DNA of 62,674 nucleotides, the filler included, from Nitrospirae bacterium CG2_30_53_67 (lineage in GTDB: Bacteria > CG2-30-53-67), in the NCBI GenBank assembly GCA_001873285.1. It is 5 parts of 5 records of this genome, joined end to end, with 100 filler letters (N's around TTAATTAATTAA, not from the genome) between each part and the next. Parts side by side here need not be neighbours in the genome. Positions count along the whole stretch, not along the records: positions 1 to 18,055 come from MNYV01000025.1; 4 more parts are not named here. One strand, 5' to 3'. Of the stretch, positions 1 to 62,674 are shown one piece after another; position 1 is the stretch's first letter; each line of letters starts with the position of its first letter. Below the pieces are notes generated by a model. The model ran no database searches. It saw nothing but the letters and a program-made list of their open reading frames with translations, and had not been told where the DNA came from. The position numbers were made by a program, and so were the translations under genes.

Positions 1-1
1 C

Positions 2-865
2 TCCTCCAATCAGAAGGGGATTTATCTTCGAAACCGTATCCGCAGGGAACTGATCCCTCTGCTGGTGGAGAGATACAACCCGAACCTGGTGGAAGACCTG
101 CAGAGGACAGCAGAGATACTCGGGGAGGAAGAGGCCTTCATGCAGGAAGAGGCTGAAAAGCGCTTCTCCCCGATGACTATCCCCGGCGGAGTGGCCCTCG
201 ATCTATCAGATCTTAAGGGTCTTTCTCATGCCATGGTGCGAAGGATGGTGAGGATGGCCATGGTCCAGGCCGGCGAGTCTTCCGAGATCACTTTCCGGCA
301 TGTGGATTCGGTCTTGAAACTGATGGAGGCGGAGGGCTCCGCGGCGAGGATCGATCTCCCGGAGGGATTGAAGGTCCGAAAGTCCTACGAAAGGCTGGAG
401 TTTTCCATGGAGAATCCAAAAGAGAGCCCTGGGGATCTTTATGAGATCCCGGTTCCCGGCAGCAAGCGGATCCCCGAGCTGAGGATCGAGGTGGAATCCA
501 GGGTCCTTTCCCTTGATGAGACAGCGGACTCTCTTCTGAAAAGCGAGGCGGTCCTGGATCTGGACAAGTGTTCCGGCCCGCTTGGTTTCAGGACAAGGCG
601 GCCGGGGGATATTTTTTATCCCAAGGGGTTCGGCAAAAAGAAAAAAGTCAAACGGTTTTTCATTGACGAGAAGATACCATACATGGAGCGCGGCCGGGTC
701 CCGCTCCTGGTCAATCGTGAAAACGAGATCCTCTGGATTGGTGGATACCGGATGGATGGGCGTTATGCCGTGGATGACAAGACCCGCCGTGCCCTTCTGA
801 TTCAGATCCGCCGCTTAAACGGGAAAGAGCATGAAGAGACTCGGCGAAGTCCTGATATCGGCTGA
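2..865 (+). CDS. tilS: tRNA(Ile)-lysidine synthase, 5'-truncated by the window edge
   Basis: Frame from base 2 reads YLRNRIRRELIP; C-terminal TilS_C motifs RTRRPGD..KKKVKRFFIDEKIP..R..VPLL; directly upstream of hpt-ftsH. Confidence 0.93.
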   Translation, partial: SSNQKGIYLRNRIRRELIPLLVERYNPNLVEDLQRTAEILGEEEAFMQEEAEKRFSPMTIPGGVALDLSDLKGLSHAMVRRMVRMAMVQAGESSEITFRHVDSVLKLMEAEGSAARIDLPEGLKVRKSYERLEFSMENPKESPGDLYEIPVPGSKRIPELRIEVESRVLSLDETADSLLKSEAVLDLDKCSGPLGFRTRRPGDIFYPKGFGKKKKVKRFFIDEKIPYMERGRVPLLVNRENEILWIGGYRMDGRYAVDDKTRRALLIQIRRLNGKEHEETRRSPDIG

Positions 866-1355
866 GGCCATCAGAAACAGGGTCTGCGATCTGGCTGGTG
901 AGATATCACGTGACTATCAAGGCAAGGACCTCCTCATGGTCGGAATCCTTAAAGGGGCCTTTGTCTTTATGGCGGACCTGGTCCGGGCGATCTCCATCCC
1001 GGTCCGGATTGATTTCCTGGGCGTGGCCAGTTATGGACCGGGCACGGACCCGTCTGAGGAGATCAAGGTTTTCAAAGATTTGAATCAGCCTGTGGCCGGC
1101 CGGGACATTTTGATCGTGGACGATATTATTGATACCGGCCTGACCACGGATTACCTGCTCCGGCTCCTTACGGTGCGGAGTCCCAGGTCCATCAAGGTCT
1201 GCTCACTGCTGAACAAGCCGTCGAGGAGAAAGGTCGAGGTTAAGATCGACTACCTGGGGTTTCAGATCCCGGATCATTTCGTCGTGGGGTACGGCATGGA
1301 TTTTAATGAGGAGTATCGGCATCTGCCGGAGGTCCACATGATCACGGCTTCGTAA
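831..1355 (+). CDS. hpt: Hypoxanthine phosphoribosyltransferase
   Basis: GILKGAFVFMADL, PRPP motif ILIVDDIIDTGLT, FVVGYGMD; tilS-hpt-ftsH synteny. Confidence 0.95.
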   Translation: MKRLGEVLISAEAIRNRVCDLAGEISRDYQGKDLLMVGILKGAFVFMADLVRAISIPVRIDFLGVASYGPGTDPSEEIKVFKDLNQPVAGRDILIVDDIIDTGLTTDYLLRLLTVRSPRSIKVCSLLNKPSRRKVEVKIDYLGFQIPDHFVVGYGMDFNEEYRHLPEVHMITAS

Positions 1356-1559
1356 AAAGTCCGTCTGCATCACGGAGATCTGATGACGCCTGTGGCCGTT
1401 CAATGCGGTTTGGAACTTTTTATTTGGAAATATAATTTTTTTATTGTTTATCAGAAAGATTTTATGATAGGATGTGCAATATAAAAAACAATGTAAATCA
1501 ACAAGATAGGACATTTCTCCTGTCTTTTGCGCATTGATTTGCCGTCCGGGAGGCCCTTT

Positions 1560-3371
1560 GTGAATTCCTTCTATAAAAGTTTAACCCTGTGGCTTGTCAT
1601 CGGTATGGTGATGGTCCTTGTTTTCAATCTCTTCAATTACCAGAAGGACATCACGCACGAGATCACGTTTACGGAATTCCTGGATCAGGTGGATAACGGA
1701 GAAGTCAAGGAGGTTGTGATCCAGGAAGACGAAGGGATCACCGGCATCACGCAGGACGGCAAGACCTTCAGGGTCTATTCACCGCAGTATCCTGACCTGA
1801 TCAAGGACCTTCGGACCAAGGGGGTCAAGATCAAGGCCAAACCTCCCAGGAAAGAGTCACTCCTGATGACCATCCTGGTCTCATGGTTCCCCTTTCTCCT
1901 CCTCATCGGCGTCTGGATCTTTTTCATGAGGCAGATGCAGGGCGGAGGGAACAAGGCCCTCTCCTTCGGGAAGAGCCGCGCCAAGCTCCTGACCGAGGAT
2001 CAGCAGAAAGTGACCTTCAAGGACGTGGCCGGAATCGATGAGGCCAAAGAGGAACTCCAGGAAGTGATCGAGTTTCTCAAGGATCCGAAAAAGTTCCAGA
2101 AACTCGGAGGAAAGATCCCCAAGGGGGTGCTCCTGATGGGGCCGCCCGGGACAGGCAAAACCCTTCTGGCGAGGGCCATTGCCGGGGAGGCGGATGTCCC
2201 CTTTTTTACGATCAGCGGCTCTGATTTTGTTGAAATGTTTGTGGGCGTGGGCGCCTCCAGGGTCAGGGACCTCTTTGACCAGGGGAAAAAGCACGCCCCC
2301 TGCATCATCTTCATCGACGAGATCGACGCGGTGGGACGCCACCGGGGCGCCGGGCTCGGTGGAGGTCACGATGAGCGGGAGCAGACATTGAACCAGCTTC
2401 TGGTGGAGATGGATGGATTCGAATCCCATGAAAGCGTGATCCTGATCGCAGCGACCAACCGGCCCGACGTCCTCGATCCGGCCCTCATGCGTCCCGGGAG
2501 ATTCGACCGGCAGGTGGTGGTCCCGAATCCGGACATCAAGGGGAGGGAAGGGATACTCAAGGTCCATACCCGGAAGATCCCCATGGCAGAGGACGTGGAT
2601 ATCATGACCCTTGCAAGGGGGACACCGGGGTTCTCCGGGGCCGACCTGGCCAACATGGTGAACGAAGGAGCGTTGCTCGCTGCGCGCAAGAACAAGGACA
2701 AGGTCGACATGTCCGACCTCGAATCAGCCAAGGACAAGGTCATGATGGGCGCAGAGCGAAGAAGCATGGTCATGACCGATGAGGAGAAGAGAAACACGGC
2801 CTATCACGAAGCGGGACATGCCTTGGTGGCCAGGCTGGTTCCCGGCGCCGATCCGGTGCACAAGGTGACCATCATTCCCAGGGGAAGGGCGCTGGGGGTG
2901 ACTCAGCAGATACCGGAGTCGGACAAGTACACCTACTCCAAGGAGAATATGCTGGCCAGGATCACGGTGCTCCTGGGCGGAAGGGCCTCCGAGGAGCTGA
3001 TCTTTGATCAGATGACCACAGGGGCCGGAAACGACATCGAGCGGTCCACCGAGCTTGCAAGAAAGATGATCTGCGAGTGGGGCATGAGTGATAAGCTCGG
3101 CCCGGTGACCTTCGGCAAGAAGGAAGAGCAGATCTTCCTGGGGAGAGAGATCTCGCAGCACAGGGACTACAGCGAAGCCACGGCCGTGGAGATTGATTCC
3201 GAGGTGAGAAGGGTTGTCAACGAGTGTCATGACGAGGCCAGAAGGCTTCTCCAAGAGAACATTGAAACCTTGAAACGGATCGCCGAAACCCTGCTGGATA
3301 TCGAGGTTCTGAATGCAGAACAGCTCGATGAGATCATAGACGGAAAATCCCCCAAAGAGGCCAAGGAATGA
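1560..3371 (+). CDS. ftsH: ATP-dependent zinc metalloprotease FtsH
   Basis: Two TM segments, Walker [40 protein letters not shown] start at 1560 inferred. Confidence 0.97.
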
Positions 3372-4576
3372 GATACCGGATGAGGGTCCTCAATCTGGGA
3401 ACGAGGGATGAACTCATCCGTGAAATGAAACGTCTGGGCGCCGATCCGGAAGGGATCGGCATGATGTTTCCCAAAGGATTGACCAGACTGATCCGTCTTG
3501 CCGGCATTCCCTGCAAAGTGGCCAACCTTCTCAAACAGGAATTGCTTTCACGCGGGGGAGACTGCGCTGTTTCACATGGGACGCTCACACACGCCGTGGA
3601 GACCACCGATGCCCTCATGATCGCCACGGAGAGACAGTACCGCGAGCTGATCCGTAAATTGAAGAAGCAAAAGATCTTCGGACTTCCGGAACTTGCCGGT
3701 CAGATTGAAAAGAGCATAACGAACATGAACCTCAGGAAGTTCCGGATCGAAATCGGGGGCAAGGCGCTGAATCTCGATGAAAGGACCCATATCATGGGGG
3801 TTCTGAATGTGACGCCGGATTCCTTTTCCGACGGAGGGACCTTCATGGATCCGGAGAAGGCCTATCTCCATGCTTTGAGAATGAGGGACGACGGCGCCGA
3901 TATCATCGATATCGGGGGGGAATCAACACGTCCGGGCGCAGAGGAGACGCCTGAAGACCTTGAACTCTCGAGAATCCTTCCTCTGGTCGAGCGTATTTCC
4001 AGGGAATCGGAGGCGGTCATTTCCGTGGATACCTACAAGGCGCGTGTGGCGAGAAAAGCCATTGAAGCCGGGGCACACATGATCAATGATATCAGCGGGC
4101 TGAGGTTCGATCCGGAGATGGCGCCGTTGATTGCCGAGACCGGCGTGCCGGTCGTCATCATGCATATCAAGGGGACGCCCAGGGATATGCAAAAAGAACC
4201 CTCCTATGAAGACGTCATGGGGGAGATTATCGCAAGCCTTGAGGAGAGCATGGAGATCGCTTACAGGGCAGGGGTCCGGGAGGAACAGATCGTGGTGGAT
4301 CCGGGGATCGGTTTTGGAAAGCGCCTTCAGGATAATCTGGACATCATCAGGCATCTTTCAGAACTCAAAATTCTCGGGCGGCCGATCCTGCTCGGTACCT
4401 CTCGGAAGTCATTCATCGGCAGCATTCTTAACCTCTCAGTTACGGACCGCCTTGAGGGGACTGCGGCTACCGTGAGCGTGGGGATCATGAACGGCGTCCA
4501 TATCATCCGGGTCCACGACGTTCGGGAAATGGCCAGGGTGGCCAAGGTGACCGATGCCGTGGCCCAACGCGTTTAA
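3368..4576 (+). CDS. folP: Dihydropteroate synthase with ~130-aa N-terminal extension
   Basis: [44 protein letters not shown]. Confidence 0.95.
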
Positions 4577-4590
4577 TGTCTGGATAATTA

Positions 4591-4795
4591 GAATCATCTC
4601 CAAAAGAGTGGGTGAAAACATAAGGGTTCAAGGGGTCAAGGATTCCAGGGGTCAAGTGAAGTGCTTTTTAAAAACTCAAGGGTCCGAGGGGTCAAGGGGC
4701 TTAGGGTCCAAGTGAAAAGCATAGAAAAAAACTGAAGGGCAACAGAAATCAAAAAACCACTTGAACCCTTGAACCCTTGAACCCTATAACCCTAT
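4591..4795 (+). mobile_element. MITE family A (octamer-repeat element), copy 1, right end missing
   Basis: Begins GAATCATCTCCAAAAGAGTGGGTGAAAAC, then GGGGTCAA/GGGTTCAA units and reverse-complement TTGAACCC units. Confidence 0.75.
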
Positions 4796-4821
4796 CTTGT
4801 ATTTTAAAGAAATGGTTCCGA

Positions 4822-5625
4822 ATGTTTTCTGAAATCTCCGACGTCCTCCACTGGTTTCTGCGGACATTTCGATGGCAGGATGCCGTCGACATCCTGATCG
4901 TTGCCTACGTCCTTTACGAGCTGTTCAAGCTTTTTAAAGGGACCCGGGCCCTTCAGATGATCATCGGGCTGACCATCCTGGTCATGGCCTCGTTCATTTT
5001 CCAGTGGGCAAAATTTTATACCATCAGCTGGCTGCTGAATAACCTGTGGGCCTATCTGGCCCTGAGTGTGATCATTCTTTTCCAGCCGGAAATCCGCAGG
5101 ACCCTGGCCCATATGGGGCAGAGCCCTGTTTTTTCATCCATGAACCTGGAATCGGAGGCCAAGACCATTGATGAACTGGTCAAGGGATCCGTCACCATGG
5201 CGAGCCGGAAGATCGGGGCGCTGATCCTGCTTGAACGTGAGCACAGCATCGAAGGCCTGATTGAGATGGGGACGCCCATTGACTCGAAGTTGTCCAAGGA
5301 GATCCTCCTCAGTATCTTCCTCCCCTATTCCCCGATTCATGACGGGGCCGTGATCATTCAGAAGGACAGGATCAAGGCCGCGGGATGTTTCCTCCCGCTT
5401 ACGCTGAATCTCAACCTGAGCAAGGAGCTGGGGACCCGTCACCGGGCGGCCATGGGCATCACTGAAGAGACCGATGCCGTGGTGATCGTGGTCTCGGAAG
5501 AGACAGGGACCATTTCCGTGGTGATCGGCGGGAAGATTACACGGGACCTGGATGCGCAGGCCCTTCGCCGTGTCCTGACCAATGTGATGCGGCCGGTTAA
5601 GAAAAAAACAAGGAAATGGTTTTAA
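4822..5625 (+). CDS. cdaA: Diadenylate cyclase CdaA (DacA)
   Basis: Three N-terminal TM segments, FQPEIRR, catalytic HDGA and GTRHRAA motifs; followed by ybbR and glmM. Confidence 0.95.
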   Translation: MFSEISDVLHWFLRTFRWQDAVDILIVAYVLYELFKLFKGTRALQMIIGLTILVMASFIFQWAKFYTISWLLNNLWAYLALSVIILFQPEIRRTLAHMGQSPVFSSMNLESEAKTIDELVKGSVTMASRKIGALILLEREHSIEGLIEMGTPIDSKLSKEILLSIFLPYSPIHDGAVIIQKDRIKAAGCFLPLTLNLNLSKELGTRHRAAMGITEETDAVVIVVSEETGTISVVIGGKITRDLDAQALRRVLTNVMRPVKKKTRKWF

Positions 5626-5819
5626 AGATCATCTCCAAAAGAGTGGGTGAAAAAGAAGGGGTCAAGGGGCCAAGGATTCAAGGGGTCGAGTGAAGTGCTA
5701 AAAACATCAGCGGTCAAGGGGTCCAGTGTTTTTCTCTGGAGATTTTGCTTGCGTTTAAGTATTTCACTTGAACCCTGGAATCCTCGACCCCTTTTTACCC
5801 ACTAAATGGGAGAAGAACC
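5626..5819 (+). mobile_element. MITE family A copy 2
   Basis: Ends AGATCATCTCC ... GGAGAAGAACC (imperfect TIR); starts immediately after the cdaA stop codon. Confidence 0.8.
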
Positions 5820-5852
5820 ATAATTAAAAAAGGGATCAGCGGAGTGAAAGGC

Positions 5853-6773
5853 ATGAGGCGCTTTAAGGATATATTGATCAAGGATTTGTGGATCAAGGCA
5901 TTCTCCATTATTTTTGCTTTTTTCCTCTGGTTTTCCATCGTCGGGGGAGAAAGCGCTGAGGAGTTTTTTACCATCCCGCTGACCATTGTGAAAATCCCAG
6001 AGAATATGATCATCAAAAACGAACTGGTTGATTTCGTGAATTTGCGGGTGCGCGGGCAGAAGGCCGTGCTCAACTCGCTGAATGCCAAACAGATCACCGT
6101 GGAACTCAACCTCAAGGATGCAAAAGAGGGTGAAAACGTCATCACCCTCTTTCCGGAAGAAGTCAAACTCCCTGAAGGGCTCTCCGTTGTAAGGATCAGT
6201 CCTTCACAGGTCACGGTCGAGCTGAGCAAACTTGCCGAGAAAGCGCTCCCGGTGGAACCCGATTTCTTCGGGACCGCAGCCAAAGGCTACGAGATCGGGA
6301 GGGTTACGGCCACGCCGCTCAAGGTAGAGGTGATGGGGCTGAAGGAGGCGCTCAAGGATCAGGAAAAGATCAAGACCGCGCGTATAGATCTCTTCGGAAA
6401 GAACCGGTCTTTTTCCGTGGAGGCGGACCTGAAGCCCCCCAGTGGAAATGTCTATATCAAAGGGCCCAAAAAGGTCCAGGTTGACGTGGAGATCCTGGAA
6501 AAGTCAGGCCGGCGTGAATTCCGGAATATACCGGTGAAGGGGTCCGGCCCTTCGGACGGGGCGGTTTTTCATCCGGATAAGGTGACACTGGTCATCGCCG
6601 GGCCGGAGGCCAAACTTACGGATATGCTCCCTTCGATGATCGAGGTCGTGATCCAGGAGCCGGAGACACCGGGCGCCTTTGATCTGGAACCGGAGGTGAC
6701 CTTGCCCGAGGGGTTTCAGGTGATCCGGATCAGTCCTGAAAAAATACGGGTCAAGGTGGAGAAGCATTCCTGA
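5853..6773 (+). CDS. cdaR: YbbR-domain regulator CdaR
   Basis: N-terminal TM, repeated beta-rich YbbR-like domains (..P..V.V.G..); lies between cdaA and glmM. Confidence 0.88.
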   Translation: MRRFKDILIKDLWIKAFSIIFAFFLWFSIVGGESAEEFFTIPLTIVKIPENMIIKNELVDFVNLRVRGQKAVLNSLNAKQITVELNLKDAKEGENVITLFPEEVKLPEGLSVVRISPSQVTVELSKLAEKALPVEPDFFGTAAKGYEIGRVTATPLKVEVMGLKEALKDQEKIKTARIDLFGKNRSFSVEADLKPPSGNVYIKGPKKVQVDVEILEKSGRREFRNIPVKGSGPSDGAVFHPDKVTLVIAGPEAKLTDMLPSMIEVVIQEPETPGAFDLEPEVTLPEGFQVIRISPEKIRVKVEKHS

Positions 6774-6810
6774 ACCGTTCTATATATACAGAGCCTCATA
6801 AACCAACAAC

Positions 6811-6942
6811 GTCATTCCCCGGCCCCCGATCGCAGTCGAGGGCAGGCTTGATCGGGGAATCCATGGTTCGACAAGCTCACCATGACAATTGTCACCCTGA
6901 GCCTGTCGAAGGGTGGATTGTCCGGTCGAGCCGGACAATGAC
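6811..6942. repeat. Nested REP-like palindromes
   Basis: GTCATTCCCC...GACAATGAC outer unit with inner TTCGACAAGCTCA...TGAGCCTGTCGAA hairpin; related GTCATTCCC units near 30990 and 62307. Confidence 0.7.
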
Positions 6943-6985
6943 AAACTGATTAACCTCTGTCACTGTGTATAAAGGAGGGTCAATC

Positions 6986-8347
6986 TTGGGCAAGTTGTTT
7001 GGAACCGACGGCGTCCGGGGTGTTGCCAACGTCTACCCCATGAACGTGGAAATGGCGATCAAGCTCGGGAGGGCGGCTTCACATATTTTCAAGAAGGCGC
7101 GCTCCGGCCGGCACAAGGTCATCATAGGCAAGGATACGAGACTTTCGGGATACATGCTGGAGAGCGCCCTCATGTCAGGAATCTGCTCCATGGGCGTGGA
7201 CGTCCTGCTGGTCGGTCCCCTCCCCACGCCGGCCATTGCCTTCATGACTAAAAATCTCCGGGCGGACGCGGGTGTGGTGATCTCCGCCTCGCACAACCCC
7301 TATCAGGACAACGGGATCAAGTTTTTCTCTCCCGATGGGTACAAACTCCCGGATGAAATAGAAGAGGAGATGGAGTCTCTTATTTTTTCCAATGATATTG
7401 ATTCCATCCGGCCCACGGCCGAGGAGGTGGGAAAGGCCTTTCGGATTGATGACGCGGAGGGCCGCTATGTTTCTTACATCAAAACAAGCTTCCCCAAGGA
7501 GTATGACCTCTCCGGGATCAAGATCGTGATTGACTGTGCCAACGGCGCGGCGTACAAGGCCGCCCCGCTGGTCATGCAGGAACTCGGCGCCGATATCGTC
7601 GTCTTGAATAACCGGCCCGACGGATGCAACATTAACAAGGACTGCGGGTCGCTCCATCCTGATGTGATCATAAAGGCCGTTCTGGACCATGGCGCCGATA
7701 TCGGCATCTCCCTGGACGGAGATGCAGACCGCGTGATCTTTTCGGATGAAAAGGGGAGTGAGGTCAACGGCGACCCCGTGATGGTCTTCTCCGCCCTGGA
7801 CATGAAAAGCCGAGGGGTCCTGCGTGAGAATACCCTGGTGACCACGGTGATGAGCAACATGGGGTTGGAACTGGCGCTGAAAAAACAGGGGATACGGGTC
7901 GTCCGGACGCAGGTCGGAGACCGGTATGTGGCCGAGGAGATGATCCGGGGAGGATATAATCTGGGCGGGGAGCAATCCGGTCATATTCTATTTATGGACT
8001 ACAATACCACGGGAGACGGGATCCTGTCGGCCCTGCAGGTCCTTTCCATCATGAGGAGGTCCGGAAAGAGTCTCTCCGAACTCGCTTCGGTCATGACCAC
8101 GCTTCCGCAGATCCTCAAGAACGTCAGGGTCAGGGAGAAAAAGGATTTTGAAAGCCTGCCGGACGTCAAGAAGGCCATCCATTCCGCAGAGCAGAAACTT
8201 AAAGAGGAGGGGAGGGTTCTGGTCAGGTATTCAGGCACTGAAAACAAGGCCAGGGTCATGATCGAAGGACCGGATTCGGATTCGATCCGGGATATGGCCG
8301 AAAGCATAGCGGGAGAGATCGAGAAGGCGATTGGTGTTAAAAATTAA
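6986..8347 (+). CDS. glmM: Phosphoglucosamine mutase
   Basis: FGTDGVRG, phosphoserine motif ISASHNP, DGDADR, GEQSGH, RYSGTE; TTG start after AAGGAGG. Confidence 0.97.
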
Positions 8348-8554
8348 AGATTATCTCCAGAAGAGTAGGTGAAAACATCAGGGGTCAAGGGGTCAAGGAT
8401 TCCAGGGGTCAAGTGAAGTGCTTTTCAAGAAATTGAGGGTCCGAGGGGTCAAGGATTCAAGTGAAATACAGAAAAGCAAGCAAAGTCTCCAGAGAGAAAC
8501 ACTGGACCCCTTGAACCCTTGAACCCTTTTTATCCACTATATGGGAGAAGAAAC
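8348..8554 (+). mobile_element. MITE family A copy 3 (inverted core)
   Basis: AGATTATCTCC ... GGAGAAGAAAC; flanks AAAATTAA/AAAATTGG (6/8 TSD); starts immediately after the glmM stop codon. Confidence 0.8.
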
Positions 8555-8607
8555 AAAATTGGGATTTCGATATTCGGATTTCAGCCTATTTTAGAAAGGG
8601 GTTTCTT

Positions 8608-9321
8608 GTGACACGACTGGGAGTGAACATTGATCACGTGGCCACGATCCGTCAGGCCAGGCTGACCACGGAACCGGATCCGGTTGCGGCCGCGCTCATT
8701 GCCGAGCTGGCCGGAGCAGACGGCATTACCATCCACCTGAGAGAGGACCGCAGGCATATCCAGGACCGTGATTTAAGTTTGATCCGTCGTGTGATTCATG
8801 TCCGACTGAACCTGGAAATGGCGGCAACCGAGGAGATCATCCGGATCGCACTGAAGGAGAGACCGGATGCGGTCTGTCTCGTTCCTGAAAAGAGGGCGGA
8901 ACTCACGACTGAAGGCGGACTGGATGTGGCGGCCCATGGGAAGTCCCTGAAGCAAGGGATCCGGAGGCTGAGGCATAAGGGGATCGAGGTCAGCATCTTC
9001 GTGGATCCCGATCCCAGACAGGTGATCGCCTCAAAGGAGTTGAACGCTGATGCCGTGGAGATCCATACCGGCGCCTATGCGGAGGCCAAAGGCAAGGCGC
9101 AGGCCCGGGAACTGGAGCGTATCCATCGGGCCGTGCAGACTGCCCGTGAGATCGGGATCAGCATCCATGCAGGGCACGGGCTGACCTACCGGAACGTCAG
9201 CCGGATCGCCGCCATACCGGAGATCGAGGAGCTGAACATCGGACACAGCATCATATCCAGGGCGGTGCTGGTAGGGCTGGAACGGGCTGTCAGGGAAATG
9301 AAGGCGCTGGTGAACCCTTGA
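8608..9321 (+). CDS. pdxJ: Pyridoxine 5'-phosphate synthase
   Basis: [36 protein letters not shown]. Confidence 0.97.
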
Positions 9322-9355
9322 ACCCTTTGTCAACTTAATTGACGATGAGCCGAGT

Positions 9356-10918
9356 ATGAAGGTCGCGAATGCTGAACAGATGAAGAGACTGGACCGGGAG
9401 GCCGTCAGGGAGTACAGGATCCCCGGAATCGTGCTTATGGAGAACGCCTCGCTGGGGGTGATCCGTTCCATGGAGACGAAATACGGCCGGCTTTGGGGGA
9501 GGTCCGTGCTGATCTTCTGCGGCAAGGGGAACAACGGCGGGGACGGGATGGCCTCGGCCAGACACCTTGCAAACCGAGGGGCGCACGTCCAGGTGGTTCT
9601 CTTGGGAGAACCTGAGAGCCTCCAGGAAGACGCAGCAGCCAATTACGCCATCTGCGAACGCATGAAGATCCGAATCCATCCGGTGGTCTCTCCAAAAGAT
9701 TTTTCTTCGGTTTCACGCTGGATCAGTAAGGCCGATCTTATCCTGGATGCGATCCTGGGAACCGGGATCGTCCCGCCGGTCCGCGGGCTGGTGGAACAGG
9801 CAGTACGCCGGATCAACCGGTCCGGTAAACCGGTGATCTCCGTGGACCTCCCCACAGGCTTGAGTGCGGACTCTTCTGAAATCGTCGGGGAGGTGGTTCA
9901 TGCGGATTTGACTGTCACCTTCGGTCTTCCCAAAATATCCCTGGTCCAGTATCCCTCATTGTCGAATGCCGGAGAGGTCCACGTGGCGGACATCAGCCTT
10001 CCTTGGGAACTCGTGGACCAGGCTGAGATCCCAGTGGAACTTCTCGGTGAGGAGATTCTGCAGGCCCTTCCGCCGAGGAGGCCCGATCTTCACAAGGGGG
10101 AAGCAGGCCGGGTCCTTCTGATCGCAGGATCCAGGGGAATGCCTGGAGCGGCGGTAATGGCCGCCCTATCCTGTTTCAGGTCCGGCGCCGGACTGGTCTA
10201 TGCCGCCGTGCCCGGGCGGGTGCGGGAGTTTTTTCATAAACAGTTGGTAGAGGGGATCACCGTCACCCTTCCGGAAACCGAGCGGGATCATCTGAGCCTC
10301 TCCGCTCTGCCGGATATCCTCGCTGCGGCCCGGGGGAAAAAGGCGGCGGTGATGGGGCCCGGAATCGGCCTTGACCCGGCAACGGGCGATATGGTACGAT
10401 CCCTCATTCAAAAGATCCGCATCCCCATGATTCTGGACGCCGACGCCCTCAGCCATCTGGCCGGGAATACGGCCCTACTCAGGAAAATCAGGATCCCGGT
10501 GATCCTGACCCCGCATCCCGGGGAGATGGCCAGGCTGACAGACGTCTCGGACAAGGTTTTAAAGACGCGCCGCGTGGATCTGGCCCGGGAATTCGCCGCG
10601 GCGTTTGGGGTGATTCTGGTTTTAAAAGGGGCCAGGACCGTGATTGCGGATCCCAAGGGCCGGGTCTGGATCAATCCAACGGGAAATCCGGGCATGGCCA
10701 CGGCCGGGACCGGGGACGTGCTCACGGGGATGATCGCCGGGCTTGCGGCCCAAGGGATGGCGCCTCTGCAGGCTGCGCTGGCCGGTGTTTTTCTGCACGG
10801 GCGCTGCGGGGACCGAGCCGCCGCACACCGGGGTAAACGAGGACTTCTTGCCAGAGACCTGATCCGTGAGATACCGAATGTCTTGAGGACCGTTGATGAC
10901 AAGAAAAGGACCCGATGA
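9356..10918 (+). CDS. nnr: Bifunctional NAD(P)H-hydrate epimerase/dehydratase
   Basis: YjeF_N motif CGKGNNGGDG; C-terminal HKGEAG, LTPHPGE, AGTGDVL. Confidence 0.95.
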   Translation: MKVANAEQMKRLDREAVREYRIPGIVLMENASLGVIRSMETKYGRLWGRSVLIFCGKGNNGGDGMASARHLANRGAHVQVVLLGEPESLQEDAAANYAICERMKIRIHPVVSPKDFSSVSRWISKADLILDAILGTGIVPPVRGLVEQAVRRINRSGKPVISVDLPTGLSADSSEIVGEVVHADLTVTFGLPKISLVQYPSLSNAGEVHVADISLPWELVDQAEIPVELLGEEILQALPPRRPDLHKGEAGRVLLIAGSRGMPGAAVMAALSCFRSGAGLVYAAVPGRVREFFHKQLVEGITVTLPETERDHLSLSALPDILAAARGKKAAVMGPGIGLDPATGDMVRSLIQKIRIPMILDADALSHLAGNTALLRKIRIPVILTPHPGEMARLTDVSDKVLKTRRVDLAREFAAAFGVILVLKGARTVIADPKGRVWINPTGNPGMATAGTGDVLTGMIAGLAAQGMAPLQAALAGVFLHGRCGDRAAAHRGKRGLLARDLIREIPNVLRTVDDKKRTR

Positions 10919-10997
10919 AACCACAGAGTGCACAGAGAAACAGTCTGTGTTCTGTGGTCAGGTTTTAATAAACGTTCAACCAGAAAAGGAGGAAAAC

Positions 10998-11184
10998 ATG
11001 AAAAGGATTCTTGCTTGCGCAGTCTTTTTAACTCTACGGGTCGGCCGCGCTCTCTTATTATCCGATGAAGAATCTTGGGATTTCGGCCGGATACCGGATG
11101 ATCCGCCTGGATGTGTCCGAGGATGGAGACAGTGCATTTCTTAAACTGGGCGGTCCGACCCTGTCTGCGACTCTTCGATTCTAA
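10998..11184 (+). pseudogene. Internally deleted outer-membrane beta-barrel gene
   Basis: AAGGAGG RBS and signal-like MKRILACAVFLTL, joined out of frame to AALSYYPMKNLGISAGYRMIRLDV...LGGPTLSATLRF* (two terminal beta-strands ending in Phe). Confidence 0.65.
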
Positions 11185-11240
11185 AGAAGCTTATGAATGA
11201 TTTGATGGATGTTTATTTTAAAGAAAAGAGGTGAGGAACA

Positions 11241-11690
11241 TTGCTTGCAGCCAAAGATCTGATGACCCGGGACGTGATCACCGTGGGGCCCGACATGCCG
11301 GTCAAGGAACTGGCCAATCTGTTGGTCGAGCGCCATATCAGCGGCGCCCCCGTGGTTGACCGGGAGGGGGCGCTGGTCGGGATCATTACCGAGAAGGATC
11401 TGATCGAGAGTAATAAAAACATTCACATCCCGACTGTGGTGACCCTCTTTGACGCGGTGATCTATCTTGAAAGCGAAAAACACTTCAAGCAAGAGCTGAA
11501 AAAGATGGCCGCTTCCAAGGTGGAGGATATCATGGTCCGGAAGGTGGTCACCATCGGAGAAGAGACCTCCATCCGTGAGATTGCCGCGATCATGTCGGAA
11601 CGGGGCAAGGGTCTGCTTCCCGTGGTCCGGGATGGGAAGCTGGTCGGGATTGTGGGCAAGGCCGATATCGTCCGGTCCATGGCCGGATAA
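11241..11690 (+). CDS. CBS-domain pair protein
   Basis: Two CBS repeats (DLMTRDVITV..SGAPVVD..GIITEKD; LPVVRDGKLVGIV). Confidence 0.9.
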   Translation: MLAAKDLMTRDVITVGPDMPVKELANLLVERHISGAPVVDREGALVGIITEKDLIESNKNIHIPTVVTLFDAVIYLESEKHFKQELKKMAASKVEDIMVRKVVTIGEETSIREIAAIMSERGKGLLPVVRDGKLVGIVGKADIVRSMAG

Positions 11691-11710
11691 ACAAAGATCC
11701 CTCTCGGTGC

Positions 11711-11745
11711 GTCACCCTATTGATGAACAGGACCACTTAGGCGGA
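11711..11745. repeat. MITE family B end; perfect 35-bp inverted repeat of 12860-12894
   Basis: GTCACCCTATTGATGAACAGGACCACTTAGGCGGA. Confidence 0.8.
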
Positions 11746-11768
11746 AACCATTTCAGGGCGACAGGAGA

Positions 11769-12278
11769 ATGTCTGCCGGATTCATGATGCAAGCGGTTCT
11801 GCGTTCGTCTTCCGAGGAGGAGACTCTTTTGATCGGAGAACGCCTCGGCGGGCGCCTGGCCGGAGGCGATATCCTTGCCCTTGCAGGGAGGCTTGGCGCA
11901 GGAAAGACCGTTCTGGCCAAAGGGATCGCCAGGGGGCTCGGGATCAGGGAAGAGGACGTTGTGAGCCCCACCTATATGCTGATTCATGAAATTTCAGGGG
12001 CCGTGAAGCTCTTTCACGTGGACCTGTACCGTGTAACCGATATGGACGACCTGGAGAATGCCGGGTTCTACGACGTCTTCGATCAAGATGCCGTGACCGT
12101 CATTGAATGGGCTGACCGCTTTCCGGGCGCGGTCTCCGAACCGTATTTGATGATCAGGCTGCAATGCGTGGACGAGAATATCAGGGAGATCTTCATAGAG
12201 CCTCATGGGGAGAGGTTCAGGCGTCTTCTAAACCTCTTGGTGAAAGAAATTCCGTCTCACCTGATCTACAGGACATGA
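11769..12278 (+). CDS. tsaE: tRNA threonylcarbamoyladenosine biosynthesis ATPase TsaE
   Basis: GRLGAGKT, VVSPTY, HVDLYR, VIEW. Confidence 0.95.
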   Translation: MSAGFMMQAVLRSSSEEETLLIGERLGGRLAGGDILALAGRLGAGKTVLAKGIARGLGIREEDVVSPTYMLIHEISGAVKLFHVDLYRVTDMDDLENAGFYDVFDQDAVTVIEWADRFPGAVSEPYLMIRLQCVDENIREIFIEPHGERFRRLLNLLVKEIPSHLIYRT

Positions 12279-12311
12279 GGGCGCGGGCCTCTTCCGGGAA
12301 AGGTATGGGGT

Positions 12312-12590
12312 ATGCTGTCGGAAGATGAGATCAGAAGTCTCTCAAAGGAGATGAGAAGAGTCCTCTCTGACGTCCGGGGTCTGGAGTTCCTCCGGCCTGT
12401 TGAAGAGATCGAGGAGAAGATCTCCTCTGTTCTTTCGCAGAACATGCAGGAGGAAATCAAGCTCAATGCCGAATGTGACAAGATCATGGATCAATATGCC
12501 GGGCAGATCGAGCGGGGGGATGCGGATCCTCACAAATTGTTTTCAATGATCAAGCGGAAACTGGCCCGGGAGAAGGGGGTTGTACTTTGA
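12312..12590 (+). CDS. DUF507-family protein
   Basis: Helical, C-terminal KLFSMIKRKLAREKGVVL; paired with a second DUF507-like ORF. Confidence 0.7.
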   Translation: MLSEDEIRSLSKEMRRVLSDVRGLEFLRPVEEIEEKISSVLSQNMQEEIKLNAECDKIMDQYAGQIERGDADPHKLFSMIKRKLAREKGVVL

Positions 12591-12868
12591 AACTCTCGGA
12601 AGACCGTATCTCACACCTTTCACACCTGATTTTGGATCAGATCCTGGAGCAGGGGCTGATCTTCATGAAGGAGGATGATGAACCTGCCGCACGGGCGGAA
12701 ATCAGGAAAGTTTTTGTAACCGAACTCCAGAAGGAAGAAGCGCTCGACCAAAAAATCCGGAACAAGATCGTTTCCTACAAGAGGACGATCCCTGAAGGGA
12801 GCAATGAATGGCATATCCTTTATCAACGCTTCCAGCGGGAAGAGAAGACCCGGAAGGGATCCGCCTAA
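12587..12868 (+). CDS. DUF507-family protein
   Basis: MKLSEDRISHLSH...IPEGSNEW.ILYQR pattern. Confidence 0.75.
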   Translation: MKLSEDRISHLSHLILDQILEQGLIFMKEDDEPAARAEIRKVFVTELQKEEALDQKIRNKIVSYKRTIPEGSNEWHILYQRFQREEKTRKGSA

Positions 12869-12985
12869 GTGGTCCTGTTCATCAATAGGGTGACTCACCG
12901 ACCTGCCTGCCGTCAGGCAGGATCGTAGTGCGGTCTTATCTCCGCGCTCGGCGGAGCGCATACCCCATGTGGTACGCCGCAGGGA
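12869..12985 (+). mobile_element. MITE family B, truncated copy
   Basis: TAA|GTGGTCCTGTTCATCAATA at the DUF507 stop codon; interior resembles the 56087 copy (GGTACGCCGCA); contains palindrome CCTGCCTGCCGTCAGGCAGG. Confidence 0.65.
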
Positions 12986-13003
12986 TTGGTTCTCCAACGG
13001 GGC

Positions 13004-13555
13004 TTACTTCACGGAATTTTTCTTGTTATAGCCGACCAGGGCGATGGCGAACCGGTCGTCCTGGAAAGGATGCATGTCGGGGAAACGCTCAAAAAGCCAG
13101 CCGTTGAAGATTTCATTCCCTTCTTTCAGGACCGTCACCTTCAAGGCCGGATTCTTGGTCTCGTTTGAGAGGGACGTAATGGCATTCTGGTCCATGGAGA
13201 ACTGGGGCAGGAAGTCTCCGGCCTTGATGATCAGGCTGCTTCCCGGAATCGGGTAATCCGTATGCAGGGGAATCGTCTGATCCACGCTGGTCTTTTGGGT
13301 CTTATCCTCGATCCGGATGACCGCGGATTCCCACTGGCCTGCAACGCCTTCAGGCACGGAAACGGTCTTGGGGGTCTGGGATGGCGTGCCTTGATGCATG
13401 GGCATGGCCGGTTGTTGAGGGAGATCGGCTGAAGGTTGTGCCTGAGTTTGCGTCTGCGGCTGCGGCGGGGCCGCCGTCTTTTTCTGTTCACAAGCCGTGA
13501 AAGTAATCAAAGGAATTGAAACAAGGACCATTAAAAACCACGCAGATCGTTTCAT
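13004..13555 (-). CDS. Putative lipoprotein (DUF2155-like C-terminal domain)
   Basis: Signal peptide ending FTAC, Pro/Gln linker, then NPALKV..IFNGWLFERFP.MH. Confidence 0.65.
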   Translation of the reverse strand: MKRSAWFLMVLVSIPLITFTACEQKKTAAPPQPQTQTQAQPSADLPQQPAMPMHQGTPSQTPKTVSVPEGVAGQWESAVIRIEDKTQKTSVDQTIPLHTDYPIPGSSLIIKAGDFLPQFSMDQNAITSLSNETKNPALKVTVLKEGNEIFNGWLFERFPDMHPFQDDRFAIALVGYNKKNSVK

Positions 13556-13611
13556 TGTTCTTCTCCTAAAAATGAAAGACGGAACCGTGCCTTTGGGCAC
13601 AATAAAAATGA

Positions 13612-14448
13612 ATGAAAACATTAATATATGGAAATGATAAAGTCAATATTTTTATTCCTCTGATTTTTGCGGGGATTTTATCTCTTTCACAGGGGTGCGC
13701 CGGTCTCAGACCCGCTCCCGGCTATGGTGAAGATGATTTCATGACCCATCCGGTCCTCGGGCTGCCCGTGACCATACGTTACCTTCCGGCGGATGCGCCC
13801 ATTCTCCCCCTTCTTGAGGAGACAATCCGTTCCGGCATGGAGAAGGCCGGGCAGTGGGGCGAGATCCGGACTCCCTTTACAGTGACCGTCTATCCGGACC
13901 ACGAGGCCTTGGAGAATGTCGTACAAAAAAGAGGGTATGGATGGCTCAAGGCCTGGGCCACGGAAGAGAAGATCTCCCTCCAGTCCCCGCGTTCCTGGAC
14001 GTTGTTCAGGGATCAATATCTCTTTGACCTCATGGCACACGAGTTGACCCATGTGATCCACTATCAGACCGCAGGAATCCAGGCCGGCCGTTCAGCGGAA
14101 AACGATCCCTTCTGGTTCAGGGAAGGGTTGGCGTCCGTGACCGCCGGGCAGGGGTACCGAAGGTATGGGAGGAAGGCGCTGCGGAGATTATTGCGGTCGG
14201 ACCCGAAGTTTGATCCCTTCTCTCCGTCAGAGAGGGATATCCGGGACCATGAGAAGCTGGTTTATTCATCAGCTCATTATCTGACGGTCTATCTGATCGA
14301 AACCTATGGTTCCGATCGGATCAGGGACCTCCTTCACAGGATCGCACTCGGGGATTCCTTTGAGACTGCCTTTGACAAGACCTATCCCGTTTCTTTAAAA
14401 CGGCTGAGGTCGGAATGGGAACCATGGCTGGAGATGAACGAACCTTAG
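13612..14448 (+). CDS. Peptidase MA-like (gluzincin) lipoprotein
   Basis: Lipobox-like SQGC, AHELTH followed by WFREGLA. Confidence 0.8.
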   Translation: MKTLIYGNDKVNIFIPLIFAGILSLSQGCAGLRPAPGYGEDDFMTHPVLGLPVTIRYLPADAPILPLLEETIRSGMEKAGQWGEIRTPFTVTVYPDHEALENVVQKRGYGWLKAWATEEKISLQSPRSWTLFRDQYLFDLMAHELTHVIHYQTAGIQAGRSAENDPFWFREGLASVTAGQGYRRYGRKALRRLLRSDPKFDPFSPSERDIRDHEKLVYSSAHYLTVYLIETYGSDRIRDLLHRIALGDSFETAFDKTYPVSLKRLRSEWEPWLEMNEP

Positions 14449-14610
14449 TGGTCCTATTCGTAAATACGGTCGCATTCGATTGCCGTAGGGCGGCCTCCTC
14501 GGCGTTCCGCTCCTTGCGACGTACCGCAGGGGGTACGCCTCAGTCGCGCGCCTTGATGAGTCCGCCCTACGGCACTCTCGGTACGTTACCATACTTACGA
14601 ACAGGACCAC
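14448..14610. mobile_element. MITE family B, full copy, 3-bp TSD TTA
   Basis: TTA|GTGGTCCTATTCGTAAATA ... TACTTACGAACAGGACCAC|TTA; closely related inverted copy at 56087-56247. Confidence 0.88.
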
Positions 14611-14689
14611 TTAGGTTTATATTCGCTCGCTAATCCAGCCCCCAAGGGGCGGGGAATGCACTCGCTATACTTTTTCAGTTATGAAATTA

Positions 14690-14960
14690 GTATTATCTCC
14701 AAAAGAGCGGGTGAAAACATAAGGGGTCAAGGGGTCAAGGATTCCAGGGGTCAAGTGAAGTGCTTTTCAAGAAATTGAGGGTCCGAGGGGTCAAGGGGTC
14801 AAGGATTCAAGTGAAATACAGAAAAGCAAGCAAAGTCTCCAGAGAGAAACACTGGACCCCTTGAACCCTTGAACCCTTGAACCCTTGAACCCTTGACTCC
14901 TGTGACCCTATGGTTCTTCAACCCTCGACCCCTTTTTACCCGCTAAATGGGAGAAGGACC
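14690..14960 (+). mobile_element. MITE family A copy 4 (inverted core), 8-bp TSD TGAAATTA
   Basis: TGAAATTA at both 14682-14689 and 14961-14968; ends GTATTATCTCC / GGAGAAGGACC. Confidence 0.88.
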
Positions 14961-14989
14961 TGAAATTATTGATAAGGAAGACAGTACAC

Positions 14990-16078
14990 ATGAAAGCATC
15001 TGTTCTGGTAGCCATGAGCGGCGGGGTGGATAGTTCGGTCGCCGCTCTGCTCCTTTTGGGAAAAGGCTACAAGGTGATGGGCGCGACCATGAAGATCTGG
15101 GATGAGGCGAGAGAGGTTTCGTTCCCCTCCCCCAGGATCTGCTGCTCCCTGTCCGCGGTGGAAGATGCCATGGCCGTGTGCGGGCAATTAAAGGTCCCTT
15201 ATCATCTGCTGGAATATCATGAGCACTTCAGGACCGAGGTTGTCGAGGATTTCTGCAGGGAGTACCGGCATGGCCGCACACCCAACCCATGTGTCCTGTG
15301 CAACTCACGGCTCAAATTCGATCATTTTCTGAAAGAAGCGGATTCTCTGGGCTGCGGCTTTATGGCAACGGGCCATTATGCGAGGGTCGAGCAGGATTGC
15401 CGGACCGGGAAGTTCCTTTTGAAGCGGGGGAAGGATACAAGAAAGGATCAGTCCTATTTTCTTTACGGCGTAACCCAGGAAGTTCTTTCCCGCCTCCTCT
15501 TGCCGGTGGGAGATTATACCAAGGAGCATATCCGCAAGCTTGCCGAAGATTACGGACTCCCCGTAGCCCGGAAAAAGGAGAGTCAGGAGATCTGTTTCAT
15601 CCCGGACCATGATTACGCCTCCTTCCTCATGAGGCGGTTTCCTGAAGCTCATGAGAAAGGGGACATTTTAAACATGTCGGGAAAGGTTCTCGGGACGCAC
15701 CCGGGATATATGCATTATACCATCGGTCAGCGGAGAGGACTGGGGGTGTCCCATCCGGTCCCGCTTTATGTGCTGGAGATCCATCCTTCTGAAAATGTCA
15801 TCGTCGTCGGGCGCAAAGAGGATCTGCTGAATCGTCATGCCGTAGTGAGCGGGATCAACTGGATCTCCGGCCGGCCTCCTTGTTTATCGGACAAGATCAG
15901 CGCCAAGATCCGCTACCGGCATGCAGGCGCGGAAGTCAGATTGGATCCTGCGGATGATCCGCATGCCTTTCGTGTGACCTTCAATGAACCTCAGGAAGCC
16001 ATCACCCCGGGGCAATCCATGGTGTTTTATGAGGGAGAGGTTGTCCTCGGGGGCGGGATCATTGAAAAGGCAGAGTAG
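14990..16078 (+). CDS. mnmA: tRNA-specific 2-thiouridylase MnmA
   Basis: AMSGGVDS, TPNPCVLCN, ATGHY, KDQSYFL, ESQEICF, TIGQRRGL. Confidence 0.97.
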   Translation: MKASVLVAMSGGVDSSVAALLLLGKGYKVMGATMKIWDEAREVSFPSPRICCSLSAVEDAMAVCGQLKVPYHLLEYHEHFRTEVVEDFCREYRHGRTPNPCVLCNSRLKFDHFLKEADSLGCGFMATGHYARVEQDCRTGKFLLKRGKDTRKDQSYFLYGVTQEVLSRLLLPVGDYTKEHIRKLAEDYGLPVARKKESQEICFIPDHDYASFLMRRFPEAHEKGDILNMSGKVLGTHPGYMHYTIGQRRGLGVSHPVPLYVLEIHPSENVIVVGRKEDLLNRHAVVSGINWISGRPPCLSDKISAKIRYRHAGAEVRLDPADDPHAFRVTFNEPQEAITPGQSMVFYEGEVVLGGGIIEKAE

Positions 16079-16174
16079 ACTCCGTTAGAAAACCCTGTTT
16101 TCTAACACCGCTTCAATGATAGACACTCCATTTAAGACAATAACAGGGGAGCCGGCAACTTTCTCTAACGGAGT
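16079..16174. repeat. Small element with terminal inverted repeats
   Basis: ACTCCGTTAGAAAA ... TTCTCTAACGGAGT, directly after the mnmA stop codon. Confidence 0.65.
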
Positions 16175-16363
16175 AGAGGAAAAATTTTACCATATATATG
16201 TAAAGTTTTTCCTATTTTAGGCAAAAGTTTTCCCATTTTACCCGGCTGTTCAGGCAAGAAGCGAGACATTATCTGATAATATGGAATAATTTTCCAAAGT
16301 TTTACCATATAAACTCTCAAAAATATTAAAAACATAAAATAATCAGGAGATTATTCTAAAAAA

Positions 16364-16379
16364 TGGCATAGAAAATGCA
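16364..16379 (+). promoter_or_regulatory. Probable sigma-54 (-24/-12) promoter for the STAS gene
   Basis: TGGCATAGAAAATGCA (GG-N10-GC) in an AT-rich region, with repeated AAA(G/A)TTTT(A/T/C)CC motifs upstream at 16180-16310. Confidence 0.65.
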
Positions 16380-16505
16380 ACTATATAGATATTGATTTTA
16401 TTAGACGGCGATGCCATGATAGAAAACATAAATAGTCAATTATATTATAATTATTTTATGGATCTTTAGAGCAGAAAGTCTTTGACCGGAAGGAGTGTTA
16501 CCGTC

Positions 16506-16829
16506 ATGTTTAAGATCAATGTTCACAAGATCGAAGAACATACCTTTATTCTCAACCTTGAAGGTGATCTCACAGTCCAGACCTCGGTCGAGTTTCATAA
16601 CGCCATCACGCCGATCCTGCAAAGGGAGCCCAAGGCGATTTCTATTAATCTCTCCAATGTGGCTGCGATGGACGAGGCCGGCATCGTGATCCTCATGAAT
16701 GATCTCATGGATCATTCAGGCCGGGGAATCTATTTCTACCTGATCGGCCTTCCGGAGAAAATCAAAGTCTATTACCAAGCCTGTCTGCAAAATTTTGAGA
16801 ATCCCTATTTCTCAAACACCACACACTGA
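16506..16829 (+). CDS. STAS-domain protein (anti-sigma factor antagonist-like)
   Basis: LNLEGDL..., INLSNVAAMDEAGIVIL (the usual phosphoacceptor DSxG appears as DEAG). Confidence 0.75.
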   Translation: MFKINVHKIEEHTFILNLEGDLTVQTSVEFHNAITPILQREPKAISINLSNVAAMDEAGIVILMNDLMDHSGRGIYFYLIGLPEKIKVYYQACLQNFENPYFSNTTH

Positions 16830-16909
16830 AACCCCTTGACATTGATCTGCCGGCGGACATCCGCGTTCCGTAAGCCTCCTGGAACTCGACATCAGGCTCA
16901 GTCCTTTAG

Positions 16910-16987
16910 TCACGAAACTCACATCAGGAAGATTCCGGTTGACTCCGAATGTCGAGAAGTGGTATGAAAAGATAGGAATCTGAGTAA
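16910..16987 (+). repeat. Promoter-containing direct repeat, copy 1
   Basis: TCACGAAACT..AAGATTCCGGTTGACTCCGAATGTCGAGAAGTGGTATGAAAAG..GAATCTGAGTAA; TTGACT-N18-TATGAA. Confidence 0.8.
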
Positions 16988-17010
16988 TCTCTCTGCAGGT
17001 GGGGCCGCCA

Positions 17011-17262
17011 ATGGAAAGGATCATTCTGGAAATCCCGGAAGAAATACTCATCTCACTGAAGGAGACCCCGTCCGAGCTTTCGAGAGACATCCGGATGCTG
17101 GCGGCGGCCAAGCTCTACGAACTGGGCAAGCTCTCCTCCGGCAGGGCCGCCCAGCTTGCCGGCATGTCACGGGTAAGTTTCCTCCGTGCGCTCTCACAGT
17201 ACGGCGTTTCCATCCTGGCTCTGACTCCCGACGAACTCAGGCAGGATTATGAAAACGCGTAG
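17011..17262 (+). CDS. UPF0175-family antitoxin
   Basis: AAKLYELGKLSSGRAAQLAGMSR..F HTH pattern; overlaps the downstream PIN gene. Confidence 0.88.
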   Translation: MERIILEIPEEILISLKETPSELSRDIRMLAAAKLYELGKLSSGRAAQLAGMSRVSFLRALSQYGVSILALTPDELRQDYENA

Positions 17263-17743
17263 AACCGTAATTGTCAACACATCCCCCCTTTATTACCTGC
17301 ACAAGCTGGAATGCCTCGAATGTTTGGCCGGGCTGTACGGCAGCGTGACCGTCCCGGAGGCTGTAGCCGCTGAGCTTGAAGAGGGGAAGAAGGCCGGAGA
17401 GGGCGTTCCTTGTCTCAGCGACTACCCATGGATACACGTGAGAAAGGTCATGATTCCCGCCTTCATCAAGATGGTTCCCGACTTGGGGCGGGGCGAAGCT
17501 GAGGTTCTGGCGTTGGGAGCCGAAGAAGAGGATACACTTATCGTTGTTGATGACGGCCTGGCCAGGAGAATAGCAAAACTGCAAGGCTTCACGATCACGG
17601 GCACGGCAGGGGTCCTTTTAAAGGCGAAGAAGCAAGGGCTTGTCAAAGAGATCAGGCCGATGCTCGTGAAGCTGAAAGAATCGGGCTTCTATCTCAAAGA
17701 AGAGATCGTAAGCGAGATCCTCAAGATAGCAGGAGAGTCCTGA
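17249..17743 (+). CDS. DUF3368-family PIN-domain toxin
   Basis: IVNTSPL, VPEAVAAEL, LGRGEAEVL, VVDD..AR, GTAGVLLKAK. Confidence 0.88.
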   Translation: MKTRRTVIVNTSPLYYLHKLECLECLAGLYGSVTVPEAVAAELEEGKKAGEGVPCLSDYPWIHVRKVMIPAFIKMVPDLGRGEAEVLALGAEEEDTLIVVDDGLARRIAKLQGFTITGTAGVLLKAKKQGLVKEIRPMLVKLKESGFYLKEEIVSEILKIAGES

Positions 17744-17806
17744 ACCGGGTTCCAAGCCTTTGGCGCGATCATTCCCCCAGACGTCCGTCACCATCACCCT
17801 GTCTTA

Positions 17807-17899
17807 TCACGAAACTTCCCTCAAAAGGATTCCACTCAAAAAGATTCCAGTTGACTCCGAATGTCGAGAAGTGGTATGAAAAGGCACGAATCTAAGTAA
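17807..17899 (+). repeat. Promoter-containing direct repeat, copy 2
   Basis: 43-bp core at 17841-17883 differs from 16929-16971 at one base. Confidence 0.8.
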
Positions 17900-17983
17900 A
17901 TTTTACATCTCATAGGCCGGTTTCAGTCTGCCGTCACGCAGATGGCCATATGAATGCGGTTATTCTTTGAGGATCGGATAAGA

Positions 17984-18020
17984 AATAAATATCCTCCGGC
18001 TTTGCCGGAGGATATTTATT
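17984..18020. repeat. Perfect hairpin resembling an IS200/IS605 end palindrome
   Basis: AATAAATATCCTCCGGC-TTT-GCCGGAGGATATTTATT; the same CCGGCTTTGCCGG core recurs near 32069 and 46023. Confidence 0.65.
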
Positions 18021-18055
18021 GAGCTTCCCTCAGGAGAATTAGAATTATGGATAGA

Positions 18056-18155
18056 NNNNNNNNNNNNNNNNNNNNNNNNNNNNNNNNNNNNNNNNNNNNT
18101 TAATTAATTAANNNNNNNNNNNNNNNNNNNNNNNNNNNNNNNNNNNNNNNNNNNN
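18056..18155. other. Assembly linker (N run with TTAATTAATTAA)
   Basis: Identical 100-nt spacer occurs four times; stops in all frames. Confidence 0.97.
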
Positions 18156-18185
18156 GAAAATACCCCACAAGTGTTCTCCCTCTTG

Positions 18186-18482
18186 TCAGCCCTTCATCAG
18201 TCTTTTTCTTATCCAACTTGGGCTCCGACGGCAATCAAGAACAGCAAGGACCAGAATCACGTTATCAATGATCCGGTAATATACGGCAAATGGGAACCGC
18301 TTGGAAAGCAGGCGGTGGCATCCAAAGACCAGTTGGTGAATCCCTCCGAAGTATGCTAAGGAGTCAATATCCGAATAAAGGGAATCGAGGAAATACGATC
18401 CGAGGCCGGGAGACTGCGACTCATAGAATCGATATCCCTCCTCGAGGTCCCTTTCGGCTGGGCTAAGGATTCCTATCTTCAT
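18186..18482 (-). CDS. RelE/ParE-family toxin
   Basis: AERDLEEGYRFYESQSPGLG..F, RFPFAVYY, VLAVLDCRR. Confidence 0.9.
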   Translation of the reverse strand: MKIGILSPAERDLEEGYRFYESQSPGLGSYFLDSLYSDIDSLAYFGGIHQLVFGCHRLLSKRFPFAVYYRIIDNVILVLAVLDCRRSPSWIRKRLMKG

Positions 18483-18700
18483 GAGATCTTTTTCTTAATT
18501 CTCTTCTTACTCTGTTCCCAATCCGAGGCAGTCACTTTACCAGCCGTGAAAGCCTGTTCTCGGTCCTTAAGGATGGCTTCATGCCAAGCCGGGGATTTCA
18601 TTTTCTTGTCATCTCGAGTTAGTTCCGACCAGAGCTTCTCCATCAAATCCAGCTTCTGGGCAAGTGAAAGTTTGGAAATGGGCAAATCAATTCTTTTCAT
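18479..18700 (-). CDS. Putative addiction-module antitoxin
   Basis: LSLAQKLDLMEKLWSEL..SPAWHEAILKDR..W; ATGA overlap with the toxin gene. Confidence 0.88.
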   Translation of the reverse strand: MKRIDLPISKLSLAQKLDLMEKLWSELTRDDKKMKSPAWHEAILKDREQAFTAGKVTASDWEQSKKRIKKKIS

Positions 18701-18898
18701 AGCGTCTCCTTTTTATTATGCAGCCACGCTGTCATGTTATATACACCTGAAAAAGTAGATGGGTCAAGGCAAAATTTCCAATGATCCTGGTCCGGTCGGG
18801 CCTGTCCGGTTTGACAGAATAAAGAAACCTGTGGCTTGATGATAATAGATGGATGTGATTTGAGAAAAGTCATGAATAAAAATTAGCCGGGCCAATGC

Positions 18899-19168
18899 TT
18901 GGTGCAGGATATGAGAAAGGATGATGAAATCATGAGAATTATCGATGCAAGAGAAGATTACAGCCTCATTCAGGAATACAAGGATCTGATCGTGAATGAC
19001 AATTGCAGCGAACCGCGCGGGATACAGGTCCTGCTGGACAAGGAGAAGACAGCCCGCAGGTTGAGCCTCTATACCTCCATCCTTGGTTACTCGAATGCGG
19101 TGGACAGTGTGGGAGACGATTGGGCCTTGACCGTTAAAATAGGAAAGTGTATCTGTCCCGTGGCATGA
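18899..19168 (+). CDS. Small hypothetical protein, weak TusA/SirA-like pattern
   Basis: IIDAR..IQVLLD..GY..WALTV..CIC; no CPxP motif; start uncertain. Confidence 0.45.
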   Translation: MVQDMRKDDEIMRIIDAREDYSLIQEYKDLIVNDNCSEPRGIQVLLDKEKTARRLSLYTSILGYSNAVDSVGDDWALTVKIGKCICPVA

Positions 19169-19170
19169 TC

Positions 19171-19380
19171 AAGACCGTTCCTATTATTAGAAATGACATC
19201 ATATTGGAAATCCCTCCCTCGATAAACCCATTCGAGGGCAGGCGCCGGGAGGAATTTCATCTTCCCTTCCTTTGTAAGGAGGGGAATGGGTTTATGGCTC
19301 GTTGAGCCAACGGCTCATAGAGGAGGTAGACTTCCCTGGCTCTACCCCACCTATCCTCCCCTTACAAAGGGGAGGCGAAT
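19171..19380. repeat. Repeat family C with palindromic cargo
   Basis: TAGAAA(T/C)GACATCAT...CGATAAACC(C/T)ATTCGAG shared with 33157-33236 and 40856-41007; CCTTCCTTTGTAAGGAGGG-type hairpins. Confidence 0.7.
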
Positions 19381-19509
19381 AGCGGGCCGCCCGGGGGACG
19401 GTTCCCGGAAACGCGTACTGAATTCGACATTCAGCATCCGTTCGGCCTCCTGCAGGGTTTCCTCGGCCTGCTTCATCCGATATTCGAAGAGGCTCTCCGT
19501 ATCGGTCAT
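19351..19509 (-). pseudogene. Truncated HEPN-domain gene
   Basis: MTDTESLFEYRMKQAEETLQEAERML is a HEPN-like N-terminal helix; then runs into the repeat and stops. Confidence 0.7.
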
Positions 19510-19685
19510 ACTTTCACCCCCTCCTCGCTGATGTTCTTCACGATCGGAGAAGACCGCAGAGGAGTGTTCTCAAGTTCGTATCGTGTAAAGATCAGGGGCG
19601 ATATGTAGACAGAATGCGCAAAACCCACCTCCCACACGGCTTGGTGGATTTTATCCTCCAGGTTACGGTCGAGGGATTCCACTTC
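19506..19685 (-). pseudogene. 3' remnant of a minimal nucleotidyltransferase (MNT) gene
   Basis: EVESLDRNLEDKIHQAVWEVGF..ISPLIFTR..SPIVKNISEEGVKV*; ATGA overlap with the HEPN start. Confidence 0.72.
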
Positions 19686-20211
19686 TCAGTTTTCGGAGCA
19701 GACCCAGTCCGATCAAACCGGAACAAAAGAGCAATATAGAGGCCGGTTCAGGGACGAAGACTGAACTGTGGGGACTACCCGGCGAGGAGAGAATATCTAT
19801 GGAACCACCGGCATTGCCCATGGGAACCATCTGCCAGGCCCCCCCGCCGCCGCTGCCTGGATAGTAGAGTCCGAAATCCCAGGATTGCACGATCGTTCCG
19901 GTGTTCCAGTCATACCAGGACTCCACGGCATCCAGATACAAGTCGGTCTTCGATCCGGCCCACCACTGCGTAGCAATGATATTCTGAATACCATAATCCC
20001 CTGTGGTAAACCATTGCGCCTCCAAACCCGTGTCGTCTTGCCAGTATGACCACCCGACAGGCAAATCCGCCGAGGCAAAGGGTTGATTGGACCACAGTGT
20101 AACCAGATTCGGTTTTTCATCGGTTACAAATGCCTGGCTCCAATCGGCCTCACCGGGAATGGTCCTCAACATGAAGATGCAGACCATGAATAGGAATAAG
20201 GTGTTTTTCAT
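19663..20211 (-). CDS. PEP-CTERM sorting-domain protein
   Basis: Signal peptide; C-terminal VPEPASILLFCSGLIGLGLLRKLR. Confidence 0.88.
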   Translation of the reverse strand: MKNTLFLFMVCIFMLRTIPGEADWSQAFVTDEKPNLVTLWSNQPFASADLPVGWSYWQDDTGLEAQWFTTGDYGIQNIIATQWWAGSKTDLYLDAVESWYDWNTGTIVQSWDFGLYYPGSGGGGAWQMVPMGNAGGSIDILSSPGSPHSSVFVPEPASILLFCSGLIGLGLLRKLRSGIPRP

Positions 20212-20709
20212 AAATGACTCCCGTGCTTTAAGGGATACCGGCCCTATCACGCTGTCTCGGCACGTCCCTTGAGTTTTTAAACCATTCAAAAACTTATTCA
20301 AAACCGCCAACATCTCTTATCCCCTATGTCTCTCAAGAAATTCAAGTCAATAAGGATGATTTCGTCCATTTATTTCTATTTTAACGATAATTAATCCGTT
20401 TTCTCCCTTTTTTATTATTTTAACATACTTTTTGAAAAAATGTAGCATTATTTTGGATTTTCTTGCGATGAGGATATCAAAACGGTTGGGGCAGAGTGAG
20501 AAGGTGCAAAGGGTCTTGGATAAAATATCAGCACCCTTCAGGATGACATCAAGTAGTTTCCATCTGCATTTCACAGAAGGATGCGTTCTGCCGTGTACAT
20601 ATTTGCAAATACGGCGGCATTCGAGCGCGTCCCCGTATTGAAGAACAGAGCCGCTGCCCCATCTCACCTATATCTGGCGGGGTCAGGATGGGATGCAACG
20701 GAATTGATT

Positions 20710-22584
20710 TCAATATGAGAAGCTGATCCGTACGTCATTGCCGTCCTCACGATTGATCTGCCACAGCACCTTGGGCTGATAATCAAACAGTTTGGCCACA
20801 AACACATCCGGAACCCTTTCGATACGGATATTATAGATATTCACCCCTTCATTGTAGAGCTCTCGGCGGTCGGCAATTTCTTCCTCAAGTTCCGTTATTC
20901 TTGCCTGGATCTGTCCGAAGCTTTTGTCCGCCTTGAGTTCCGGGTACTTTTCCGAAACGGCAAAAAGGGACTTCAGGGCTTCGGTAATCATCCCGTCGGC
21001 CTTGCGTTTTTCTTCCATGGTGTTTGCATTGGACATCATGGCCCTGGCCCGGGTGACTCTCTCCAGGGTGTCGGCCTCGTGTTTCATATACCGCTCGCAG
21101 ACCGAAACCAGTTTAGGGAGTTCGTCGTGCCGCTGTTTCAGGAGCACATTGATATTGCTCCAGGATTTGTCCACGTTGTTCCTGACAACAACCAGCCCGT
21201 TGTAAATAATTCGGTATTTCTTATAGGAGTAATAGACACAGTCGGTCTGGGAGTATGGGGTTTTTAAAAAATATTTCTGTCTTGCCTTACCCTTGACTTC
21301 CACAAGCCCCATGGGCATGGACCGGATCTTGCTGGTCGGACAGTTCTCCAGGGCACGCTTCCGTTTGATCATGATGAATGAATGTATAAAGCCGATCAGT
21401 CCTAAAAAGATGAGTCCTGCGGATAAAAAATGAAACTGCTTTACGGCATAGCACCAGGCTATGGAGCAAAAAAAACCAGCCGTGAGCGGATAGATAAGGA
21501 CCGGAGGCCCCAGCCTCCGGACGTGCCTCCTGTATTGCCGCAGAAACAGCTTGAGGCCGCTCCCCCACGTCCTGATCTCCCCTGTCACCACCTCGATCGG
21601 GGATTCCGGAGGGGACGGTGGAATCCGTGAAGCTTTCCCCGATGGACCGGATGCGCGGCCAGGATCTTCCCAAGGGTCCTCTTTCACCTCCTGACGGCCC
21701 AAGAGAGGGCCGGTCAAAAGCAGTCCATCCAGTTCACCGAGGGCCTGGACCGGAGAGACCGGATCCCGGTCATGGACCGTACGGAACATATCCTGGGTAT
21801 AGGCCAGATAGACGAAACGGGAATAGAGAGCGAACTCATTGAGAAGCCTCTCCGGAGAATCCGAATCCGGTGAATTCAGGAAAGGAAGCTCGCTCTCACC
21901 AAACCCCGCATCCATCACGGCCCTGACTGAAAATTTTCTGATCAGCTTGATCACCTCCGGGAAGTTTTGTGTGATGGATTTCAGGCTGCCTTCCCCGAGT
22001 GAATGAAAATTGAACCGTTGGCTGTCCAGCCGCAGAGGCGTATTGGATCCTGAGATGTAGATATCCATGACCGGATGGTTCTGGAAAATAAACCTCAGCC
22101 GTCTGCTCAAAGGATATTCCACATCCTTTCCCACGACAAGCCTTGCGATCTGTTTTTTCTTGAGCTCTCCGGGTTTCATGGTCGTAAGAACAAGAATCGT
22201 TTCCTGAGTTCGGTCGAGCGAGGTTATTTCCCCTCCTCCCGGCGCCATAAAGCGCAATCTCTCCAGGCCTGCCTCAAGATCTGCTGCCCGGATGCTCCGT
22301 GCTCCCTTTTGAAGCTCCCTTTTGCTGATCACACAGCACGGGAAACCCTCGGCTTTTAAACTTCCCGATAAATGCTCAAGGATGTCCGCATCCTGTCCTG
22401 ACAAAAGGACCTGGAGGGCCTCGCCCGTAAATTTTTGCCGTATGGTCGCTTTGTCCAGACCGGTAAGTTCTGAAAGGGGCGCAAGATAGGGATCGATCTT
22501 ATGAGGATCCGTAGAAAAAGGGCGGATGACCAGGTAGTGGTGGGTGCTCTGCTCTATGGACCTAACCGTCTCGGATGCACGCAT
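20710..22584 (-). CDS. Chimeric protein: unknown N-terminal domain, 2 TM, partial GIDE-like domain, LemA
   Basis: PTSKIRSMPMGLVEVKG..TPYSQTDCVYY joins IIYNGLV..NVDKSWSNINVLLKQRHDELPKL..E.YPELKAD..LEEEIADRRELYN (LemA). Confidence 0.75.
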   Translation of the reverse strand: MRASETVRSIEQSTHHYLVIRPFSTDPHKIDPYLAPLSELTGLDKATIRQKFTGEALQVLLSGQDADILEHLSGSLKAEGFPCCVISKRELQKGARSIRAADLEAGLERLRFMAPGGGEITSLDRTQETILVLTTMKPGELKKKQIARLVVGKDVEYPLSRRLRFIFQNHPVMDIYISGSNTPLRLDSQRFNFHSLGEGSLKSITQNFPEVIKLIRKFSVRAVMDAGFGESELPFLNSPDSDSPERLLNEFALYSRFVYLAYTQDMFRTVHDRDPVSPVQALGELDGLLLTGPLLGRQEVKEDPWEDPGRASGPSGKASRIPPSPPESPIEVVTGEIRTWGSGLKLFLRQYRRHVRRLGPPVLIYPLTAGFFCSIAWCYAVKQFHFLSAGLIFLGLIGFIHSFIMIKRKRALENCPTSKIRSMPMGLVEVKGKARQKYFLKTPYSQTDCVYYSYKKYRIIYNGLVVVRNNVDKSWSNINVLLKQRHDELPKLVSVCERYMKHEADTLERVTRARAMMSNANTMEEKRKADGMITEALKSLFAVSEKYPELKADKSFGQIQARITELEEEIADRRELYNEGVNIYNIRIERVPDVFVAKLFDYQPKVLWQINREDGNDVRISFSY

Positions 22585-22597
22585 GGATTACCCCTGA

Positions 22598-22735
22598 TTA
22601 ACAAGGCCCCTGCCGGATGAAAACACAGGTCGAAAGATCAATATACCCGCATGCCAGGAACCCCTTGGAGCCCTTGACGATCAGGAGGGGGAGCGCCAGT
22701 TCAATGCGTTCCTTTGAAAGACCGGTCCAGTCCAC
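22598..22735 (-). pseudogene. Truncated YunC/DUF1805-like gene
   Basis: MDWTGLSKERIELALPLLIVKGSKGFLACGYIDLSTC, stop after 45 aa. Confidence 0.6.
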
Positions 22736-22875
22736 TGCATGGCCCTTCTTAGTCCCCGACGATCCTCTCGGCAAGTCACCCTATTTTACGAATAGGGCCG
22801 CTTAACCGATGATACAAAGCCTCGGCACTCAATCAAAAAGACGATACGGCTGAAGAAAACAGGGGGCGGATGTCC

Positions 22876-23604
22876 CTACTGATCGGATACGTCTCGATCC
22901 AGGGCTTCCTGAAAAGCCCGGTTTGCATCCTGGATATATCTCTCCCTGGGAAGGAGCACACGGCTGACGATATCGAGGGTTCCGGATGCCATCCTGCCGT
23001 CCCTGATCAGCTGGCGCCCTGCCTCTTTGGCCGCATCAAGGATGTCCTGCACCGGTTCGCCTATCTTCAGCATCACCCGAAACGCCTCGCCGTGCGGCCG
23101 GAGAAGCGCCCCTGCAAACTCAAGCCCTGCATTCCGGCAAAACGCCTTCATGTGGGCCAGCATGGGATCAAAATTGTCCTTTTCCCAGAGCCCGCAATTG
23201 GAGACGAGCGCCAGCTTGCCGGCCGTGTTTCCGTCCCTTCTCGGATGGCGGGAGTGATTGTCGCACAGCTCAAAATAAGGCTGTACCATCGGAAGCATCC
23301 GGTCCATCAGGTTCTTCACCGGTCCGGGAACACCGTCGCAATAGACGGGCACAGCAAACACCCAGATATCTGCGGCGCTCAGTTTGGGAAGGAGCATCGC
23401 CATATCATCCTCCTGGAGGCACTCCCCCGGCGTGCTGAACCAACAGTTAAACTCCGCGAGACAGGGGTTGATCTTCAGTTTCCGTGTATAGACCAGTTCA
23501 ACCTTGGCGCCGGCCTCTTCCATGCCATCGAGGAATGGAACAAGGATGAGGGCGGTGTTTCCCACACCCATCTTCGGGCTGCCGTTGATTGCAATGACGT
23601 TCAT
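22876..23604 (-). CDS. Flavodoxin-family (iron-sulfur flavoprotein-like) protein
   Basis: IAINGSPK..GNT, INPCLAEFNCW..GECLQEDDM, PVY..PGPVKNLMDR. Confidence 0.88.
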   Translation of the reverse strand: MNVIAINGSPKMGVGNTALILVPFLDGMEEAGAKVELVYTRKLKINPCLAEFNCWFSTPGECLQEDDMAMLLPKLSAADIWVFAVPVYCDGVPGPVKNLMDRMLPMVQPYFELCDNHSRHPRRDGNTAGKLALVSNCGLWEKDNFDPMLAHMKAFCRNAGLEFAGALLRPHGEAFRVMLKIGEPVQDILDAAKEAGRQLIRDGRMASGTLDIVSRVLLPRERYIQDANRAFQEALDRDVSDQ

Positions 23605-23904
23605 AGCTGCCTGATCATTTCAGATGTTGGCCGGTTCGAGCACAGCCGGTCGGAACGTTCCAATACCGGACATTCACGCGGGACATCGGCATTGCATAAG
23701 AGGATGCGTCTTCATACTCCATCTTAAAGGAACGGGCCGAACGGCTCCACCCTCTATAGGAAAAATACCAACTAATTCATACCCTGTCAACTGCTTTGTA
23801 AAACTGCACAAAATCCCTTGGAATGCGGCATTAAATTGGTATATGATCATATTATATTTTAAAGCCCTCAATTGCGGCTAAAAACCCGCTGATGGTTATC
23901 TCAT

Positions 23905-24822
23905 ATGAATAAGATCATGTATCGTACGGCCCTGACCGCCAGTCTGATGATAGGCGCTCAAGTGATGATGATTCTGCTGAGGGGAGAATCCGCCTGCCTG
24001 AACCAGGGTTGCAAGGTGGTTGAAGGCCTGATGACCCTTTCCCCCCTTCTGTTCAACCTGGCGGGGCTGGTTTACTTTCAGCTTCTATTCTGGATCTTGT
24101 TCCGGACGAGGTTCAGGCCTCAGGCCGCCATGGAATGGATTTCGATCCTGCTTCTTGCCGGTCTTTCGGTGGAAGGGGTGCTCCTCTCTTATCAGATCTT
24201 TGTGGCCCGGGCCTTCTGCTCCTACTGTATCCTGCTTTTTCTGATGGTCCTGCTGATGAACGCCTTGGCCGGACGGCAGCAGCTCTTCAAGGGAGCGGCG
24301 GTTGTCGTTGCCGTCATCTCGATATTCTCCCTGCTCAGCTTCGGCCCCTCGATGGTTTTGTCCCGGTATCAATCCCTGGATTCAGGGACATTTGCCGTAA
24401 AGACCTGTTCCTCGCCGGTCAAGAAACTCTATCTGATCTTCTCTTCAGAGTGCCCCCATTGCCGGAACGTGATCAAGGCGCTGGAGAACTGCAACAGCTG
24501 CGATTTTCATTTTAATCCGGTTGACCGGATAAAAACTCTGGATCTTCCTGACCTGGAACGCAGGGCATCCTATTCCGCAGAGTTCAACCGTCTCGTCCTT
24601 TCACTCATGGGCATCAAGGAGGTGCCTGTGGTGATTGCAAAAAATCCGGACGGCTTTTCCATTATCAAAGGGGAGACGAACATTATCCAATATATCGAGG
24701 AAGCCTGTTTTCAAAAGGCCCCGCTTTCGTATATAAACCCGTCATGGTCCCCTGGTCAGGAAGAGATGAAATCGTCCGAAGATGAGAATGGTCTCTGCGG
24801 TGAGGGCTCGGAATGTCATTGA
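23905..24822 (+). CDS. VKOR-like membrane domain fused to a thioredoxin-like domain
   Basis: Loop cysteines CLNQGC, TM CSYC, soluble CPHC followed by VP. Confidence 0.75.
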   Translation: MNKIMYRTALTASLMIGAQVMMILLRGESACLNQGCKVVEGLMTLSPLLFNLAGLVYFQLLFWILFRTRFRPQAAMEWISILLLAGLSVEGVLLSYQIFVARAFCSYCILLFLMVLLMNALAGRQQLFKGAAVVVAVISIFSLLSFGPSMVLSRYQSLDSGTFAVKTCSSPVKKLYLIFSSECPHCRNVIKALENCNSCDFHFNPVDRIKTLDLPDLERRASYSAEFNRLVLSLMGIKEVPVVIAKNPDGFSIIKGETNIIQYIEEACFQKAPLSYINPSWSPGQEEMKSSEDENGLCGEGSECH

Positions 24823-24981
24823 ATAGCGGGAAGTTTTTAGAAAGTTAAACCCATGGCCGCCGTGCCGGGAAACATTCTCTATATGCTATACCATGATAGG
24901 GTGCAGCTTTAAATCCCTTGATTTTCAAGGGGGAATTTGTTAGTTTGTCTCATAATTTAAACCAAAGGGGATGCACGATCT

Positions 24982-25629
24982 ATGATTGACCTTCATACCC
25001 ATACGCTTCTGAGTGACGGCGCGCTCCTCCCTTCTGAGCTGGCCCGCCGGGCCGAGGTGATCGGTTACAAGGTCATGGCCTTCACCGACCATGTGGATCA
25101 TTCGAACCTGGACTATGTCGTTACGAGCATCCTCATGGTCTGTAAGGTGATCAACGCCAGGGGCGGGCTTCGTGTCATCCCGGGCGTGGAGATCACCCAC
25201 GTCTCTCCGGCTCAGTTCGGGGACCTGGCGGCGAGGGCCAGGGCGCTGGGCGCTAAAATCGTGGTGGCCCACGGGGAGACCCTGGTGGAGCCGGTGGCCC
25301 CCGGGACCAACCGTGCGGCCATAGAGGCCGGGGTGGATATCCTGGCGCATCCGGGCCTGATCTCCGAGGAAGAGGTGGAACTGGCCATGGAACGGAGGGT
25401 TCTCCTCGAGATCACCACGAGAAAGGGACACTCGCTTTCCAACGGCCACGTGGCCAGGCTGGCTATGAAGCTGAAGGCCGGGCTTGTCATCAATACGGAT
25501 ACGCATGATCCCCAGGATTTGGTGGAAAGATCCATGGCCGAGAGGATATTGATGGGGGCCGGCCTCACCCCGGATACGGTGCATGCCGTTTTTAAAAATT
25601 CCGAGGCGCTGGTCCAAAGACTGAAATAA
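24982..25629 (+). CDS. PHP-domain phosphoesterase (histidinol-phosphatase-like)
   Basis: DLHTHT..SDG, TDH, GVEITH, AHPG, NTDTH. Confidence 0.88.
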   Translation: MIDLHTHTLLSDGALLPSELARRAEVIGYKVMAFTDHVDHSNLDYVVTSILMVCKVINARGGLRVIPGVEITHVSPAQFGDLAARARALGAKIVVAHGETLVEPVAPGTNRAAIEAGVDILAHPGLISEEEVELAMERRVLLEITTRKGHSLSNGHVARLAMKLKAGLVINTDTHDPQDLVERSMAERILMGAGLTPDTVHAVFKNSEALVQRLK

Positions 25630-25650
25630 ACAAATAAGGGAGAAAAAAGA

Positions 25651-26307
25651 ATGTCCAAAGATAAAAAACTGCAGGAACCGGACGAGTTTCTTGTATCCCT
25701 GCGGCGGATCTACCAGTACACCCTGGAGAACATCAAGTTCATCTCACTGATCATCGGCGGGATCACGGCCGGGGTGTTGATCATCATCCTGGTTTTGTAT
25801 CAGGTCAAGACGCAGAGGGAGAAAGAGAGCCTGCTTTCGACCCAGGCGATCACCGCCTATCATGAGGGGCGCATCCAGGATGCCCTGAGCTCTCTGAAAG
25901 GCCTTTCCGGAAGCCAGGGTGTTTCCGGGGCTATAATCGAACTGTACCAGGGGAACATCCTCTATGGAGAAGGTCAATATGAGGATGCCCTGAAACATTT
26001 CAAGAAGGCTCAGGACCTCGCCGAAGGAAAGAAACTTGAAACCATACGGGGGCTTGCCTCCCAAGGCCTCGCCTATACCGAGATGGCGCTGAAGGACTAT
26101 GGCAAGGCCGAAGAGGCCTTCAAAGGGATGGGTGCGCACTTTCAAGATCTCTCCCTCCTGGAGTTGAGCCGGCTCTATGCTTCAAAGGGAGAGAGCAGCA
26201 AGGCCAAGCATCTCCTCGATGAGATGATCAATTCCTTTCCGGAATCCCCCTGGGTCCCCGCCGCCAAGGCATTGAAGGACCAGGAAACGGGCAAATCATC
26301 CGGTTGA
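25651..26307 (+). CDS. Membrane-anchored TPR protein (YfgM-like)
   Basis: QEPDEF N-terminus, single TM, TPR helices, ending FPESPW. Confidence 0.75.
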   Translation: MSKDKKLQEPDEFLVSLRRIYQYTLENIKFISLIIGGITAGVLIIILVLYQVKTQREKESLLSTQAITAYHEGRIQDALSSLKGLSGSQGVSGAIIELYQGNILYGEGQYEDALKHFKKAQDLAEGKKLETIRGLASQGLAYTEMALKDYGKAEEAFKGMGAHFQDLSLLELSRLYASKGESSKAKHLLDEMINSFPESPWVPAAKALKDQETGKSSG

Positions 26308-26332
26308 TCCCATTGGAATCGAGGACCCATGC

Positions 26333-27298
26333 ATGGACCGCATAGGCGTTTTGGATCTGGGCACCAACACCTTCCGTCTTCTCATCGCCGGTCGGACGGC
26401 GAATCATCCTCTTGAAAGAAATCTGATGGACCGGCGGGTTGTCCGCATCGGGGAAGGGTTTGTCCGGAGCATGAGGATCTCTATTCCTTCGGTGAAGCGG
26501 GGAATTAAGGTCTTGAAGGAATTTGCTTCACAGCTTAAGCGCCATGGTGTGGACCGGGTTCTATCCGTGGCCACAGGGGTTTTTCGAGAGGCTGGAAATG
26601 CAGCCGAAGTCATAGAGGAAATCGAAGCCTCATGCAGGTTCCCGATCCGGGTCCTCACGGCATCCGAGGAAGGAACCTACACCCTGAAGGGTGTCCGGGC
26701 TGGGATGAACCTGAGCGGGACCCGTGAAGCCCTGATCGTGGATATCGGCGGAGGAAGCACGGAGTTTGTCCGGACCGGCCCGTCAGGCAAGGACCGGGTC
26801 CTAAGCATTCCTGCCGGCGCGGTCTATCTGAAAGAAAGATTTGAACCTTCAGCATCCTCTGAACCGAAAGCGTTTTCCGCCATGCAGCAATGGATCGAGA
26901 ATACGCTGGAAGGCGTTCTTTCGAATGTCTCGGATTCCGATGCCATGACCTGCATCGGCACAGGAGGTTCGATCACAACCTTGTCCTACATGGTCATGGG
27001 ACTCCGACGATATGACCCGGCCAGGATCCACGGCGCCCTGCTGACCCTCGATGAGGTGGATCGTCTTTTGGCAGAGGTCAGGACGGGATCATGCCGGATG
27101 ATTCAAGAGCGTTTTCATCTTGAGACTGGGAGAGCGGATCTGGTCCTCTATGGAGGGGCCCTGACTCAAGGGATATTGAGGAGATTGCCGAGCCGGTCTT
27201 TGACGGTCAGTGACTACGGCCTTCTGGAAGGCCTGGCATTGGAGATGCTGGAAGACCGGAAGGGAGATGCCGCGCCCGGAGACACAGGCAGAGACTGA
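26333..27298 (+). CDS. Ppx/GppA-family phosphatase
   Basis: LDLGTNT, ATGVFREAGN, VDIGGGSTE, GLLEG. Confidence 0.9.
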   Translation: MDRIGVLDLGTNTFRLLIAGRTANHPLERNLMDRRVVRIGEGFVRSMRISIPSVKRGIKVLKEFASQLKRHGVDRVLSVATGVFREAGNAAEVIEEIEASCRFPIRVLTASEEGTYTLKGVRAGMNLSGTREALIVDIGGGSTEFVRTGPSGKDRVLSIPAGAVYLKERFEPSASSEPKAFSAMQQWIENTLEGVLSNVSDSDAMTCIGTGGSITTLSYMVMGLRRYDPARIHGALLTLDEVDRLLAEVRTGSCRMIQERFHLETGRADLVLYGGALTQGILRRLPSRSLTVSDYGLLEGLALEMLEDRKGDAAPGDTGRD

Positions 27299-27315
27299 GC
27301 CGGAACAGGAACTTT

Positions 27316-28005
27316 TCATGTGTAGATCTGACCGTCCACCATGTGCACAATGCGGTCGCTCTTTCCGGCCAGATGCTCGTTATGGGTAACGATGACAAAG
27401 GTGACTTTTTTCCTCCGGTTGAGATCGCGCAGCATCTCATGTACCGACTCTCCGGTGGCGGTATCCAGGTTGCCGGTGGGCTCATCCGCAAAAACGATTT
27501 TCGGATTCATGCAGAGGGCCCTGGCCACGGCCACGCGCTGCTGTTCTCCGCCGGACAGCTCTCCGGGCTTGTGGTCGGTGCGGTCTGCAAGCCCCACGTC
27601 GGAGAGAAGCTCTATCCCCCGTTCCATGCATTGATGCCGGGGTTCTCCTGCGATCAGAAGAGGCATGATCACATTTTCCAGAGCGGTAAATTCAGGGAGG
27701 AGATGGTGGAACTGGAAGACAAAACCGATGACCCGGTTACGGAAATCGGCAAGTTTGTCGTCATTCAGGGAGAAGACATCGGTTCCTTCATACAGGACCT
27801 TACCGCCGCTGGGATGCTCCAGGGTCCCTAATATATGAAGGAAGGTGCTTTTCCCCACACCCGAGGCCCCGCAAATGGCCATCATTTCACCCGCGCGAAT
27901 CCTGATGTTGATCCCCTTCAGCACGCCCAGAGATTCGGGGCCGGCCCGGAAGGATTTTCTTAGATCCGTTACTTCTACAAGGATATGGTTATTGTCTGTT
28001 GTCAT
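27316..28005 (-). CDS. lolD: ABC ATP-binding protein, LolD-like
   Basis: GASGVGKST, FVFQFHHLLPEF, ELSGGEQQRVA, ADEPTGNLD. Confidence 0.85.
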   Translation of the reverse strand: MTTDNNHILVEVTDLRKSFRAGPESLGVLKGINIRIRAGEMMAICGASGVGKSTFLHILGTLEHPSGGKVLYEGTDVFSLNDDKLADFRNRVIGFVFQFHHLLPEFTALENVIMPLLIAGEPRHQCMERGIELLSDVGLADRTDHKPGELSGGEQQRVAVARALCMNPKIVFADEPTGNLDTATGESVHEMLRDLNRRKKVTFVIVTHNEHLAGKSDRIVHMVDGQIYT

Positions 28006-28066
28006 AGCCTCTTTCTCGATCCTTTTTTTATCACAGGGCGACTGCGAAGTAAAGGGAAGAATCAAC

Positions 28067-28933
28067 ATGGACGATCTGGCCGTGAATCTCAGGAAGCACG
28101 TGATGGAACTCTCGGAGCGCATTGGGGAAAGAAATGCCGTGCGCTATGAGTCATTGAACAAGGCCGCGGACTATATAGAACAGCGCTTCAAGGCATTCGG
28201 ATTTGAGCCTGCGAGTCAATTCTACGTTCTGGAGGGGAGGAGGTACAGGAACATCTATGTTACAGTCCCAGGGAAGCGTGCGCCGGAAGAGATCATCGTG
28301 ATCGGCGCCCATTATGACACGGTCTTCGGGACCCCCGGAGCGGATGACAATGCCAGCGGGGTCGCCGGCCTCCTGGAACTCTCAAGACTCTTTGCAGGCG
28401 AATCCCAGGGGCGGACCATCCGGTTTGCAGCCTTCACTAATGAAGAACCCCCTTTTTTCCGTACCGGGAGCATGGGGAGCCGGGTCTATGCCAGGGAGGC
28501 CAGGGCAAAGGGGGAGAACATTCTCGCCATGCTCTGCCTGGAGATGATTGGATATTTCTCCCCGGACAAGGGAGCGCAGGGGTATCCGCTTCCTCTGATG
28601 AAGGCCTTCTACCCGAAGACAGCCGACTTCATCGCTGTGGTGGGAAATCTCGGATCTCGGTCCCTGGTGAACCGTGTGGCAGAGAGTTTGAAGAGCCGGC
28701 CCGGGCTCGGCGTGGAGTCCCTTTCCACATTCGAATGGGTTCCGGGCGTGGATTTCTCGGATCACTATTCCTTTTATCAAGAGGGCTATCGCGCCGTCAT
28801 GATCACGGACACGGCCTTTTACCGGAACGCCAACTACCATAGGCACACGGATACGCCCGACACACTCGATTATGCCTCCATGTCGGAGGTTGTTAGCGGG
28901 CTGCGTCAGAGCATCCTCGACCTTGCTCGATAA
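28067..28933 (+). CDS. M28-family peptidase
   Basis: GAHYD, GADDNASG, NEE, LEMIG, SDH, YH. Confidence 0.9.
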   Translation: MDDLAVNLRKHVMELSERIGERNAVRYESLNKAADYIEQRFKAFGFEPASQFYVLEGRRYRNIYVTVPGKRAPEEIIVIGAHYDTVFGTPGADDNASGVAGLLELSRLFAGESQGRTIRFAAFTNEEPPFFRTGSMGSRVYAREARAKGENILAMLCLEMIGYFSPDKGAQGYPLPLMKAFYPKTADFIAVVGNLGSRSLVNRVAESLKSRPGLGVESLSTFEWVPGVDFSDHYSFYQEGYRAVMITDTAFYRNANYHRHTDTPDTLDYASMSEVVSGLRQSILDLAR

Positions 28934-29054
28934 GATGAAGAAAATCAGGGGCTCGGACCGCTCAGTCTGTTCGAATCATCACAGGATTTCCGGAAGGACA
29001 CGGCCAAGGGCTGATCTCATATCTTTTAGTTCCGGGTACTTCCTCAGATTTTCC

Positions 29055-29154
29055 NNNNNNNNNNNNNNNNNNNNNNNNNNNNNNNNNNNNNNNNNNNNTT
29101 AATTAATTAANNNNNNNNNNNNNNNNNNNNNNNNNNNNNNNNNNNNNNNNNNNN
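29055..29154. other. Assembly linker
   Basis: N run with TTAATTAATTAA. Confidence 0.97.
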
Positions 29155-29258
29155 CGGTATGCCGTCAAGGCGAAGAGGCTCCGTTATGACGTGCCTGAGG
29201 ACTATCTGGAGTCTCTCCGTCGGCGGGGCAACGATCCAGGGGAATAAATGAAATTAAT

Positions 29259-30834
29259 GAGCCTGTTGCACAAATCCTTTTCAATGGAGTAAACATAGTG
29301 TAGTATAAGGGCCATTAAACAATGAAGGAGACCCCGATGGCCTACAATTTCATTGAATGCAACCGCGAACAGGTCTATTTTTTGCCGCCCAGCTTGCAGG
29401 AATGGCTGCCACCCGCAGACCTCGTCTGGCTCGTCCTCGATGCCGTCGAGGAGATGGACCTGAAAGCATTCTACCTGAAGTACCGCGAAGACGGCAAAGG
29501 CCAGGCAGCCTTCGAGCCGTCCATGATGGTGGCGTTACTTCTGTATGCTTACAGTCTGGGCATCCGGTCGTCCCGCGAAATCGAGCAGCTCTGCGAACGG
29601 GACATTGGGTTCAAGGTCATCGCCGCGAACCAGGTACCGGACCATACCACCCTCTGCCGGTTCCGGAAAGAAAACGGCAAGTCCATGGAAGGCCTATTCA
29701 TTGATGTGCTCAAGCGAAGCTCCGAAGCCGGGCTGATAAAAGTCGGCGTGGTGGCTCTGGATGGGAGCAAAATCAAGGCCAACGCCAGCCTTGAAGCCAA
29801 CCGCACCTACGAGCACATCGAGAACGAGGTCAAGAAGATGCTCGTCGAGGCCGAGTCGAAAGATACCGAAGAGGATCGGCTGTATGGAGCGGACAATCGC
29901 GGTGACGAACTTCCCATAGACCTTCAGGATCGCACGAGCCGGAAAGCCCGTCTTGCCGCATGCAAGAAGCGGCTCGAAGAGAAAGCCGCAGACGAGGCAG
30001 CGAAGCTACAGGCAAAGATCGAAAAGCGGCGGGCCCATCGAGCCGAGACCGGGACAAAGAAGCGCGGCAGAAAGCCCCAAGAACCCGATCCCGAGCCGGA
30101 AGCCTCAGCCAAGGCCAATGTCACGGACCCTGAGAGCCGGATCATGAAGACCCGGAGCGGTTATGTTCAGGGATACAACAGTCAGGCCGTGGTCACTGAA
30201 GACCAGATCATCATCGCATCGGAAGTAACGGATCAGGAAAACGACATCAACCAGCTTCACCCCATGGTCAAGAAGGCACAGGAGAATATGACCGAGATAG
30301 ACAAAGAGCAGAAAATTTCGACCGTATTATTGGACGCCGGGTATGTAAGCGAAGACAACCTTGCACACATCGATCCCGATGGACCCGAACATCTCATCGC
30401 GACCCAGAAAGACTGGAAGCAGCGACAGGCACTGAGTGATGCCCCTCCTCCCCGCGGCCGGATACCGAAAGACATGACGCTGAGGCAGCGGATGGAACGG
30501 AAGCTCCGGACCAAACGGGGACGGGAGTTGTATAAGAAACGCGGTCAGACCGTTGAGCCGGTCTTTGGGCAGATCAAAGACTGCCGCGGGATCAGAAAAT
30601 TCATGCGTCGGGGACTTGAGGCCTGCGCCCAGGAGTGGAAGCTCATCTGTGCGACGCACAATATCTTGAAGCTCTGGCGAAGCGGGAAGGGAATCGCCGC
30701 TCAGATGGCGACATAAGGAAGGGGAAAACCTGCCCCTTCTCCATCCCTTTGATGGTTCAAACCCGGAAGTAGCTTGCCGCTACTCTGGATGGGCTACGTT
30801 TAAACGGTAACACTAATATTCGTGCAACAGGCTC
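29259..30834 (+). mobile_element. IS1182-family insertion sequence
   Basis: 17-bp TIRs with one mismatch (GAGCCTGTTGCACAAAT / ATTCGTGCAACAGGCTC); flanks TAAT/TACT; encloses one transposase gene. Confidence 0.9.
29337..30716 (+). CDS. IS1182-family DDE transposase
   Basis: SSREIE..PDHTTLCRFR, ALDGSKIKANAS, TDPESRIM, GYN.Q, DAGY, R..TVEPVFGQIK. Confidence 0.93.
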   Translation: MAYNFIECNREQVYFLPPSLQEWLPPADLVWLVLDAVEEMDLKAFYLKYREDGKGQAAFEPSMMVALLLYAYSLGIRSSREIEQLCERDIGFKVIAANQVPDHTTLCRFRKENGKSMEGLFIDVLKRSSEAGLIKVGVVALDGSKIKANASLEANRTYEHIENEVKKMLVEAESKDTEEDRLYGADNRGDELPIDLQDRTSRKARLAACKKRLEEKAADEAAKLQAKIEKRRAHRAETGTKKRGRKPQEPDPEPEASAKANVTDPESRIMKTRSGYVQGYNSQAVVTEDQIIIASEVTDQENDINQLHPMVKKAQENMTEIDKEQKISTVLLDAGYVSEDNLAHIDPDGPEHLIATQKDWKQRQALSDAPPPRGRIPKDMTLRQRMERKLRTKRGRELYKKRGQTVEPVFGQIKDCRGIRKFMRRGLEACAQEWKLICATHNILKLWRSGKGIAAQMAT

Positions 30835-30948
30835 TACTGTGCATATCAATAAACATATCCGTCTTCTCTAAGGGAAATTAGGGATAGTTGTCCTTAATTT
30901 CCTCATTCAGAAATATAATGCTCTGGACTACCGCAGCCCCTGAAAAAA

Positions 30949-31097
30949 GGGTCTGCGACAAATTTATGGGTAAACATTTCTCTAAGAGCGTCATTCCCCG
31001 CCCCCCCGATCGGAGTCGGAGGGCAGGCCCGATCGGGGGACCGGACAATGGCAACCATAGATAATCCTGATAGTACCAACAAATTTGTCGCAGACCC
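30949..31097. mobile_element. MITE with 17-bp TIRs and 9-bp TSD CTGAAAAAA
   Basis: GGGTCTGCGACAAATTT ... AAATTTGTCGCAGACCC; TSD at 30940-30948 and 31098-31106; internal GTCATTCCCC REP-like unit. Confidence 0.85.
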
Positions 31098-31239
31098 CTG
31101 AAAAAAAAAGAGGGCTTGACACTCTGAAAGAAAAAAGTTTATTCTCTTAAAATTCATGTCTGCTATTCAGTTAAATGAAGGAATATCTCATGAAGGTTAA
31201 CGATCGTTTTCCAAAAAAAACCAAAGGGAGGTTGGTGAT

Positions 31240-32037
31240 ATGGATTGGGGTATAAAAAACCGTCTGAGCCGGTTGGTCCAGCCTGATGGGCACTGCTTTT
31301 TTCTGCCGATAGACCATGGATATTTCCAGGGGCCCACCACGTGTCTGGAGAAACCGGGGGAAACCATCAAGCCGCTTCTTCCTTATTGCGATGCCCTCTT
31401 TGTGACCCGGGGCGTGCTGCGGGCATCCGTGGAGCCCGTTGGAAGCAAACCCATCATTCTCAGGGTGTCCGGGGGTACGAGCATGGTCGGGAAGGACCTG
31501 GCCCATGAAGGGATCACGACCTCTATTGAAGAGATCATCCGCCTCAATGCCTCCGCCGTGGGCATTTCCGTCTTCGTCGGGAGTGATTACGAACATGAGA
31601 CCCTGATGAATCTTGCGAACCTTGTGAATGTCTGTGAGAATTACGGGATTCCGGTCATGGCCGTGACTGCCGTGGGCAAGGAGCTCTCCAAACGGGATGC
31701 GCGCTACCTCGGTTTGAGCTGCCGGATCGCCGCTGAATTGGGCGCCCGGATCGTGAAGACCTACTGGTGCAAGGACGGTTTCGACAAGGTGGTCAACGGC
31801 TGTCCGGTTCCGGTGGTCATGGCCGGCGGACCCAAATGTGAGACGGATCGGGAGGTGTTGGAATTCGTCCATGACGGCATGCAAAAGGGATCGATCGGCA
31901 TCAACCTCGGACGGAATATCTGGCAGGGCAGGCATCCCGTGCCCATGGCCAGGTCGCTGCAGGCCGTGGTTCACGAAAAGGCGACGGTGAGCCAGGCCTT
32001 TGAGATCTTCAACGAGATGAAAAACAAGCCGGCATGA
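31240..32037 (+). CDS. lsrF: LsrF-like class I aldolase/thiolase (DhnA family)
   Basis: MDWGIKNRLSR, DHGYFQGPT, RIAAELGA.IVKTY, AGGPK, GRNIWQ. Confidence 0.85.
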   Translation: MDWGIKNRLSRLVQPDGHCFFLPIDHGYFQGPTTCLEKPGETIKPLLPYCDALFVTRGVLRASVEPVGSKPIILRVSGGTSMVGKDLAHEGITTSIEEIIRLNASAVGISVFVGSDYEHETLMNLANLVNVCENYGIPVMAVTAVGKELSKRDARYLGLSCRIAAELGARIVKTYWCKDGFDKVVNGCPVPVVMAGGPKCETDREVLEFVHDGMQKGSIGINLGRNIWQGRHPVPMARSLQAVVHEKATVSQAFEIFNEMKNKPA

Positions 32038-32109
32038 TTCGTTCGGATGATTAAATAAGGGCAAGCCCCCGGCTTTGCCGGAGGGTGATGATTTGCCGAG
32101 GCAGGTCCT

Positions 32110-33141
32110 ATGCGCGTAGCCATGTATTACAACAACCGAGACGTTCGTCTGGAGGAGATGCCGAAGCCGGATATCGGCCCCGGTGAACTTCTGGTCAAGG
32201 TGATGGCCAGCGGGATCTGCGGCAGTGATGTCATGGAGTGGTACCGCATCAAGAAGGCGCCGATCGTTCTGGGACATGAAGCGGCCGGGGAGATTGTTGA
32301 AGCCGGGGACGGGGTGGACCGGTTCAGGGTGGGCGACAGGGTTTTTGCTTCTCATCATGTGCCTTGCAATACCTGCCGGTACTGTCTGAATAACGACCAT
32401 ACATCCTGCGACCTGCTGCATACCACAAACTTTTATCCCGGCGGTTTTGCTGAATATGTCCGTGTCCCGCCTGTCAATGTGGACCGAGGGACTTTTCTTC
32501 TGACGGAAGGGATGTCGTTTGAACAAGGGACGTTCATTGAACCTCTGGCCTGCGTGGTCCGTGGACAAAGATCGGCCGGGCTTCGACCCGGCCGGCATGT
32601 CCTCATTCTCGGCGGAGGGATTTCCGGGCTTCTCCATCTTCTTCTGGCGCGTGCCTCAGGAGCCGGCCGGATCGTTGTGACCGATATCAATGAATATCGT
32701 TTAAAGGCCGCAGCCGAACTCGGCGCCGACGTGGTTCTAAACGCGAATGAGGATCTGACGGTTCGTTTGTGCGAAGGGAAGGGGGGGAGGCTCGCGGACC
32801 TTGTCATCGTCTGTACCTCAGCCCTGCCGGCGTTTAAGCAGGCGCTGAAATGTGTTGACCGGGGAGGGACGATCCTATGTTTTGCGCCCACGGATCCGGG
32901 TGTGGATCTTCCCGTACCGGTTTACGCGTTCTGGCGCAGCAATATCAGGATGATTCATTCTTATGGAAGCAGTCCCCTGGACGCAGCCGTGGCGATTGAA
33001 TTGATTGCACGGGGCAGGGTTCCTGTGCAGAGGATGATTACGCACCGATTGAGCCTCGATGATGCAGGTTTGGGGTTCCGTCTTGTATCAGAAAGCAAGG
33101 ACTCCATCAAAGTCATTATCGAACCCCACAGATCCTCATAG
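32110..33141 (+). CDS. Zinc-dependent medium-chain dehydrogenase
   Basis: GICGSD, GHE, structural Cys CNTCRYC..C, Rossmann GGGISG. Confidence 0.9.
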   Translation: MRVAMYYNNRDVRLEEMPKPDIGPGELLVKVMASGICGSDVMEWYRIKKAPIVLGHEAAGEIVEAGDGVDRFRVGDRVFASHHVPCNTCRYCLNNDHTSCDLLHTTNFYPGGFAEYVRVPPVNVDRGTFLLTEGMSFEQGTFIEPLACVVRGQRSAGLRPGRHVLILGGGISGLLHLLLARASGAGRIVVTDINEYRLKAAAELGADVVLNANEDLTVRLCEGKGGRLADLVIVCTSALPAFKQALKCVDRGGTILCFAPTDPGVDLPVPVYAFWRSNIRMIHSYGSSPLDAAVAIELIARGRVPVQRMITHRLSLDDAGLGFRLVSESKDSIKVIIEPHRSS

Positions 33142-33156
33142 CCTCCGCTCATATAT

Positions 33157-33236
33157 TAAGGGTCTCGAAATAGAAACGACATCATATCGAAAATTCCTCC
33201 CCTCTACGAGCCGTCGGCCGATAAACCTATTCGAGA
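33157..33236. repeat. Repeat family C, partial copy
   Basis: TAAGGGTCTCGAAATAGAAACGACATCAT...CGATAAACCTATTCGAG. Confidence 0.65.
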
Positions 33237-33251
33237 ATATGAATAAATCCC

Positions 33252-34112
33252 TTACAGCAGGATCAACACCACACCTCCGACCATGAAGACGGCGCCGAGC
33301 ATCCGTTCGCGGATCCTTTCCTCGCGGAAGAAGATCCAGCCGAAGAGGATGGAAAAGAGGAGACTCGTCCGCTTGATGGAGATGACATAAGGGACCTCTG
33401 CAATGCTGAGAGCGGTGAACTGGGCGAAAATCATGATGGTTTGAAAGAGCCCGATGAGAAGGAAGATCCTCTTGCGCGTGAGAAGGGTCTTATAGGCCCC
33501 TTGGCTGACCACGCCCAGAAAGGGGAGGCTCACTGCGGCCAGGAGAGGGAAGTAGACGACCCCGAAAAATGCGGGGCTGGAATGCCGGATAGCCACCTTG
33601 CCGAGATTGGCCGTGAGGCTGTAGAGAAAGGCCACGATGATCATCTTTCGGGAGCCTTTCTCACGGAGGATGGCCCGGAACGGTTCCAGCCATCCCTTCC
33701 GAACAGTGTGCAGGTGGAGAAGGTACCCGCCTGCTGTGATCATGAGGATCCCTGCAATCCCGGATGCGTCCACCCGTTCTCCAAGGATCAGATACGATGT
33801 GACGATCAGAAAAACCGGGGTTAACGCCAGGAATGGGATGGTGAGAGAAAGGGGGGACTGCCGGAGCGCATGGGTATAGAGGAGAAGGGCGGTGATCTCC
33901 AGGGGAAGGAGGACCAGGATCACCCTGAAAAAGGCGGCGTCCAACGGCGGAATCCGGATCCAGAAAAGGCTCAGGGCCAGAAAGGGGATGCAATATCCCA
34001 GCCTCACCCATGCCACCACATAGGGGTCGCTTCGTCCCAGGGCCTTTTTGCTGAGGGCATCCACCACGGCCACTGCGAATGCGGATGCAAGGGAGAGAAA
34101 GAACCAGAGCAT
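33252..34112 (-). CDS. EamA/DMT-family transporter
   Basis: About 10 TM segments in two EamA repeats (PFLALTPVF..GE; IKRTSLLF..E). Confidence 0.88.
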   Translation of the reverse strand: MLWFFLSLASAFAVAVVDALSKKALGRSDPYVVAWVRLGYCIPFLALSLFWIRIPPLDAAFFRVILVLLPLEITALLLYTHALRQSPLSLTIPFLALTPVFLIVTSYLILGERVDASGIAGILMITAGGYLLHLHTVRKGWLEPFRAILREKGSRKMIIVAFLYSLTANLGKVAIRHSSPAFFGVVYFPLLAAVSLPFLGVVSQGAYKTLLTRKRIFLLIGLFQTIMIFAQFTALSIAEVPYVISIKRTSLLFSILFGWIFFREERIRERMLGAVFMVGGVVLILL

Positions 34113-34123
34113 GGCAGCCTGGA

Positions 34124-35200
34124 TTAACGGGTGAGCTTCCGGATGACCTTGGTTGCCGTCCCTTTGGCCCGGAAGTTGATGAGGAACTCCCTGGCGTTCA
34201 CATAGGCCTCTTGCTCGATGCTCTTCCGGTACTCGTCAGGTATGCTGTTGATCTCTTTTTTGAATACGGCGGTTGCGAGCTTGATATCCTTTTTTTCTTT
34301 CTCGCACCAGGCCTTGATGGCCTTGGACAGGTCGGGCGGAAGGTGCTTATGGGCAATGTTTTGCCATAGTGTGGCCACGTTCCCCTTGCGGACGCCGTGA
34401 TCCGCAAATTGACTGAGCAGGTGCACTGGGGTGCCGGTGATCCCATGCTGGGCAATGCCCACGTTCCATTTGGAGATGGCATCGAAGATCTCCCGGGTCC
34501 GTTTGAGATCGATGTGGACCTCTTCTCCGGGTTTGTAGTTCCCGTGCTTGGAGCCGTTGTTGATGGCAAGAAGATCCGGCGTGATGCCGTTGGCGGTGAT
34601 CCCTTCCATGAAATCCAATGCGTCTTTAACCGAGGTGATTCTCGCATCGATCCCGGTTCCGAGGATTTCACCCACCTCGGTCTCCAGCCCTGCGCCGGCC
34701 TCTCTGGCGATTCGGCCCAGTTCCGTGGAAATCTTCACGTTGTTCCCGGTTTCATTGAATGAGGCGTCCACGGCGATGGAGGTGTAGCCTGCCGCGAGCT
34801 CGGCCTCAATCAGGGCCCTCGAGTCCCCGACCACGTCCGGGGCCGGGCTTTTGGTGGTGACATGGTCTCCGTGGATAAAGAAGGGGAGGGTAAACCCCAT
34901 TTCCTCGGCATAGCCCACCACAGTCTCGAAATAGATGTCAGGGGTCATTCCGGTGTAACCTCCCTTGAGGTTCCCTTCGGATTTTGCCAGTTCAAAGGAG
35001 ATGACGGCATCCAATTCCCGGGCTGCCCTCATGATTCCGGGGATGACATGTTTGATCCTTGCGTTGTTTGCGATCACGATTACGCTCTCAGGTTTTAAAG
35101 CATTCAGGATATCCTTGGAACTCAGGAGACAAACCTTGCTTTTGCTTCCGAGTCTTTTTACGGCGTTCTCCGGTCTGAGATCGAGAATATTTTTGGACAT
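34124..35200 (-). CDS. Class II fructose-bisphosphate aldolase family protein
   Basis: HGDH, GYTSIAVDAS, ETEVGEI, NGSKHGNY, QHGITG. Confidence 0.88.
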   Translation of the reverse strand: MSKNILDLRPENAVKRLGSKSKVCLLSSKDILNALKPESVIVIANNARIKHVIPGIMRAARELDAVISFELAKSEGNLKGGYTGMTPDIYFETVVGYAEEMGFTLPFFIHGDHVTTKSPAPDVVGDSRALIEAELAAGYTSIAVDASFNETGNNVKISTELGRIAREAGAGLETEVGEILGTGIDARITSVKDALDFMEGITANGITPDLLAINNGSKHGNYKPGEEVHIDLKRTREIFDAISKWNVGIAQHGITGTPVHLLSQFADHGVRKGNVATLWQNIAHKHLPPDLSKAIKAWCEKEKKDIKLATAVFKKEINSIPDEYRKSIEQEAYVNAREFLINFRAKGTATKVIRKLTR

Positions 35201-35337
35201 GAGTTCCTCCTCTGATTTTGTGAAAACATAAGAATATCAGCATGTTATATCGGATATCCCGGCTTGTCAAGTGTAAAAACGAAAAAAGTCTTTTTATGGA
35301 GTGATGATAATAAAAAGATTAATTTGGCAAATTATTA

Positions 35338-35366
35338 TTGACATTTATAGTAAAAACATATAAATT
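35338..35366 (+). promoter_or_regulatory. sigma-70 promoter upstream of carD
   Basis: TTGACA-N17-TAAATT. Confidence 0.6.
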
Positions 35367-35428
35367 TGAATATCTTCCGGGGTACGTATCAGTTTGCTCT
35401 GTTGCGAATGAACATGTAGGAGTGAAAG

Positions 35429-35905
35429 ATGTACAAGATCGGCAATACCGTAGTCTATCCTTCCCACGGCTTGGGCATCATCGAGTCCATTGAAGAAAAA
35501 AATCTGATGGGAACGAAGCAGAAGTTCTATATTCTTAAGATTATGGAAAAGGGGACCCGAATCATGATCCCCTGTGACAATGCGGAGAAGGTGGGACTCA
35601 GAGAAGTCATCCCGTCAAACGATGTCAGAAAGGTCGTCAAGGTTCTGAAGGAAAAACCCAAGACTATTCTTCCGAACTGGAACAAACGGTATCGTGAGAG
35701 TGTGGAAAAGATAAAGTCCGGATCCATCTATGAAGTTGCAGCCGTATTCAGGAATTTGAGTCTCCTTTCCAAAGATAAAGAACTCTCCTTCGGCGAGAAA
35801 AAGATGCTGTGCGAAACCAAGCACCTCATCAGTTCAGAGATCTCACGGGCCAAGGGGATCACCGAACAACAGGCAGAGAAAATTTTAGATACGGCATTAA
35901 AATAG
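35429..35905 (+). CDS. carD: CarD/CdnL-family transcription factor
   Basis: VVYPSHGLG, VGLR, WNKRYR, ELSFGEKKM. Confidence 0.93.
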   Translation: MYKIGNTVVYPSHGLGIIESIEEKNLMGTKQKFYILKIMEKGTRIMIPCDNAEKVGLREVIPSNDVRKVVKVLKEKPKTILPNWNKRYRESVEKIKSGSIYEVAAVFRNLSLLSKDKELSFGEKKMLCETKHLISSEISRAKGITEQQAEKILDTALK

Positions 35906-35908
35906 ATC

Positions 35909-37093
35909 TTATTGCAGGTTTTTCAGTTTAGCTTTGGCCGTGACGTCGTCAGGCGAAAGGGCGAGGGCCTTTTCCCAGAATTTCCCCGCTTTTTCCTTTA
36001 ATCCGGACTGATAGTGGGCGTCTCCCAGAAGGAGATAGGCGGGAGCCATATCAGGGGCATATTCAACGGCGTTTTGAAGGTCCTGGATGGCCTCCCCATA
36101 GGATTCCCTGCTCAAAGCGGCCGCGCCCAAATGATAAAGCGCCTCAGCATTCTTTGGATTGATCTTCAGCGTTTCCCTCCAGGCCTCTTCCGCCTCCCGG
36201 GTATCACCCGAACGGTATAAGGCCGTACCCAAAGCGAGGTAAATCTCCTGGGTGCGGTAATCCATGAGAACGGCCTTTTTAAAGGACTCAACGGCTTCCG
36301 TATGACGGTTTGCCTCGATCTGGCGGTTTCCCAATTCATACAGGATGGCTCCATTCGCAGGTTCAATATCCAAGGCATGCGTAAGATCGTCGATGGATTG
36401 TGACATGCCCCCTTGTTCGGCATGGAGACGTGAGCGCAGCACATAGGTCCGGCTCCGGTTGGGAAAGAGAGAGACGGCTTGGTTCAGGGCATTTTCGGCC
36501 TGCTCGAAATTTCCGTTTTTAAGCAGTTCCTCACCTTGGACAAGGTGTTGGGAAAACCTTTTTTCCTTGGAAGGGATGTTCCTGCTCTTGGGCAGCGCCA
36601 TGAGACTGATAAACAGGCAGGCCATTATCGCTGCCATGAGAGGAATCCACCGGTTCCTGAAACGAGGACCGGCCTTGATCCTGTTGAACTGATTGAATAC
36701 AAAGGCCGAATCCGGTGAACTCTCGAACACGGACTTGGGCTTTGACCGATGTTTGAGGAACCGACCGGCATCTGCAATGATCTTGATCTTGCCTGATTTC
36801 TTGTCACTGCGATCTGCCGGAGTCAGAATGGGGTCCAAGTCTTTGATGTTCAGGCGCCCATTTTGTGCCTGCTCGACAGCTTTCCGGTGTTCGGTTTCCA
36901 ACCGCTCTTCAAGGGCTTTTGAGAAATCCTCACGTCCGGTCAGATCCCGGTAATAAGACCGCACTGAGTTGAGGATCCTGCCGCGGTAGTAAATCTGGGT
37001 CTGTAAATAGCCCATCTTGCCCCCCATGTCTTCTGTCTGGACATGGAAGGTCATCCCCTGATAGATCACATCCGTATTTAATCCGCTTTTCAT
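35909..37093 (-). CDS. TPR membrane protein with an N-terminal HVQTED domain
   Basis: GLNTDVIYQGMTFHVQTED domain, central TM, several TPR repeats. Confidence 0.75.
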   Translation of the reverse strand: MKSGLNTDVIYQGMTFHVQTEDMGGKMGYLQTQIYYRGRILNSVRSYYRDLTGREDFSKALEERLETEHRKAVEQAQNGRLNIKDLDPILTPADRSDKKSGKIKIIADAGRFLKHRSKPKSVFESSPDSAFVFNQFNRIKAGPRFRNRWIPLMAAIMACLFISLMALPKSRNIPSKEKRFSQHLVQGEELLKNGNFEQAENALNQAVSLFPNRSRTYVLRSRLHAEQGGMSQSIDDLTHALDIEPANGAILYELGNRQIEANRHTEAVESFKKAVLMDYRTQEIYLALGTALYRSGDTREAEEAWRETLKINPKNAEALYHLGAAALSRESYGEAIQDLQNAVEYAPDMAPAYLLLGDAHYQSGLKEKAGKFWEKALALSPDDVTAKAKLKNLQ

Positions 37094-37298
37094 GATGCCA
37101 GGCCTTTCAAGCCATATATGGCGGCCCAATGATCTCTTATCCCCAGTATAAATCATCATATGACACTTTATCAACAAGAAGTTAGGCATGCAGGAACAGA
37201 GATAGAAAATTGTTTTTGGGTTCCATGGTTTATCTTGACGGTATGCCATGAACGTGGTATATAAAAGATAGATCATTTTTTATATAAAGGCCTCTCGA

Positions 37299-37685
37299 AT
37301 GGTTCATGCCGCCCATCCGACCAAGAAGTCGATCCTGATCGTGGATGATGAGATTCATGTGCGCGAAGGCCTTTCCGAAATACTCCAGCAGGAAGGTTTT
37401 TATGTGGAGACTGCATCCGACGGGAAAGAGGCCATCTCCCTGTCTCTCAATAAGCGGTTTGATCTCATGATTTCCGACATCAAGATGCCGGAAATAGACG
37501 GGCTTCAGCTCCTGGATGAGATCCAGAAGGTCAACCCGCAGATTCGTGTCATCATGGTGACCGCTTTTGGTGACGTCCAGACCTACCTGAAGTCCATGCA
37601 GCTCGGCGCTCATGAGTATATCAACAAACCGATTCGGATCCAGGAACTCAAACGGGTGATCTCGACCATCATGGAACAGCCCTGA
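37299..37685 (+). CDS. Single-domain response regulator
   Basis: ILIVDDE, SDIKMP, VTAFG, YINKP. Confidence 0.92.
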   Translation: MVHAAHPTKKSILIVDDEIHVREGLSEILQQEGFYVETASDGKEAISLSLNKRFDLMISDIKMPEIDGLQLLDEIQKVNPQIRVIMVTAFGDVQTYLKSMQLGAHEYINKPIRIQELKRVISTIMEQP

Positions 37686-37732
37686 TTAGTGATTGAAGGA
37701 ACGGGATTTGGGTCATTGGGCATCTCTTTTTT

Positions 37733-37891
37733 GGTTCTTCTCCTCTACGAGCCATCGGCCATTTAGTGGGTAAAAAGGGTTTGAGGGTTCAAGGGTTCAA
37801 GTGAAATACTGAAACGTAAGCAAAATCTCCAGAGAAAAACACTGGAACCCTTGACCCCTGATGTTCTCACCCACTCTTTTGGAAATGATCC
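37733..37891 (-). mobile_element. MITE family A copy 5
   Basis: GGTTCTTCTCC ... GGAAATGATCC; flanks TCTTTTTT/TCTTTTCT (7/8 TSD). Confidence 0.8.
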
Positions 37892-38001
37892 TCTTTTCTA
37901 AAAGCCCTCGATTACACGCTACTTGCTTCCACAGACCATCCATCAGGAATTTCATCTATGACATCCACGCTCCATCTCTGTCAAAAAAATCCATTAAGAA
38001 C

Positions 38002-38030
38002 TTGACATTCGTCTCATCTCCCTTTAGATT
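38002..38030 (+). promoter_or_regulatory. sigma-70 promoter upstream of the amidase gene
   Basis: TTGACA-N17-TAGATT. Confidence 0.55.
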
Positions 38031-38062
38031 AAGCTGAAGTAAACCCATTTAAGATATGAATT

Positions 38063-39982
38063 ATGAAGCAATTCTTCTGCAATTCAACAAAACGATTTCC
38101 GATTTGCCTCTCTTTGCTTTTTATCTTTTTGATCCAAGAGCCTTCTGCCTTCGCCAAAAGATCTGCCGAGGATCTGTACCGTACAGCGAAAAAGAACGAT
38201 ACAGAACTCGAACAGTCCCCGGAAAAAGAAAAATTCAGGAGCCAGTGGGAGCGGGTCATCCATGGTTTCTTGATGGTTGCGGACCGCTACCCCAAATCCG
38301 GCCTGGCCGATGATGCGCTTTACCAAGCCGGCATGGTCACGCTGAAACTCAGGCAGATCTCCAGATCCTCCAGGGACACCGAATCTTCTCTCCAAATTTT
38401 TGAACGCTTGTCCAAGACCTATCCGGACAGCCGGTATGCGGACGATGCGCAATACATGATCGGTGAGATCTACCGGACCATTAAAAATGCTCCTGAAAAG
38501 GCGTACACGGCCTATGCGGAGATTCCGGAGAGGTTCCCTAAAGGGGACATGGTGAAGGGAGCCAAGGATCGGCTCTCCGAACTTCCGTCACCCGCTCCGG
38601 AGAAAGCAGAAGAATCGGATCCATCGAATGGATCCGAACCGTTAGATTCTTCGGACAAGCTGGATGAGCCGTCCGCATCGGATATGAAGATACCGGAACA
38701 GCCGGGGATAAACGAAACACCGGCAGCAACGGAAGAAGCAGAAACTCAGAAAAAAGAGGGGCTGCAAGAGGCACATGGAACCACGGAAAGACCAGAAACA
38801 CCAGAAACACCAGAAACAAAAGGAAATGATCCCAATCAAAACAACGGTAATCCGGTCAACGGTCAGGTCCATGTCCTCGGTATCAGGCACTGGGCAGGAA
38901 GTGATTATGTCCGCGTGGTGATCGATCTGGACGGTCCGGTCCGCTTCAAACAGCAGCAGATCTCCAATCCGGACCGGGTCTTTGTGGACATTGAAAACAC
39001 CCGTCTTTCCCGGGCGCTCAAAAAAGAGCCCATCCATGTCTCCAAAGGATACCTTAAAGCGATCCGGATGGGTCAGTTCAATGCCGATACATCCAGGGTG
39101 GTGCTGGACCTTGAGAAGATCAGAAATGTTTCGGTTTTCTATCTTTCAGACCCTGACCGGATCGTCATGGATGTGGCCGGGGACGAATCCACGACCGAAA
39201 GGTTGACAAGGATCCGCAGTAAATTAAAGCAGGGGAGCGGCACGCTCACCCTTTCGGAACAGCTCGGCATGAAGGTCGCCAAGGTTGTGCTCGACCCCGG
39301 CCATGGAGGCAAGGACCCGGGTTGCATCGGGAAGAGCGGCTTGATGGAGAAAGAGATCACCCTCGACGTGGCCAGACGGTTGAAAAAACTTCTAAAAGAG
39401 AATCTCAATCTGCAGGTGATCATGACCCGTGACCGGGATGTCTTTGTCCCGCTGGATGAACGGACAGCCATCGCGAACCGTGAAAAAGCCGACCTCTTTA
39501 TCTCCATCCATGTCAATGCTGCCGAGGACCCATCACTGAGCGGCGTGGAGACCTGGTTCCTGGATTTTGCGGCCTCAGAGCGCGCCAAGAAGATCGCGGC
39601 GCGTGAAAACTTTTATTTTCAAAAACCGAGAAGTGATCTGGACAAGATCCTGAATGATCTCCTCTTCAACAGCAGGACGCAGGAGTCCAGCCGGCTGGCG
39701 GGAATTCTTCAAAATGATTTGACAAGCGGTCTGAATCAGAAATTCAAGGATATTCAGAACCATGGTGTGAAAGGGGCCCCATTTGTCGTCCTGGTAGGGG
39801 CCAGGATGCCGAGTGTCCTATCCGAGATCTCATTCATGAGCAACCCGACCGAGGAAAGGCGTTTGAAAAGCGCCAAATACCGTCATGATATAGCAAAAAG
39901 CCTGTTCAACGGCATTTTTAGGTATGTCAACTCTTCGGAATATGCGTCTTCGGCCAAGAGCCCCAAGAACCAGTCGGAGTGA
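38063..39982 (+). CDS. N-acetylmuramoyl-L-alanine amidase (TPR, AMIN and Amidase_3 domains; AmiC-like)
   Basis: Signal peptide, TPR helices, RVVIDL/DRVFVD AMIN strands, LDPGHGGKDPG, ISIHVNA, SEISF. Confidence 0.9.
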   Translation: MKQFFCNSTKRFPICLSLLFIFLIQEPSAFAKRSAEDLYRTAKKNDTELEQSPEKEKFRSQWERVIHGFLMVADRYPKSGLADDALYQAGMVTLKLRQISRSSRDTESSLQIFERLSKTYPDSRYADDAQYMIGEIYRTIKNAPEKAYTAYAEIPERFPKGDMVKGAKDRLSELPSPAPEKAEESDPSNGSEPLDSSDKLDEPSASDMKIPEQPGINETPAATEEAETQKKEGLQEAHGTTERPETPETPETKGNDPNQNNGNPVNGQVHVLGIRHWAGSDYVRVVIDLDGPVRFKQQQISNPDRVFVDIENTRLSRALKKEPIHVSKGYLKAIRMGQFNADTSRVVLDLEKIRNVSVFYLSDPDRIVMDVAGDESTTERLTRIRSKLKQGSGTLTLSEQLGMKVAKVVLDPGHGGKDPGCIGKSGLMEKEITLDVARRLKKLLKENLNLQVIMTRDRDVFVPLDERTAIANREKADLFISIHVNAAEDPSLSGVETWFLDFAASERAKKIAARENFYFQKPRSDLDKILNDLLFNSRTQESSRLAGILQNDLTSGLNQKFKDIQNHGVKGAPFVVLVGARMPSVLSEISFMSNPTEERRLKSAKYRHDIAKSLFNGIFRYVNSSEYASSAKSPKNQSE

Positions 39983-40102
39983 TGTTCTCATGATCACTGA
40001 GAAGGACAGGATTTGTATCGTCTGATCGCTCCCGCCGTCAACCTTCACCGTCAGTTGTCGTGATAGATGATCTGTTCCATCCCGAGTAAAGGCCTGTTTG
40101 TT

Positions 40103-40843
40103 ATGGAACGAAACCTGAAGCTGATTATTGAGTATCAAGGGACCCGGTACCATGGCTGGCAGATCCAGCCCAATGGGATCAGCATTGAGGAGAAGATCGA
40201 GGAGATCCTGGAAAGGCTGACCGGCCAAAGGCCCAAGGTCATAGGCGCCGGCAGGACCGATGCAGGCGTTCATGCCGAAGGACAGACCGCCCATTTCAAG
40301 ACCCTGAGTTCCATGGATTGCAAGGCCCTCCAGCGGGGAATGAATGCCCTGCTGCCTAACGACATTGTGGTCCTGAACGTTGAGGAAGCCGAGAGGGATT
40401 TTCATGCCCTGTTCAGTGCGAAAGGCAAGACGTATCGGTATGTGATCCTGAACCGCGCCCACCCATCCGTTTTTGAGCGGGATCGCTGCTGGCATATCTC
40501 ACGTCGTCTGGATTTGGATGCCATGAGAGAGGGGGCCATGCCTCTGATCGGCCGGCACGATTTTTCGGCATTTCAGGCTTCGGGCTGTTGCGCCAGAAAC
40601 CCGGTCCGGGAAATCCGCGGAATCGAAATCCATGCGAAGGACGGTTGGATATCGATCACCGTCTCTGCGAATGGATTCTTAAAATATATGGTCCGGAATA
40701 TTGTGGGAACCTTGGTCGAGGTGGGGAGGGGGAAGATGGCCCCCATGGATGTCCAGAGAATCCTTGACAGCCGGGACAGGACCCAGGCCGGTCCTACGGC
40801 TCCGGCCCAAGGGCTCTTCCTGGTCTTTGTGGACTACGGCTGA
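40103..40843 (+). CDS. truA: tRNA pseudouridine(38-40) synthase
   Basis: YQGTRYHGWQ, GAGRTDAGVHA, GFLKYMVRNIVG, TAPAQGL. Confidence 0.96.
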   Translation: MERNLKLIIEYQGTRYHGWQIQPNGISIEEKIEEILERLTGQRPKVIGAGRTDAGVHAEGQTAHFKTLSSMDCKALQRGMNALLPNDIVVLNVEEAERDFHALFSAKGKTYRYVILNRAHPSVFERDRCWHISRRLDLDAMREGAMPLIGRHDFSAFQASGCCARNPVREIRGIEIHAKDGWISITVSANGFLKYMVRNIVGTLVEVGRGKMAPMDVQRILDSRDRTQAGPTAPAQGLFLVFVDYG

Positions 40844-40855
40844 TCCGGCAGTTAT

Positions 40856-41007
40856 TAAGGTTCTCATAATAGAAACGACATCATGTAGAAAATCCTTCCC
40901 CCGATAAACCCATTCGAGGGCAGGCTCTAACCTCCCTTTGCCCCTTCGACTGCGCTCAGGGCAGGCGCCGGGGAGGCATTTCCCCCTCTTTGGAAAAGAG
41001 GGGGAAG
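40856..41007. repeat. Repeat family C copy with nested palindromes
   Basis: TAAGGTTCTCATAATAGAAACGACATCAT..CGATAAACCCATTCGAGGGCAGGC..TCCCCCTCTTTGGAAAAGAGGGGGAA. Confidence 0.7.
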
Positions 41008-41028
41008 GACAGTAAATAGGGGACAGTA

Positions 41029-41142
41029 AATAGGGACAGCGCCCATTTATTGTTAGGGCACTTGTAATGAGACATACATTCTGCATAAATTCTTCCAATA
41101 TGAAATCTAAAGATAGAAAAATAAATGGGCGCTGTCCCTATT
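41029..41142. repeat. Perfect 23-bp inverted repeat pair with a 68-bp AT-rich spacer (REPIN-like)
   Basis: AATAGGGACAGCGCCCATTTATT (41029-41051) and AATAAATGGGCGCTGTCCCTATT (41120-41142). Confidence 0.8.
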
Positions 41143-41229
41143 ATTACTATTATTAAACGTCCCTATTATTAAACGAATTTGCAGTGAAAAAGCCTTGAAA
41201 AATGGTTGGTTCTGTATTATCGTAGGGTC

Positions 41230-41329
41230 NNNNNNNNNNNNNNNNNNNNNNNNNNNNNNNNNNNNNNNNNNNNTTAATTAATTAANNNNNNNNNNNNNNN
41301 NNNNNNNNNNNNNNNNNNNNNNNNNNNNN
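41230..41329. other. Assembly linker
   Basis: N run with TTAATTAATTAA. Confidence 0.97.
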
Positions 41330-41419
41330 ATCCGGAACATCCCCTCATTGGCCTGCTCGGCCCGGCTTCCATGACCGATTAATAATAAAGCTTCCATCAC
41401 TTCACTTCTCTTCTTTTCT

Positions 41420-41638
41420 GGTTCTTCTCCCATTTAGTGGGTAAAAAGGGTTCGAGGATTCCAGGGTTCAAGGGGTCAAGTGAAATACTTAAACGCAAGC
41501 AAAATCTCCAGAGAAAAACACTGGAATCCTTGAACCCTAGGACCCTCGGCCCCTTATGTTCTTAGCACCTCACTTGACCCCTGGAATCCTGGACCCCTTG
41601 ACCCCTGATGTTTTCACCCACTCTTTTGGAGATGATCC
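41420..41638 (-). mobile_element. MITE family A copy 6
   Basis: GGTTCTTCTCCCATTTAGTGGG ... CTTTTGGAGATGATCC; 4 bp downstream of the cca stop codon. Confidence 0.82.
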
Positions 41639-41642
41639 TTAT

Positions 41643-44267
41643 TTACAGAAATTCCTTCCTAATCAGTCGGATCTCCTCTTCCTTGGTTTTGACTTGGCCG
41701 TCCAGTCGGGCGTCCATCAGCCTGTTTAAGATCCGCTGATAAATGGGTCCGGGTTTGAACCCGAGTTTGCGGATCTCCTGGCCGGTGAGTTCCGGTTTGA
41801 TGTTTCTAAGCCGGGTCAGGAAAGAGGAGAAGCGTTCTTTCGCGGTCTCTGAGGTCGTGGACGCCATCATCAGGAGTATGGTTTCCACCGGAACAGGAGA
41901 GAGCATGCCATGGATCTCACTCGGGAGGATTTTCTTGCGGTTCTTGAACCGGTTGAGAATCCGGGAGAAGGCATCGGTCCCGATCAGGTACCTGCTGAAG
42001 AAATCCCTGCTGAGGTCCAGGGTCTTTTCCACCTGCCTGATCTCTTTCTCTTCGAGTGGGAGGAGGAGACCCATGAGGCAGACCAGATAGGTCTCGACCT
42101 TGATGTCCAGGAAGAGAAGATCAAACCAGGCTATAACGTTCTTGATGGAGGAAAAGAGTTTTTCCGAATCGGATGTCAGCCTCAGATTGGGGTGGATGAA
42201 TTGGAGAAGGTCAAACGACTCCATGCGCCTGATTGATGGGAAGGGGTCTTCTTCCTGGAAGAGGTATTTCAATTCGACGAAGAGCCGCTTGCCCGAGAGT
42301 TTCTGGAAAAGGTTCATGCGGACGGCGCTCTTGATCAGGCCGGCGGTCTGCCGGCCGATATTGAAGTGGAACCGGGTCTCGAACCGGATGGCCCGGAAGG
42401 CGCGCGTGGGGTCTTCCACGAAACTTAAGTTGTGCAAGACCCGGATGGCCCGGTCCTTGAGATCCCTCTGCCCTCCGAAATAGTCGACCAGATGTCCGAA
42501 CGCCTTGCCGTTGAGCTGGATGATCAGAGTGTTGATGGCGAAGTCCCTTCGGTAGAGGTCTTTTTTAACGGAACTGATTTCGACCCTGGGGAGGGCCGCA
42601 GGATAATCATAGTATTCGGTCCTCGCCGTGGCCATGTCCACCCGGAATCCGTCCGGGAGGATGACCACCGCGGTCCCGAACTTGGGATGGCCCTTGACCC
42701 TTGCCTTGAAGCGCTCCGCAAAGGCATGGGCCAGTTTGATGGCGTCCCCTTTGATTACAATATCGACGTCCAGGTTCTCGATACCGAGAAGGAGGTCCCG
42801 GACAAAGCCTCCGACCACGTATGCCGAATAGCCGAGTTCATCGGCGGTCTTTCCCACATGACGGAGGATCCTGATGACCGGGGATGGGATCATTTCATCC
42901 AAGAGTTTTTTCACATTTTTGCTGAAAAGGTATTCGTTCTCATCGTTCAGGGCATAGGGAGTCTGAGGTTTCTTCCGGATATCCTCATGGAGCGCCATCA
43001 GGAGGTCGGTGCGGGTGACGGCCCCGATGACCCGGCCGTTCTCAAGTACCGGCATCATGCGCTGGTTCTTCTCGATCATGTCTTCTTCGATGGTGAAGAG
43101 CGATGTGGTCCTGTCCGCCGTCAAGACCTCCGTGCTCATAAAGTCCCGGACCGGGGTCTGCTGCAATTCATGGAAGATCCCCTTCTGCACGACCTCCCGC
43201 GTCACGACGCCGGCGAATCTCTCCCCTTCCACGACCGGAAGGGCATTGATATTGTAGCGGGTCATGATCTCCGATGCCTCGACCAGGTTCTTGTCCGCCT
43301 GAATGGTGATGACCGGCGAGGTCATGATTTCCTCGGCGCTCCGGACCGGAAGGATATGTTTTTTCAAAATCTGCAGGAGCTCCTCCTGGATTTGAAGCAG
43401 GGTCTTTTCCTTGATCGTGGCTGAGGCGGCCGTGGGGTGCCCCCCTCCGTTCATCTCGGCAAGGACCTCGCCGACGTTCACCTCGGGCAGTCTGGACCGG
43501 GCGATCAGGTGGACCCGGTCTCCCATGCGGACCAGAACGAATAACACATTGATGTTTTCAATATCCCGGAGCTTATGGGCCAGAATCGATATGTCGCCCA
43601 CATACTGGTCCACTGATGCCGTTGCCAGGATCACGTCGATCCCCCGTATGGTATGGGTCCTTGCCGACTGGATGAGATCGTTCAGGAGGCCGAACTGCTC
43701 CACGGTGAGCTCTTTGGTGATGAAGTCCGAGACCATGTTGAGGTCCGCACCCTGGGTTAGAAGATATGCGGCTGCATTGAGGTCCTCCCTGCGGGTCGAG
43801 GCGAAGGTGAAGGAACCCGTGTCTTCATAGATCCCGATGGCCATGATGGTCGCCTCCAGAGGGGTGATGGGAATCCCTTTCTCCTGGATCATCTCCACCA
43901 GGATGGTGGTGGTGGAGCCCCGTTCCCGGATCACGGCATAGTCGGCCCGGATGTCCCCCGGCGTTACCGGATGGTGATCGAAGATGTGAATGGGAATACC
44001 GGGTTTGCCGATCAGTTCGGCGAACTTTCCGATCCGGCTCGACGACTTGGTGTCTACGAGGATCAACCGGGTGACCTCTTCTATTTTGATATTTTTAAGA
44101 CGCTCAAAATTCAGGGCATAACTCGCGGAATGCAGAAAGAACTGGTGAAGGCCGTGTTCCTGCGAACCCGGGAAGACCATCCTGGCCTCAGGGTAGAATT
44201 TTTTTGCCGCCACCATGGAGGCCAGGCAGTCGAAATCCGCATTGGTATGGGTGGTGATGACGTCCAT
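41643..44267 (-). CDS. cca: tRNA nucleotidyltransferase with N-terminal DHH/DHHA1 and CBS domains (probable A-adding type)
   Basis: HTNADFD, VDT, DHH, GGGH; CBS pair; VGGFVRD..DVD, ARTEYY, RRDFAIN, EDPTRAFRAIRF. Confidence 0.9.
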   Translation of the reverse strand: MDVITTHTNADFDCLASMVAAKKFYPEARMVFPGSQEHGLHQFFLHSASYALNFERLKNIKIEEVTRLILVDTKSSSRIGKFAELIGKPGIPIHIFDHHPVTPGDIRADYAVIRERGSTTTILVEMIQEKGIPITPLEATIMAIGIYEDTGSFTFASTRREDLNAAAYLLTQGADLNMVSDFITKELTVEQFGLLNDLIQSARTHTIRGIDVILATASVDQYVGDISILAHKLRDIENINVLFVLVRMGDRVHLIARSRLPEVNVGEVLAEMNGGGHPTAASATIKEKTLLQIQEELLQILKKHILPVRSAEEIMTSPVITIQADKNLVEASEIMTRYNINALPVVEGERFAGVVTREVVQKGIFHELQQTPVRDFMSTEVLTADRTTSLFTIEEDMIEKNQRMMPVLENGRVIGAVTRTDLLMALHEDIRKKPQTPYALNDENEYLFSKNVKKLLDEMIPSPVIRILRHVGKTADELGYSAYVVGGFVRDLLLGIENLDVDIVIKGDAIKLAHAFAERFKARVKGHPKFGTAVVILPDGFRVDMATARTEYYDYPAALPRVEISSVKKDLYRRDFAINTLIIQLNGKAFGHLVDYFGGQRDLKDRAIRVLHNLSFVEDPTRAFRAIRFETRFHFNIGRQTAGLIKSAVRMNLFQKLSGKRLFVELKYLFQEEDPFPSIRRMESFDLLQFIHPNLRLTSDSEKLFSSIKNVIAWFDLLFLDIKVETYLVCLMGLLLPLEEKEIRQVEKTLDLSRDFFSRYLIGTDAFSRILNRFKNRKKILPSEIHGMLSPVPVETILLMMASTTSETAKERFSSFLTRLRNIKPELTGQEIRKLGFKPGPIYQRILNRLMDARLDGQVKTKEEEIRLIRKEFL

Positions 44268-44430
44268 AGTTTGAACAAAACCTTGTTTTCCAAGTAATTT
44301 TCTGTCCTTAGCATAGAATGTGCGAACGGTCTTGTCAAACCTTTCCGCTCTTCTTGAATCTCCTTGACGGAATAGGCAAAAGATGTTAAAAAATGAAAAT
44401 GATTCAGGGATAGTCCTGATGATATAAAAT

Positions 44431-44505
44431 GCCGCTGTAGCTCAATGGTAGAGCAACTGATCCGTAATCAGTAGGTTGGAGGTTCAATCCCTCTCAGCGG
44501 CTCCA
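44431..44505 (+). tRNA. tRNA-Thr(CGT)
   Basis: Acceptor GCCGCTG/CAGCGGC with TCCA, D arm GCTC/GAGC, anticodon arm ACTGA-TCCGTAA-TCAGT, T loop TTCAATC. Confidence 0.93.
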
Positions 44506-44564
44506 TGGTTCTTTCCACGGGCCTATGACGGGATCATATCCGAAAATTTCAGGACGGACACAGG

Positions 44565-46007
44565 ATGGCCTATCAAGATTTACGGGATTTTGTACGGGCC
44601 CTGGAACAGAAATCTCTTCTCAAGAGAATCCAGGTGGAGGTGGACCCGGAATTGGAGATCACGGAGATCACGGACCGCGTCTCCAAAGAGGCGGGCCCGG
44701 CCCTGCTTTTTGAAAAGGTCAAAGGCTCCCCTTATCCGCTCCTGATCAATGCCTTCGGGAGCATGGAAAGGATCTGCCTCGCCCTCGAGGTGGGTTCCCT
44801 GGATGAGATCGCCCGGAGGATTCAGAATATCGTTGAGCCGGAGATCCCCACCAACCTGATCGAAAAGATCAAACAGCTCCCCAAGCTGAAAAGGCTGGCC
44901 GATTTTATCCCCAAGACCGTGAAGACGGGACCGGTCAAGGAGGTTATCGAGAAGGACCGTCCTTCCCTCTCGTCCTTGCCGATCCTCAAGTGCTGGCCTC
45001 TGGATGGGGGCCGGTTCATTACACTGCCTCTGATCTTTACAAAAAATCCCGTCACCGGGACCCAGAACTGCGGGATGTACCGCATGCAGGTCTATGATGA
45101 GAAGACCACGGGGATGCACTGGCACGTCCACAAGCACGGCTCCCGCCATTACCAGGATTCAGAGCGCCGGCATGAGCGGCTCCCCGTGGCCGTGGCGCTC
45201 GGGGGGGACCCCGCGGTCATCTATTCAGCCACGGCCCCGCTCCCGGATGAGTTCGACGAGATGCTTTTTGCCGGATTCCTGCGCGGGGGGCCGGTGGAGA
45301 TGGTTCCCTGCGAGACCGTGGACCTCATGGCGCCGGCCCATGCCGAGATCATTCTGGAGGGGTATGTGGATCCTGGGGAGAGCAGGGTCGAGGGCCCCTT
45401 CGGCGATCATACGGGCTATTATTCCCTGTCCGAGCCCTATCCGGTCTTTCACATCACCTGTATGACACGCAGGAAAAACCCGCTCTATCCCGCGACCATC
45501 GTGGGGAAGCCGCCCATGGAGGACTGCTATCTGGGCAAGGCCACGGAACGGATCTTCCTCCCCCTGCTGAAAAAGCAGCTCCCGGAGGTCGTGGACATGA
45601 ACCTCCCGATTGAGGGGATCTTCCACAACATGGTCTTCGTCTCCATCGACAAGCGGTATCCGGGCCATGCCCGGAAGGTCATGCATTCGATCTGGGGGAC
45701 CGGCCAGATGATGTTTACCAAGATGATCGTGGTTGTGGATGCCCATGTGAACGTGCAGAACACCTCCGAGGTCCTCTGGCGCCTCGGGAACAACGTGGAC
45801 TGGAAAAGGGACGTGGAGGTTGTGCAAGGCCCTCTGGATGCGTTGGACCACGCCTCACCCCTTCCCAAGTACGGGGCCAAGATCGGGATCGATGCGACCA
45901 AGAAGTGGCCCGCCGAAGGGCATCTCAGGGAATGGCCTGAGGATATCATCATGACGGAGGAGATCCGGGCTCTGGTGACTGCCCGCTGGAAAGCGTACGG
46001 ATTTTGA
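44565..46007 (+). CDS. UbiD-family decarboxylase (probable menaquinone biosynthesis)
   Basis: GPALLFE, DGGRFITLP, NCGMYR, EIILEG, EGPFGDHTGYY, GIDAT. Confidence 0.92.
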   Translation: MAYQDLRDFVRALEQKSLLKRIQVEVDPELEITEITDRVSKEAGPALLFEKVKGSPYPLLINAFGSMERICLALEVGSLDEIARRIQNIVEPEIPTNLIEKIKQLPKLKRLADFIPKTVKTGPVKEVIEKDRPSLSSLPILKCWPLDGGRFITLPLIFTKNPVTGTQNCGMYRMQVYDEKTTGMHWHVHKHGSRHYQDSERRHERLPVAVALGGDPAVIYSATAPLPDEFDEMLFAGFLRGGPVEMVPCETVDLMAPAHAEIILEGYVDPGESRVEGPFGDHTGYYSLSEPYPVFHITCMTRRKNPLYPATIVGKPPMEDCYLGKATERIFLPLLKKQLPEVVDMNLPIEGIFHNMVFVSIDKRYPGHARKVMHSIWGTGQMMFTKMIVVVDAHVNVQNTSEVLWRLGNNVDWKRDVEVVQGPLDALDHASPLPKYGAKIGIDATKKWPAEGHLREWPEDIIMTEEIRALVTARWKAYGF

Positions 46008-46115
46008 TCTGCACCCTAAAATCCGGCTTTGCCGGAGATTTATGATACTCATGCCGTGTTTCGGGTCTGGCCCGGAATGGCGGCTATGACGGTCTCTGCG
46101 GATAGGAGGTTACCC

Positions 46116-46853
46116 ATGAGTGTTCATCGTCCCTATGTCCCTATCTTCCGTATAGTTTTCCTGCTGATCCTCTCCATGGTGTTTCTGTCGTGCGGGGCCG
46201 GCAAAGGGATTGTGGAGGACGTCCATCTTCAGAGGGACCTGCAGGTCTGGTATGCGCCGGATCTCCAGAAGATCCGGATCAAACAGGTAGCCATCCTCCC
46301 CTTTGTCATGCCGGAGATCCGCCAGGGAGACAAGGAATCGGATGTGATCTGTTCCTTTTGCGGCCATCCCTTGCGTGAGCACAAAGACTTCTCCATAGAG
46401 GGGGGGCTCCTTGCGGAATACCTGTATAAAGATCTGAAGAAGTCGGCGCCTTACGAGGTCATCCCTTTGGATCAGGCCTTTTCCATTTTTCATCTCCAAA
46501 AAGGGGCGAAGGACATTTATAATGATATCCAGCTCATCATGGAACTGGGGAAAAAACTCGGGGTGGATGCTGTAGTGGTGGGGGAGGTCCTGCGGATCCA
46601 TGAACGGGTGGGAGGAAACTATTCCATCGTCAGCCCGGCCTCGGTTGCATTCCGGCTGAAGATGATCCAAGTTCAGGACGGCATGGAGTTCTATAAAGTT
46701 TTGTACGATGAAACTCAAAAACCGTTGAGCGAGGAGCCGCAAAGGCTCTTTCACTGGTCCAAGATCCGGTTCCGCTGGCTCACGGCGGATCAGCTCACCC
46801 GCGCCGGGATCCATGAATCGGTGATGACATTTCCCGGAGTGCCGGTACGGTGA
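46116..46853 (+). CDS. Putative lipoprotein
   Basis: AGGAGG RBS, lipobox FLSC, VAILPF, CSFC, LGVDAVVVG..PASVAF. Confidence 0.7.
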   Translation: MSVHRPYVPIFRIVFLLILSMVFLSCGAGKGIVEDVHLQRDLQVWYAPDLQKIRIKQVAILPFVMPEIRQGDKESDVICSFCGHPLREHKDFSIEGGLLAEYLYKDLKKSAPYEVIPLDQAFSIFHLQKGAKDIYNDIQLIMELGKKLGVDAVVVGEVLRIHERVGGNYSIVSPASVAFRLKMIQVQDGMEFYKVLYDETQKPLSEEPQRLFHWSKIRFRWLTADQLTRAGIHESVMTFPGVPVR

Positions 46854-46871
46854 TGCCAAGGATAGGGCTAT

Positions 46872-47001
46872 AAATTCTAAACCCTAATGTCGAAATCCTA
46901 AACAAATCCAAAATCCAAATGTCCAAAACATTTAAATTCTGAACCGTTCTGTTTTGAATTTTGGTTATTTGAAATTGTTTAGGATTTAGAACTTAGAATT
47001 T
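46872..47001. repeat. Heptamer-repeat long hairpin
   Basis: AAATCCTAAACAA (46893) pairs with TTGTTTAGGATTT (46975); AAATTCTAA pairs with TTAGAATTT. Confidence 0.7.
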
Positions 47002-47025
47002 TGAAATTGTAAGGGAAAAAAAATT

Positions 47026-47754
47026 ATGGATCAGTTCCTGTTTGCATTTTTAGGCGGCCTGCTTTCTTTCATTTCGCCTTGTGTCTTGCCCCTGGTGCCG
47101 GCGTACATCTCTTATATTTCCGGTGTTTCGGTTGAACAACTGACCGGGAGGGAGAAGCCTTCGGCCCTCCTTCCCGGCATCCTGGCCGGTTCCGTGCTTT
47201 TTGTGGCCGGGTTTTCCCTGGTCTTCACCCTTCTCGGGGCATCGGCCACCCTGATCGGGCATATCATGACCGGTCACATGGGCCTGCTGCGCAGAATCGC
47301 AGGTCTCGCCCTGGTGGTCCTGGGCCTGCATACCACGGGCCTTTTCAGGATCGGTTTTCTGAATTATGAAAAAAGATTCCATGTCAGGACAAAACGGATC
47401 TCCTATCTCCAGGCCTTTGTCATCGGGGTGGTTTTCGCCTTCGGCTGGACCCCCTGTATCGGGCCCATCCTGGCAGGGATCCTGGCCATGGCCGGGACCC
47501 AGGAGAGCGTAATGACCGGGGTCCTCCTCCTCCTCATTTACGCCATGGGTCTTGGTATCCCCTTCATCCTCATGGGCCTTGCGACCGGCTGGTCGTTGTC
47601 CTTTATCAGCCGGGTCAAAAAGCACTTCAAGGCTGTGGAAGCGGTATCCGGGATCCTGCTGATCACCATCGGCGTGATGATCTTCATGAACCGCCTGGGG
47701 TATTTTTCAGTCTGGATCATGAAGGTCTTCCCGGCTTTGTCACGGTTCGGGTAG
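47026..47754 (+). CDS. ccdA: Cytochrome c biogenesis protein CcdA
   Basis: SFISPCVLPLVP and WTPCIGPIL; about 6 TM segments. Confidence 0.93.
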   Translation: MDQFLFAFLGGLLSFISPCVLPLVPAYISYISGVSVEQLTGREKPSALLPGILAGSVLFVAGFSLVFTLLGASATLIGHIMTGHMGLLRRIAGLALVVLGLHTTGLFRIGFLNYEKRFHVRTKRISYLQAFVIGVVFAFGWTPCIGPILAGILAMAGTQESVMTGVLLLLIYAMGLGIPFILMGLATGWSLSFISRVKKHFKAVEAVSGILLITIGVMIFMNRLGYFSVWIMKVFPALSRFG

Positions 47755-48009
47755 GACCACTAAGGATTCGGTCTTTGAACAGGACATTCTCGCCCTTCCG
47801 AACAAGCAATAGGGCGAAATCGAGGGGTTATCTCTCCAATTTCTCGATGTCAAAACCAACCAAATTAAATCTTGACAAAAAACGGCCCACCACATTAACA
47901 TATCAATAGTAAAGGATTTTTCTGTTTCTTGAACTTCAGGTGGATTCAGAACTCGGAGATGGCATGATATTGTTTGAGAATATTGGCTCATACCAGGAGA
48001 TTCATGCTT

Positions 48010-48807
48010 ATGTATAAGGAATACTGGGGTTTAAAGGAATATCCATTTGAAAATCTTCCAAATCCTGGCTATCTCTATAAATCTCCCATTCACGAAGAGG
48101 CCCTGACGCGGCTGATTTATGCTATTGAGAACCGCAAGGGTGCGGCCATGCTGACCGGTGAGATCGGCTGCGGCAAGACCACGATCAGCCGGCTCCTGGT
48201 GCAGAGGCTCGTGAAAAGAAATTATCAACTGGCCCTGATCGAGAACCCCTGCCTGCCGGCCGATGACTTCTTCAAGGAGATCCTGTATCAGTTCGGATTG
48301 AAGACTACGGCTCAATCCAAGAGCGAGATGATCCACCAGCTCAACGATTTCCTGTATCAAAACCTCAAAGACGGGAAAAACACAGTGATCATTGTGGATG
48401 AGGCGCAACTGATCAACAGCAGCGAGACCTTCGAGGAACTGAGACTCCTGCTGAACTTCCAGATGAACGATTGTTTTCTCCTGACCCTGATCCTGATCGG
48501 CCAGCCCGAACTCCAAGAAAAGATGGAGAATATGCCTCAGCTGGACCAGAGGATCGCCATCCGTTACCACCTCAAGCCTCTGGACATGCAGGAGATGGTC
48601 AAGTTCATCTTTTTCAGGCTCAAGAAGGCGGGCGCCAGGCGCAACATGTTTACCAATGACGCCTTCCGGCGGATCTATGAACACAGCACCGGCATTCCGA
48701 GGAAGATCAATAACATTTGTGATCTCAGCCTGCTGATCGGCTGCGGAGAGAGCGTCAAGTTCATCAGTACCATGATCGTGGACAAGTCGGCCAACGGTTC
48801 CTTTTAA
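48010..48807 (+). CDS. ExeA/GspA-like AAA ATPase (ATPase domain only)
   Basis: YWGLKEYPF, GEIGCGKTT, IVDEAQ, LIGQPEL, GIPRKIN. Confidence 0.9.
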   Translation: MYKEYWGLKEYPFENLPNPGYLYKSPIHEEALTRLIYAIENRKGAAMLTGEIGCGKTTISRLLVQRLVKRNYQLALIENPCLPADDFFKEILYQFGLKTTAQSKSEMIHQLNDFLYQNLKDGKNTVIIVDEAQLINSSETFEELRLLLNFQMNDCFLLTLILIGQPELQEKMENMPQLDQRIAIRYHLKPLDMQEMVKFIFFRLKKAGARRNMFTNDAFRRIYEHSTGIPRKINNICDLSLLIGCGESVKFISTMIVDKSANGSF

Positions 48808-48819
48808 GGGAGCAGACCT

Positions 48820-50046
48820 ATGGTAAGAATCAGCGAAATATTGCGCAAGTCCGGAGGCGGATCCGGGGAAGAAGAGAAACCATCCGTCGTACTGCATCAG
48901 GCCGTTCCTAAGAAGAAGGCGCCGCGGTCTTTCGGAAAATCAGAGGATCTGAAGCTGAGCGAGATCCTTTCCGTAGATGAACTGCTCAAGGAGAGCGAAG
49001 AAAAGGGGATTTCCACGATCATCTCCAAGGAGGAACTGCGAAGGATGTCCTCCGGCATTCTGGTCGAGAAATCCGACGTCAAGAATGCTGACGGGGAATG
49101 GATCTACGGGGATGTGGACAAGATCTACGAGGATGCCAAGAAACAGGTCGGCCTCGCCATGGACAAAGGAAAGTCGAATCAAACCTTCTCCGTGGACGCG
49201 ATCGCAGAATGCACCGTCCGGATGGTTCAAAGCCTGATGGCCGGAGACAAGCTCTACCTGAAGGCGGTTTATACCCGTCACTCCTCCAACGACCTTGTTT
49301 CCCATTCCTTGAATGTAGCGATCTTCTCCCTGAAGGTCGGGATGGGGCTCAATTACAGTGAGAATCAGCTCATCCGCCTCGGGACCGTTGCTCTCCTGCA
49401 CGATATCGGGATGGCCAAGCTCAATACCAAGATCATCAACAAGGAAGATGTGCTGACCAAGGAAGAGTATGAAGAGATGAAGCGGCACCCCGAATACAGC
49501 TATGAAATGCTCTCCCGCCTCGGGCGTCAGTATGAATGGATCGCGACCGTGGTGCGGCAGGAGCATGAGCGGATCAACGGCAAGGGGTATCCGAGAGGGC
49601 TTTCAGGGGAAGACCTCCATGAGTACGCACAGATCATCGGCCTGGTCGACTACTATGAAGCCCTGACCCATACCCGGCCGCAGCGCAGACGTTTTCTCCC
49701 TTACGATGCCGTCAAGATCATCGTGGAGCAGGAGAAGGGGGTGTTCGCCCAGAAGCTGATCAAAACGCTTCTGAGAAAGATCTCCGTCTTTCCTCTGGAA
49801 GGGTTTGTGAAGCTGAACACCAACGAGATCGGCAAGGTGATTGAAACCAGCGAAGAGCGCCCGCTCAGGCCCACGGTGGAGATCCTGTACCAGGCTGAAG
49901 GGCAGAAGCTGAAGGCGCCGAGGATCATCAGCCTCAAGGATAATCCCCTCATCTACATTATCAGTTCGGTCTACGAGGAGGATATCCTCGGCGAAAAAAA
50001 CGGCTGGAACCTGCAGGCCGCAGCGAAACATCACAGAAATCCATAG
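48820..50046 (+). CDS. HD-GYP-family phosphodiesterase
   Basis: HSLNV, LHDIG, HP, EHERINGKGYP, D.YEAL..RP. Confidence 0.88.
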   Translation: MVRISEILRKSGGGSGEEEKPSVVLHQAVPKKKAPRSFGKSEDLKLSEILSVDELLKESEEKGISTIISKEELRRMSSGILVEKSDVKNADGEWIYGDVDKIYEDAKKQVGLAMDKGKSNQTFSVDAIAECTVRMVQSLMAGDKLYLKAVYTRHSSNDLVSHSLNVAIFSLKVGMGLNYSENQLIRLGTVALLHDIGMAKLNTKIINKEDVLTKEEYEEMKRHPEYSYEMLSRLGRQYEWIATVVRQEHERINGKGYPRGLSGEDLHEYAQIIGLVDYYEALTHTRPQRRRFLPYDAVKIIVEQEKGVFAQKLIKTLLRKISVFPLEGFVKLNTNEIGKVIETSEERPLRPTVEILYQAEGQKLKAPRIISLKDNPLIYIISSVYEEDILGEKNGWNLQAAAKHHRNP

Positions 50047-50105
50047 GGTGGATCTCTGCGGAAGACTTCTTTTAACCGTGACCTTTCCATAAATTGAAGA
50101 CCCTC

Positions 50106-51107
50106 ATGCCCTATGCCGTCGAGATAGAAAAACTCACCAAGATCTTCAGGCCCAAAAGAGGCATCCGAAGGTGGTTCGCCTCATCCTCCCTCTCTCATGA
50201 CATCAAGGTGCTGGACGATGTAACCCTCTGTGTGCAAACCGGAGAGGTCTTCGGCCTGCTCGGGCCCAACGGGGCGGGCAAGACCACGCTGCTTAAGATC
50301 CTCTCCACCCTGATCCGTCCGGATCGGGGGAGTGTCCGCATCCTGGGGTACGACCTGGTTCGGGACGAAAACCGGATCAAAGAGCGGATCGGCATGGTCT
50401 ATCCGGACGAAAGGAGCTTCTATTGGCGTCTGAGCGGGAGGGAAAACCTGTGTTTCTTTGGTTCCTTGTTGAACCTCTCCGCAAAAGAGATAGACCGCAG
50501 GATCCGGGAACTCTCTTCGTTCATGAACATGGGCGACTTTCTGGACGACCGGTATGATGCGTATTCCACAGGGATGAAACAGAGGCTCCTGCTGGCTCGG
50601 GCCATGCTGAGGGAGCCTGAAGTCCTGCTCATGGATGAACCGACCCGGGGGCTGGATCCCACCATGGCCGAAAGTTTGTTAAAGGAGATCTGTTCTCTGG
50701 CCTCGAATAAACAAACGACAGTCCTGATGGTGACCCACAGCCTTTCCGAAGCAAAGAAGTTCTGCAGCCGGATCGGGGTCCTGAGCCAGGGGCGGCTGGT
50801 CTGCGAGGGGAGGATGGAAGACCTCAAGGCATCCTTTCTTGATGCAAGCCGGTATTGTTTCTATATCACTTCCCTGGATACAAAGGTCTTAAGCGAGATG
50901 CAGCGCCTTCCATGGGTGACCGACATCCAGTGGAGCAACGGGAGCGATAAGATCAAACTCGATCTCACGATCCAGGACCCGGAAGCGAACCTGTCCAAAG
51001 TCATGGATCTTCTTAGAGAGAACGGGTCCATGATCGTCCGCATGGAGGCCGGGGAGTCGGATATAAAGACGATCTTTGCCAGGGCCACCGGCAGGGAGGC
51101 GGGATAA
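50106..51107 (+). CDS. ABC-2-type transporter ATP-binding protein
   Basis: GPNGAGKTT, YSTGMKQR, MDEPT. Confidence 0.9.
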   Translation: MPYAVEIEKLTKIFRPKRGIRRWFASSSLSHDIKVLDDVTLCVQTGEVFGLLGPNGAGKTTLLKILSTLIRPDRGSVRILGYDLVRDENRIKERIGMVYPDERSFYWRLSGRENLCFFGSLLNLSAKEIDRRIRELSSFMNMGDFLDDRYDAYSTGMKQRLLLARAMLREPEVLLMDEPTRGLDPTMAESLLKEICSLASNKQTTVLMVTHSLSEAKKFCSRIGVLSQGRLVCEGRMEDLKASFLDASRYCFYITSLDTKVLSEMQRLPWVTDIQWSNGSDKIKLDLTIQDPEANLSKVMDLLRENGSMIVRMEAGESDIKTIFARATGREAG

Positions 51108-51108
51108 G

Positions 51109-51920
51109 ATGAGCGTGCTCTCTCTCTCTATGCTCCATAAACCGTATGCCTTTCTCCGGCGGGATTTTCTGGGAGAAATCAGTTATCGCCTTTCATTTGT
51201 ATCCCAGGTTGCGGGGGTCTTCTTTTCCGTGGTGATGTTCTATTATATCTCCCGGCTTTTCGGAAGCTCTGCAAACCCTTATCTTTCAGCCTACGGAGGG
51301 GAGTACTTCCCCTTTGTCCTGATCGGGATCGCCTTCTACCGTTACCTGAACGTAGCCCTCTCCATTTTTGCCGTGACCATCCGGGAAGGCCAGGTGACCG
51401 GCACCCTGGAGGCCATGTTCACCACGCCCACAAGACCTATAACGCTTCTGATCTATTCCAGTCTCTGGAGTTTTATTTATGCCACATTCGAAGTGGCGGT
51501 CTATCTCTTCTTCGGCGTCGTCTTTTTCGGTTTTCAGATCGGCCAGGCCAACCTCCTTTCCGTGCTGGTCGTCCTGTTCATCACCATCCTTGCCTTCTCG
51601 TCCTTCGGGATCCTTTCCGCGGGTTTTGTCCTGTTTTACAAGCGGGGAGACCCGATCGCCTTTGTCTTTGGGAGCCTTTCCGCGTTCCTCGGGGGGGTTT
51701 ATTTTCCGGTAGCGATCCTCCCGAAGTTTCTGCAGTTCGGCTCGAACCTCCTTCCGTTGACCTACTCCCTTCGTTCTTTGCGGCAGGCCATCCTGATGGG
51801 GGCGCCCGTCACAAAGCTCGGTTACGACCTCGCCGTGCTGGCCCTCTTTGCAGCAGTCGGAATCCCCCTGAGTCTGATTTTTTTCAACACGGCCCTGTCC
51901 CGCGCCAAGGACGAGGGCTC
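51109..51920 (+). CDS. ABC-2 permease, 3'-truncated by the gap
   Basis: Multiple TM segments, GTLEAMFTTP, GGVYFP..LP..LPLTY. Confidence 0.88.
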
Positions 51921-52020
51921 NNNNNNNNNNNNNNNNNNNNNNNNNNNNNNNNNNNNNNNNNNNNTTAATTAATTAANNNNNNNNNNNNNNNNNNNNNNNN
52001 NNNNNNNNNNNNNNNNNNNN
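51921..52020. other. Assembly linker
   Basis: N run with TTAATTAATTAA. Confidence 0.97.
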
Positions 52021-52230
52021 CTTCTTTATCAAATCACCTCTTGTCTGGCCGATCAGGGGGTTTATATCCACTCCTCAAAGATCACCACCGAGGCCGACAA
52101 GGCCATTGATGCCTTTTACGTCACGGACGTCTTCGGACAAAAGATCCTGGACCCAAAGAAACTTCAGCAGATTCAGGAGACTCTGTTGAAGACCATGAGT
52201 CCGGATCCGTCGAGAAGGGAATCCGCGTGA
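52021..52230 (+). CDS. glnD: 3' end (ACT domain) of uridylyltransferase GlnD
   Basis: LLYQITSCLADQGVYIHSSKITTEADKAIDAFYVTDVFGQKI. Confidence 0.78.
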   Translation, partial: LLYQITSCLADQGVYIHSSKITTEADKAIDAFYVTDVFGQKILDPKKLQQIQETLLKTMSPDPSRRESA

Positions 52231-52345
52231 ATTGATCTTGACCATTCGATCTGTTTTATGTAAAGTTCAAAATTGAGGATTTTTGAGAAGGGAATCCGCT
52301 CTGCTCTGTTTAAAGGCAGGGGGAAAAGAAAAAAAGGGGAGGGAA

Positions 52346-53575
52346 ATGCACTGGAGCATCAGAGAAGTTCTCGCAGTCGTCATGGCCGGGGGGAAGGGGA
52401 GCCGCCTCTATCCATTGACGGAAGATCGGGCGAAACCCGCTGTTCCTTTCGGCGGCAAGTACCGCATCGTTGATTTTACCCTCAGCAACTGCATCAATTC
52501 CGGGATCAAGAAGGTTTTCGTCCTGACCCAGTACAAGTCCTATTCCCTGGAAAGACATATCCGGCTTGGATGGGGATTCCTGAGTCATGAGCTGCACGAG
52601 TTTGTCGTTCCCCTGCCTCCTCAGCAGAGGATCGACGAGAGCTGGTACCGGGGAACGGCCGATGCCATTTATCAGAACCTCTATTCCATCCTGAGGGAAG
52701 ATCCGAGGTTTCTTCTTGTGCTCTCCGGCGATCATATATACAAGATGGATTACGGAGAACTCATTCGTTTCCACAAAGCGAAAAAAGCGGATGTCACGGT
52801 CGCAGCCCTGGAGGTTGAAAAATATGAGGCCGGTCATTTCGGCGTGATCCAGGTAGACAAAAAGGGGAGGATCATGGGTTTCCAGGAGAAACCCAAGAAG
52901 CCTCAAACCATCCCTGATGAACCCGACAAATGTCTGATCTCGCTTGGGGTTTATGTGTTTAATATCCCGTCCCTGGTCGAACAGTTGAAGAAAGATGCGG
53001 ATGACGAACGCTCGGAACATGATTTTGGAAAAAACGTCATCCCCAAGATGGCTAAGGACCTGGCGGTTTATGCTTACAATTTCAAGGAGAAGAAAACCCG
53101 GAGGGCGGCATACTGGAGGGATGTGGGGACCCTGGACGCCTACTGGGAGGCCAACATGGACCTGGTATCGGTAAGCCCGGTCTGCAACCTCTATGACCCC
53201 GATTGGCCGATTCGCACTTTTCAGGGGTTGGAACCCCCTGCGAAATTCGTTTTTGCGCAGGAGTTTGCCGGCGGGAGAATGGGCGTGGCCCTCGACTCCG
53301 TTGTCTGCGGCGGGTGCATCATCAGCGGCGGACGGGTACAGAACTCCGTGTTGTCGCCCAATGTGAGGGTGAACAGCTTCTGCAACATCTACCAGTCGGT
53401 GATCATGGAAAATGCCGAGATCGGCAGGAATTCGCAAATCAAGAAGACCATCATCGAAAAGGGGATCAAGATCCCGCCCAACTCCATCATCGGGTATCAC
53501 GCCGATGAAGATGCAAAACACTTTCATGTCACCGAGTCCGGAATCACGGTGGTGACGAAAAATGCCGTGCTTTAA
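52346..53575 (+). CDS. glgC: Glucose-1-phosphate adenylyltransferase
   Basis: AGGKGSRL..RAKPAVPFGG, WYRGTADA, GDHIYKMDY, FQEKP, YWRDVGT. Confidence 0.97.
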   Translation: MHWSIREVLAVVMAGGKGSRLYPLTEDRAKPAVPFGGKYRIVDFTLSNCINSGIKKVFVLTQYKSYSLERHIRLGWGFLSHELHEFVVPLPPQQRIDESWYRGTADAIYQNLYSILREDPRFLLVLSGDHIYKMDYGELIRFHKAKKADVTVAALEVEKYEAGHFGVIQVDKKGRIMGFQEKPKKPQTIPDEPDKCLISLGVYVFNIPSLVEQLKKDADDERSEHDFGKNVIPKMAKDLAVYAYNFKEKKTRRAAYWRDVGTLDAYWEANMDLVSVSPVCNLYDPDWPIRTFQGLEPPAKFVFAQEFAGGRMGVALDSVVCGGCIISGGRVQNSVLSPNVRVNSFCNIYQSVIMENAEIGRNSQIKKTIIEKGIKIPPNSIIGYHADEDAKHFHVTESGITVVTKNAVL

Positions 53576-53620
53576 GACAACGGGTGGTGGTATGATGAGC
53601 TCTGAAATCTTAAGACGGCA

Positions 53621-53649
53621 TTGACAACTTAGGGTATTTTATTTATGAT
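53621..53649 (+). promoter_or_regulatory. sigma-70 promoter
   Basis: TTGACA-N17-TATGAT. Confidence 0.6.
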
Positions 53650-53720
53650 GGCGCAAGACCTATCTTCTGGATCCTATTGGATCAGTCCCTGCCGGGCCTG
53701 TCATCGAGCGTGAGATTCCT

Positions 53721-54170
53721 GTGACCCTGCAACGGACGGTTCGTTATCTGTATCTTCGCCTCATCCGGATTCGGAGCAGCCCCCAGGAGATTGCACGGGG
53801 GCTTGCGATCGGGGTGTTCGTGGGGATCACCCCATTCATTGGGATCCATATGATTTTGGCCGTCGCGCTGGCCGTGCTGTTGAAAGGGAACAAATTCATG
53901 GCTCTATTAGGGACATGGGTCGGGAATCCTTTAACCTTTTCGTTTATCTTTTTTTTGGATTACAAGGTCGGGCGTTGGATCCTGGGAGGAGGTCCGGGGA
54001 CCCTGAAGCTTTCCTCCACCCATCCCCTTGATATTCTGCATCTGAGCTGGAAGCTCCTTTTCCCCATGAGTGTCGGAGGCCTGGTGATCGGGCTGACCTC
54101 GGCCATCCTGGCCTATTTTTTGTCCAATCCGATTATTGCCTGGATCAAGGATCGGATACAACAAAGGTAA
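53721..54170 (+). CDS. DUF2062-family membrane protein
   Basis: SPQEIARGLAIGVF..P..GIH..WVGNPLT. Confidence 0.85.
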   Translation: MTLQRTVRYLYLRLIRIRSSPQEIARGLAIGVFVGITPFIGIHMILAVALAVLLKGNKFMALLGTWVGNPLTFSFIFFLDYKVGRWILGGGPGTLKLSSTHPLDILHLSWKLLFPMSVGGLVIGLTSAILAYFLSNPIIAWIKDRIQQR

Positions 54171-54263
54171 ATTCCATGGTATGGTCATAAATCTTAAGAG
54201 AGAACTGATTCCGAGAAAAAGGCCGCCGGGATAAGAAATGTCGCCGCCATGTTGGAGTGGTAT

Positions 54264-55007
54264 ATGAAGGGTGTAAAACCTCCCTGGACATTGGGGGGGT
54301 ACTGCATGATGATTTTTTATCTGGTCTCATCCAAGAGGATGGTCTCTTTTGTGCCTTCTCCCCTGGAGGTCGCCGATGTCCTGCCCGGACTGACTCTGTC
54401 AGGTCTTTACGCAGCGTCCTACAACACCGGGTCATTCGGGGTTTTGAGTGAATTCAGCGCCTTTCCCGCTCTGGTCCGGTACAAGAAAAAAAAAGGATTT
54501 TATGTCCCCTGTTCCAAGGTGGAGTCCCATGAAGAGGCTTACCGGCATCAGGGGGCATGGGGTTTGCAAAAGGAGCAGGCGGTCTTTGAATGGAAAAAAG
54601 ACAGGAACCGGCACATCCTGACCGTACAATGTGAGGGTAAAAAAATCATTGAGATCCGTTTCAGCGCAAAAAAGATCTCCATTCCCGTTCGTGTATCCTT
54701 TCCCTTCTTTCATGTACGCGGGAACGGGGTCGTTTCGTATCATGCGGATTATGCAGCCCGGGTCCATCTTTCCACCTCCGCAGTGGATATTCCTGAGAGC
54801 AGTCCACTGGCCATCTACGGATTCAGGAGGAAACTCCTCACCACGTTCTGGGAATCCTCCAAGATTGTTCTGCACCCCCCGGAGTTTGAAAACATGGTCA
54901 TACCCGAGGGGGTCTCGGAAGGGATCTTTCGGGTCGGACAGGACCAGAGGGAAACCTGCGGTGTAAAAAAAACCGCAGACGATTGCAGGACCTGTCATAC
55001 AGTGTAA
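54264..55007 (+). CDS. Acetoacetate-decarboxylase-like protein
   Basis: PPWTLGG, VPSPL, GAWGLQKEQAVFEW (retains the Adc-type Lys). Confidence 0.6.
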   Translation: MKGVKPPWTLGGYCMMIFYLVSSKRMVSFVPSPLEVADVLPGLTLSGLYAASYNTGSFGVLSEFSAFPALVRYKKKKGFYVPCSKVESHEEAYRHQGAWGLQKEQAVFEWKKDRNRHILTVQCEGKKIIEIRFSAKKISIPVRVSFPFFHVRGNGVVSYHADYAARVHLSTSAVDIPESSPLAIYGFRRKLLTTFWESSKIVLHPPEFENMVIPEGVSEGIFRVGQDQRETCGVKKTADDCRTCHTV

Positions 55008-55026
55008 AACCTTTTTTTAATTCTCT

Positions 55027-56040
55027 ATGAAAGCCGAGATATTTAAAAAAGAGATACAGCAAGGGAGGATTCCTCCTGTCTGTCTGCTGTACGGTGAAGA
55101 GACGCTCCTGATTCGGGAGATGATCGACCTGATCCGCAATAAGCTCTCCAGGGGCGGCGATCCGTCCATGGGGCATGAGGTCTTCTACGGCGCCGAGTCC
55201 GATGCATCCGCCATCATGCAATCAGCCGGGACCGTTCCGCTTTTCGGAGGGACGAAACTGGTGATTGTCAAAGAGATGGACCGGATGCCCGATTCCGAGA
55301 AGGAGCGTTTTCTAAAATACATCAAGGATCCGGTACGCGAAACCTGCCTGGTCATGACGTGCGCCAAGCCGGATATGCGTAAGAGATTTTTTGCTCAGAT
55401 CCAGAAGCAATGGCCCTCGATCCGGTTTTATCATCCCTACGATGAAGAACAAACCGGGAAATGGATCCGTTCGTTTCTCAGACAGCAAGGATACAGGATC
55501 GAAGACGAAGCGGTTCATTTTCTAATGGATGCCCACGGACGAGAACTTCAGGTCCTGAAGAACGAACTTCAAAAGCTGATGCTCTATAAGGGGACGCCGG
55601 GTGAGATCGCGCTCTCTGACGTGACCGAGGTTTCAGGACATTCACGTGAATTCAATTCCTTTGAACTTGCGGATGCCGCCTGTGACAAGGATCTCGAAAA
55701 GGCCCTTAAGATCTTATCGCGGCTGGTTGAAGATGGGACGCCTCCGCTCCTGATCCTTTCGGCCTTGGCATCAAAGTTTCGGAAGATCTGGATGGGAAAA
55801 GAGCTTGAAAAGCAAGGCCTCACGGAACACGAAATCCTGCGGCGCCTGAATATCCGATTTCAAGAAAAAAGGTTTTTAAGGCAATTGCATGGTTTTCAGG
55901 AGGAAGAAATCGCCCGCCACTATCTGCAAATCGCTTCCCTCGATGAATCGATTAAATCCGGAAGCGGCCGGCATCAGATCTGGATCGAGACGATGATCCA
56001 TCACATCTGCAGGCGGCCGGCTGATGTATCCTGTTCGTAA
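55027..56040 (+). CDS. holA: DNA polymerase III delta subunit
   Basis: LLYGEETLL, PLFG..LVIV, NELQKL..Y, FELADA; adjacent to rpsT. Confidence 0.92.
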   Translation: MKAEIFKKEIQQGRIPPVCLLYGEETLLIREMIDLIRNKLSRGGDPSMGHEVFYGAESDASAIMQSAGTVPLFGGTKLVIVKEMDRMPDSEKERFLKYIKDPVRETCLVMTCAKPDMRKRFFAQIQKQWPSIRFYHPYDEEQTGKWIRSFLRQQGYRIEDEAVHFLMDAHGRELQVLKNELQKLMLYKGTPGEIALSDVTEVSGHSREFNSFELADAACDKDLEKALKILSRLVEDGTPPLLILSALASKFRKIWMGKELEKQGLTEHEILRRLNIRFQEKRFLRQLHGFQEEEIARHYLQIASLDESIKSGSGRHQIWIETMIHHICRRPADVSCS

Positions 56041-56086
56041 ATAGGGTGAAACACCAGCCGCGCCGTCAGTCAGATCGGGCCGCTAA

Positions 56087-56247
56087 GTGGTCCTATTCGT
56101 AAATATGGTAACGTACCGAGAGGGGCGTAGGGCGGTCTTGTCAAGGCGCGCGACTGAGGCGTACCCTCTGGTACGCCGCAAGGAGCGGAACGCAGATGAG
56201 GCCGCCCTACGGCACTCGAATGCGACCGTATTTACGAATCGGGCCGC
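56087..56247. mobile_element. MITE family B, full copy, 3-bp TSD TAA
   Basis: TAA|GTGGTCCTATTCGTAAATA ... TATTTACGAATCGGGCCGC|TAA; preceded by a degraded tandem copy at ~56027-56083. Confidence 0.88.
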
Positions 56248-56519
56248 TAAGACTGGGAGGCGAGCTGGTTCACCTTTTTCGTGAGAGCGGACTTTTTTCT
56301 GGCGGCGTTATTCTTGTGGATAATACCCTTGGTTACGGACTTATCCAAAATACGGAGCGCCCCGGGAAGGGAGGTCTTGGCCCCTTCGATATCCTTTTCA
56401 GTGATTAAAGACTCAACCTTCTTGACCTGTGTTTTCATTCTGGAACGGTGCTGTTTATTTAGAAGGGCCCGTTTACTGCTTTGTCTCATCCGTTTGATTG
56501 CTGATGCATGATTCGCCAA
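56247..56519 (-). CDS. rpsT: 30S ribosomal protein S20
   Basis: ANHASAIKRMRQ..KGIIHKNNAARKKS; TTG start after GGAGG. Confidence 0.96.
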   Translation of the reverse strand: MANHASAIKRMRQSSKRALLNKQHRSRMKTQVKKVESLITEKDIEGAKTSLPGALRILDKSVTKGIIHKNNAARKKSALTKKVNQLASQS

Positions 56520-56677
56520 TGTTTTTTCCTCCATTGTTTTTTATACCAAATTTTTAACATTAAAAAATAAATGTTGTCAAGATATTATTGCAGCACCGGT
56601 AAAAGTGCTTGACATGTTACTTTAAAGGTTATATTATAAAAGATAATTGTAACATACCGTAAAATAGGGGATTTTAG

Positions 56678-56983
56678 ATGAGTATGATTAATCTGGATAC
56701 AATGGATCGAAAGATTCAAGAGGCCCTTGATCTCATTTTAAATCTTCAGGAAGAAAATGATGTTCTGAAAAAAGAACTTGAAGCATGCCGCAAGGGCCTT
56801 CAAGAGAAGGGAAAAGAGATTGCCGATAAAAATCTGATCAAAGACCGGGATGAAGCCATATTGGAAGACATTCAGACTTTACGCCAGGAGCGGGTACAGA
56901 TCAGGCAGAGGATCAAGAACATCCTGAAAAAAATTGAAGGGATCGATATGGAAGAAGAAAAGGTCCAGAAAGAGTTGTTTTAA
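56678..56983 (+). CDS. ZapB-like coiled-coil protein
   Basis: Coiled coil ending ERVQIRQRIKNIL; upstream of zapA. Confidence 0.7.
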   Translation: MSMINLDTMDRKIQEALDLILNLQEENDVLKKELEACRKGLQEKGKEIADKNLIKDRDEAILEDIQTLRQERVQIRQRIKNILKKIEGIDMEEEKVQKELF

Positions 56984-57046
56984 TCAAATCAAATAGGCTA
57001 TACCGGCGCAAAGGCCGCAGCAGTGAAGGAATCCGGAGGGAAATCC

Positions 57047-57331
57047 ATGGCAAACCAGGTGAATGTTAAGATTTTCGGCCAGGAATTTACCATAAAGGGG
57101 GAAGACACGCCTGAATATGTGGAGGAACTCGCAGGGTTTGTCGATAAAAAGATGAGAGAGGTCGCATCTGCATCTTCTGTGATCACCTCCCACAAGGTAG
57201 CCATTCTGACGGCCATTAATATTGCCGATGAGCTCTTCCGCCTGCAAAAGGTCATGAATGAACAGGAGGAAAAAATAAGGAAAAAAGTCGACGAATGGGC
57301 CGGCATTTTGGGCAAGGCGCAGAAAAAATAA
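57047..57331 (+). CDS. zapA: Cell division protein ZapA
   Basis: VKIFGQEFTI..YVEELAGFVDKKM..AILTAINIADE. Confidence 0.93.
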   Translation: MANQVNVKIFGQEFTIKGEDTPEYVEELAGFVDKKMREVASASSVITSHKVAILTAINIADELFRLQKVMNEQEEKIRKKVDEWAGILGKAQKK

Positions 57332-57362
57332 AAGATTCGTTCTCTTCAAATTTTTTTCACTA

Positions 57363-57391
57363 TTGACTTTTATTTTCCCCCTCGATATAGT
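57363..57391 (+). promoter_or_regulatory. sigma-70 promoter for 6S RNA
   Basis: TTGACT-N17-TATAGT. Confidence 0.7.
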
Positions 57392-57417
57392 AGCAAATAC
57401 TTGAACGGAACATTTGA

Positions 57418-57595
57418 TCTCCCTGCCTTGCAAGTGATGGCCGGCAGTGTTTTGAGCCAACACTTATTTGAATGGGAACCGGCCCTGAAGACGGTGTGCA
57501 TGCCCTCTTGAGAGGGAAGCCTGAAGTCTTTATCACGGTACCCACCTGGGTTATCAGGTTCAAATAGTTGCGGCCACACGGCAAGGCGGGGGGGT
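57418..57595 (+). ncRNA. ssrS: 6S RNA
   Basis: Closing stem CCCTGCCTTGC/GCAAGGCGGGG, TTGAGCC..GGTTCAA and GGGAACC..GGTACCC pairings; canonical position after zapA; ends approximate. Confidence 0.88.
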
Positions 57596-58208
57596 TATAT
57601 ATATAGATCATATTGAGATGATATAAACCGAGTTGCTTATCCATAAGACATCCCAACGACTGATTCAGGGAGGAAAAAGGAATTTTAAATGCAGCGCAGG
57701 AGAATAAAGGGAGCAGGAAAACCTCAATGAAAGCGTTTAGTCTCGTACATGATGAGTTTCACCGGCTTGTAAAATTAAATAAAGCGGTCCATCCATATGG
57801 TTCTTTAAAAGTGGGGGGAAAACTCCTGGTTGAACTTCATCAGGTTTCGCAGTTCCCGTTGAAGAAACCTGCAGGCGATCGGTGATGATGACGCTCATGT
57901 TACAAGGCTGAACCGGTGAAGGTCATGAAGAAATGTTCACTTTGTCCCTATTTTTTGGTTGGGACGGCTTTTTATCTCGAAAAAACAACGAAGCCCCGGA
58001 ATAAAAGGACTTAGGTCCTCCTTTTTACTGACCGGTCTGATCGTTGTCCGATCTTCTTCCTTTGTTTCCCATCCTGTGTGCAAACCATCATCGCAGACGA
58101 ATTGAGGTTTGAGAACCCCTTGGGGGCCGGATCGGCTTTAGTTTATTCCGTAAGAGGATCAAAGTCCCTTTTGGAGTCAGGATTTTTCCCCAGGTTTGAG
58201 GTGACGTC

Positions 58209-59546
58209 TTGGAACTTTTCCAACAGGAAGAAAGGCCGGAGACCGAGCAGGATGCCCCCCTGGCATGGCGGATGCGTCCCAAAAGCCTGGACGAGTTTGA
58301 GGGGCAGCGTCATCTGCTGGCCCACGGCAAACCGCTTCGCAGGGCCATTGAGGAGGACCGCATGGCTTCATTTATCTTCTATGGACCCCCTGGGACCGGC
58401 AAGACTGCATTGGCGGGCCTCATGGCTGAAAGAACCGGCGCGGCCTTTGTTGCTTTGAACGCCGTCACAGCCGGAGTCGTGGATATTCGTAAAGCGGCCA
58501 GAGACGCGGAAGAGGTGAAAAAACTCCGGCAGAGAAAGACCATTCTCTTTGTCGACGAGATCCATCGATTCAATAAGATCCAGCAGGATGCCATGCTTCC
58601 TGATCTGGAAAAGGGGAAGATGATTCTGATCGGCGCTTCTACGGAGAATCCTTTTTTCGCCTTGATCCCGGCCCTCCGTTCCCGTTCCCGGATCCTCGAA
58701 TTCAAACCGCTTCTTGAAGAAGAACTGATGCGCATTTTAAGACGCGCCATGGAGGATCCGGTTCGGGGTTTCGGCCGGATCAAAATCCGGATGTCCGAAG
58801 AAGCCCTGAAACATATCGTGACCCTGGCGGAAGGAGATGCCCGTAAGGCTTTAAACAGCCTGGAAATCGGTGTCCTGTCCACTCTCCCTGTGGACGGGGT
58901 TATCGACTTCACTCTCTCCGTGGCGGAAGAGGCGGTCCAAAAAAAAGCGCTGCTGTACGACAGGGATGGAGACGCCCATTACGATACAGCCTCGGCTTTT
59001 ATAAAGAGCATGCGGGGTTCAGACCCGGACGCTGCCATTTACTATTTGGCCAGGATGATTGAAGCGGGTGAAGACCCCCGCTTCATGGCCAGAAGGATCG
59101 TGATCTGCGCATCCGAAGACGTGGGGAACGCCGACCCGAGAGCGCTTTTGATCGCCGAGGCTGCCCAGCGGGCCGTGGAGAGGGTCGGTATGCCGGAAGC
59201 AAGAATCATTCTGGCCCAGGCGGTCACGTACATCGCCACGGCGCCGAAGAGCAATGCCTCTTATATGGCCGTGGAACAGGCCCTCTCGGACGTCCGTTCC
59301 GGGGAGACACTTCCCATCCCTGATTTCCTCAGGGATTCCCATTATGAGGGCGCCGGATCCTTAGGAAGGGGCAAGGGATACCGGTATCCCCATGATGAAC
59401 CGGGTCACTTTGTTCCTCAAAATTACCTCTCCGTGGAGAAACATTATTATCACCCCACAGGCGAGGGGTACGAGCAGGCGATTCGAGAGAGGATGAACGG
59501 CTGGAAGAAGAAAAAGGAAGCCGTCAAAAATGACACGAACCATTAA
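58209..59546 (+). CDS. rarA: Replication-associated recombination protein A (MgsA)
   Basis: [53 protein letters not shown]. Confidence 0.96.
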
Positions 59547-59557
59547 CCACTAAGGGG

Positions 59558-61132
59558 GTGAAGACCATTCATATGGATTTAATGACCGTACTGTGGATCG
59601 TTCTTTCGGGGATCATCGGGGTCTCTTTAGGATGGATCTTCAGTCAACAGATGTACAAGAGGAAGGCCGGGAAGTCCCGCAAGGAATCCGAAGGGATCAT
59701 CGTTTCGGCAAAAAAACAGGCCGATCAGACGGTGAAGGAGGCTCGTCTTGAAGCCAAGGAGATGATCTACCAGGCCCGCTCCGAGTTTGAAAAGGAGACC
59801 AAGGACGTCCGTTCCGAACTCCAGAGCAGGGAGAAGCGTCTCGCTCAGAAAGAAGAAAACATTGAGAAGCGTTTTACCCTGATCGAGAAGAAGGAGTCGG
59901 ATGTCAAGGGCAGGGAAAAGGGGCTGATGACCATGGAGAAACGGGTTCAGGAGAAAGAGGCCAAGTACAACCAGGCCTTGGCCGAACAGATCCAGAAGCT
60001 GGAACGGATCTCAGGCATGTCTTCTGAAGAGGCCAAGCGGACCCTGATGCAGAACATGGAGGATGAGGCCCGTTTCGAATCCGCTAAGAATGTGAAGCGG
60101 ATTCTGGATGAAACCCGGGAGAACGCGGAGAAAGAGGCAAAAAACATCATCGCCCTGGCCATGCAGAGATGCGCCGCGGACTTTACATCGGAGATCACCG
60201 TCTCCGTGGTGAATCTGCCCAGTGATGAGATGAAGGGGCGGATCATCGGGCGTGAGGGACGGAACATCCGTTCCTTGGAGGCCGCGACCGGCATCGATCT
60301 GATTATCGATGACACCCCGGAAGCCGTGATTCTCTCGGGGTATGATCCGATCCGGAGAGAGGTGGCCCGTATCTCGCTTGAGCGGTTGATCAGCGACGGC
60401 AGGATCCACCCGGCGCGAATCGAAGAGGTGGTGAACAAGGTCCGTAAGGAAGTTGATCAATCGATTAAGGAAGAAGGAGAGAAGGCCACGTTTGACGTGG
60501 GTGTCCATGCGGTGCATCCGGAGATCATCAAGCTGATCGGCCGTTTGAAATACCGGACCAGTTATGGGCAGAACGTCCTGAATCACTCCGAAGAGGTGGC
60601 CTATCTCTGCGGGATCATGGCCTCGGAACTGAAGCTGGATGTGACCCTGGCCAAACGGGCCGGCCTGCTGCATGACATCGGCAAAGCCGTGGACCATGAA
60701 GTCGAGGGGACCCATTCTGCTATTGGGGCGGACCTGGCGCGGAAATACGGCGAAGATCCCAAAGTGATCAATGCCATTGCCTCGCATCACGATGATGTGG
60801 AGGCGATCTGTCCTGAATCCGTCCTGGTCGCGGCTGCGGATGCGCTCTCAGCGGCAAGGCCCGGCGCGAGAAAAGAGAGCCTGGATGCCTATGTCAAGAG
60901 GCTTGAAAAACTCGAAGAGATCGCCAACACCTTCGAAGGTGTGGAAAAGTCTTATGCCATACAGGCCGGCCGCGAGGTTCGGATCATCGTCGAGAATGGA
61001 CAGGTATCCGATGAAAAGGCGGCGATCATGGTGAGAGATATCTGCAAAAAGATCGAACAGGAATTGACCTATCCAGGCAAGATCAAGGTCACCGTGATCA
61101 GGGAGAGCCGTTTTGTGGAATACGCAAAATAA
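59558..61132 (+). CDS. rny: Ribonuclease Y
   Basis: N-terminal TM, coiled coil, KH motif [15 protein letters not shown] motif [15 protein letters not shown]. Confidence 0.97.
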
Positions 61133-61166
61133 ATTTGTTAAACGGTTTAACCGTTAAACAAATTTA

Positions 61167-61420
61167 GGATCATCTCCAAAAAAGTGGATGAAAACATCAG
61201 GGGTCAAGGGGTCAAGGATTCCAGGGGTCAAGAGAAGTGCTAAAAACATAAAGGGTCGAGGATTATAGGGTTCAAGGGTTCCAGTGTTTTTCTCTGAAGA
61301 TTTTGCTTGCGTTCTTGTACTCGGTTTACCGGTATCAGTATTTCACTTGAACCCTTGACCCCTCGGCCCCTGGAACCCTATGGATCTTCAACCCTCGAAC
61401 CCTTTTTACCCACTGGAACC
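61167..61420 (+). mobile_element. MITE family A copy 7, 8-bp TSD CAAATTTA
   Basis: CAAATTTA at both 61159-61166 and 61421-61428; GGATCATCTCC left end, shortened right end. Confidence 0.88.
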
Positions 61421-61467
61421 CAAATTTATTCCCCATAATGGGGGAGGGATTATCAGGAAGTTTCCCA

Positions 61468-62247
61468 ATGAAGATCCTTTTTCTCGGCGATATTATCGGT
61501 AAGCCCGGCAGGCAGGCGGCGGCGCGTTCACTTCCGAAACTGATCACCCGGTTCGGAGTCGATCTCTGCGCGGCGAATGGCGAGAACGCCGCCGCAGGCT
61601 TCGGGCTGACACCGAAGGTTTTCGAGGAGCTCAAGGCCATGGAGATCCAGGTCCTGACCTCAGGGAACCATATCTGGAACAAAAAGGAGGTCTACCCGCT
61701 TTTGGATGAACAGAAGAATATTCTCAGGCCGGCCAATTATCCTCCCGGTGTTCCAGGCCGGGGGAGCTGCGTGGTTTCCACGGCTTCGGGCGAGAAGGTC
61801 GCGTTCCTGAACCTGATGGGAAGGGTTTTCATGAACCCGCTTGACTGCCCCTTCCGGTGCGCGGAGGCCGAGGTGGAGAGGCTCCGGCATGAGACGCCGG
61901 TCATCATCGTTGACTTCCATGCCGAGGCCACATCCGAAAAGATCGCCATGGGATGGTTCTTAAACGGCAAGGTCAGCGCCGTCCTGGGGACCCATACCCA
62001 TGTGCAGACCGCGGATGAGACGATCCTTCCCGGCGGGACCGCCTATATCACCGACGTGGGGATGACCGGTCCGAGAGACTCGGTCATCGGCGTCAAAAAA
62101 GAGATTATCATTGAAAAGTACCTCTACCAGATTCCTCAGCGGTTCGACACCGCGAACGGACCCACGCTCCTCTGCGGGGTCCTCCTGGACCTGGATGCCG
62201 GCACAGGGAAGGCAAACCATATCCTGCGTCTTAGACTGGAAGACTAA
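61468..62247 (+). CDS. ymdB: YmdB-family metallophosphoesterase
   Basis: GDIIGKPGR, NGENAA, SGNH, DFHAEATSEK, GTHTHV; follows rny. Confidence 0.93.
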   Translation: MKILFLGDIIGKPGRQAAARSLPKLITRFGVDLCAANGENAAAGFGLTPKVFEELKAMEIQVLTSGNHIWNKKEVYPLLDEQKNILRPANYPPGVPGRGSCVVSTASGEKVAFLNLMGRVFMNPLDCPFRCAEAEVERLRHETPVIIVDFHAEATSEKIAMGWFLNGKVSAVLGTHTHVQTADETILPGGTAYITDVGMTGPRDSVIGVKKEIIIEKYLYQIPQRFDTANGPTLLCGVLLDLDAGTGKANHILRLRLED

Positions 62248-62457
62248 GTGGTCCTGTTCATAAATATGGTGAAGTATTGGCGGCCTTTTAGCCCTCTTTA
62301 TTTTATGTCATTCCCGAGGGTTTAATCGGGAATATGGTTGTTTTGTATGAATAGGTGCTTTCAATTTACGGGTTTTAACGCAAACCAGATCCCCGATAGA
62401 GACATTCGGGGATGACGAATAATAATATTACGTCATCGTATTTATGAATTTGTGTAC
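62248..62457. mobile_element. MITE family B variant with REP-like cargo, TSD TAA
   Basis: TAA|GTGGTCCTGTTCATAAATA ... TATTTATGAATTTGTGTAC|TAA; interior GTCATTCCCG..CGGGAAT and ATCCCCGA..TCGGGGATGAC. Confidence 0.72.
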
Positions 62458-62475
62458 TAAGGATGAACGCAAATC

Positions 62476-62674
62476 ATGGAAGACCTGCAAAGCCTCCCCT
62501 ATGATATCCTGACGGTTCATGAGCTGACGGCAAGGATCCGCGGCCGGCTGGAAGAGACGTTTCCCTCCGTCTGGGTCACGGGCGAAATATCCAATCTCAA
62601 GACTCCCTATTCCGGGCATACCTATTTTACACTGAAGGATGAAGAAGCCCAGATCCAGGCTGTGTTCTTCAAAT
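62476..62674 (+). CDS. xseA: Exodeoxyribonuclease VII large subunit, 3'-truncated by the window edge
   Basis: [28 protein letters not shown]. Confidence 0.93.

Follow-up and report, generated by a model that had tools for sequence, protein, structure and literature searches.

The repeated elements c1 to c7 in the window, i.e. the whole 62,674-nucleotide stretch of DNA from the groundwater bacterium Nitrospirae bacterium CG2_30_53_67 that was analyzed here, belong to a family of non-autonomous transposons (MITEs) whose terminal inverted repeats are of the ISL3 type and which generate target-site duplications of 8 bp. Our analysis indicates that this is probably an ISL3-type MITE derived from a carrier of a PF05635 gene, that the core at the loop of its hairpin is flipped in place on rare occasions, and that one such flip was propagated by transposition. 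Rare repeat-mediated inversion of a loop is a known kind of event found here in a new setting, and does not constitute a new recombination system.

Anatomy and transposon identity of the element family

The octamer repeat occurs in the window far beyond chance, with 49 matches to the pattern versus 7.6 expected and with 49 reached in 0 of 100 shuffles. In the genome of the source organism (G000), 123 left ends, 114 right ends and 74 complete pairs were found. The sequences directly demonstrate the anatomy of the element: its two ends can be distinguished (left, GGATCATCTCCAAAAGAGTGGGTG..; right, ..ACCCACTAAATGGGAGAAGAACC), inverted arrays of GGGGTCAAG-type octamers, forward on the left and reverse on the right, constitute the stem, and an asymmetric core of 48 nt constitutes the hairpin tip. 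Every copy is therefore nearly palindromic. The hexamers C[C/A]AGTG and CACT[T/G]G delimit the core and are continuous with the inverted arrays. In predicted folds the core sits at the apex of a stem formed by pairing of the arrays, and the DNA hairpin of c3 folds with -35.6 kcal/mol (z -4.97). The 74 complete elements measure 88-444 nt and are present in many copies with no transposase gene inside, the only coding remnant being that of PF05635. Their arms are mosaics of modules gained and lost; a module "Z" can be found in either arm, as its reverse complement when it is in the right one, while the core stays forward, and coreless elements occur as well (C76:19909-20053). Most copies are located directly upstream of co-directional genes. 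Scanning the window with Rfam gathering thresholds left the elements unmatched and returned only 6S RNA and one tRNA, and in four other genomes from the family of the source organism (G004, G006, G007, G008) the core pattern had 0 matches at a tolerance of up to 3 mismatches.

Table 1. Copies of the element in the window, with their core orientation and flanking sequences.
Copy	Position	Strand	Structure	Core	Flanks and remarks
c1	4591..4800	+	left end, forward arrays, spacer, reverse arrays; without right end	spacer 4709-4763	basis includes an orphan left end at C135:4584-4625
c2	5626..5819	+	complete	forward, 5723-5770 (CCAGTG..CACTTG)	flanks match 4/8
c3	8348..8554	+	complete	inverted, 8458-8505 (CAAGTG..CACTGG)	8-mers AAAATTAA / AAAATTGG, 6/8 matching
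c4	14690..14960	+	complete	inverted, 14808-14855 (CAAGTG..CACTGG)	perfect 8-bp target duplication TGAAATTA, 14682-14689 and 14961-14968
c5	37733..37891	-	short form: left end, array, core, array, right end	forward, 37798-37845	right end with extra insertion
c6	41420..41638	-	complete	forward, 41477-41524	
c7	61167..61420	+	right end internally deleted	forward long variant, 61281-61349 (69 nt; 23 nt in place of 2 nt)	8-bp duplication CAAATTTA, 61159-61166 and 61421-61428

The first-pass annotation had described the core as forward in c2, c5, c6 and c7 and as the reverse complement in c3 and c4, and these sequences were indeed found at the positions given in Table 1.

The ends of the MITE (GGATCATCTCCAAAAGAGTGGGTG and, reverse-complemented, GGTTCTTCTCCCATTTAGTGGGTAAAA) resemble terminal inverted repeats of the ISL3 family when compared by eye. 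Target duplications are demonstrated by the 8-bp flanks, which are identical in 14 and match at 7/8 positions in 13 of 59 testable complete elements, whereas shuffled pairing expects 0.35 and 1.05, respectively. Insertion polymorphism is evident from a site that is filled in the congener G001 (L026, flanks AAAAAGGC / AAAAAGGA) and empty at the orthologous position in G000 (C106). The same congener contains a decayed PF01610 gene with an end, GGGTCTTCTCCCAAACGAGTGGGTAGG, upstream of it; its profile match is weak (E 0.011-0.13), and the second end of this decayed ISL3 element was looked for and not found. A complete ISL3-family element of 1306 bp with the repeats GGTTCT..GTGTGGGTAA is present in G007. 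A search of G000, which is 95% complete, for the ISL3 transposase (PF01610) gave no match, which is weak evidence because insertion sequences often remain unassembled in such genomes. From Microcystis aeruginosa an ISL3-derived MITE of 187 nt has been reported (PMC11448079). As far as the available text of that report describes it, the Microcystis element resembles ours in being non-autonomous, in forming a stem-loop, in its 8-nt direct repeats and in its tens of copies, and the terminal repeats match the ISL3 family in both cases (GGCTCTTCG in Microcystis, GGTTCTTCTCC / GGATCATCTCC here). Unlike the Microcystis MITE as described there, the present family possesses octamer arrays, an interior that is modular and varies between copies, traces of a PF05635 gene and core inversions, and no ISL3 transposase was detected in the same genome (PMC11448079).

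Variable interiors and probable PF05635 ancestry

The interiors of complete elements were surveyed by local alignment. Judging from their sequences, the variable interiors appear to be a nested series of internal deletions from a form bearing a PF05635 gene, not swapped cassettes, and the cargo-exchange system suggested earlier is not supported. The family probably arose by internal deletion from a carrier of this gene, which is of the 23S-rRNA-intervening-sequence type and encodes a four-helix-bundle protein. At the level of titles and listings, the literature on PF05635 and repeats contained nothing on such elements. The spacer of c1, previously taken to be unrelated to the core, recurs in three other complete elements (on C44, C37 and C130) and is collinear with the core in the c3/c4 orientation, the alignment scoring 13 when the maximum of shuffled sequences was 8-9 (0/300 shuffles). 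Against the majority orientation there is no alignment, the score of 5 being equalled or exceeded in over 230 of 300 shuffles. The shortest gene-derived interior is likewise collinear with the c3/c4 orientation, whereas a slight preference for the majority orientation is seen with the long gene-derived interiors (score 10, reached by 3-6 of 300 shuffles). Similarity to gene-bearing interiors gives mixed signals on the ancestral orientation of the core, long interiors disagreeing with short and c1-type ones.

Orientation of the core

A forward core is present in 52 of the 74 complete elements and an inverted one in 2 (c3 and c4 only), the other 20 having another core or none. Core matches in G000 amount to 98, of which 96 lie no more than 330 nt from a family end or a left-arm marker, the remaining 2 having decayed ends and being judged by eye. 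According to the markers, 84 cores are forward, 8 are "mixed", 4 are inverted (c3, c4, C56:1941 and C102:358) and 2 are unassigned. Six of the mixed cores were taken to be forward, C28 and C178 on visual inspection and four on the basis of E-values. The last two mixed cases are a fold-back artefact and a core in an element with right-type ends on both sides; of the unassigned cores, C61:13171 was judged by eye to be forward and C74:9610 inverted. About 5 of the 98 cores (about 5%) are thus inverted relative to the element ends, the calls for C56, C74 and C102 resting on decayed or truncated ends and the C102 match being weak (E 0.022). In the congener G001, 2 inverted cores (L033 and L044) were detected among 20 examined of 22 core matches.

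The cores of c3 and c4 are identical to each other and deviate from the consensus at 4 positions, 3 of which are private to them; these private substitutions are absent from C56:1941, C74:9610 and C102:358 in G000 and from L033 and L044 in G001. Each left arm is among the other's two best matches, and the target duplications differ. These data demonstrate that c3 and c4 share descent as one lineage and that the flipped form spread by transposition, since the cores are identical yet the target duplications are separate. The right arms are not each other's closest, so that the arms must be regarded as mosaic and a tree of them is not clean. For this reason, inversions were counted from core variants and from orthologous loci.

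Eight orthologous insertions carry a core in both G001 and G000, and the orientation is concordant in 6 and discordant in 2 of them (L044 versus C178 and L037 versus C74), the latter being known as assembled sequence from two draft metagenome assemblies. Both discordant pairs have decayed end junctions that are common to the two genomes, and at C178/L044 identical arm remnants enclose the core at an unchanged position in both genomes, so that the two loci differ in core orientation alone. The opposite orientation at orthologous loci indicates that core inversion recurs independently, at low frequency, in related lineages. The orthologous site of c3 in G001 is occupied by a different palindromic repeat. 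On contig L048, one octamer was gained symmetrically in both arms, which fits arm-to-arm templating.

At the c3 locus, contigs from 3 of 4 sequencing runs (X1, X3 and X20) link the end of the core to the unique right flank in one orientation, the contig from the remaining run, X2, beginning 3 nt beyond the core; these run contigs date from 2015 and 2017. The same orientation is seen in 2/2 metagenome contigs (L048 and L049; 22 and 30 kb). This comparison is based on contigs, which drop rare variants, and so describes the major form at one locus; the data of all 23 runs concerned are contigs, which break inside the repeat. A joint in X3 between opposite strands (8421/8519) was considered as a sign of mixed orientation and rejected, the piece with 12 other letters being another forward copy. 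A recombinase search that covered the serine resolvase/invertase family PF00239 gave no match in the 95%-complete G000, and a simple scan revealed no promoter-like site in the core of c2 or c3.

Alternative explanations, known parallels and significance

The core is bounded by inverted repeats and therefore prone to occasional inversion in place. The inverted-repeat arms, by bracketing the core at the hairpin tip, would cause it to be inverted now and then, either by intramolecular recombination between the arms or by a replication template switch in the hairpin or cruciform. A single flipped copy would have remained competent for transposition and given rise to c3 and c4, and the remaining flips would lie in old, decayed copies. 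The molecular mechanism of the flip and the absence of a function are what we infer from these patterns, which have the look of a mutational accident that happens slowly and not of a functioning genetic switch. The first-pass annotation had offered a single ancient inversion followed by the expansion of two subfamilies as an equally good explanation. This describes the window well: c3 and c4 form one lineage with identical cores, 3 private substitutions and separate target duplications, they are the sole inverted copies among the 74 complete elements, and the orientation at c3 is constant in all contigs seen. As an account of the whole family without later flips it is unlikely, as five inverted copies in the two genomes (C56:1941, C74:9610, C102:358, L033 and L044) lack the private substitutions and two orthologous loci with common decayed junctions differ in orientation. 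In the window the inverted copies form one lineage, with no mixed orientation seen (contigs, c3 locus), which speaks against a flip system there; this does not extend to the family as a whole. Of the earlier proposal that the arrays act as flip sites, it holds that the segment between them flipped more than once, given the 2 of 8 discordant orthologous pairs and the further decayed inverted copies; the idea of an active invertible system fares worse. In its programmed form, a site-specific recombinase would flip the core reversibly at the octamer arrays and phase-vary neighbouring genes. Inverted repeats do bound the core, copies lie just upstream of co-directional genes, and for Correia elements an effect of inversion on expression has been proposed, according to the available part of a review (PMC10969869). 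Nevertheless, such a switch is very improbable with about 5/98 cores inverted, far from a 1:1 equilibrium, with one orientation at c3 in the contigs of 3 of 4 runs and in both metagenome contigs, with no PF00239 match within the scope of the search given above and with no promoter-like site in the c2 and c3 cores by simple scan. With most copies placed directly ahead of a gene of the same direction, core orientation could influence read-through, the processing of RNA or the expression of that gene; that the core flips at a low, biologically meaningful rate in living populations, making a genome-wide set of about 100 hairpin "micro-switches" that alter downstream genes, and that the PF05635 protein, as the original cargo, binds the octamer hairpin, is nonetheless highly doubtful.

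The existence of coreless elements (C76:19909-20053) and of module Z, which occupies either arm in the corresponding orientation beside a forward core, could also suggest that the core is a tiny insertion whose orientation is set by the arm entered, so that the two orientations would reflect independent insertions and not inversions. At C178/L044 this would require excision and re-entry at the identical spot, the core lacks a separate target duplication, the hexamers at its ends belong to the array repeat, and 96/98 cores are near a family end or left-arm marker with the other 2 having decayed ends, so that we give this possibility very little credence. An assembler going astray in a repeat that lies between inverted repeats is the least probable source of the inverted cores. 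Both G000 and G001 are draft metagenome assemblies and fold-backs do occur here, as C7:6480-6880 and C50:6900-7300 with their mirror-image flanks illustrate; left-end/left-end elements had been considered as products of arm-to-arm recombination, and this was rejected when C7 and C50 turned out to be such fold-back contigs. However, the c3/c4 core differs from every other copy at the 3 private positions and therefore is not a flipped standard core, the independent contigs of X1, X3 and X20 start 7 nt inside the core and cross the right arm to reach unique flank, the structure recurs on a pair of separate metagenome contigs (22 and 30 kb), and the arms on either side are imperfect repeats whose length is far below that of a read.

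Switches of the hin, gin and fimS type need a dedicated recombinase and show mixed orientations within a population. In-place flipping of the MITE core resembles them in that a segment between inverted repeats occurs in two orientations, and differs in that neither a PF00239 recombinase nor mixed orientation was found here (contigs, c3 locus). A parallel is provided by small hairpin-associated inversions of 4-50 bp in plastid DNA (PMC12371153, citing Kelchner and Wendel, 1996). In chloroplast non-coding hairpin loops, as far as outlined in the available text, the segment at the hairpin tip between inverted repeats likewise occurs in either orientation, the 48 nt of the present core fall within the plastid size range, and the inversions, which are mutational events and not programmed ones, have arisen independently in different lineages (PMC12371153). 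Unlike the plastid case as outlined there, the hairpin is here a multi-copy bacterial transposable element with stems made of arrays of 8-bp units (PMC12371153), so that a flip can be inherited by transposition, as in c3 and c4, or arise in place. Among bacterial MITEs, Correia elements are reported to invert under antibiotic stress (reviewed in PMC10969869), and in both cases an asymmetric interior reorients between the element's own inverted repeats. According to the portion of that review available, a Correia element is turned around as a whole against its flanks (PMC10969869); in the present family the outer ends are constant and inversion is confined to the central core, and no population-level flipping was seen (contigs, c3 locus).

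A palindromic bacterial MITE can thus undergo hairpin-loop inversion of the plastid type, and a flip propagated by transposition yields apparent "subfamilies". Core orientation is a homoplasious character, which matters for the classification and trees of MITEs, and the fold-back contigs produced by these elements matter for the quality control of assemblies. The adjoining and more intriguing biology is that of an ISL3-type MITE family which probably descends from the carrier of an enigmatic PF05635 "rRNA intervening sequence" gene.

Architecture and ISL3-type ends of the repeat family

The window, 62,674 bases long, comprises contigs C135–C139 of a draft genome (G000; 2.37 Mb, 183 contigs), and as these are five separate contigs joined by artificial linkers (N runs around TTAATTAATTAA), distances and relative orientations across the linkers are meaningless. 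All seven copies of the MITE, c1–c7, were found in the window. The left-end consensus (..GGATCATCTCCAAAAGAGTGGGTGAAAACAT) and the differing right end (..CCCTTTTTACCCACTAAATGGGAGAAGAACC) are imperfect inverted repeats of one another, and octamers of the GGGGTCAA type run forward on the left side and reverse on the right of an asymmetric centre. This motif is about 6-fold more frequent than in shuffled sequences (49 vs. 7.6; none of 100 shuffles reached 49). A Rfam scan of the window gave no match on the MITE copies; its matches were a 6S RNA at 120.9 bits and one tRNA gene. In c5 and at three further G000 loci the terminal repeat of the right end includes an additional segment, GGCCGATGGCTCGTAGAG; this segment, common to several short copies, is probably a subfamily marker. 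A separate repeat family with the motif CTAAGTGGTCCTGTTC.., unrelated to the MITE, includes both direct and inverted copies, and one of them lies directly upstream of c4. A third short family (TAATAGAAA[C/T]GACATCAT.., 59 nt) has copies with 61% and 88% identity to its reference copy.

Genome-wide profile searches detected 123 left and 114 right ends, and pairing of these yielded 74 complete elements of 88–444 nt, orphan ends lying mostly at contig ends. Among 59 elements with recognisable termini, the 8-bp flanks were identical in 14 (0.35 expected from shuffled pairings) and matched at 7 of 8 positions in 13 (1.05 expected); c4 carries TGAAATTA and c7 carries CAAATTTA on both sides as target duplications. 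Insertion polymorphism was observed for a copy (L026) of the same-genus genome G001, which lies between AAAAAGGC and AAAAAGGA, the G000 site being empty. A search of G000 for an ISL3 transposase (PF01610) found none; G001 contains a decayed one with an upstream end, GGGTCTTCTCCCAAACGAGTGGGTAGG, similar to those of the MITE, and G007, from the same taxonomic family, contains a complete ISL3-family element of 1306 bp with the repeats GGTTCT..GTGTGGGTAA. An ISL3-derived MITE from Microcystis has terminal repeats starting GGCTCTTCG and 8-nt direct repeats (PMC11448079), and this reported pattern is matched by the G000 family. The tests agree that the family is an ISL3-type mini-transposon that once carried a four-helix-bundle gene.

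Coordinates of repeats, elements and other features
Feature	Sequence	Positions
Artificial linkers	window	18056-18155, 29055-29154, 41230-41329, 51921-52020
6S RNA	window	57417-57596
tRNA gene	window	44431-44502
GGCCGATGGCTCGTAGAG right-end variant	window (c5)	37733-37775
GGCCGATGGCTCGTAGAG right-end variant	G000	C39:4402-4489, C45:14339-14481, C1:13758-14067
CTAAGTGGTCCTGTTC.. repeats	window	11701-11741, 12865-12901, 14444-14615, 56021-56251, 62244-62280
TAATAGAAA[C/T]GACATCAT.. repeats	window	19185-19243, 33168-33226, 40867-40925
Contig breaks at longer PF05635 remnants	G000	C140:1-260, C94:1-230, C133:1-240, C167:9800-10102, C78:3550-3853, C176:8200-8475
Right-type ends on both sides	G000	C1:7441-7752, C155:47770-48105
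Module Z, left arm (example)	G000	C159:2444-2806
Module Z, right arm (example)	G000	C94:10559-11002
Copy with extra palindrome	G000	C105:8000-8344
Fold-back contigs	G000	C7:6480-6880, C50:6900-7300
c3 variant	metagenome contig	L048:470-770 (vs. window 8300-8600)
Orthologue of c3 site	G001	L014:2150-2330

Interiors and the PF05635 gene

The standard core is absent from 20 of the 74 complete elements, and the interiors form three groups: a c1-type spacer (c1 and copies in C44, C37 and C130), a longer relative of it (C114, C105 and C128), and a graded series, six elements and the shorter C109:20070, that translates to N- and C-terminal parts of a protein of the four-helix-bundle family PF05635. 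A Pfam search of the genome bore this out: of its 12 PF05635 matches, nine are fragments; inspection of flanks revealed MITE ends and arrays around six, and three lie within elements counted among the complete ones or at a contig end. The last codons and the stop codon of the gene fall within the reverse octamer array. The first-pass annotation had considered the c1 spacer unrelated to the core and had inferred that a cassette is flipped or swapped. Instead, the c1 spacer aligns to the core in its c3/c4 orientation (score 13; 0 of 300 shuffles) and by eye resembles a C114-type interior with an internal deletion, which argues that the interiors descend from a single gene-bearing ancestor by deletion and by divergence into subfamilies, and not through cassette exchange.

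Contigs break within copies bearing longer PF05635 remnants, and fuller, perhaps intact, gene-bearing elements therefore probably exist unassembled. Two elements, in C1 and C155, have right-type ends on both sides; the interior of the C1 element is unrelated, so these ends also mobilise cargo of other kinds. A second module, Z, measures about 72 nt (106 nt in the long form) and contains the hairpin GCCGTCTGCGACGGC. At least 12 complete elements have it in the left arm and 8 have its reverse complement in the right arm; left-arm and right-arm copies are up to 98% identical and the core is forward throughout. Such mirror-image placement could result from double inversions or from insertion into octamers in a set orientation. 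Within the left-arm module of one copy in C105, a small extra palindrome, CCCCGTTAGAGG..CCTCTAACGGGG, follows GTGAA, which is repeated behind it, and looks like a nested mini-insertion.

Orientation of the core and recurrence of flips

With the ends as reference, c2, c5, c6 and c7 have the 48-nt core as CCAGTG..CACTTG (c7 in a 69-nt long variant), and c3 and c4 have its reverse complement, confirming the opposite orientations claimed for the window. Complete elements have a forward core in 52 cases and an inverted one in two, c3 and c4. When all 98 core matches in G000 were oriented by end and left-arm markers, 84 were forward and 4 inverted; 8 were mixed and 2 stayed unassigned. On inspection, six mixed cores were forward with weak contrary matches, that in C7 was an assembly fold-back and that in C155 had right-type ends on both sides. 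At C56:1941 an inverted left end lies right of the core, and at C102:358 an inverted right end, a weak match, lies left of it; the core at C61:13171 was forward on inspection and, judged by a decayed right end, that at C74:9610 is inverted. About 5 of the 98 cores are inverted. Two candidate left-end/left-end recombinants, in C7 and C50, were rejected because their mirror-image flanks identify fold-back contigs seeded by the hairpin element.

One ancient inversion followed by expansion, which had been offered as an equally good explanation, holds for the window copies but not family-wide, where flips recur. The cores of c3 and c4 are identical, three of their four differences from the family consensus occur in no other full-length core, and each left arm has the other among its two top matches (the forward copy C60:11024 is the remaining one). 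The two copies c3 and c4 are one lineage, and since they occupy different sites with different target duplications, the flip is older than at least one transposition. Module content differs between their right arms, so arms evolve by module gain and loss. The core pattern has 22 matches in G001 and none in four other genomes of the same taxonomic family. Among the 20 G001 matches fetched, 16 were forward (13 cleanly, 3 despite weak contrary matches), two inverted (L033, L044) and two could not be oriented. For eight G001 loci, the two flanks lay on a single G000 contig with a core between them, and orientation was concordant at six of these orthologous loci and discordant at two. At C178/L044, the truncated right-end junction (CCCTTTTTACC then TCCT.TTAACCTGAGG) and the left-arm remnant GGGTCATAGGG are the same in both genomes, with the core forward in G000 and inverted in G001. 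At C74/L037, a decayed inverted right end occupies the same junction in both genomes; the G001 element follows the standard arrangement and has extra modules, and that of G000 is shorter, with its core inverted relative to that right end. As the private c3/c4 variants are absent from the flipped or discordant copies of this comparison, at least four apparently independent flip events were counted.

The G001 orthologue of the c3 site is occupied by an AT-rich palindromic repeat of another kind, ..GATCAAAATGACAG....TGTCATTTTGAT.., so that this intergenic spot holds different hairpin elements in the two genomes.

A proposed switch versus probable repeat-mediated inversion

The inverted arrays had also been proposed to act as a system that flips or swaps the centre. 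According to the run listing, public runs with this organism come from aquifer and groundwater metagenomes; 23 of them contain the c3 locus, all as contigs, which show the major form. In four runs an exact contig of 85–89 nt spans array, core and array at about twice the flank depth, which fits two copies (c3 and c4). In X1, X3 and X20 the right-flank contig starts 7 nt inside the core and continues through the right arm to unique sequence, which establishes the inverted orientation of the core there; in X2 it starts 3 nt beyond the core. Two metagenome contigs (22 and 30 kb) have the locus in the same orientation. A PF00239 search of G000 yielded no resolvase or invertase gene, and a simple scan of the c2 and c3 cores no promoter-like site. 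The proposed system is thus unsupported, and contig-level data give no sign of a running switch.

As single-stranded DNA, c3 is predicted to fold into a long hairpin (-35.6 kcal/mol, z -4.97) and c5 into a hairpin of -21 kcal/mol (z -2.56), with the arrays paired and the core apical. The inverted segment is edged by inverted hexamers that run on into the arrays, so exchange anywhere in the arms would flip the centre without a scar. On one metagenome contig c3 has gained one octamer in each array; this symmetric gain suggests that the two arms were corrected against each other, and arm-to-arm templating would produce it. The closest precedents are hairpin-associated small inversions of 4–50 bp in plastid DNA (PMC12371153) and the inversion reported for Correia elements (review PMC10969869). 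Family-wide, core inversion is a rare, recurrent and probably repeat-mediated accident, and the core flip is a new instance of known phenomena.
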